From: Mycolicibacterium smegmatis
GTDB lineage: Bacteria; Actinomycetota; Actinomycetes; Mycobacteriales; Mycobacteriaceae
Assembly: GCF_001457595.1 (NCBI RefSeq)
Contig: NZ_LN831039.1
Coordinates: forward strand, 4,980,001-5,012,000
DNA: 32,000 nucleotides
Direction: 5' to 3'
The notes under the pieces were generated by a model. That model was not told the DNA's origin, made no database searches, and was given only the letters and a program-made list of their open reading frames with translations. Both the position numbers and the translations under genes were made by a program. This document shows positions 1-32,000 of the stretch, in pieces (position 1 is the stretch's first letter; the number at the start of each line of letters is the position of its first letter).

Positions 1-441
1 GACCAGATCCGCGCTCGTCGCCGCGAGCGCCAGCGCATGCCAGCGGGCCGCGTCGCCGGCACGCAACTCCGAGAGCTCGGCAGGCGACTGGAGCACGCCC
101 GCAGCGCTGTTGGTGAGGTCGACACCCGCGGTGCCCGCGGCAGCGTCGGGCACCGCGACCGCACGGCCGAGCCGCTGTGCGAGGTCGTCGGCGAGGATCG
201 GCCCGAGGAACGGCACGTCGACGAGCCCGCGGGCGAATTCCTCCGCGACGATCGCCACCTCCACACCGGACGCGCCGTCGGATCGCAGCGTGCGCCACTC
301 GGTGGCGGCCACCGTGTTCTCCAACCGCGCGATGCGGCCGCGGTCCTCCAGTTCGTGGACCGAGCCCGGTCCGAGGTCGTCGGCCAGTTTGGCAGCGGCC
401 TCTCGCAGCTGCTGCTGTTCAGCCGTCAGACGGACGTCCAT
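1..441 (-). CDS. acyl-CoA dehydrogenase family protein, N-terminal part (3' end lies beyond the window edge)
   Basis: Absent from the ORF track because it runs off the window. Reverse-strand ATG at 441-439 gives MDVRLTAEQQQLREAAAKLADDLGPGS...GVEVAIVAEEFARGLVDVPFLGPILADD, which looks like an ACAD/FadE N-terminal helical domain. The start overlaps the stop of the upstream ligase gene (419) by 23 nt. Confidence 0.55.
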   Translation of the reverse strand, partial: MDVRLTAEQQQLREAAAKLADDLGPGSVHELEDRGRIARLENTVAATEWRTLRSDGASGVEVAIVAEEFARGLVDVPFLGPILADDLAQRLGRAVAVPDAAAGTAGVDLTNSAAGVLQSPAELSELRAGDAARWHALALAATSADLV

Positions 442-1798
442 GCCGCTCCTTCAGCACTCGTCGCAATACCTTTCCGGAAGGCAAGCGGGGTATCTCGGTT
501 ACGAATTCGACGCGGCGGGGCCGCTTGTACGACGCGAGCCGCGACCCGACGAGGTCGATGAGTTCCTCGGCGGACACCTCGGCACACGTGGCCACGGCCG
601 CGACCACGGCCTCTCCGTCGGTGTCGTGCGGTTCGCCGAACACCGCGCAGTCGGCGACGGCGGGATGCCCGTGCAGCACGGCCTCCACCTCGGCCGGGGC
701 GACCTGGAATCCGCGCACCTTGACCATCTCCTTGGCACGGTCGGTGACGTGCAGATACCCGTCGTCGTCGAGGAATCCGATGTCGCCTGTGCGGTACCAG
801 CCGTCGTCGAAGGCGCCCCCGGTGGCGGACTCGGGTAGGTAGCCGCACATGGCCGATGGTGAACACACCTGGATCTCGCCGGTATCCGCGATGCGCACCC
901 GTACGCCGCGCACCGGTTTGCCGACGGTCTCGATCCTGGTGTCGTCCAGCGGGTTACACGCGATCACGGGCAGTTCGGTGGTGCCGTATGCGGTGAGCCA
1001 CCGGATCCCGGCACGCGCGGTGATGTCCTCGGCGACGCTGCGCGTGACCGGCGTCGCACACCACATCACGAACCGCAGCGACGACAGGTCGAACCGCTCC
1101 AGGCCGGGATGTGCGGCCAGCGCCAGAGCGATGGGCGCGACGGCCATCTCGATCGTGATGCCGTCGGATTCGATGTGACGCAACATGGTTTCGACGTCGA
1201 ACCGGGGGTGCAGTCGCATCCAGGCGCCGGTGTCGAGCACCATCGCGATGTTGAGCAGGCCCAGGATGTGCGACGGCGGGGTCATGATCTGCATGCGGTC
1301 GGCCGCGGTGAGGCCGAGCGCGTCGCGCCAGTGCTCGATGGCCGCGGCGAACCCGGCGTGGCTGTGGCGCACGGCTTTAGGCATGCCCGTGGTGCCGGAG
1401 CTGAACACGAACAGCGCGTCGGCATCGGGAGCCACTGCGGGGCCGGGGCGTTCGCCGGGTGTGATCGGCTCGTCGAGGTGCACCATCGGCAGGTGTTCGG
1501 CGAGCAGCGGTTGGTCGCCGACCGCGTGGTTTGCACGTGTGAGTTCCAGTGCATGGGCGATCTCGGTGGTTTTCCACGCCGGGCTGATGAGGACCGCGGC
1601 GGCACCGAGGCGCCAGATCGCGCGTAGGGCGATGACGAATTCGGGCCGGTTCGACGACATCATCGCGACCCGGTCTCCCGGTCCGACGCCACGCTGCGCC
1701 AACGTCGCGGCCATGCCGCCGGCGAGCGCGTCGAGTTCGGTGAGGGTGTACTCGCGGTCGCCGAACGCCAGCACGGCGGACTCACCCATGAGCCTCAC
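419..1798 (-). CDS. AMP-dependent acyl-CoA synthetase/ligase (FadD-type)
   Basis: 459-aa ORF with adenylate-forming motifs FSSGTTGMPKAVRHSH, YGTTE, YRTGDIG and a C-terminal SGKVLRR. GTG at 1798. The in-frame ATG at 1789, preceded by GGTGAGG, is an equally good start. Confidence 0.9.
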   Translation of the reverse strand: MRLMGESAVLAFGDREYTLTELDALAGGMAATLAQRGVGPGDRVAMMSSNRPEFVIALRAIWRLGAAAVLISPAWKTTEIAHALELTRANHAVGDQPLLAEHLPMVHLDEPITPGERPGPAVAPDADALFVFSSGTTGMPKAVRHSHAGFAAAIEHWRDALGLTAADRMQIMTPPSHILGLLNIAMVLDTGAWMRLHPRFDVETMLRHIESDGITIEMAVAPIALALAAHPGLERFDLSSLRFVMWCATPVTRSVAEDITARAGIRWLTAYGTTELPVIACNPLDDTRIETVGKPVRGVRVRIADTGEIQVCSPSAMCGYLPESATGGAFDDGWYRTGDIGFLDDDGYLHVTDRAKEMVKVRGFQVAPAEVEAVLHGHPAVADCAVFGEPHDTDGEAVVAAVATCAEVSAEELIDLVGSRLASYKRPRRVEFVTEIPRLPSGKVLRRVLKERHGRPSDG

Positions 1799-1879
1799 CT
1801 GCCGTTTCCACCAGCGCTGACCTCTCGTGACGCGTACCCGCCGCAGCGATGCGACGGCGAGAAGATACTATCATTTCCG

Positions 1880-1894
1880 GAGAATGCTATTCTC
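1880..1894. promoter_or_regulatory. operator-like palindrome GAGAAT-gct-ATTCTC in the divergent ligase/ferredoxin intergenic region
   Basis: Perfect 6-3-6 inverted repeat in an AT-rich patch. AGAATGCTA (1881-1889) recurs as a direct repeat at 1903-1911, 22 bp away. Confidence 0.45.
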
Positions 1895-1928
1895 GTTACA
1901 TCAGAATGCTAGTGCGCAGGGGAGCTCG

Positions 1929-2240
1929 ATGACGGCAGAACCAGTACCCACCGCGGAGCCCGGCGGGAAGGTGACCATCCTGTTCGAGCGTGAGCGGGTG
2001 TCGGTTCCGCGCAGGCCGAACGAGACGCTGCTGGAGAGCGCCCGACGGGCGGGCATGACACCTCCGTTCTCATGCGAGGCGGGTAACTGCGGCACGTGCA
2101 TGGCCAAACTCCTCGAGGGCACCGCCACGATGCGCGTCAACGACGCCCTCGACGACGACGAGGTCGCCGAGGGTTACGTGCTGACGTGCCAGGCGGTTCC
2201 GGACTGCGACACCGTGACGGTCTCCTACGACGACGACTGA
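1929..2240 (+). CDS. plant-type [2Fe-2S] ferredoxin
   Basis: Cys pattern CEAGNCGTC...LTCQA (C-x4-C-x2-C...C). ATG at 1929 is preceded by GGGGAG. The ORF-track start at 1827 would lie inside the promoter region. Confidence 0.85.
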   Translation: MTAEPVPTAEPGGKVTILFERERVSVPRRPNETLLESARRAGMTPPFSCEAGNCGTCMAKLLEGTATMRVNDALDDDEVAEGYVLTCQAVPDCDTVTVSYDDD

Positions 2241-3304
2241 GAACGAGCCTGCGCCTGCCCGCCCGCATACTCGTCGAACGCCGGCGGCGGGCGATAATCC
2301 GGTTGGTACCCGGCGATGCGGATCGAACTGCCCACCAGACGGAAATCGCCTGCGGTGACGAGCGCCTCGGGTGTCTCCGAAAGCGCTTCGGGCAGTGTGC
2401 GCACCGCGGCGACCGGGATGCCCAGCGGTTTGAGCCGTTTCTCCCAACTCGCGGCCGAGTCGGTCGCCAGTGTCGCAGTCACCACATGCAGCACCTCGTC
2501 ACGGCGCGCCGCGCGTTCGGCCATGGTCTCGAACCCCGAAATGCCGGCCTCGCCGGCGAACGACCTCCAGAACCCGTCGTGCGTGATGAACAGCGCCAGG
2601 TATCCGTCCGCCGTCGGAAACAGCTGCGCCGGAACGTAATAGGAATGCGCGCCGTTGGGGTGGCGGCGCGGTTCGGCACCGTCGTTGAGATACGCCGACG
2701 CGCGGTAGTTCAACTGCGACAGCATGACATCGCGCAGCGACACATCCACCTGCCCTCCGCGCCCGGACACGATCATCGCCAGCAGACCCAGCGCCGCGGT
2801 GAGACCCGTCGAGTTGTCCGCCGACGAATACCCCGGCAGCGTGGGCGGACCATCCGGGTCCCCCGTCATCGCCGCGACCCCCGTCGCGGCCTGGATCACG
2901 TAGTCGAACGCGGGATCGTCACCGCCGTCGAGCCCGAACCCCGTCATCGCGACGCACACGATCTCGGGGTTGAACTCCTTGAGCGCGTCGTAGGTCAGAC
3001 CGAGGCGGCGGATCACCGAAGGCTTCATGTTCACCAGCAGTGCGTGTGAATCCGCCACCAGCTCAGCGAGTCTCGCCTTCCCATTTGCCGACGCGAGGTC
3101 CAAGCACAGGCTGCGCTTGCCGCGGTTGAGGCTCGCGAAGTAACTGTCCCCCACCTGGCGCGAGATCTCGCCGCCCGGCGGTTCGATCTTGATCACCTCG
3201 GCGCCGAGATCCGCGAGCATCATGGTGGCGTACGGGCCCGCGAGCATCACGCCGACCTCGATGACGCGGATACCGGCCAGCGGAGCGCTCGCGCAAGCGC
3301 TCAT
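2225..3304 (-). CDS. family III CoA-transferase (CaiB/BaiF/Frc-like)
   Basis: N-terminus GIRVIEVGVMLAGPYATMMLADLGAEVIKIEPPGG is typical of family III CoA-transferases. The ATG (3304) overlaps the upstream gene's TGA as ATGA. Confidence 0.88.
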   Translation of the reverse strand: MSACASAPLAGIRVIEVGVMLAGPYATMMLADLGAEVIKIEPPGGEISRQVGDSYFASLNRGKRSLCLDLASANGKARLAELVADSHALLVNMKPSVIRRLGLTYDALKEFNPEIVCVAMTGFGLDGGDDPAFDYVIQAATGVAAMTGDPDGPPTLPGYSSADNSTGLTAALGLLAMIVSGRGGQVDVSLRDVMLSQLNYRASAYLNDGAEPRRHPNGAHSYYVPAQLFPTADGYLALFITHDGFWRSFAGEAGISGFETMAERAARRDEVLHVVTATLATDSAASWEKRLKPLGIPVAAVRTLPEALSETPEALVTAGDFRLVGSSIRIAGYQPDYRPPPAFDEYAGGQAQARSQSSS

Positions 3305-4257
3305 CGCACCGCCTTGGCGAGTTCGGCGATCACCTCACGCGTGCGGTACTTCGAGGCGATCAACTCGTCACGGTTGTCGCCGATGGGCAGCAGCCGCACC
3401 GACAGATCCGTCACGCCCGCATCGGCGAACCGCTTGAACCGGGCCAGGATCGCGTCCTCGTCACCGGCCGCGCACAGATCACCGACATTGCGCGCGTCAC
3501 CGCGGTCCAGCAGGCGCTGGTAATTGGGCGACGTCTCGGCCTCGGCCAGGATCCGGTTGGCCCGCTCCTTGGCGGTGTCGATCTCGGAGTTGGCGCACAG
3601 GCACACCGGGATTCCGGCCACGATCCGAGGAGCGGGCCTTCCCGCGTTGTCGGCGGCCTTGTTGATGCGCGGCGCGATGTGGTCACCGATCGCGCGTTCG
3701 TCGGCCATCCAGAGCACCGTGCCGTCGGCGAGTTCGCCTGCGATCTGCAGCATCACCGGACCGAGCGCGGCGACCAGCACGGGCAGGGGTGTCTCGGCGG
3801 CCAGCGCGGTGGGGTTGTGCACCGTGAACGTGTCGTTCTCGACGTCGACGGGTCCCGGCCCGGCCAGGGAAGCGTTGAGCACCTCGAGGTAGTCGCGTGT
3901 GTAGGCGGCGGGCTTGTCGTAGGGCAGACCCAGCATGTCGCGGATGATCCAGTGATGCGACGGGCCCACCCCGAGCGCCAACCGACCCTCGGCGATCGCG
4001 TGCACCGAGAGCGCCTGGCGCGCAAGGGCTACCGGATGCTGTGCCTGCAGCGGCACGACGGCCGTGCCGAGTTCGATGGTCGAGGTGTGCGCGGCCATCA
4101 GCGCGACCATGGACAGGCAGTCGAAATCGTCGGGCACCTGCGGCATCCACGCGCTGTCCAGGCCCGCGGCCTCGGCCCACTGGATGTCGGCCGCGAGCTT
4201 GTTGACCTTGCGTGTCATGTCGCCGCGTTCGGCCCCGATCATCACGCCCAGTCTCAT
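3301..4257 (-). CDS. luciferase-like monooxygenase (LLM) class oxidoreductase, probably F420-dependent
   Basis: 318 aa, MRLGVMIGAERGD...GLDSAWMPQV...LGTAVVPLQAQHPVALARQAL, an LLM TIM-barrel pattern common in mycobacterial F420-dependent LLMs. ATGA overlaps at both ends (4254-4257, 3301-3304). F420 usage is inferred, not shown. Confidence 0.8.
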   Translation of the reverse strand: MRLGVMIGAERGDMTRKVNKLAADIQWAEAAGLDSAWMPQVPDDFDCLSMVALMAAHTSTIELGTAVVPLQAQHPVALARQALSVHAIAEGRLALGVGPSHHWIIRDMLGLPYDKPAAYTRDYLEVLNASLAGPGPVDVENDTFTVHNPTALAAETPLPVLVAALGPVMLQIAGELADGTVLWMADERAIGDHIAPRINKAADNAGRPAPRIVAGIPVCLCANSEIDTAKERANRILAEAETSPNYQRLLDRGDARNVGDLCAAGDEDAILARFKRFADAGVTDLSVRLLPIGDNRDELIASKYRTREVIAELAKAVR

Positions 4258-4652
4258 TTGGCCACCTTCTCCGTGAGAGCCCGCACCTCGGTCACCAGCG
4301 TGTCCAGCGGCGTGCCCGTGGGGAACACCGCGGCCGCCCCGACGTCGAGCAGTTTCTGGACGTCGCCCTGCGGGATGGTGCCGCCGACGACGACGGCGAT
4401 GTCACCGGCGTCGGCGGCCCGCAGTGCCTCGACGGTGCGCGCCGTGAGTGCGACATGCGCCCCGGACAGGATCGAAAGGCCGACCAGCGCAACGTCTTCC
4501 TGCAAAGCGATGGACACGATGTCCTCGATGCGCTGCCGGATGCCGGTGTAGATGACCTCGAAACCGGCGTCGCGCAACGTGCGCGCGACGATCTTGGCTC
4601 CGCGGTCGTGACCGTCCAGACCCGGCTTGGCGACCAGCACCCGGGTGGCCAT
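4254..4652 (-). CDS. acyl-CoA mutase small subunit (cobalamin-binding domain)
   Basis: RVLVAKPGLDGHDRGAKIVARTLRDAGFEVIY contains the DxHxxG base-off/His-on motif (DGHDRG). Preferred start is ATG 4652-4650, with AGGA 5 nt upstream. The ORF-track TTG at 4676 lies inside the tandem repeat. Confidence 0.9.
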   Translation of the reverse strand: MATRVLVAKPGLDGHDRGAKIVARTLRDAGFEVIYTGIRQRIEDIVSIALQEDVALVGLSILSGAHVALTARTVEALRAADAGDIAVVVGGTIPQGDVQKLLDVGAAAVFPTGTPLDTLVTEVRALTEKVAK

Positions 4653-4715
4653 CAGAATCCTCGCTTCTTCGCGCAAGCGCTCATCAGAATCCTCGCTTCT
4701 TCGCGCAAGCGCTCA

Positions 4716-4721
<6 letters not shown>
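4650..4721. repeat. perfect 32-bp tandem duplication (2.25 copies) between the mutase subunit genes
   Basis: catcagaatcctcgcttcttcgcgcaagcgct at 4650-4681 and 4682-4713 with 0 mismatches, then catcagaa again at 4714-4721. Confidence 0.97.
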
Positions 4722-6305
<1,584 letters not shown>

Positions 6306-6318
6306 CACTCGATAACGT

Positions 6319-6346
6319 ACTTGCCAAAAATGAGAATGCCAATACC
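6319..6346. promoter_or_regulatory. 28-bp repeated promoter/operator element, copy A (mutase side)
   Basis: acttgccaaaaATgagaatgccaatacc. On the minus strand this reads TTGGCA (6342-6337), a 17-nt spacer, then TACGTT (6319-6314), ending 5 nt before GTG 6308 and 8 nt before ATG 6305. Confidence 0.55.
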
Positions 6347-6465
6347 GCACGGCGGTAATGTGTGGCGTGTGCAGCATGGGAACACCCTCACCTGCGCACC
6401 CTCGCGCCGCACCGAACGCTCAGGCAGTCGGGGTGCGACCCGTCGCCGCACCGCATGAGTACGCC

Positions 6466-6493
6466 ACTTGCCAAAACCGAGAATGCCAATACC
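6466..6493. promoter_or_regulatory. 28-bp repeated promoter/operator element, copy B (SDR side)
   Basis: acttgccaaaaCCgagaatgccaatacc, 26/28 identical to copy A and 147 bp from it. On the plus strand: TTGCCA (6468-6473), a 16-nt spacer, then TACCCT (6490-6495), upstream of the SDR gene. Confidence 0.5.
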
Positions 6494-6563
6494 CTTCTGG
6501 GTACGCGGCAACGTTCGCATCCGACGCGCCGGTCAGCTCCGCCGCGCCCCGACGAGGAGGCCC

Positions 6564-7424
6564 ATGTCCAGCCAGCAGGAGTCTTTCGCCGATCGCACGA
6601 TGGTCGTGTCGGGCGGCAGCCGGGGTATCGGCCTGGCGATCGCACTGGGTGCGGCCAAACGCGGCGCCAACGTGGTGCTGCTCGCCAAGACCGCGCAACC
6701 GCATCCGAAACTGCCCGGCACCGTGCACACCGCGGTCGCCGAGGTCGAGGCCGCCGGCGGCAAGGGCGTCGCGGTGGTCGGTGACGTTCGCAAGGATGAG
6801 GACGTCGCACGCGCCGTCGACACCGCGGTGGAACGCTTCGGCGGCGTCGACATCGTGGTCAACAACGCCAGCGCGATCGCGACCGAACCGACCGAATCGC
6901 TTGCGGTCAAGAAATTCGACCTGATGATGGACATCAACGTGCGCGGCACGTTCCTGCTGACCAAGGCCGCCCTGCCGCACCTGCGCACGTCCGTGGAGGC
7001 CGGGCGCGCCGCCCATGTGCTGACCCTGGCCCCGCCGCTCAACCTCAACCCGTACTGGCTGGGTGCACACCCGTCCTACACGCTGTCCAAGTACGGGATG
7101 ACCCTGCTGTCGCAGGGCTGGGCCGCGGAGTATGCCGACTCCGGAATCGGTTTCAGCTGCCTGTGGCCCGAGACGTACATCGCGACGGCGGCCGTGGCCA
7201 ACGGCGCAGGAGGTGCCGAACTGCTGAAATCCTCCCGCAGCCCCGAGATCATGGCCGACGCCGCCGTCGAGATCCTGTCCCGGCCGGCCGGCGAGGTCAA
7301 CGGCCAGACCTTCGTCGACTCCGAAGTTCTCACCACAGCAGGCGTGAGCGACCTGTCCCGTTACGGTGGCGGGGACAGTCCGATCATCGACATCTTCATC
7401 GACGCACCGGGACAGGGCGCATGA
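6564..7424 (+). CDS. short-chain dehydrogenase/reductase, HSDL2-like
   Basis: VSGGSRGIGLAIALGAAKRGANVVLLAKTAQPHPKLPGT (TGxxxGxG plus the AKTAQPHPKL signature of HSDL2-type SDRs) and catalytic YTLSK. ATG 6564 is preceded by GAGGAGG. Confidence 0.88.
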   Translation: MSSQQESFADRTMVVSGGSRGIGLAIALGAAKRGANVVLLAKTAQPHPKLPGTVHTAVAEVEAAGGKGVAVVGDVRKDEDVARAVDTAVERFGGVDIVVNNASAIATEPTESLAVKKFDLMMDINVRGTFLLTKAALPHLRTSVEAGRAAHVLTLAPPLNLNPYWLGAHPSYTLSKYGMTLLSQGWAAEYADSGIGFSCLWPETYIATAAVANGAGGAELLKSSRSPEIMADAAVEILSRPAGEVNGQTFVDSEVLTTAGVSDLSRYGGGDSPIIDIFIDAPGQGA

Positions 7425-8911
7425 GCATATCGCTGCTGCTCGAGATGGCATCGTCGGGAGATCCCGACCGCACCGCGGTGGTTTCCGACGACACCCGGCT
7501 CACCGCAGGCGAGTTGAGCACATTGGCCGACGGGGCAGCAGGCGTCATCGCCGGGTCAGGCGCGGCACACGTCGCCTACGTGGGTACCGGTGGCGCGCTG
7601 CTGCCGCTGCTGCTGTTCGCCTCGGCACGCGCGGCGATCCCCTTCACCCCCCTGAACTACCGTCTCAGCGCCGAAGGTCTGCGCGAGCTGGTCGACCGGT
7701 TGCCCACACCGCTGGTGATCGCCGACGGCGAGTACGCCGGCATGCTCGCCGGAGCGGGCAGGCCGGTGCTCACCTCCGAGGAGTTCCTGTCCCAGGCCCG
7801 CACGGCCGATCCGGCCGCAGAGTTCGCCGACCCCGACGCGGTCGCGGTGGTGCTGTTCACCTCGGGCACCACATCGCGCCCCAAGGCCGTCGAACTCACC
7901 CACAACAACCTCACGAGCTACATCACCGGGACCGTCGAATTCGGTTCGGCCGCACCGGAGGACGCCGCGCTGATCTGTGTGCCGCCGTACCACATCGCGG
8001 GTGTCAGCGCGGCGATGTCCAACCTGTACGCCGGCCGGAAGATGGTGTACCTGCGCAACTTCGACGCACACCGCTGGGTCGAGTTGGTGCGCACCGAGGG
8101 CGTCACGTCTGCCACCGTGGTGCCGACCATGCTCGACCGTATCGTCACCGCACTTGAGACCACGCGCGCCGAGCTGCCGACCCTGCGCAACCTCGCCTAC
8201 GGCGGATCCAAGGTCGCGCTGCCCCTGGTCCGCAAGGCGCTGGAGCTGATGCCGAACGTCGGATTCGTCAACGCCTACGGTCTCACCGAAACCAGCTCCA
8301 CCATCGCGGTCCTCGGACCCGACGACCACCGGGCCGCGCTGGCCTCCGACGACCCCGGTGTGACCCGCCGCCTCGGGTCGGTGGGACAGGTGGTGCCCGG
8401 GATCGAGGTGCAGATCCGCGGCGAGGACGGCACCGTGCTGGGGCCCGGCGAGACCGGTGAGCTGTTCGTGCGCGGCGAGCAGGTGTCCGGCCGGTACACC
8501 GAGATCGGGTCGGTGCTCGACGAGGACGGCTGGTTCCCCACCAAAGACGTTGCGATGCTTGACCAGGACGGCTATCTGTTCATCGGCGGCCGGTCGGACG
8601 ACACCATCATCCGCGGCGGCGAGAACATCGCTCCCGCCGAGATCGAGGACGTTCTCGTGGAACATCCCGACGTGCGCGACGTCGCGGTGGTCGGCCCCGA
8701 GGACCCCCAGTGGGGCCAGATCATCGTCGCGGTCGTGGTGCCCGCCGACGGCGCCGAACCCGACGCCGACGTACTCCGCGAGCACGTCCGCAAACACCTG
8801 CGCGGATCCCGCACCCCCGACCGCGTGGTCTTCCGCGCCGAACTGCCCACCAACGCCACCGGCAAGGTGCTGCGCCGTCAACTCGTCGACGAACTCCAGC
8901 CCATCTCGTAG
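7421..8911 (+). CDS. AMP-dependent acyl-CoA synthetase/ligase
   Basis: LFTSGTTSRPKAV, AYGLTETSS, FPTKDVA, RGGENI and a C-terminal TGKVLRR. The ATG at 7421 overlaps the SDR stop as ATGA. The ORF-track start at 7163 lies inside the SDR gene. Confidence 0.9.
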   Translation: MSISLLLEMASSGDPDRTAVVSDDTRLTAGELSTLADGAAGVIAGSGAAHVAYVGTGGALLPLLLFASARAAIPFTPLNYRLSAEGLRELVDRLPTPLVIADGEYAGMLAGAGRPVLTSEEFLSQARTADPAAEFADPDAVAVVLFTSGTTSRPKAVELTHNNLTSYITGTVEFGSAAPEDAALICVPPYHIAGVSAAMSNLYAGRKMVYLRNFDAHRWVELVRTEGVTSATVVPTMLDRIVTALETTRAELPTLRNLAYGGSKVALPLVRKALELMPNVGFVNAYGLTETSSTIAVLGPDDHRAALASDDPGVTRRLGSVGQVVPGIEVQIRGEDGTVLGPGETGELFVRGEQVSGRYTEIGSVLDEDGWFPTKDVAMLDQDGYLFIGGRSDDTIIRGGENIAPAEIEDVLVEHPDVRDVAVVGPEDPQWGQIIVAVVVPADGAEPDADVLREHVRKHLRGSRTPDRVVFRAELPTNATGKVLRRQLVDELQPIS

Positions 8912-8929
8912 GAATCGAAGGAGTCATCA

Positions 8930-9232
8930 GTGATCAAGAACGGCACGCGCCTGCAGAGCCAGGTGTGCGACACCCAGGTGATCGTCGTCCGCAGCGCCGA
9001 CAGCCTCGACGACCTGCGCGCCGGAGGCGTCCCGATGATCCCGCTGGACGCCGAGAAGGACAGTGGCGCAACGCTCGACCCGGCATTCGCCGACGGCACC
9101 CTGATGGGCAAACGCTACGTCGACGACAACGGCGCCGAGGTGCTGGTCACCAAGGCCGGCGCCGGGACGCTGTCGATCGGGACCACACCGCTGGGCCTCA
9201 AGGAGGCCAAGCCGCTGCCCGCGAGCGACTAG
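8930..9232 (+). CDS. small conserved hypothetical protein (100 aa) with an internal two-fold repeat
   Basis: GTG 8930 lies 6 nt after AAGGAG (8918-8923). The halves align: TQVIVVRSA..LRAGGVPMIPLDAEK versus AEVLVTKAG..LSIGTTPLGLKEAKP. No recognisable catalytic motif. Confidence 0.65.
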   Translation: MIKNGTRLQSQVCDTQVIVVRSADSLDDLRAGGVPMIPLDAEKDSGATLDPAFADGTLMGKRYVDDNGAEVLVTKAGAGTLSIGTTPLGLKEAKPLPASD

Positions 9233-9242
9233 CGCCACGGGC

Positions 9243-10544
9243 ATGGCCACGTCGACGGGGGTGCGGGTATCCCCGCTTCGCGTCGCGGTCGCGAGCTTCA
9301 TCGGGACCACGGTCGAGTTCTACGACTTCCTGATCTACGGGACCGCGGCCGCGCTCGTCTTCCCCAAGCTGTTCTTCCCACAGGCCTCGCCCGCGGCGGG
9401 CATTCTCCTGTCGTTCGCGACATTCGGCGTCGGGTTCATCGCCCGACCGCTCGGCGGCATCGTGTTCGGGCATTTCGGCGACCGCATCGGCCGCAAGCGC
9501 ATGCTCGTGTACTCCCTTGTCGGCATGGGTGTCTCGACCGTGCTGATCGGCCTGCTGCCCACCTACGCCCAGATCGGGCTGGCGGCCCCGGTCCTGCTGA
9601 CCGTGCTGCGCCTGTGCCAGGGCTTCGCAGTCGGCGGCGAATGGGGCGGCGCGACGCTCATGGCCGTCGAGCACGCGAGCGCCGACCGGCGTGGTTTCTA
9701 CGGCGCCTTCCCCCAGATGGGCGCCCCGGCAGGCACGGCGTCGGCGACGCTGGCGTTCTTTTTGGCCTCGCAACTGCCCGACGCGCAGTTCCTCGCGTGG
9801 GGGTGGCGGCTGCCGTTCCTGTTCAGCGCCGTGCTGATCGTGATCGGTCTGGTGATCCGGCTCAAGCTGACCGAGAGCCCCGAGTTCTCCGCGGTGGTGC
9901 AGAACTCGGCGGTACGGCGGATGCCGATCGTCGAGGCGTTCCGCAGGCACTGGCGCCAGATCGTGCTGGTGGCGGGCGCCTACCTGTCCCAGGGGGTGTT
10001 CGCCTACATCTGCGTGGCCTACCTGGTGTCCTATGCCACCACCGCCGCCGGGATCGACCGCACCGCCGCACTTTTCGCTGTCTTCGTCGCCGCGCTGGTG
10101 GCCGTGGCGGCCTACCCGGCCTTCGGCGCGTGGTCGGATGCGGTGGGCCGCAAACGTCTGTTCCTGGTCGGCGTGGTCCTCATGGCGGCCTCGGTGTTCC
10201 CGGTCTTCGCGCTGATCGACACCGGCAGCGCGCTGCTGTTCGGCGTCGCGCTGGTCCTGGTGTTCGGCCTGGCGATGGCCCCGGCCGCCGGCGTGACAGG
10301 CGCGCTGTTCAGCCTCGCCTTCGACGCCGACGTCCGGTACAGCGGGGTGTCGATCGGTTACACGCTGTCACAGGTCGTCGGGTCGGCGTTCGCGCCGACG
10401 ATCGCCGCAGCGCTGTACGCCGCGACGCAATCCAGTGACTCGATCGCGTGGTATCTGGTTGCCGTGTCGGCGATCTCGGTGGTCGCCGGTACGCTGCTGC
10501 CGTCTGACCGCAGCGCACCAGAGGCCGCGGTGGTGAAGGGCTAG
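9243..10544 (+). CDS. MFS transporter, metabolite:H+ symporter (MHS) family
   Basis: FIGTTVEFYDFLIYGTAAALVFPKLFF, RPLGGIVFGHFGDRIGRKR and about 12 hydrophobic segments, as in KgtP/ProP/ShiA-type carriers. Confidence 0.9.
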   Translation: MATSTGVRVSPLRVAVASFIGTTVEFYDFLIYGTAAALVFPKLFFPQASPAAGILLSFATFGVGFIARPLGGIVFGHFGDRIGRKRMLVYSLVGMGVSTVLIGLLPTYAQIGLAAPVLLTVLRLCQGFAVGGEWGGATLMAVEHASADRRGFYGAFPQMGAPAGTASATLAFFLASQLPDAQFLAWGWRLPFLFSAVLIVIGLVIRLKLTESPEFSAVVQNSAVRRMPIVEAFRRHWRQIVLVAGAYLSQGVFAYICVAYLVSYATTAAGIDRTAALFAVFVAALVAVAAYPAFGAWSDAVGRKRLFLVGVVLMAASVFPVFALIDTGSALLFGVALVLVFGLAMAPAAGVTGALFSLAFDADVRYSGVSIGYTLSQVVGSAFAPTIAAALYAATQSSDSIAWYLVAVSAISVVAGTLLPSDRSAPEAAVVKG

Positions 10545-11617
10545 GCGGTCAGATCCGCGAGCGCCTCGGCGGTCTGCAGATCCTCGTACGCCGCCGAATA
10601 GCGTTGCGCGAGCGCCAGCGCGATGTCGGGACGCTGCCACAACTCCCCCGCGCTCGCGGTCGCGAGCCACGTCATGAGCCCATGTGCGACCGACGCGCGG
10701 TACCGCAACCAGATCTGTTCCAGCGAGGGCTTTTCCGCGTCGGGTAACTCGAGCGCGTCAGAATATTCCTGCAACAGCTCCCGCTCGGCGATGCGCCTGT
10801 CCTCCGTACGCAGGGCGCCCTGCAGGAAGTACCCGAGATCCACCGCGAAGTTCCCGCGGCGCGCGACCTGCCAGTCGAGGAATCCGACGTCACCGTCGGG
10901 CGTGAGGTAGGTGTTGCCGATGTGCGCGTCGCCGTGCAGCAGGGTCTGCGGTTCCGACGACGCGGTGAGGCAGCGGATGTAGGGCTTCCAGACGCCCTCG
11001 ACGAGGTGGTCGATGGTCAGCGCCTGTACCGACGGCGGCGCGTCGTCACCGAGTCGCTCGAGCGCGGCCGGCAGCGGCGCCCACTGCATCCCGTCCCACG
11101 GTTCGAACGGTTCGAGCCACGCCAGCGTGGGGTGTCGAAGCCGCTCACCCCAGAACTGCCCGTGCAGGCGCGCGAGCGCACGCACGCCGTTGGCGGCCTG
11201 GTCGACGGTCAGCGGCCGCGTCGCGTCGCGCGGGTCCGCACCGCGGGCGGTGAGGTCTTCCATGACGAGCACGAACTCCTCGTCGGCCTCGTCGATCGCC
11301 GCCGCGTACACCGTCGGATGTTCCAGCGGCAGCGCCACATCCGAGTTGAACAGCCGCGGCTCGTGCAGCAGGCCGCTGGTCATCTTGATCATCGCCTTGT
11401 GGTCGGGGTCCACGGCCTTGACGAACAGCGTGGCGGGCCCGGCAGGCCCGGGACGGTACGTCACGGCGAGTCGCGCCCGCCGGTTCGTGCCGTCGTCGCG
11501 CATGTCGACGCCGACACCCTCGACCACGGCGCCGGGATGGTGCGTTGCGAGCGCGGCCGTGAGCCACTGCGGGGTGATCTCGGTCCAGTCCCGGGGAACC
11601 GTGAGCGCCGCGGTCAT
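10541..11617 (-). CDS. phosphotransferase family protein (APH/choline-kinase-like small-molecule kinase)
   Basis: LLHGDAHIGNTY (Brenner-type HGDxxxxN) and GFLDWQ (metal-binding D). ATG 11617 overlaps the P450 stop as ATGA. The ORF-track start at 11698 lies inside the P450 gene. Confidence 0.82.
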   Translation of the reverse strand: MTAALTVPRDWTEITPQWLTAALATHHPGAVVEGVGVDMRDDGTNRRARLAVTYRPGPAGPATLFVKAVDPDHKAMIKMTSGLLHEPRLFNSDVALPLEHPTVYAAAIDEADEEFVLVMEDLTARGADPRDATRPLTVDQAANGVRALARLHGQFWGERLRHPTLAWLEPFEPWDGMQWAPLPAALERLGDDAPPSVQALTIDHLVEGVWKPYIRCLTASSEPQTLLHGDAHIGNTYLTPDGDVGFLDWQVARRGNFAVDLGYFLQGALRTEDRRIAERELLQEYSDALELPDAEKPSLEQIWLRYRASVAHGLMTWLATASAGELWQRPDIALALAQRYSAAYEDLQTAEALADLTA

Positions 11618-12816
11618 CGGACGATCACCGGCAGCGAGTCCCAGCCCCGCACCGTGGAGGTGGGCGAGAGCTCGGCGCTCGCGAGGTCGACGTCCCACTC
11701 GGGGAATCGCTTGAGGATCTCCTCGAGTGCGACGCGGCCCTCGAGGCGGGCCAGCGCCGAGCCCAGGCAGAAGTGGGTGCCGACGCTGAACGCCAGGTGC
11801 TGACGCGGCGCGCGATTGATGTCGAAAACCTCGCCGTCGGGCGGGAACTGGCGACTGTCACGCACCGCCGCGCCGATCAGCAGCATCATCACGCTGCCCT
11901 CGGGGACCGTCCGGCCGTGGTACTCGACGTCGCGCGTGACGTACCGGGCCACGTGCGGGGCGGGCGGCTCGAACCGCAGGATCTCTTCGATGGCCTGCGG
12001 GATCAGGGCGGGGTTCTCGACGAGTTGACGGCGCTGGTCGGGGTGTTCGGCGAGTGTCTTTGCGGCCCAGCCGATCAGCCGCGTGGTGGTCTCGTTGCCC
12101 GCACCGGCGACGACGTTGATGTAGATCAGCAGTTCCTCGCGCGTGAGGTTGCGGGTGACACCGTGCTCATCGGTGAACTCGACGTTGAGCAACTCGGTCA
12201 TGATGTCGTCGGACGGGTTGTCCTTGCGCCAGTCGATGTACGCCTCGAAGATCGACCCGTCGACCAGACCCTCCTCGGCGGCCTTCATGGGCTTGCCCGC
12301 CTCGGTGCGCATCTGCGCGTTGCCGTGGTCGCGGATCTTCTCCTGGTCCTCCTCGGGGATCCCCAGCAGCGCGCTGATCACCCGCATGGGCATGATCGCG
12401 CCGAAATCCTTGATGATGTCGAACCTCTCGGCGCCGGCGACAGCGTCGAGGCTCTGCGCGCAGAACTCCCGGATCTTGGGTTCGAGCGCGTTGATCTTGC
12501 GGGGCGTGAACATGCGTGAGAGCAGCTTGCGGTGCGCGGTGTGGATCGGTGGATCCTCGAAGATCAGTGCGCCCGAGGGTATCTCGATGTTGGCCTTGAT
12601 CAGCTCGACGATCGCGCCACGTGCCGAGCTGAAGGTCTCGTGGTCGATGAGTGCCTTGTTGACGTCGCTGAACCGGCTCAGCGCGTAGAAGTCGAACTGC
12701 TCGTTGTAGTACAGCGGCGCCTCTTCGCGCAGCCGGGCGAACGTCGGGTACGGGTCGGCGTTGATCGCGACGTCGTACGGATCGAAGTACACGTTCTGGG
12801 TAGCGCTCGCTGTCAC
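11614..12816 (-). CDS. cytochrome P450 monooxygenase
   Basis: Heme loop FSVGTHFCLGSALA, I-helix AGAGNETT and EEILRF (ExxR). GTG 12816 is preceded by GAGAGGTGG. Confidence 0.95.
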   Translation of the reverse strand: MTASATQNVYFDPYDVAINADPYPTFARLREEAPLYYNEQFDFYALSRFSDVNKALIDHETFSSARGAIVELIKANIEIPSGALIFEDPPIHTAHRKLLSRMFTPRKINALEPKIREFCAQSLDAVAGAERFDIIKDFGAIMPMRVISALLGIPEEDQEKIRDHGNAQMRTEAGKPMKAAEEGLVDGSIFEAYIDWRKDNPSDDIMTELLNVEFTDEHGVTRNLTREELLIYINVVAGAGNETTTRLIGWAAKTLAEHPDQRRQLVENPALIPQAIEEILRFEPPAPHVARYVTRDVEYHGRTVPEGSVMMLLIGAAVRDSRQFPPDGEVFDINRAPRQHLAFSVGTHFCLGSALARLEGRVALEEILKRFPEWDVDLASAELSPTSTVRGWDSLPVIVR

Positions 12817-12878
12817 GGAAACCCACCTCTCTGTGATCGAGAACGGAGTTTACACAGCGGTGGTTATGCGCGTAAGTG
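12817..12878 (-). promoter_or_regulatory. conserved leader/promoter-operator block upstream of the P450 operon (paralogue of 15244-15303)
   Basis: About three quarters identical to 15244-15303, with uninterrupted shared blocks GGAAACCC, CCTCTC, CGAGAA, GAGTTTAC and GGTTATGCGC. On the coding strand it contains TAAACT (a -10-like TAnnnT) about 30 nt before the start codon. Confidence 0.6.
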
Positions 12879-12921
12879 AACGGCGAGATCGATGCCGGGA
12901 CGCCCCCTGAAGCGACGCCGA

Positions 12922-13923
12922 TCAGGTTGAATCGCGCACGATCAGCGTCGCGACGTCGATGTCGCTCGGATCCGAGTCGGTCGGGTAGCCGAGCTCCGAC
13001 ATCATCGCCGCGACCGCGACGTCGACGATCGCCTTGGCGTCGAACGAGACCGAGGTGAGCGGCGGCGCGCTCACCGCGCCGAGTTCGATCGCGTTGACCC
13101 CCATCACCGCCATGTCCCGCGGGCAGCGCAGGCCCGCGTTGCGCAGACCGTGCAGCACCACGAAGGCCGTCTCGTCGCTCTGCGCGCAGATCGCCGTGAC
13201 GCCCGTGTCGGCCCACCGGGTCACGACGTCGGCCGCGTTGGATCCGTCGGACGCGACGCTCGCGACCGCGATCTCGGGCAACCCGCGCTTCTGCGCGGCC
13301 GCGTGCAGACCCGCGAGCCAGTAGTCGCCGAGCGGGCGCAGTTGCTCGTCGGTGGTGTAGGCGAACGCCAGCCGTGTGTGCCCACGCGAGGCCAGGTGCT
13401 CGACGCGCATCTCCCCGATGCTGCGGTCGAGCGCACCGATCGCGTGCAACTGTGAACTGCCCAGGTGGATCTGGGGTATGCCGGCCGCCGTCGCGGCTGC
13501 CAGGGCGTTGCCGGTCAGGGGGAACGTGCTGGTGATGGCCATCGGGTTGAGGTCGGCGATCGCGTCGACGACGTTGCGGTCGTCGTCGGTCTCGAACTGC
13601 AGCGACAACACGATGCCGTGCCGGGCGAGTGCGGTGGTGAGCCGGCTGCCGACCTCGATGGGGAGGTTGCCCAGCGACAGCCGCCCGACGATGTAGAGCA
13701 CCACGCCGCTGCCCCCGGACGCGAGATTGCGTGCCGCGAGGTTGGGCCGGTATCCGAGTTCGGCCGCGGCACGGCGCACGGCCTCCTGCGTCTGCTCCGA
13801 GATCCGCTGGCCCGGAACGTTGTTGAGGACATAACTGACCGTGGCGGTCGAGACGTTGGCGAGCCTGGCGACGTCGGCTTTGGTCGGGCGTACGGTAGGT
13901 CGGCTCGGTCTGCCTTGGCTCAC
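12922..13923 (-). CDS. LacI-family transcriptional regulator
   Basis: [24 protein letters not shown] followed by a periplasmic-binding-protein-like effector domain. GTG 13923 overlaps the upstream MFS stop as GTGA. The 587-aa ORF-track version is an artefactual upstream extension. Confidence 0.9.
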
Positions 13924-15242
13924 GATGTCATCGTGGCACGCTGCGCGTCGTCTGCGTGGTCGGTCGGCAGCGGACGTCCCGCGTTCTCGGTGAGGGTGAG
14001 CACCGCGGCGACCGAGACGACGGCCGCGACGATGAGATACAGCGCGGGCGCGTGGTGGTTGCCGGTGGCCGCGGTGAGCCAGGTGACGACGTACGGCGTC
14101 GTCCCGCCGAACACCGCGACCGAGATGTTGTAGCCGATCGAGAAGCCGCTGTAGCGCACGCGCGTGGTGAACAGCTCGACGCCGGCGCTGACCGCGGTTG
14201 CGACGTACGTCGATTCGATGGCCGCGAGCAGGCAGTGCCCGACGATCGCGGCGGCCACCGACCCGGATGTCATGAGCAGGAACAGCGGGTATGCCAGCAC
14301 CACGAACCCGATCGAGCCGGCCAGCAGCAGCGGTTTGCGCCCCACCCGGTCCGACAGCGCGGCCAGCGGCAGGATCAGTACAAGGGCCGTGAGGCTCGCG
14401 AGCGTGATCGACACGAACGACTCGGTCTTGCTGAACTCCAGCGTCTTGATGAAGTAGGTGGGGATGAACGTGAACACCACGTAGTAGCCCACGTTGAAGA
14501 CGATGAACATGCCGATGACCTGCAGGATCGGTTTCCGGGCGGTGCGGAGCGCCTCGCGCAGCGGGGATTTGGCGACGCGGTCGGCCGCGTCGAGCTTCTC
14601 GAACTCGGGGGTGTCGTCGAGACGCAGCCGGATGTAGAGGCCGACCAGCCCCAGCGGTGCGGCGATGAGGAACGGGATGCGCCATCCGTAGGTGTCCATG
14701 GCCTCCGGTGGCAGCAGCGCGGCCAGCACGGTCACGGTGATCGAGCCGAGCAGGAACCCGAGCACGCCGGACCAGGCGATGAACGTGACGGTCAGCCCAC
14801 GGCGGCGTTGTGTCGCGTATTCCGCGAGATACACCGCGCCGCCGCCGTATTCACCGCCGGCGGAGAATCCCTGCAGGCAGCGCAGCAGCAACAGCAGCAG
14901 CGGCGCCACGACGCCGATCGTGCTGTAGGTGGGCAGCAGGCCGATGCCGAGGGTCGCGGCCGACATCAGCAGGATCACGATCGCGAGGACCCGCTGGCGT
15001 CCCAGGCGGTCACCCAGCGGTCCGAAGACAAAGCCGCCGAGGGGACGCATGAAGAACGCAGCGGCGAAGATCGCGAAAGTGTTGAGCAGTGCGGCGGTTT
15101 CGTCGCCCGCCGGGAAGAAGTTCGCGGCGATGGAGGTCGCGAGGAAGCCGTAGATGGCGAAGTCGAACCATTCCACGGCGTTGCCGATCGATGCGCCCAT
15201 GACGGCTCTGCGCACTGCGGTCTCACGGTCTGTGACTGCCAT
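13920..15242 (-). CDS. MFS transporter, metabolite:H+ symporter (MHS) family
   Basis: [15 protein letters not shown] and [19 protein letters not shown], multiple TM segments. ATG 15242 is preceded by AGGAGAGG. Confidence 0.9.
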
Positions 15243-15243
15243 T

Positions 15244-15303
15244 GGAAACCCGCCTCTCCTGATGCGAGAAGCGAGTTTACCGCTGACGGTTATGCGCTTG
15301 AGC
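15244..15303 (-). promoter_or_regulatory. conserved leader/promoter-operator block upstream of the MFS-LacI operon (paralogue of 12817-12878)
   Basis: See 12817-12878. It has the same order of identical blocks and the same position relative to the start codon. Confidence 0.6.
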
Positions 15304-15329
15304 GCGTTGGCGAGACCGGCCGGAAAACC

Positions 15330-15368
15330 ACAAGCGGCCGGATGCCATGAGGGCATCCGGCCGCTTGT
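15330..15368 (-). terminator. intrinsic terminator hairpin downstream of ahpD
   Basis: Perfect 17-bp stem acaagcggccggatgcc / ggcatccggccgcttgt with the 5-nt loop atgag, beginning 12 nt after the ahpD stop. On the minus strand it is followed by GGTTTTCC. Confidence 0.8.
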
Positions 15369-15380
15369 GCAGTGGTCGTA

Positions 15381-15914
15381 CTAGACCGCGGCGAGGGTGT
15401 CCGCGGTGAGCAGCGCCTGAGCGACACCGGAGACGATCGACGCGAGGCGGATCGCCTCGAAGATCGTCGTGCGCGCGACATCCGCGTCACGCAGCGTCTT
15501 CTCGTGCGCGGCAAGGCAGTGACCACAGCCGTTGATCGCCGAAACCGCCAGCGACCACAGCTCGAAGTCCTCCTTGGCGACACCGGGGTTGCCGATGATG
15601 TTCATCCGCAGGCCGGCGCGAAGGTCGTCGTACTTGCCGTCGAGCTGCCCCTTGGTGCGGTAGAAGACGTTGTTCATCCCCATGATCGCGGCCGCGCCGA
15701 GAGCGGCGTTGTAGGCCTCTTCACTGAGGATGTCGAGCGCGTCCTCCGAGATCTCACGCAGCAGCCGCGCGTTCTTGGTGGCGGCCGCGGTGGCGACCAG
15801 CGCGCCCCACAACTGCTGCTCGGTGAGCTCGGTCGTGTTGGCGATGCTGCCCAGGTTGAGCTTGAGATCCTTGGCGTACTCGGGCAGGGCCGACTTGATG
15901 TTGTCGATGCTCAT
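15381..15914 (-). CDS. ahpD: alkyl hydroperoxide reductase AhpD (carboxymuconolactone decarboxylase family)
   Basis: 177 aa with the CGHC active site ([11 protein letters not shown]), 3 nt downstream of ahpC. Confidence 0.95.
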
Positions 15915-15917
15915 GGA

Positions 15918-16505
15918 TCACACCGCCCCAGCCAGCAGCTCGCCTGCGTTGATCGTCGGATCGCCCTTCTTCCAGTTGCACGCGCACAGTTCGTCGGACT
16001 GCAGCGCGTCGAGCACGCGCAGCACCTCGTCGACGTTGCGGCCCACCGAGCCCGCGGTCACCGACACGAACTGGACCTCGTTGTTGGGGTCGACGATGAA
16101 GGTCGCGCGGTCGGCGACACCGTCGGCGTTGAGCACGCCGCACGCGGCGGTCAGCTCACGCTTGAGATCCGAGACCATCGGGAAGGGCAGGGTCTTGAGG
16201 TCCTCGTGCTGTGCACGCCACTGGAAGTGGACGAACTCGTTGTCCACCGACACACCGAGCACCTTGGCGTCGCGGTCCTCGAAGTCCTCGTTCAGCTTGC
16301 CGAAGGCCGCGATCTCCGTCGGGCACACGAACGTGAAGTCCTTGGGCCAGAAGAAGATGATGCGCCACTTGCCCTCGTAATCCTTGCTGGTGACGCGGGT
16401 GAAGTAGTCATCGGGCTGCTTGGCGTCAACCTTGGACAGATCGCCGCCAACCACAGCGGTCAGGTCGTACTCCGGAAACTGGTCACCGATCGTCAAAAGA
16501 GCCAT
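15918..16505 (-). CDS. ahpC: peroxiredoxin AhpC
   Basis: 195 aa with FFWPKDFTFVCPTEI (peroxidatic Cys) and C-terminal resolving Cys residues (ELCACNW). Confidence 0.97.
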   Translation of the reverse strand: MALLTIGDQFPEYDLTAVVGGDLSKVDAKQPDDYFTRVTSKDYEGKWRIIFFWPKDFTFVCPTEIAAFGKLNEDFEDRDAKVLGVSVDNEFVHFQWRAQHEDLKTLPFPMVSDLKRELTAACGVLNADGVADRATFIVDPNNEVQFVSVTAGSVGRNVDEVLRVLDALQSDELCACNWKKGDPTINAGELLAGAV

Positions 16506-16535
16506 TCACAGCATCCCATCTACGTGTTCTTGTTT

Positions 16536-16552
16536 TCTGGAATGATTCCAGA
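16536..16552. promoter_or_regulatory. perfect 8-1-8 palindrome TCTGGAAT-G-ATTCCAGA upstream of ahpC
   Basis: Lies 31-47 nt upstream of the ahpC ATG in an AT-rich patch. The GATTCCAG half-site recurs at 16884-16891. Confidence 0.5.
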
Positions 16553-17094
16553 TTTACACCACGATTCTGGTCGCGCCCTCTTACAAATGCAACTTTGCTG
16601 AGCCGTGATTCTCCACACCGCCGCTCACGTCGTGCGACGGGCATCACATCCCGAAACGCACGGATCTCCCGCGCGCGGGACGCGGCGACCGAACGCGCCG
16701 CGGATGCGGTCTGCCGACCCCGACGCCCCGAGGAGACGAACGCGCCGACAGGTCCGGCAGAACCGTACGTGACGGCCGTCGGGACATTCAAATCGCATCC
16801 GCGCACCGCTGCGCACCCGGGTGTCCGGCCAACCCCACCCGAGCCGTCAGACCCGGGAATCCAATTGCAGGACACAAGAGTTCGATTCCAGTCACGACAC
16901 CGCCCCAGAAGCGGGGAACCGCGCGGTTGCGCGGGCCGACCGGTCCGCGACACCTCGGCCTGACCACAGCCCCACACACGGCGAGACCGCCGGCGGACTC
17001 ACGGCGTGGCACCTGCGGGCGCCACCACCTGGACCCGGCACCGCCCGGTGCGGCGATGTCTTGAGCGCACCCCGTCGGAGCAGGTAATACTTGC

Positions 17095-18564
17095 ATGAAT
17101 GTGGACGTCGGAAGGCGGATGGTGGCGAGGGTTTGCTGGGGAGCCTTCCTTGCGGTATGTGCGATCACGCTGGCCGGGTGCAGCAGCGACCCGGTGATCG
17201 CCGGGCGGGCGACGTCGATGCTGTTCGTCCCCGACCGCGTCGGCGGGCTGCAGGTGACCGAGGGCCCGAGCGGCACCCGGCCTGACGCCCCCGCCCCCAG
17301 ACGCCAGGCCGAGAACACCGACGGCGGCCAGATCGACAACCTGGCACTGCTCGCGGTCGACGACATCGAAGATTTCTGGTCGCAGAACTATTCGGGCGGA
17401 TCGCTGCGCGGTTCGTTCACGCCGATCCGCCGCCTGGTGTCCTACAACTCCGACCAGTCCCCCGGCATCGAGATCTGCGGTGAGGACACCGAAGGCCTCA
17501 CCAACGCGTTCTACTGCTTCAACGACGACGTCATGGCCTGGGACCGCGGCGTCGCGATCCCGGTGGCCGCACAGTATTTCGGCCAGATGGGCGTGGTCGG
17601 CGTGATGGCCCACGAATACGGCCACGCCGTGCAGCATCAGGCCGGGCTGATCGACACCCGGTCGACGCCCGTGCTAATCGCCGAACAACAGGCCGACTGC
17701 TTCGCCGGGGTCTACCTGCGCTGGGTCGCGGCGGGCAATTCACCGCGCTTCGCGCTGAGCACAGGCGACGGTCTCAACCATGTCCTCGCGGGCATCATCT
17801 ACATCCGCGATCCGCTCATGACACAACTCGACGCCGCGCTCACCGGCAACGAACACGGTTCGGCGCTCGACCGCGTGAGCGCCTTCCAGATCGGCTTCAG
17901 CGGCAACGTCGACCAGTGCGCTGCGATCGACATGGACGACATCAAGAAGCGGCGCGGCGACCTTCCCAAGTTCCTCGACGGCGTCGTCGCCGATCCCTCG
18001 GCCGGAAACGACGAGATCACCGAGGACCTGCTCACCGACGTCATGGACTCGCTGGGCCAGATCTTCGCGCCGGCCGACCCGCCGAGCCTGACCATCGGCG
18101 ACGCGTCCGGATGCCCCGACGCGCAACCCACACCGCCTGCGTCGTACTGCCCGGCCACGAACACGATCGTCGTCGACATGCCGGGCCTGCAGGCCCTGGG
18201 CGAGACCAAGACCGAGAACGAGGAACAGGAGCTGCTGCAGGGCGACAACTCCGCGATCTCGGTGCTGACATCGCGCTACGCGCTCGCGGTCGCCCGCGAG
18301 AAGGGCCACGCGATCGACAATCCCGTGGCCGCCATGCGCACGGCGTGCCTCACCGGCGTCGCGCAGGCCGCGATGGCCGAACCCGGTCTGCCCGTGCGCC
18401 TGTCGGCGGGCGACACCGACGAGGCGATCAGCGGGTTGCTGACCAACGGGCTCGCGGCCAGCGACGTCAACGGCGCGTTGCTCCCCGCGGGGTTCACGCG
18501 CATCCTGGGCTACCGATCCGGGCTGCAAGGTGACGATGCGCAGTGCTACCAACGGTTCCCGTGA
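17095..18564 (+). CDS. putative neutral zinc metallopeptidase, lipoprotein
   Basis: HEYGHAVQH (HExxH). N-terminal signal with lipobox LAGC (FLAVCAITLAGCSSD). The exact start is uncertain (ATG 17095, GTG 17101 or ATG 17119). Confidence 0.8.
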   Translation: MNVDVGRRMVARVCWGAFLAVCAITLAGCSSDPVIAGRATSMLFVPDRVGGLQVTEGPSGTRPDAPAPRRQAENTDGGQIDNLALLAVDDIEDFWSQNYSGGSLRGSFTPIRRLVSYNSDQSPGIEICGEDTEGLTNAFYCFNDDVMAWDRGVAIPVAAQYFGQMGVVGVMAHEYGHAVQHQAGLIDTRSTPVLIAEQQADCFAGVYLRWVAAGNSPRFALSTGDGLNHVLAGIIYIRDPLMTQLDAALTGNEHGSALDRVSAFQIGFSGNVDQCAAIDMDDIKKRRGDLPKFLDGVVADPSAGNDEITEDLLTDVMDSLGQIFAPADPPSLTIGDASGCPDAQPTPPASYCPATNTIVVDMPGLQALGETKTENEEQELLQGDNSAISVLTSRYALAVAREKGHAIDNPVAAMRTACLTGVAQAAMAEPGLPVRLSAGDTDEAISGLLTNGLAASDVNGALLPAGFTRILGYRSGLQGDDAQCYQRFP

Positions 18565-18580
18565 GAGGCCAGGAGAAGTC

Positions 18581-19192
18581 ATGAGCGGACCCGAGCGGCC
18601 CTGGTGGGTGAGGCCCGGTGGTGCACCGCCACCACCCGGCGCACCCCGGCCTGCCGCGCCTGGGCCCCGCCCAGGCCCACCACCCGGCCCGCCACCCGGT
18701 CCGCTCCGACCGCCCGCCGCACCGCCCCGCCACAGTGCACCTCCCCCGCGCGCGACCCGGCCGGCACCTCGCCCCAACCCGTACGCCCCGCTGCCGCGGC
18801 CCCGTGCCCAGGGCGGCCCGTCAGCTCCGTCGTCGGCACCGCCGCGCCGCAGGCACAAGGCTCCGGCGCGCTGGCAGGTCGTCGCCATGGCCGCGGCGGC
18901 CGTCGTCGTCATCGCCGCGGTGGCCGTGGGACTGTGGATGCGCGGTGAGGCCGGCGGCCCGCGCCTCGACGTGCGCCAGGCCGAGGCCGGCGTGGCCGAG
19001 ATCCTGTCCGATCCGGTGTACGGCTACGGCGCGAACGACGTTGCCGCGGTGGCGTGCAACAACGGCAAGAACCCCCGCGTCGAGGTCGGCTCGACGTTCA
19101 TGTGCGCGGTCGACATCAACGGCACCGTGCGGCAGGTGGTGGTCGAGTTCACCGACGACGACGGCACGTACGCCGTCGACGGCCCCCGCTGA
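18581..19192 (+). CDS. Pro-rich membrane-anchored protein with a C-terminal DUF4333-like domain
   Basis: ATG 18581 is preceded by AGGAGAAG. It has about 95 Pro-rich residues (PGPRPGPPPGPPPGP), one TM helix (VVAMAAAAVVVIAAVAVGLW), then a two-Cys domain VACNNG...FMCAVDINGTVRQVVVEFTDDDGTY, as in mycobacterial DUF4333 proteins. Confidence 0.75.
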   Translation: MSGPERPWWVRPGGAPPPPGAPRPAAPGPRPGPPPGPPPGPLRPPAAPPRHSAPPPRATRPAPRPNPYAPLPRPRAQGGPSAPSSAPPRRRHKAPARWQVVAMAAAAVVVIAAVAVGLWMRGEAGGPRLDVRQAEAGVAEILSDPVYGYGANDVAAVACNNGKNPRVEVGSTFMCAVDINGTVRQVVVEFTDDDGTYAVDGPR

Positions 19193-19294
19193 GGGCCCGC
19201 GAAGTGAGCTGCGTCATATCGACGCGTGTCCAGTGATCACTGTCATGATCATTCGACGCGGTCGGTATTTAGACCGACTATTAGTGTGAATGCA

Positions 19295-21148
19295 ATGGGT
19301 CGGGTTTCGTCGGGCAGCACTGTCGCCCATTCCTCCTCCATCGAGGACTACCTCCGCTCCGACGGCACCATCGTGGTGCCCGACGGCGTCACACTCACGT
19401 CTTTCCTCGACCGCAATCGCGCGATCTACGGGGACCGTCCGTCGTACCGGTTCATCGACTATTCGCACGATCCCGACGGTCAGGCCGTCGAGCTCAGCTG
19501 GAATGCCCTGTGGGCGCAGGTGTGCGCGGTCGGCGCGCGCCTGCAGCAGGTCACCCGGCCGCGCGACCGCGTCGCGATCCTGACCCCGCAGGGCGTGGAC
19601 TACGTCGCGGCGTTCTTCGCGGCGATCCACGCGGGCAATGTCGCGGTGCCGCTGTTCGCACCGAGTCTCGCGGGCCACACCGAGCGCCTCGCGGCCGTGC
19701 TGGCCGACGCAAGGCCCACCGTCGTGCTGACGACCACCGCGGCCTCGGAGTCGGTGCGCAAGTTCCTGCGCACGCTGCCCGCGGCCGAGCGGCCGCGCAT
19801 GATCGCCGTCGACGCGGTACCCACGACGCTGGCCGACATGTTCACCGCGCCCGAGGTCGACACCGACGACGTCGCCTACCTGCAGTACACGTCGGGTTCG
19901 ACGCGCACGCCGGCAGGCGTCGAGATCACGCATCGCAACGTGTGCACCAACGTGCTGCAGATGATCCTCGCCGGTGATCTGGAGATGGGCATCCGCAGCG
20001 TCAGCTGGCTGCCGCTCTACCACGACATGGGCCTGATCATGATCATGTTCCCGGCGTTGTGCGGCAACCACATCACGCTCATGGATCCCATGGCGTTCGT
20101 CCGGCGGCCCTACCGCTGGATCAAGCAGCTCGGCATCGAGGCCGCCTACGGGCGCACACTCGCGGCCGCACCGAATTTCGCCTACGAGCTGGCCGCCGAG
20201 CGCGGGCTCCCGCCGAGCGGCGACGCGCTGGATCTGAGCAACGTCGTGACGCTGCTCAACGGGTCCGAACCGGTGACCATGGCGGCGGTCGAGAAGTTCA
20301 CGACGGCGTTCGCGCCGTACGGACTGCCCGCGACCGCGGTCAAACCGTCCTACGGCATGGCCGAGGCGACGCTGTCGGTCGCGAGCATCGCGCCGTCGGC
20401 CGCGGCCAGCGTCATCCACTTCGACCGCGAGGAGCTGAGCGCGGGCCGCGCCGTGGCCGTCGCGCACGGCACCGACCGCGCCGTGCCGCACGTGTCGTGC
20501 GGTCAGCCGATCCCCAACCAGTGGGCCGTGATCGCCGACGCCGACGGCAACGAGGCACCTGACGGCGCGGTGGGCGAGATCTGGTTGCACGGCAACAACA
20601 TCGGGCAGGGCTACTTCGGCCGTGCCGACGAGACCGAGCGCGTGTTCGGCAACAAGCTGCAGACGCGCCTGGACGCGGGCAGCCACGCCGACGGCGCACC
20701 CGACAACGGCGCGTGGCTCGCGACAGGCGATCTCGGTGTCTACGTCGACGGTGAGCTGTACCTGACCGGACGGATCAAGGACCTCATCGTCATCGACGGC
20801 CGCAACCACTACCCCACCGACATCGAGACCACGGTGAGCCTGTCGTCACCGGCCGTGCGGTCCGGTTACGTCGCGGCGTTCTCGATCCCCGGCGAGCGCG
20901 GCGAGGAGCTGGCGATCGTCGCCGAGCGCGCGGCGGGTGCGGGCCGCGCCGAACCCGGCCCGATCGTCGACGCCGTGCGCGCCGCGGTGTCGCGTCAGCA
21001 TCAGGTGCGGGTGGCCGATGTGCGGATGGTCGCCGCGGGCGTCATCCCTCGCACGACGAGCGGCAAGCTCGCGCGCAGCGCGTGCCGCGCGGAATATCTG
21101 GCGGGCAAGTACGACCCGGTCGCGAAAACTGCGCCGCAACCGGCGTGA
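19295..21148 (+). CDS. fatty acyl-AMP ligase (FAAL, FadD32/FadD33-like)
   Basis: N-terminal pattern YRFIDYS...ELSWNALWAQVCAVGARLQQVTRPRDRVAILTPQGVDYVAAFFAAIHAGNVAVPLF and LQYTSGSTRTPAGVEITH, typical of mycobacterial FAALs. The ATG 19295 start is tentative (weak RBS). Confidence 0.8.
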   Translation: MGRVSSGSTVAHSSSIEDYLRSDGTIVVPDGVTLTSFLDRNRAIYGDRPSYRFIDYSHDPDGQAVELSWNALWAQVCAVGARLQQVTRPRDRVAILTPQGVDYVAAFFAAIHAGNVAVPLFAPSLAGHTERLAAVLADARPTVVLTTTAASESVRKFLRTLPAAERPRMIAVDAVPTTLADMFTAPEVDTDDVAYLQYTSGSTRTPAGVEITHRNVCTNVLQMILAGDLEMGIRSVSWLPLYHDMGLIMIMFPALCGNHITLMDPMAFVRRPYRWIKQLGIEAAYGRTLAAAPNFAYELAAERGLPPSGDALDLSNVVTLLNGSEPVTMAAVEKFTTAFAPYGLPATAVKPSYGMAEATLSVASIAPSAAASVIHFDREELSAGRAVAVAHGTDRAVPHVSCGQPIPNQWAVIADADGNEAPDGAVGEIWLHGNNIGQGYFGRADETERVFGNKLQTRLDAGSHADGAPDNGAWLATGDLGVYVDGELYLTGRIKDLIVIDGRNHYPTDIETTVSLSSPAVRSGYVAAFSIPGERGEELAIVAERAAGAGRAEPGPIVDAVRAAVSRQHQVRVADVRMVAAGVIPRTTSGKLARSACRAEYLAGKYDPVAKTAPQPA

Positions 21149-21235
21149 TGGTGCGGGCGGTGGGACTCGAACCCACACGTTCTCTCGAACACGGGCACCT
21201 AAAACCCGCGCGTATACCGATTTCGCCACGCCCGC
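21149..21235 (-). tRNA. tRNA-Leu (anticodon UAG), type II with a long variable arm and encoded CCA
   Basis: The reverse complement folds by hand as acceptor GCGGGCG/CGCCCGC, anticodon stem CGGGT/GCCCG with loop TT-TAG-GT, variable arm TGTTCGAGAGAACGT and T-arm GTGGG-TTCGAGT-CCCAC, ending ACCA. Length 87 nt. Confidence 0.95.
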
Positions 21236-21331
21236 AGCGTGCCGATCGTACCGCCTCGTGCCGACCACTCGTGGTCACCGCCCGGCTTGACACCTTGGTC
21301 AGGCCGAATGACCTCGCGGTACCGTGGAACC

Positions 21332-21706
21332 ATGTCCACTACACGGCGTAGGAGACCGGCGCTCATCCTGCTGGTGTTCGTCGCCGCTGCCGGCTGCATG
21401 GCATTGGCGTGGTGGCAGTGGACGCGATTCGAGTCGAACTCCGGCACCTTCCAGAACCTGGGCTACGCGTTGCAGTGGCCCATGTTCTCCGGGTTCTGCT
21501 TCTACGCGTACTACAAGTTCGTGCGCTACGAAGAAGCTCCTCCCGAGCGCCCCAAGGACACGGTGACCGAGATCCCCGAGGGTCTGCTGCCCGAACGGCC
21601 GAGGCACGTGGCCAGGGAGCGCACGGCCGACGACGACGATCCGGCACTCGCGGAGTACAACGCCTACCTCGCCGAACTGGCAAAGAAGAAAGAGCAGGAC
21701 CGATAG
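21332..21706 (+). CDS. conserved membrane/lipoprotein, LprD (Rv1343c)-like
   Basis: MSTTRRRRPALILLVFVAAAGCMALAWWQW (signal/TM with an AAGC lipobox-like site). Its size and its position next to the DUF3817 gene and rdgB-rph match the Mtb locus. Confidence 0.7.
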   Translation: MSTTRRRRPALILLVFVAAAGCMALAWWQWTRFESNSGTFQNLGYALQWPMFSGFCFYAYYKFVRYEEAPPERPKDTVTEIPEGLLPERPRHVARERTADDDDPALAEYNAYLAELAKKKEQDR

Positions 21707-22051
21707 ATGACCGAACCGGCAGCCGAGGTCAGCACCCCCAGGGAGACCATCCGCAAGGCGCTCGTGGGCTACCGTATCTTCGCGTGGGCGACCGGCCTGT
21801 GGCTGATCGCGCTGTGCTACGAGATGGTGCTCAAGTACATCGTCCAGGTCGACAACCCGCCGGGCTGGATCGGCATCGTGCACGGCTGGGTGTACTTCAT
21901 CTACCTGATGTTCACGGCCAACCTGGCGGTCAAGATCCGCTGGCCCATCGGCAAGACCATCGGCGTGCTGCTGGCAGGCACCATCCCGTTCCTCGGCATC
22001 ATCGTCGAGCACTTCAACACCCGCGACGTCAAGAAGCGCTTCGAGCTCTAA
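21707..22051 (+). CDS. DUF3817-type integral membrane protein (Rv1342c-like)
   Basis: 114 aa with 3-4 hydrophobic segments (YRIFAWATGLWLIALCYEMVLKY...). The ATG immediately follows the upstream TAG. Confidence 0.75.
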   Translation: MTEPAAEVSTPRETIRKALVGYRIFAWATGLWLIALCYEMVLKYIVQVDNPPGWIGIVHGWVYFIYLMFTANLAVKIRWPIGKTIGVLLAGTIPFLGIIVEHFNTRDVKKRFEL

Positions 22052-22650
22052 CCCTCCAACGCGCGCAGCGCGGGCACCAGGAGCGTCAACGCGCGGCCGC
22101 GGTGTGAGGACGCGTCCTTCTCGGCCGGGGTGAGCTCGGCGGCCGTGCGCTCCGACCCCTCGGGCAGGAACACCGGGTCGTAGCCGAACCCGCCGTCGCC
22201 GCGGGGTTCACGCGTGACCGTGCCGGGCCACTCGCCGCGCACCACAGTCGATCCCGAGGCCGACACCAACGCGCACGCCGACACGAACGCCGCGCCGCGG
22301 CGCTCGTCGGGCACATCGGCCAGTTGCGCGAGCAGCAGTTCGGTGTTGGCGGCGTCGTTGCCGTGCGTGCCGGACCAGCGTGCCGACAGCACTCCCGGCA
22401 TGCCGTTGAGCGCCGCGACGGTGATCCCCGAGTCGTCGGCCACGCACGCCAGCCCGGTCGCCTCGAACCCGTCGCGGGCCTTGGCCAACGCGTTCTCCTC
22501 GAAAGTCGCACCGGTCTCGGGTGATTCGTCGTACGGGGCGACGTCGTCGAGGGACAACAGCCGCAGACCCGATATGCCCGCCGCGTCGAGCACACGCCTC
22601 AGTTCGGCCAGCTTCTTCTTGTTGCGGCTGGCCACGAGCAGTTCAGTCAC
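22048..22650 (-). CDS. rdgB: non-canonical purine NTP pyrophosphatase (RdgB/HAM1)
   Basis: LLVASRNKKKLAELRRVL, ...DDSGI..., FGYDPVF. Confidence 0.93.
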   Translation of the reverse strand: MTELLVASRNKKKLAELRRVLDAAGISGLRLLSLDDVAPYDESPETGATFEENALAKARDGFEATGLACVADDSGITVAALNGMPGVLSARWSGTHGNDAANTELLLAQLADVPDERRGAAFVSACALVSASGSTVVRGEWPGTVTREPRGDGGFGYDPVFLPEGSERTAAELTPAEKDASSHRGRALTLLVPALRALEG

Positions 22651-22656
22651 CGAAAG

Positions 22657-23436
22657 TCAGCTTCCGAACGCCTTTTTCGGGGCCGGCCCCTCGGGAAGCA
22701 CACCCGGGTACGGCGCGTCGAGCGCCTCACGCTGCAGCACGAACAACTGCTCGGTGGCCCCGAGCGCGGCGTCGAGCATCTTGTCGAGCGTCGAGCGCGG
22801 GAACGTGGCCCCTTCGCCGGTGCCCTGGATCTCGACGAGCGTTCCCGTGTCGGTGGCGACGACGTTCATGTCGACCTCGGCACGCGAATCCTCGGAGTAG
22901 GGCAGGTCGACCCGCACGCGTCCGTCGACCACGCCGACCGACACGGCGGCGATCGCGCACGAAAGCGGCCGCGGATCCGACAGCCGGCCCGCCGCGGCGA
23001 GCCACGTCACCGCGTCGGACAGCGCCACGTAGGCGCCCGTGATGGCCGCGGTGCGCGTGCCGCCGTCGGCCTGCAGCACATCGCAGTCGATCGCGATGGT
23101 GTTCTCGCCCAGCGCCGCGAGGTCGATGCACGCGCGCAGCGACCGGCCGATCAGCCGGCTGATCTCCTGCGTGCGGCCGCCGATGCGGCCCTTGACCGAC
23201 TCACGGTCCGAGCGGTCGTGCGTGGCGGCGGGCAGCATCGCGTACTCCGCGGTGAGCCAGCCCTGCCCGGAGCCCTTGCGCCAGCGCGGCACCCCCTCGG
23301 TCACCGATGCCGTACACATGACCCGGGTCTGGCCGAACTCCACGAGCACCGAACCCGCCGGATGCGAGGTGAAGCCGCGGGTGATCACCACTGGACGCAG
23401 CTCGTCGTCAAGCCGCCCGTCTTCTCGTCTGGACAC
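22657..23436 (-). CDS. rph: ribonuclease PH
   Basis: [19 protein letters not shown]...[14 protein letters not shown]...[15 protein letters not shown]. Confidence 0.96.
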
Positions 23437-23470
23437 GTGCCAACCCTATCCGGTGGCACCGACGCGCAGG

Positions 23471-24238
23471 TCAGCCGCGGGTGATGTCGAACGCCTCGCC
23501 GCACACCACCGCGTGCACGGGGCCGTCGAACTCGGCCTTCGCCTCGCTGATGACGTCCTCACGCGAGGTCCACGGCGGGATGTGGGTCAGCAGCAACTCA
23601 CCGACACCGGCCTCGGCCGCGGCCCGGCCCGCCTCGGTGCCCGAAAGGTGCAGGCGCGGCGGGCGGGACGGATCGTGCGTCCACGACGCCTCGCACAGGA
23701 AGATGTCGGCGCCGCGCGCCAGTTCGACGAGTGCGTCGCAGTAGCCGGTGTCGCCGCTGTAGACCAGTGTGGCGCCCGAGGGATCGGTGAACCGCATGCC
23801 GTAGGACTCGGTGGGGTGGCACACCAGCCGCGGCGTGACGTCGAGCGCGCCGAGCGTGACCGACTGGCCGTCCACCCAGTTGCGCACCTCGAAGATGTCG
23901 GAGAAGTCGTCGACCTCGCCGCCCTCGGGTGAGGACGCCATGCCCAGCCGGGTCCACGTCTGGGCCGGGCCGTACAGCACACCGCGCGTGGTGGCGGGCA
24001 TCGGATGGTAACGGCGCCACACGAACAGCCCGGGCAGATCGAGGCAGTGGTCGGCGTGCAGATGCGACAGCAGGACGTTGACCGTGTTGGGGTCGGCATA
24101 GCGCTGCAACGCACCGAGCACTCCGCCGCCGAAGTCGATGACCATCGGGACCGTGTCCGGTGCGGTGACGAGGTAGCCCGAGGCCGGCGAATCCGGGCCG
24201 ACAACGCTGCCGGAGCAACCCAGGATGGTCAAACGCAC
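23471..24238 (-). CDS. MBL-fold metallo-hydrolase (Rv1339-type)
   Basis: LSHLHADHCLD (HxHxDH). Syntenic position between murI and rph. Confidence 0.85.
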   Translation of the reverse strand: MRLTILGCSGSVVGPDSPASGYLVTAPDTVPMVIDFGGGVLGALQRYADPNTVNVLLSHLHADHCLDLPGLFVWRRYHPMPATTRGVLYGPAQTWTRLGMASSPEGGEVDDFSDIFEVRNWVDGQSVTLGALDVTPRLVCHPTESYGMRFTDPSGATLVYSGDTGYCDALVELARGADIFLCEASWTHDPSRPPRLHLSGTEAGRAAAEAGVGELLLTHIPPWTSREDVISEAKAEFDGPVHAVVCGEAFDITRG

Positions 24239-24300
24239 ACTGCTAGCTTGCCATGCCCGCTACCCCTGGTGCCAAGACATGCCCGGTTTGGCGACACAGA

Positions 24301-25134
24301 TCATCTTCCGGCGCCGGCGTGACGTCGGACCGGACGCACACCGTCCAACGTCGGGCCCAGGAAACGCGCGGCCAGGGCCGTGAAGGCCTCGGGATCGCCG
24401 GTCGCCTCGAAGCGCCGCACGGCGGTCACCGACGGGTCGTCCGGATGCGGTCGCAGCAAATCCAATTCGGTCAGCACCCGCAGCAGGTCCTTGGCGGTTT
24501 CCTCGGCCGACGACACGAGCGTGACGTTGTCGCCCATCGCGAGCTGGATCAGCCCCGACAGCATCGGGTAGTGGGTGCAGCCGAGCACCAGCGTGTCGAC
24601 CTCGGCGAGTTGCAGGGGTTCCAGGTAGCCCTCGGCGAGGCCGAGCACCTGGCGGCCGCTGGTGACGCCGCGCTCGACGAAGTCGACGAACCGCGGGCAC
24701 GCCACCGTGAACACCTCGGTGTCGCGGGCCGCGGCGAACGCGTCCTGGTAGGCGCCCGAGGCGATCGTCGCCTGGGTGCCGATCACCCCGATGCGCCCGT
24801 TGCGGGTGGCCGCGACCGCGCGGCGCACCGCGGGCAGGATCACCTCGACGACGGGCACCGGCGAGTAGCGCTCCCTGGCGTCGCGCAGGCACGCCGACGA
24901 CGCGGTGTTGCATGCGATCACCAGTGCCTTGACGCCGCGCGACACGAGGTCGTCGCCGATCGCCAGGGAGTGCGCGCGGATCTGCGGGATGGTCAGCGGC
25001 CCGTACGGCCCGTTGCCGGTGTCGCCGACGTAGACGATGTCCTCGTCGGGCAGTTGGTCGATGATGGCGCGCGCCACCGTGAGGCCGCCGACACCGGAAT
25101 CGAAGATCCCGATCGGCGCGAGTCGATCGCTCAT
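24301..25134 (-). CDS. murI: glutamate racemase
   Basis: [28 protein letters not shown]. Confidence 0.96.
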
Positions 25135-25790
25135 GAGGTCAGATATGGCCGGCTCCGTTTACGTGAATCCCGTGCCTTGCGTTCGGGTCCGGCCAGTACG
25201 TACGCGGCGACGACGCCCGCGATCGCGCCGCACAGATGTCCCTGCCACGACACCCCGCCGCACCCGTTGAGCACCGGCACGGCGCCCCACAGGATGCCGC
25301 CGTACACCAGCAGCACGAGGATGCCGACGACGATCTGCCAGGCGTTGCGCGTGAACCAGCCGAACACCAGCAGGAACGTGAGCCAGCCGAAGATCAGCCC
25401 CGACGCGCCGATGTGGTTGGTGGGCAACGGGCAACCGCCGACGTCGCCGATCAGCCACGTGCCGATGCCGCCAAGGATCCAGATGATCGCGGTGGCCCAC
25501 ACGAACCGCGCCAGCCCGGCCAGCGTCACCAAGAAGCCCAGCACCAGCGCGGGCACGGTGTTGGCCATCAGGTGTTCCCAGTTGGCGTGCAACAGCGGCG
25601 CGAACAGCACACCCCACAGCCCGTCGGTCTCCAGTGGCCGGATGCCGTTGCGGTCCAGGCGCCCGCCGGACAATTGATCGGCGAGTTCGACGACGTAGAG
25701 CAGTGCGACGAAGGTCAGGATCGTGATGCCGCCGGTCTTCCACGCCGGCGACTTGTTCTTCTTCGGTGCGGGGCCGGTGGGCAGGGTCAT
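25131..25790 (-). CDS. rhomboid-family intramembrane serine protease
   Basis: [11 protein letters not shown] and [11 protein letters not shown] (GxSG). Starts at ATG 25790. The ORF-track start at 26045 overlaps cysM in another frame. The stop overlaps the murI ATG as ATGA. Confidence 0.85.
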
Positions 25791-25827
25791 GCCGGTTCCA
25801 CGACCACGTGCGAAACCAGGTGCCCGA

Positions 25828-27088
<1,261 letters not shown>

Positions 27089-27097
27089 GATTGCTCC

Positions 27098-27514
27098 TTA
27101 GCTGTACTGCTCAACGATATCGACGGGTTCCTCGGTCACGACGCCGTCGACGATGCGGTAGCTGCGGAACTCGTGCTCGTCGGGGTCGCGGGTGGAGATC
27201 AGGACGTAGTGCGCGTCGGGCTCGGCGGCGATCGCCACGTCGGTGCGGCTTGGGTAGGCCTCGGTGCCGGTGTGCGAGTGGTAGATGACGACGGGCACCT
27301 CGTCGTTGTCGTCCATCTCGCGCCACACCCGCAGCTGCTCCATGGAGTCGAACCGGTAGAAGGTCGGCGAACGCTCGGCGTTGGTCATCGCGATGAACCG
27401 CTCGGGCCGGTCGGACCCCTCGGGCCCGGCGATGACCCCGCACGCCTCGTCGGGGTGGTCGGCACGTGCGTGCGCCACCATGGCGTCGACCAGGTCGCGA
27501 CGTATCACCAACAC
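27098..27514 (-). CDS. mec: JAMM/MPN+ metalloprotease Mec
   Basis: JAMM motif HSHTGTEAYPSRTD (HxH-x7-S-x2-D), with an upstream E (DEACG). Confidence 0.92.
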   Translation of the reverse strand: MLVIRRDLVDAMVAHARADHPDEACGVIAGPEGSDRPERFIAMTNAERSPTFYRFDSMEQLRVWREMDDNDEVPVVIYHSHTGTEAYPSRTDVAIAAEPDAHYVLISTRDPDEHEFRSYRIVDGVVTEEPVDIVEQYS

Positions 27515-27549
27515 TGCCTACTCACCCTTCCTCACGGTCACGCCGACCG

Positions 27550-28569
27550 TCACTCGAACGCTCCCGGCAACATGTCACGGTAGGTCGGTATTCCGGCCAC
27601 CGATTCGGCGGCCAGCACCCCGACCAGCACCGCGCGGGCCAGACAGTCCGCGGCGGCCGCCCCGACCTGCGTCACCAGCCTGGTCTCCGGCGACATCGCC
27701 GTCGGCGTCTTCGGGTCGGGCGGCACCGCCACCCGGCCGGTCGCCAGCGCGAACACCGTATCGCCATCGAGCGGGGTGTGACACGGCCGGAGGGTGCGCG
27801 CGAGACCGTCGTGCGACGCGACCGCGACGCGTTTGCACGCGGCCGGGCTCAGTTCGGCGTCGGTCGCGACGACCGCGATGGTGGTGTTGAGCGGGCTGAG
27901 TTCGGTGCGCAGATCGGCGTAGCCGGTCAGCCGGTCGGCCGGCGGCGGGATCAGGCCGAACTCCTCGACGTACTCGGCCATCCACGGCAGGCCCGTGGCC
28001 GGGTCGACCGCGTCGCCAGCGGCGTTGACCACCACCACCGCGCCCACGGTGACGCCGTTCTCCAACGTCATCGACGCGGTTCCGACACCGCCCTTGAGCA
28101 CCCCGACACGCGCGCCGACGCCCGCGCCGACGGTGCCGAGCGCGAACTCGGTGCCCGCCGAGGCGGCGGCCTCGTAACCGAACTGGGCGGTCGGGCGGGC
28201 ACCCCACGCGCCGACCGGCAGGTCGAAGATCACCGCGGCGGGCACGATGGGCACCACGCCGCCCTCCATCGCCACGCCGCGGCCCTGCTCCTCCAGCCAG
28301 GTCATGACGCCGTCGGCCGCGGCCAGGCCGTAGGCGCTGCCGCCGGTGAGGACCACCGCGTCGACGTGGCGGACGGTGTTGCACGGGTCGAGCAGGTCGG
28401 TCTCGCGGGTGCCGGGCGCCCCGCCACGGCCGTCGACGGCGCCGACGGTGCCCGGCGGTGTGAGCACCACGGTGGTTCCCGAGGCCCACCCCGAGCCGAG
28501 GACTGCATCCGGGTCGAGACGGTGATGGTGGCCGACCAGGATCCCCGCGACGTCGGTGATCGAGCCCAT
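27550..28569 (-). CDS. P1/S58 (DmpA-type) peptidase family protein (Rv1333-like)
   Basis: MGSITDVAGILVGHH...GTTVVL...GGAPGTRETDLL is typical of the N-terminus of DmpA/BapA-type Ntn hydrolases. Confidence 0.8.
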   Translation of the reverse strand: MGSITDVAGILVGHHHRLDPDAVLGSGWASGTTVVLTPPGTVGAVDGRGGAPGTRETDLLDPCNTVRHVDAVVLTGGSAYGLAAADGVMTWLEEQGRGVAMEGGVVPIVPAAVIFDLPVGAWGARPTAQFGYEAAASAGTEFALGTVGAGVGARVGVLKGGVGTASMTLENGVTVGAVVVVNAAGDAVDPATGLPWMAEYVEEFGLIPPPADRLTGYADLRTELSPLNTTIAVVATDAELSPAACKRVAVASHDGLARTLRPCHTPLDGDTVFALATGRVAVPPDPKTPTAMSPETRLVTQVGAAAADCLARAVLVGVLAAESVAGIPTYRDMLPGAFE

Positions 28570-28575
28570 GAGTCC

Positions 28576-29154
28576 CTACTTCCCCACCAGTTCGAGCACC
28601 AGGTACTCCTGCAGCACCGTCAGCCACTGGTAGACGTCGAGGTGACCGGCCATCGGGTGCTCGGGAGGCAGCCGGTCGGGCCCGTCGGGGCCGATCTCCA
28701 GCAGCGTGCCGAGCGCCAGCCGCACGTCGTTGACCGCGGCCGCCCACGCGTGCGCATCGTCCTCGGTGAGCTCGAACTTGCCGCCGCCGTCGGGCATGGT
28801 GTCCAACAAACGTTGCGCTGCTTGACGTTTGGCGTCGATGATCTGGGGCTCGTGCAGACCGCGCAGCGCGCTGTTGAGGCTCTCCGCGGTGCCCGATCCG
28901 GCCGGGTGATCGGTCTGCGGCCGGAAGAAATCCGGCAGCAGACGCTTCATGGTGGCATCCTCGGGCGGCCGGGAATGCCCGGTCTTGATGCCGGTTATCG
29001 CTTCGAGTTCGTCTGCGGGAGCTGACGATTCGCGTTCGTCGAGCATTCCGAGCATCGAACCGACCAGGCTGGACAGCAACGCGGCCTCGTGCCCCTCGAG
29101 AGCCGACCGGAACCGCGGCCCGTCAGCGGCCTCGACCCGCTTCCACTTGCGCAC
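28576..29154 (-). CDS. DUF2017-type protein (Rv1332-like)
   Basis: 192 aa, acidic, no catalytic motif recognised. Lies 6 nt downstream of clpS, as in other actinobacteria. Confidence 0.7.
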   Translation of the reverse strand: MRKWKRVEAADGPRFRSALEGHEAALLSSLVGSMLGMLDERESSAPADELEAITGIKTGHSRPPEDATMKRLLPDFFRPQTDHPAGSGTAESLNSALRGLHEPQIIDAKRQAAQRLLDTMPDGGGKFELTEDDAHAWAAAVNDVRLALGTLLEIGPDGPDRLPPEHPMAGHLDVYQWLTVLQEYLVLELVGK

Positions 29155-29160
29155 CGTCGA

Positions 29161-29463
29161 TCAGCGGTCCTGTTGCATGGTGGCCCACAGCCCCGCGGCG
29201 TGCAGTTTGGACACGTCGACCTCCATCGACTCACGGCTGCCGGCCGACACCACGGCCTTGCCCTCGTTGTGCACCTGAAGCATGAGCTTCGTGGCATGCG
29301 GTTCGCTGTACCCGAACAGCTTCTGGAATACGTAGGTGACGTAGCTCATCAGGTTGACCGGATCGTCCCAGACGATGGTCACCCACGGAGCTTCGGTGGA
29401 CTCGACCGAGGCGACATCGACTTCTTCTCGGGTTCCCGGTCGCGCCTTCGCCGGTGTAACCAT
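29161..29463 (-). CDS. clpS: ATP-dependent Clp protease adaptor ClpS
   Basis: [27 protein letters not shown]...[16 protein letters not shown]. Confidence 0.95.
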
Positions 29464-29529
29464 GTCGCCACAATACCCATCGGGGTGCGGTGATCTTCAA
29501 CGCGCCGTCGTTGCTCTACGGTTGCAGAT

Positions 29530-30834
29530 GTGACGGTCGCGCTGCTCACCGACAAATACGAGCTGACCATGCTTGCCGCCGCGCTGCGTGACGGCACCGC
29601 GCACCGCAGGACCACCTTCGAGGTGTTCGCCCGCCGCCTGCCCGAGGGCCGCCGCTACGGCGTCGTGGCCGGGACCGCGCGGTTCCTCGAAGCCCTGACG
29701 CAGTACCGGTTCGACCCGGCCGACCTGGGCCTGCTGCGCGGCTTTCTCGACGCCGACACGCTCGACTACCTGGCGGGCTACCGGTTCGGCGGCGACATCG
29801 ACGGCTACCCCGAGGGCGAGCTGTACTTCCCGGGCTCCCCGATCCTGTCGGTGCACGGCACGTTCGCCGAGTGCGTGCTGCTGGAGACGCTGGTGCTGTC
29901 AATCTTCAACCACGACACCGCGATCGCATCGGCGGCCGCACGCATGGCCAGCGCCGCGCAGGGCCGCCCGCTGATCGAGATGGGCTCGCGCCGCACCCAC
30001 GAGCACGCCGCCGTCGCCGCGGCCCGCGCGGCGTATCTGGCGGGCTTCGCCGGATCGTCGAACCTTGAGGCCCAGCGCCGCTACGGCGTGCCCGCGCTGG
30101 GCACCGCCGCGCACGCCTACACGTTGCTGCACACCACCGCCTCGGGCCCCGACGAGCAGGCCGCGTTCCGCGGCCAGGTCGCCGCGCTCGGCACCGACAC
30201 CACGCTGCTGGTCGACACCTACGACATCACCGCAGGCGTCGCCAACGCGATCGCCGCGGCAGGCCCGAAGCTCGGCGCGGTGCGGATCGACTCGGGCGAT
30301 CTGGGGGTGCTGGCACGGCAGGTGCGTGCCCAGCTGGACGATCTGGGTGCCACCGAGACGAAGATCGTGGTGTCCGGTGACCTCGACGAGTACGCGATCG
30401 CGGCGCTGCGCGCCGAACCCGTCGACAGCTACGGCGTGGGCACGTCTGTGGTCACCGGTTCCGGCGCCCCGACCGCGAGCATGGTCTACAAGCTGGTCGA
30501 GGTCGACGGCATGCCGGTGGCCAAACGCAGCAGCAGCAAGGAATCCCACGGCGGCCGCAAGGAGGCGCTGCGGGTCGCGAAGGCCTCCGGCACCATCGTC
30601 GAAGAGGTGGTGTACCCGTACGGCAAACCGCCGCAGATCGAATCCCCGCTCACCGCAAGGAAGCTCACCGTGCCGCTGGTGGCGGGCGGCAAACCCGTCG
30701 AGGGGTACTCCGACGACCTGTCCGCTGCGCGCGAGCGCGTCCGCGCCGGGCTGCACAGCCTGCCGTGGGACGGCCTCAAGCTGTCCCGCGGCGAACCGGC
30801 GATCCCGACGCGGATGACCGCGGACGAGCGTTAG
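29530..30834 (+). CDS. pncB: nicotinate phosphoribosyltransferase
   Basis: GTG start. LLTDKYELTMLAA...GSRRTHE...GTAAHAY...DTYD. Confidence 0.93.
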   Translation: MTVALLTDKYELTMLAAALRDGTAHRRTTFEVFARRLPEGRRYGVVAGTARFLEALTQYRFDPADLGLLRGFLDADTLDYLAGYRFGGDIDGYPEGELYFPGSPILSVHGTFAECVLLETLVLSIFNHDTAIASAAARMASAAQGRPLIEMGSRRTHEHAAVAAARAAYLAGFAGSSNLEAQRRYGVPALGTAAHAYTLLHTTASGPDEQAAFRGQVAALGTDTTLLVDTYDITAGVANAIAAAGPKLGAVRIDSGDLGVLARQVRAQLDDLGATETKIVVSGDLDEYAIAALRAEPVDSYGVGTSVVTGSGAPTASMVYKLVEVDGMPVAKRSSSKESHGGRKEALRVAKASGTIVEEVVYPYGKPPQIESPLTARKLTVPLVAGGKPVEGYSDDLSAARERVRAGLHSLPWDGLKLSRGEPAIPTRMTADER

Positions 30835-30837
30835 GAG

Positions 30838-32000
30838 TTGGCCACGTCCGCCCCCGCTCACATCAATCTGGTCACCAAGCTGCTCAACGTCGCCGTCGAA
30901 GGCCTGGGCGGCGCCACCCGCCCGGGCCAGGTCCGCATGGCCCAGGCCGTCGCCGACGCGTTCGAGACCGGCGAGCACCTGGCCGTGCAGGCAGGCACCG
31001 GCACGGGCAAGTCGCTGGCCTACCTCGTGCCGTCGATCGCCCGGGCGATGGAGACCGAGCAGACCGTCGTGGTGTCGACGGCGACCATCGCGCTGCAACG
31101 CCAGCTCGTCGACCGCGACCTGCCGCGGCTGGCGGACTCGCTGACCGACGTGCTGCCCCGCCGCCCGCGTTTCGCGCTGCTCAAGGGACGCGGAAATTAC
31201 CTGTGCCTCAACAAGATTCACAACGGCGCGGCGGCCGAACCGGACGACCGGCCACAGGACGAACTGTTCAACCCCGTCGCGATGACGGCGCTGGGCCGTG
31301 ACGTCCAGCGGCTCATCGAATGGTCGTCGGACACCGAGACCGGTGACCGCGACGAGCTCACGCCCGGTGTGCCCGACCGGTCGTGGAGCCAGGTCAGCGT
31401 GTCGGCCCGCGAATGCATCGGGGTGTCGCGGTGCCCGTTCGGCACCGACTGCTTCGCCGAGCGCGCCCGCGACAAGGCGGGCAACGCCGACATCGTGGTG
31501 ACCAACCACGCGCTGCTGGCGATCGACGCGCTGTCGGACTATTCCGTGCTGCCCGAGTACGAGCTGCTGGTGGTCGACGAGGCGCACGAGCTGGCCGACC
31601 GGGTGACCGGTGTGGCGACCGGCGAGCTGTCCCCCACGTCGATGGGTGTGGCCCACCGGCGCGCGGCCCGGCTGGTCGACGCCGAACTCGCCGAACGTCT
31701 CGAGGCGTCGATCGCGACCCTGTCGTCGATGGTCTACGACGTCCCGGCGGGCCGCCTCGATGTGCTCGACGAGGAACTCGCGACGTATCTGACCGCCGTG
31801 CGCGACTCCGCCAACACCGTGCGCATGGCCATCGACACCACGCCGAGCGACCCGCAGGCCGCCGCGGCGCGCACCGAGGCCGTGACCGCGCTCAACGAGG
31901 TCGCCGACACCGCCACCCGGATCCTCACGTCGTTCGTGCCGCCCATCCCCGACCGTGTCGACGTGGTGTGGCTCGAGCACGACGAAGGGCCGCCACGCGC
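30838..32000 (+). CDS. dinG: DinG/XPD-like ATP-dependent DNA helicase, N-terminal part (continues beyond the window)
   Basis: Frame open to the window edge. Walker A QAGTGTGKSLAYL, DEAH box LVVDEAHEL, and a four-Cys FeS-domain pattern (YLC..., ARECIGVSRCPFGTDC). An in-frame TAG at 30832-30834 forces the start to 30835 or later. TTG 30838 is the only candidate before the conserved N-terminus, but it directly abuts AGGAG, so the start is uncertain. Confidence 0.85.
   Translation, partial: MATSAPAHINLVTKLLNVAVEGLGGATRPGQVRMAQAVADAFETGEHLAVQAGTGTGKSLAYLVPSIARAMETEQTVVVSTATIALQRQLVDRDLPRLADSLTDVLPRRPRFALLKGRGNYLCLNKIHNGAAAEPDDRPQDELFNPVAMTALGRDVQRLIEWSSDTETGDRDELTPGVPDRSWSQVSVSARECIGVSRCPFGTDCFAERARDKAGNADIVVTNHALLAIDALSDYSVLPEYELLVVDEAHELADRVTGVATGELSPTSMGVAHRRAARLVDAELAERLEASIATLSSMVYDVPAGRLDVLDEELATYLTAVRDSANTVRMAIDTTPSDPQAAAARTEAVTALNEVADTATRILTSFVPPIPDRVDVVWLEHDEGPPR

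Follow-up and report, generated by a model that had tools for sequence, protein, structure and literature searches.

A short, dispersed MIRU-like repeat of variable copy number between the mutase subunit genes of Mycolicibacterium smegmatis

The window analysed in this study, a 32-kb stretch of Mycolicibacterium smegmatis DNA, contains on its minus strand an operon for an acyl-CoA mutase, and a tandem repeat lies between the genes of the two mutase subunits. The genes of the operon and the features of the repeat are given below, in the order in which the minus strand reads them.

4716-6377, minus strand: acyl-CoA mutase large subunit, 553 aa from the first ATG (NCBIfam TIGR00641, E = 1.2e-195)
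4650-4721, minus strand: tandem array of two perfect 32-nt units and 8 nt (TTCTGATG) of a third, seen by direct reading and with Tandem Repeats Finder
4684-4716, minus strand: mini-ORF 1, MSACAKKRGF and a stop codon; its ATG shares its A with the large-subunit TGA
4690-4693, minus strand: AGGA motif, the other copy, 5 nt 5' of the mini-ORF 2 ATG (direct reading)
4652-4684, minus strand: mini-ORF 2, an exact copy of mini-ORF 1; the A of its TGA is also the first base of the B12-binding subunit's ATG
4658-4661, minus strand: AGGA, a Shine-Dalgarno-like motif, 5 nt 5' of the small-subunit ATG (direct reading)
4254-4652, minus strand: B12-binding small subunit, 132 aa, starting MATRV (NCBIfam TIGR00640, E = 1.9e-42)
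3301-4257, minus strand: F420-dependent LLM oxidoreductase, downstream, with a 4-nt ATGA overlap with the preceding gene
2225-3304, minus strand: CoA-transferase (CaiB-type), downstream, with a 4-nt ATGA overlap with the preceding gene

The ATGA overlaps at the downstream genes show that the whole operon is translationally coupled, so that the repeat sits at the first coupling junction. Gene callers start the large-subunit gene at 6305, which gives a protein of 529 aa. The small-subunit protein is encoded with the same sequence on many contigs, which the source labels of the neighbouring protein assign to M. smegmatis, and one of its orthologues (P0191) carries the source name pivalyl-CoA mutase small subunit.

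On the minus strand, the two copies of the 32-nt unit occupy 4650-4681 and 4682-4713. Within 4500-4860, this strand reads GTGTTCTGATG, two copies of AGCGCTTGCGCGAAGAAGCGAGGATTCTGATG and then GCCACC, and TTCTGATG is present on both borders of the array. Tandem Repeats Finder reported a period of 32, 2.2 copies, 100% matches and a score of 144 for 4650-4721, by far the top-scoring repeat of the window. An earlier note on this DNA had described a perfect 32-bp duplication with 8 nt of a further copy at this position, and direct reading and Tandem Repeats Finder agreed on it. The 32-mer occurred at exactly two sites in the 32-kb window, with no third site at up to 3 mismatches, and none of 100 dinucleotide-preserving shuffles contained a match when 3 mismatches were tolerated. 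The codons form a continuous chain on the minus strand: the large-subunit TGA (4718-4716) runs into the ATG of mini-ORF 1 (4716-4714), the TGA of mini-ORF 1 (4686-4684) into the ATG of mini-ORF 2 (4684-4682), and the TGA of mini-ORF 2 (4654-4652) into the ATG of the B12-binding subunit (4652-4650). Both mini-ORFs are 10 codons long, encode the same peptide and are joined through TGATG overlaps. Every coordinate that the note had given was correct on reading, and the mini-ORFs are chained in the way it had set out.

Two other repeats were observed in the window. A 117-nt inverted repeat (9535-9651 and 14840-14956; 72% complementary, arms 5.2 kb apart) probably represents a pair of paralogous gene segments that have diverged and face in opposite directions. 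A 24-nt tandem repeat at 18878-18927 (2.1 copies, 88% matches, GTCGTCGCCATCGCCGCGGCGGCC) is unrelated to the 32-nt unit and probably lies inside a coding region, because its period is a multiple of 3.

The list of open reading frames also contained a 140-aa ORF with a TTG start (4254-4676, minus strand) that begins within the last repeat unit and extends the small subunit at its N-terminus (LREEARIL-MATRV...). The small-subunit orthologues begin at the same MxxRVLVAKPG position, and on this comparison the extension is probably spurious. A similar repeat-derived N-terminal extension was seen in public annotation, in the CysN entry P0400 (MREEESAQLMTT...; MREEESAQLM-CysN). For annotation, this means that the repeat misleads gene callers, since start codons within the unit give rise to N-terminally extended proteins.

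The earlier note had predicted a locus of variable copy number and had asked whether the duplication might be an assembly artefact. We compared the mutase junction among M. smegmatis genomes and found 0, 2 or 3 copies of the unit. Two copies were present in GCA_029221935.1, which is 100% identical to the window over 6.4 kb, and in GCA_004310095.1, whose large-subunit protein is identical (compared at the protein level). Three copies were present in CP102342 and CP009495 (mc2 155-type), with 99.2% identity to the window, and CP027541, with about 98.4% identity, had 0 copies. The prediction of variable copy number was borne out. All the differences seen separate lineages that are 0.8-2% apart, and none was observed within a clone. 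The presence of the 2-copy allele in two independent assemblies shows that the array is not an assembly artefact, and the 3-copy allele likewise recurred in two other genomes. The mutase-junction array is therefore real and polymorphic within M. smegmatis, both in presence or absence and in copy number.

Perfect short repeats are prone to mis-assembly, and bacterial intergenic repeats are often palindromic, so we also considered an artefact or a structured RNA or DNA element such as a REP/MITE-type hairpin, a terminator or an attenuator. The agreement of the 2-copy and of the 3-copy allele across independent assemblies speaks against the former. As to the latter, the RNA fold of the array had a z of -1.66 relative to shuffled controls, and single units folded as DNA had energies between -2.4 and -3.7 kcal/mol (z about 0), no different from those of shuffled controls. 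Neither RNA nor DNA folding revealed a stable hairpin or terminal inverted repeats of the REP/MITE type, a promoter and terminator scan of the array region found no such site, and an Rfam scan of the region gave nothing over the array even at E up to 10. Both versions of this explanation are scarcely credible.

To collect orthologous junctions without bias as to the repeat, we used homologues of the small-subunit protein. All mutase junctions sampled in this way were empty. The 0-copy M. smegmatis junction (CP027541) reads GTGTTCTAGTGGCCACC. The junction sequence TTCTAGTGGCC is common to the 0-copy M. smegmatis and 2-3 related lineages, among them Mycobacterium sp. BMJ-28 and a lineage with a protein named after M. 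dioxanotrophicus. The M. brisbanense junction is TTCTAGGTATG and has no element, and another Mycolicibacterium carries a 15-nt spacer at this position, again with no element. Because the orthologous junctions are empty and TTCTAGTGGCC is common to several lineages, the comparison indicates that the ancestral mutase junction is TTCTAGTGGCC, in which a TAG stop overlaps a GTG start (TAGTG). The filled allele cannot be read as the native sequence with an insert added. Both ends of the array carry TGATG in place of TAGTG, so that the large-subunit stop is TGA where it was TAG, and the small-subunit start is ATG where it was GTG.

These results bear on the origin that the earlier note had suggested, a slippage duplication through the 8-nt microhomology at the borders. 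In its purely local form, this explanation takes the array to be a duplicated native spacer, produced by slippage on TTCTGATG and unrelated to any other sequence, as the two identical units and the TTCTGATG on their flanks might suggest. The ancestral junction, however, has neither the spacer nor TTCTGATG, and 20-32 nt of the unit recur at at least 47 other junctions in many species. The empty ancestral junction and the dispersed matches refute a local origin, and we regard it as practically out of the question.

We then examined the dispersed matches. In a collection with one genome per species, a 21-mer of the unit matched 13 genomes of Mycobacteriaceae, each of which had 1-3 tandem copies and all of which were Mycolicibacterium, Mycobacterium or related MAGs. 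The matches in these 13 genomes fell at about 8 different junctions, including cysD/cysN, sdhA/sdhB, a site in an mce operon and, in another species, the mutase junction itself. At least 120 metagenome contigs, mostly from soil and rhizosphere, carried the unit's 20-nt head, ATGAGCGCTTGCGCGAAGAA. For a census of the family, this head was searched at up to 3 mismatches over all the DNA collected. Among the matches listed, there were 241 copies in 145 arrays with 1-7 copies per array; 84 arrays had 1 copy, 36 had 2, 18 had 3, 6 had 4 and one had 7. The periods among the matches listed were mainly 32 (55 cases) and 33 (35 cases). Several contigs, L013, L117 and L123 among them, carried 2-3 separate arrays each, and the mutase-junction array was the sole array of the family in the 32-kb window. 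Where the protein clusters of flanking genes carried organism names, these were all Mycolicibacterium or Mycobacterium. The unit is thus dispersed across junctions of Mycobacteriaceae, mainly in environmental Mycolicibacterium.

In 101 of the 136 arrays listed, the first ATG lies on a TGATG whose TGA closes an upstream ORF of at least 60 codons, and in 92 of the 136 the stop of the last mini-ORF overlaps the start of an ORF of at least 60 codons (TGATG or ATGA; -1 or -4). Coupling at both ends to co-directional ORFs of at least 60 codons was found for 69 of the 127 evaluable arrays, at 47 or more junction types. For the other 58 of the 127 arrays, coupling was not clean on both sides; some of these precede the first gene of a series, and others have a mini-ORF stop that misses the start by a few bases. 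Besides cysD/cysN and sdhA/sdhB, the host junctions included ftsQ/ftsZ, ilvB/ilvN, nuoD/nuoE, hisD/hisC and pyrB.

The most frequent unit length in the family is 32 nt (range 29-35 nt), and terminal units are 29, 32 or 35 nt long, all 2 mod 3. The 3' half of the units is purine-rich, with the consensus CAGAGGGCACTG. The 20-nt head is much more conserved than the tail, even at orthologous junctions with diverged tails; its conservation is partly forced by the collection of loci through exact matches, and the residue exceeds the expectation for a neutral spacer. Identical 12-nt tails were found at unrelated junctions, for example GAGACAACGCTG before ybeY and in an mce operon, indicating that the whole unit disperses and not the head alone. 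Orthologous junctions vary in copy number, with 1-3 copies at cysD/cysN and 1-4 at nuoD/nuoE. When cysD/cysN was sampled through the CysN protein, empty junctions with the native sequence TTCTGATGAC were found in three lineages; these came from the best 120 matches of a CysN homologue search, all of them environmental relatives.

Two variants were observed within the family. The metagenome contig L117 carries three separate arrays, at nuoD/nuoE and at two other sites, and one of them is built of four copies of a 30-nt variant that has diverged and uses GTG starts (GTGAGCGCTCGCGCGAAGTACACCGGGCAT); since 30 is divisible by 3, the mini-ORFs of this array fuse in frame. On the contigs L050, L071, L088, L106, L107 and L119, following ...MSEYR and a stop codon, a downstream lipoprotein-like gene starts with ATGAGCGCT.... 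This gene start matches the first 9 nt of the repeat, which makes the boundary between the last unit and the gene ambiguous, and the junction may be an example of microhomology seeding insertion or expansion.

We considered whether the peptide MSACAKKRGF itself might have a function, as a micro-protein or as a cysteine-sensing regulatory leader. Nearly all copies share its first six codons (MSACAK), and the element is common at cysD/cysN. Against this, the variant copies of the head showed 24 non-synonymous and 1 synonymous substitutions and thus no sign of purifying selection on the mini-ORF peptide. The C-terminal half is not conserved, the ORFs of 33-nt arrays fuse into one longer ORF, there is a single Cys codon and no run, and the host operons are functionally unrelated. 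The supplements of an M. smegmatis ribosome-profiling study (PMC4633059) mentioned neither the peptide nor the tags MSMEG_4880/4881, which we had guessed for the locus. A functional peptide is very unlikely, and the mini-ORFs would instead be translated only as ribosome relays.

Taken together, these data make it likely that the array arose by local expansion from a short dispersed intercistronic repeat that preserves translational coupling and varies by slippage. Each unit comprises an ATG overlapping whatever stop codon stands upstream (TGATG), the head ATGAGCGCTTGCGCGAAGAA with its 20 conserved nt, a purine-rich tail that is less constrained and could act as a ribosome-binding site, and a stop codon overlapping the next start (TGATG or ATGA). 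A ribosome that ends the large subunit would restart on mini-ORF 1, pass to mini-ORF 2 and then reach the small subunit, and in each unit it would terminate at the TGA, re-initiate at the overlapping ATG, translate 10 codons and terminate on the next start. Such relay translation, which we infer from the arrangement of the codons, would preserve the coupling of the ancestral TAGTG junction at any copy number, and this is presumably why insertions are tolerated inside essential or housekeeping operons. Copy number probably changes through replication slippage or unequal recombination between identical units, since the identity of the units and the copy-number differences among close relatives fit either process. 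The net effect of the array on small-subunit output is expected to be modest.

The earlier note had also raised the idea that copy number tunes the stoichiometry of the subunits, which we regard as speculation. In its adaptive form, the element would be a selected, tunable coupler whose copy number determines the flow of ribosomes to the small-subunit gene and thereby adjusts the large:small subunit ratio in a phase-variable way. Copy number does vary between strains and between orthologous junctions in other taxa, the insertion turned the small-subunit start from GTG into ATG and brought a GAGGA motif, and the head shows more conservation than would be expected of a neutral spacer. Against this, dozens of unrelated operons that share no function carry the unit as well, most junctions collected through proteins are empty, and variation within a clone was not seen. 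We therefore consider a selected control of this kind unlikely, and continue with the reading of the array as an expanded copy of a dispersed, coupling-preserving repeat.

How this repeat reached the mutase junction was examined at its ends. At the mutase junction, we found no fixed-length target-site duplication derived from the target's own sequence, and the presence of TGATG ends at a junction that is natively TAGTG argues against target duplication of the transposase style. Across the family, the upstream flank matched the unit tail over at least 4 nt in 14 of 74 arrays (expected, about 2.6), and 14 of 69 downstream genes (20%) started with ATG followed by AGCG, compared with 4% in the background (P = 5e-7). 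The length of the end microhomology varies between 0 and 6 nt. Donor-type TGATG ends together with variable end microhomology favour templated copying, and the element may have reached the mutase junction by such copying or by gene conversion from another filled junction, a hypothesis based on one filled/empty comparison. A cysD/cysN-type donor and the mutase junction have TTCT in common on the left and TGGC on the right. Neither viral contigs (searched with each half of the unit) nor GenBank phages or PLSDB plasmids contained a match to the unit, and no gene associated with the element was identified.

A more tentative proposal, to which we give a rather low probability, is that the head ATGAGCGCTTGCGCGAAGAA serves as the recognition or priming site of a copying mechanism aimed at stop/start overlaps (TGATG or ATGA). 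If this were true, the family would represent a class of mobile DNA for which translational coupling defines both the specificity of insertion and its tolerance by the host, and the 0-, 2- and 3-copy alleles of M. smegmatis would be a tractable system for the movement of MIRU-type repeats.

MIRUs are used worldwide in the typing of tuberculosis. To our knowledge, their origin, spread and function have never been settled, and the question of how they move has been open since 1997. Searches of the literature by sequence, peptide and keyword, with incomplete coverage, returned no description of a MIRU-like unit in M. smegmatis or Mycolicibacterium. The present family follows the logic of MIRUs, has a clear 20-nt signature and comprises more than 100 arrays across environmental mycobacteria, and it offers a tractable route to how MIRU-type repeats spread. 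Because filled and empty junctions and copy-number polymorphism occur in the fast-growing, tractable M. smegmatis, insertion, relay and copy-number effects are directly testable.

For comparison with a MIRU locus, we analysed the senX3-regX3 intergenic region of M. tuberculosis (L138, 1355-1593). The results showed 3.1 copies of a 77-nt unit whose ORFs (MTCADDD...EWR and a stop codon) are chained by TGATG, with the first ATG overlapping the senX3 stop. The 32-nt unit and the family consensus had only the 8-mer CGCTTGCG in common with the 77-nt MIRU, and their alignment to this one MIRU locus gave P about 0.06-0.26 against dinucleotide-preserving shuffles. In the same region, the RegX3 entries P0001-P0004 (245-277 aa) start with the MIRU-encoded peptide MTCADDDAERSDE..., apparently because indels have put MIRU ORFs in frame with regX3, so that MIRU copy or indel variants can create annotated, N-extended RegX3 isoforms. 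RegX3 homologues with N-terminal extensions were also checked as possible carriers of the 32-nt element, and the element was absent from them.

REP, BIME, ERIC and MITE sequences are palindromic and structured, and usually lie after operons or between convergent genes. The element described here is likewise short, dispersed and intergenic, but it has no significant structure and sits exactly on coupling junctions. With VNTR/ETR minisatellites, which change by slipped-strand mispairing, it shares perfect tandem units and a strain-variable copy number; unlike them, it is not specific to one locus and is built round stop/start overlaps, and its length, 2 mod 3 at least in the last unit, leaves the ORF relay intact. 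Engineered bicistronic-design couplers (cited in PMC12548453) also have a short ORF with an internal ribosome-binding site that overlaps the downstream start, whereas the present element is natural, repeated and dispersed, and its coupling function is putative.

The closest comparison is with M. tuberculosis-complex MIRUs (Supply et al. 1997), for which we relied on the accounts in PMC12548453 and PMC3914561. A relay of ribosomes through MIRU ORFs has been proposed in a recent review of translational coupling (PMC12548453). Like MIRUs, the present element lies between operon genes in the same orientation as those genes, forms head-to-tail arrays of variable copy number, has in each unit a small ORF that overlaps the upstream stop and the next start, occupies many dispersed loci (the family as a whole) and lacks dyad symmetry. 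It differs in its unit length (29-35 nt here versus 46-101 bp in MIRUs; PMC3914561), in its hosts (fast-growing environmental Mycolicibacterium versus the M. tuberculosis complex) and in the sharply conserved 20-nt head and variable tail of the family. The earlier note had likened the array to MIRU/VNTR loci on the basis of its architecture. That architecture, with TGATG chaining and stop/start overlaps, was indeed found at senX3-regX3, but membership of the MIRU family was not supported, because a unit of 32 nt falls outside 46-101 bp and the sequence similarity to the one MIRU compared was not significant. We have therefore filed the element as MIRU-like and not as a member of the MIRU family, and it is best read as an intercistronic element that is shorter than MIRUs and has their architecture.
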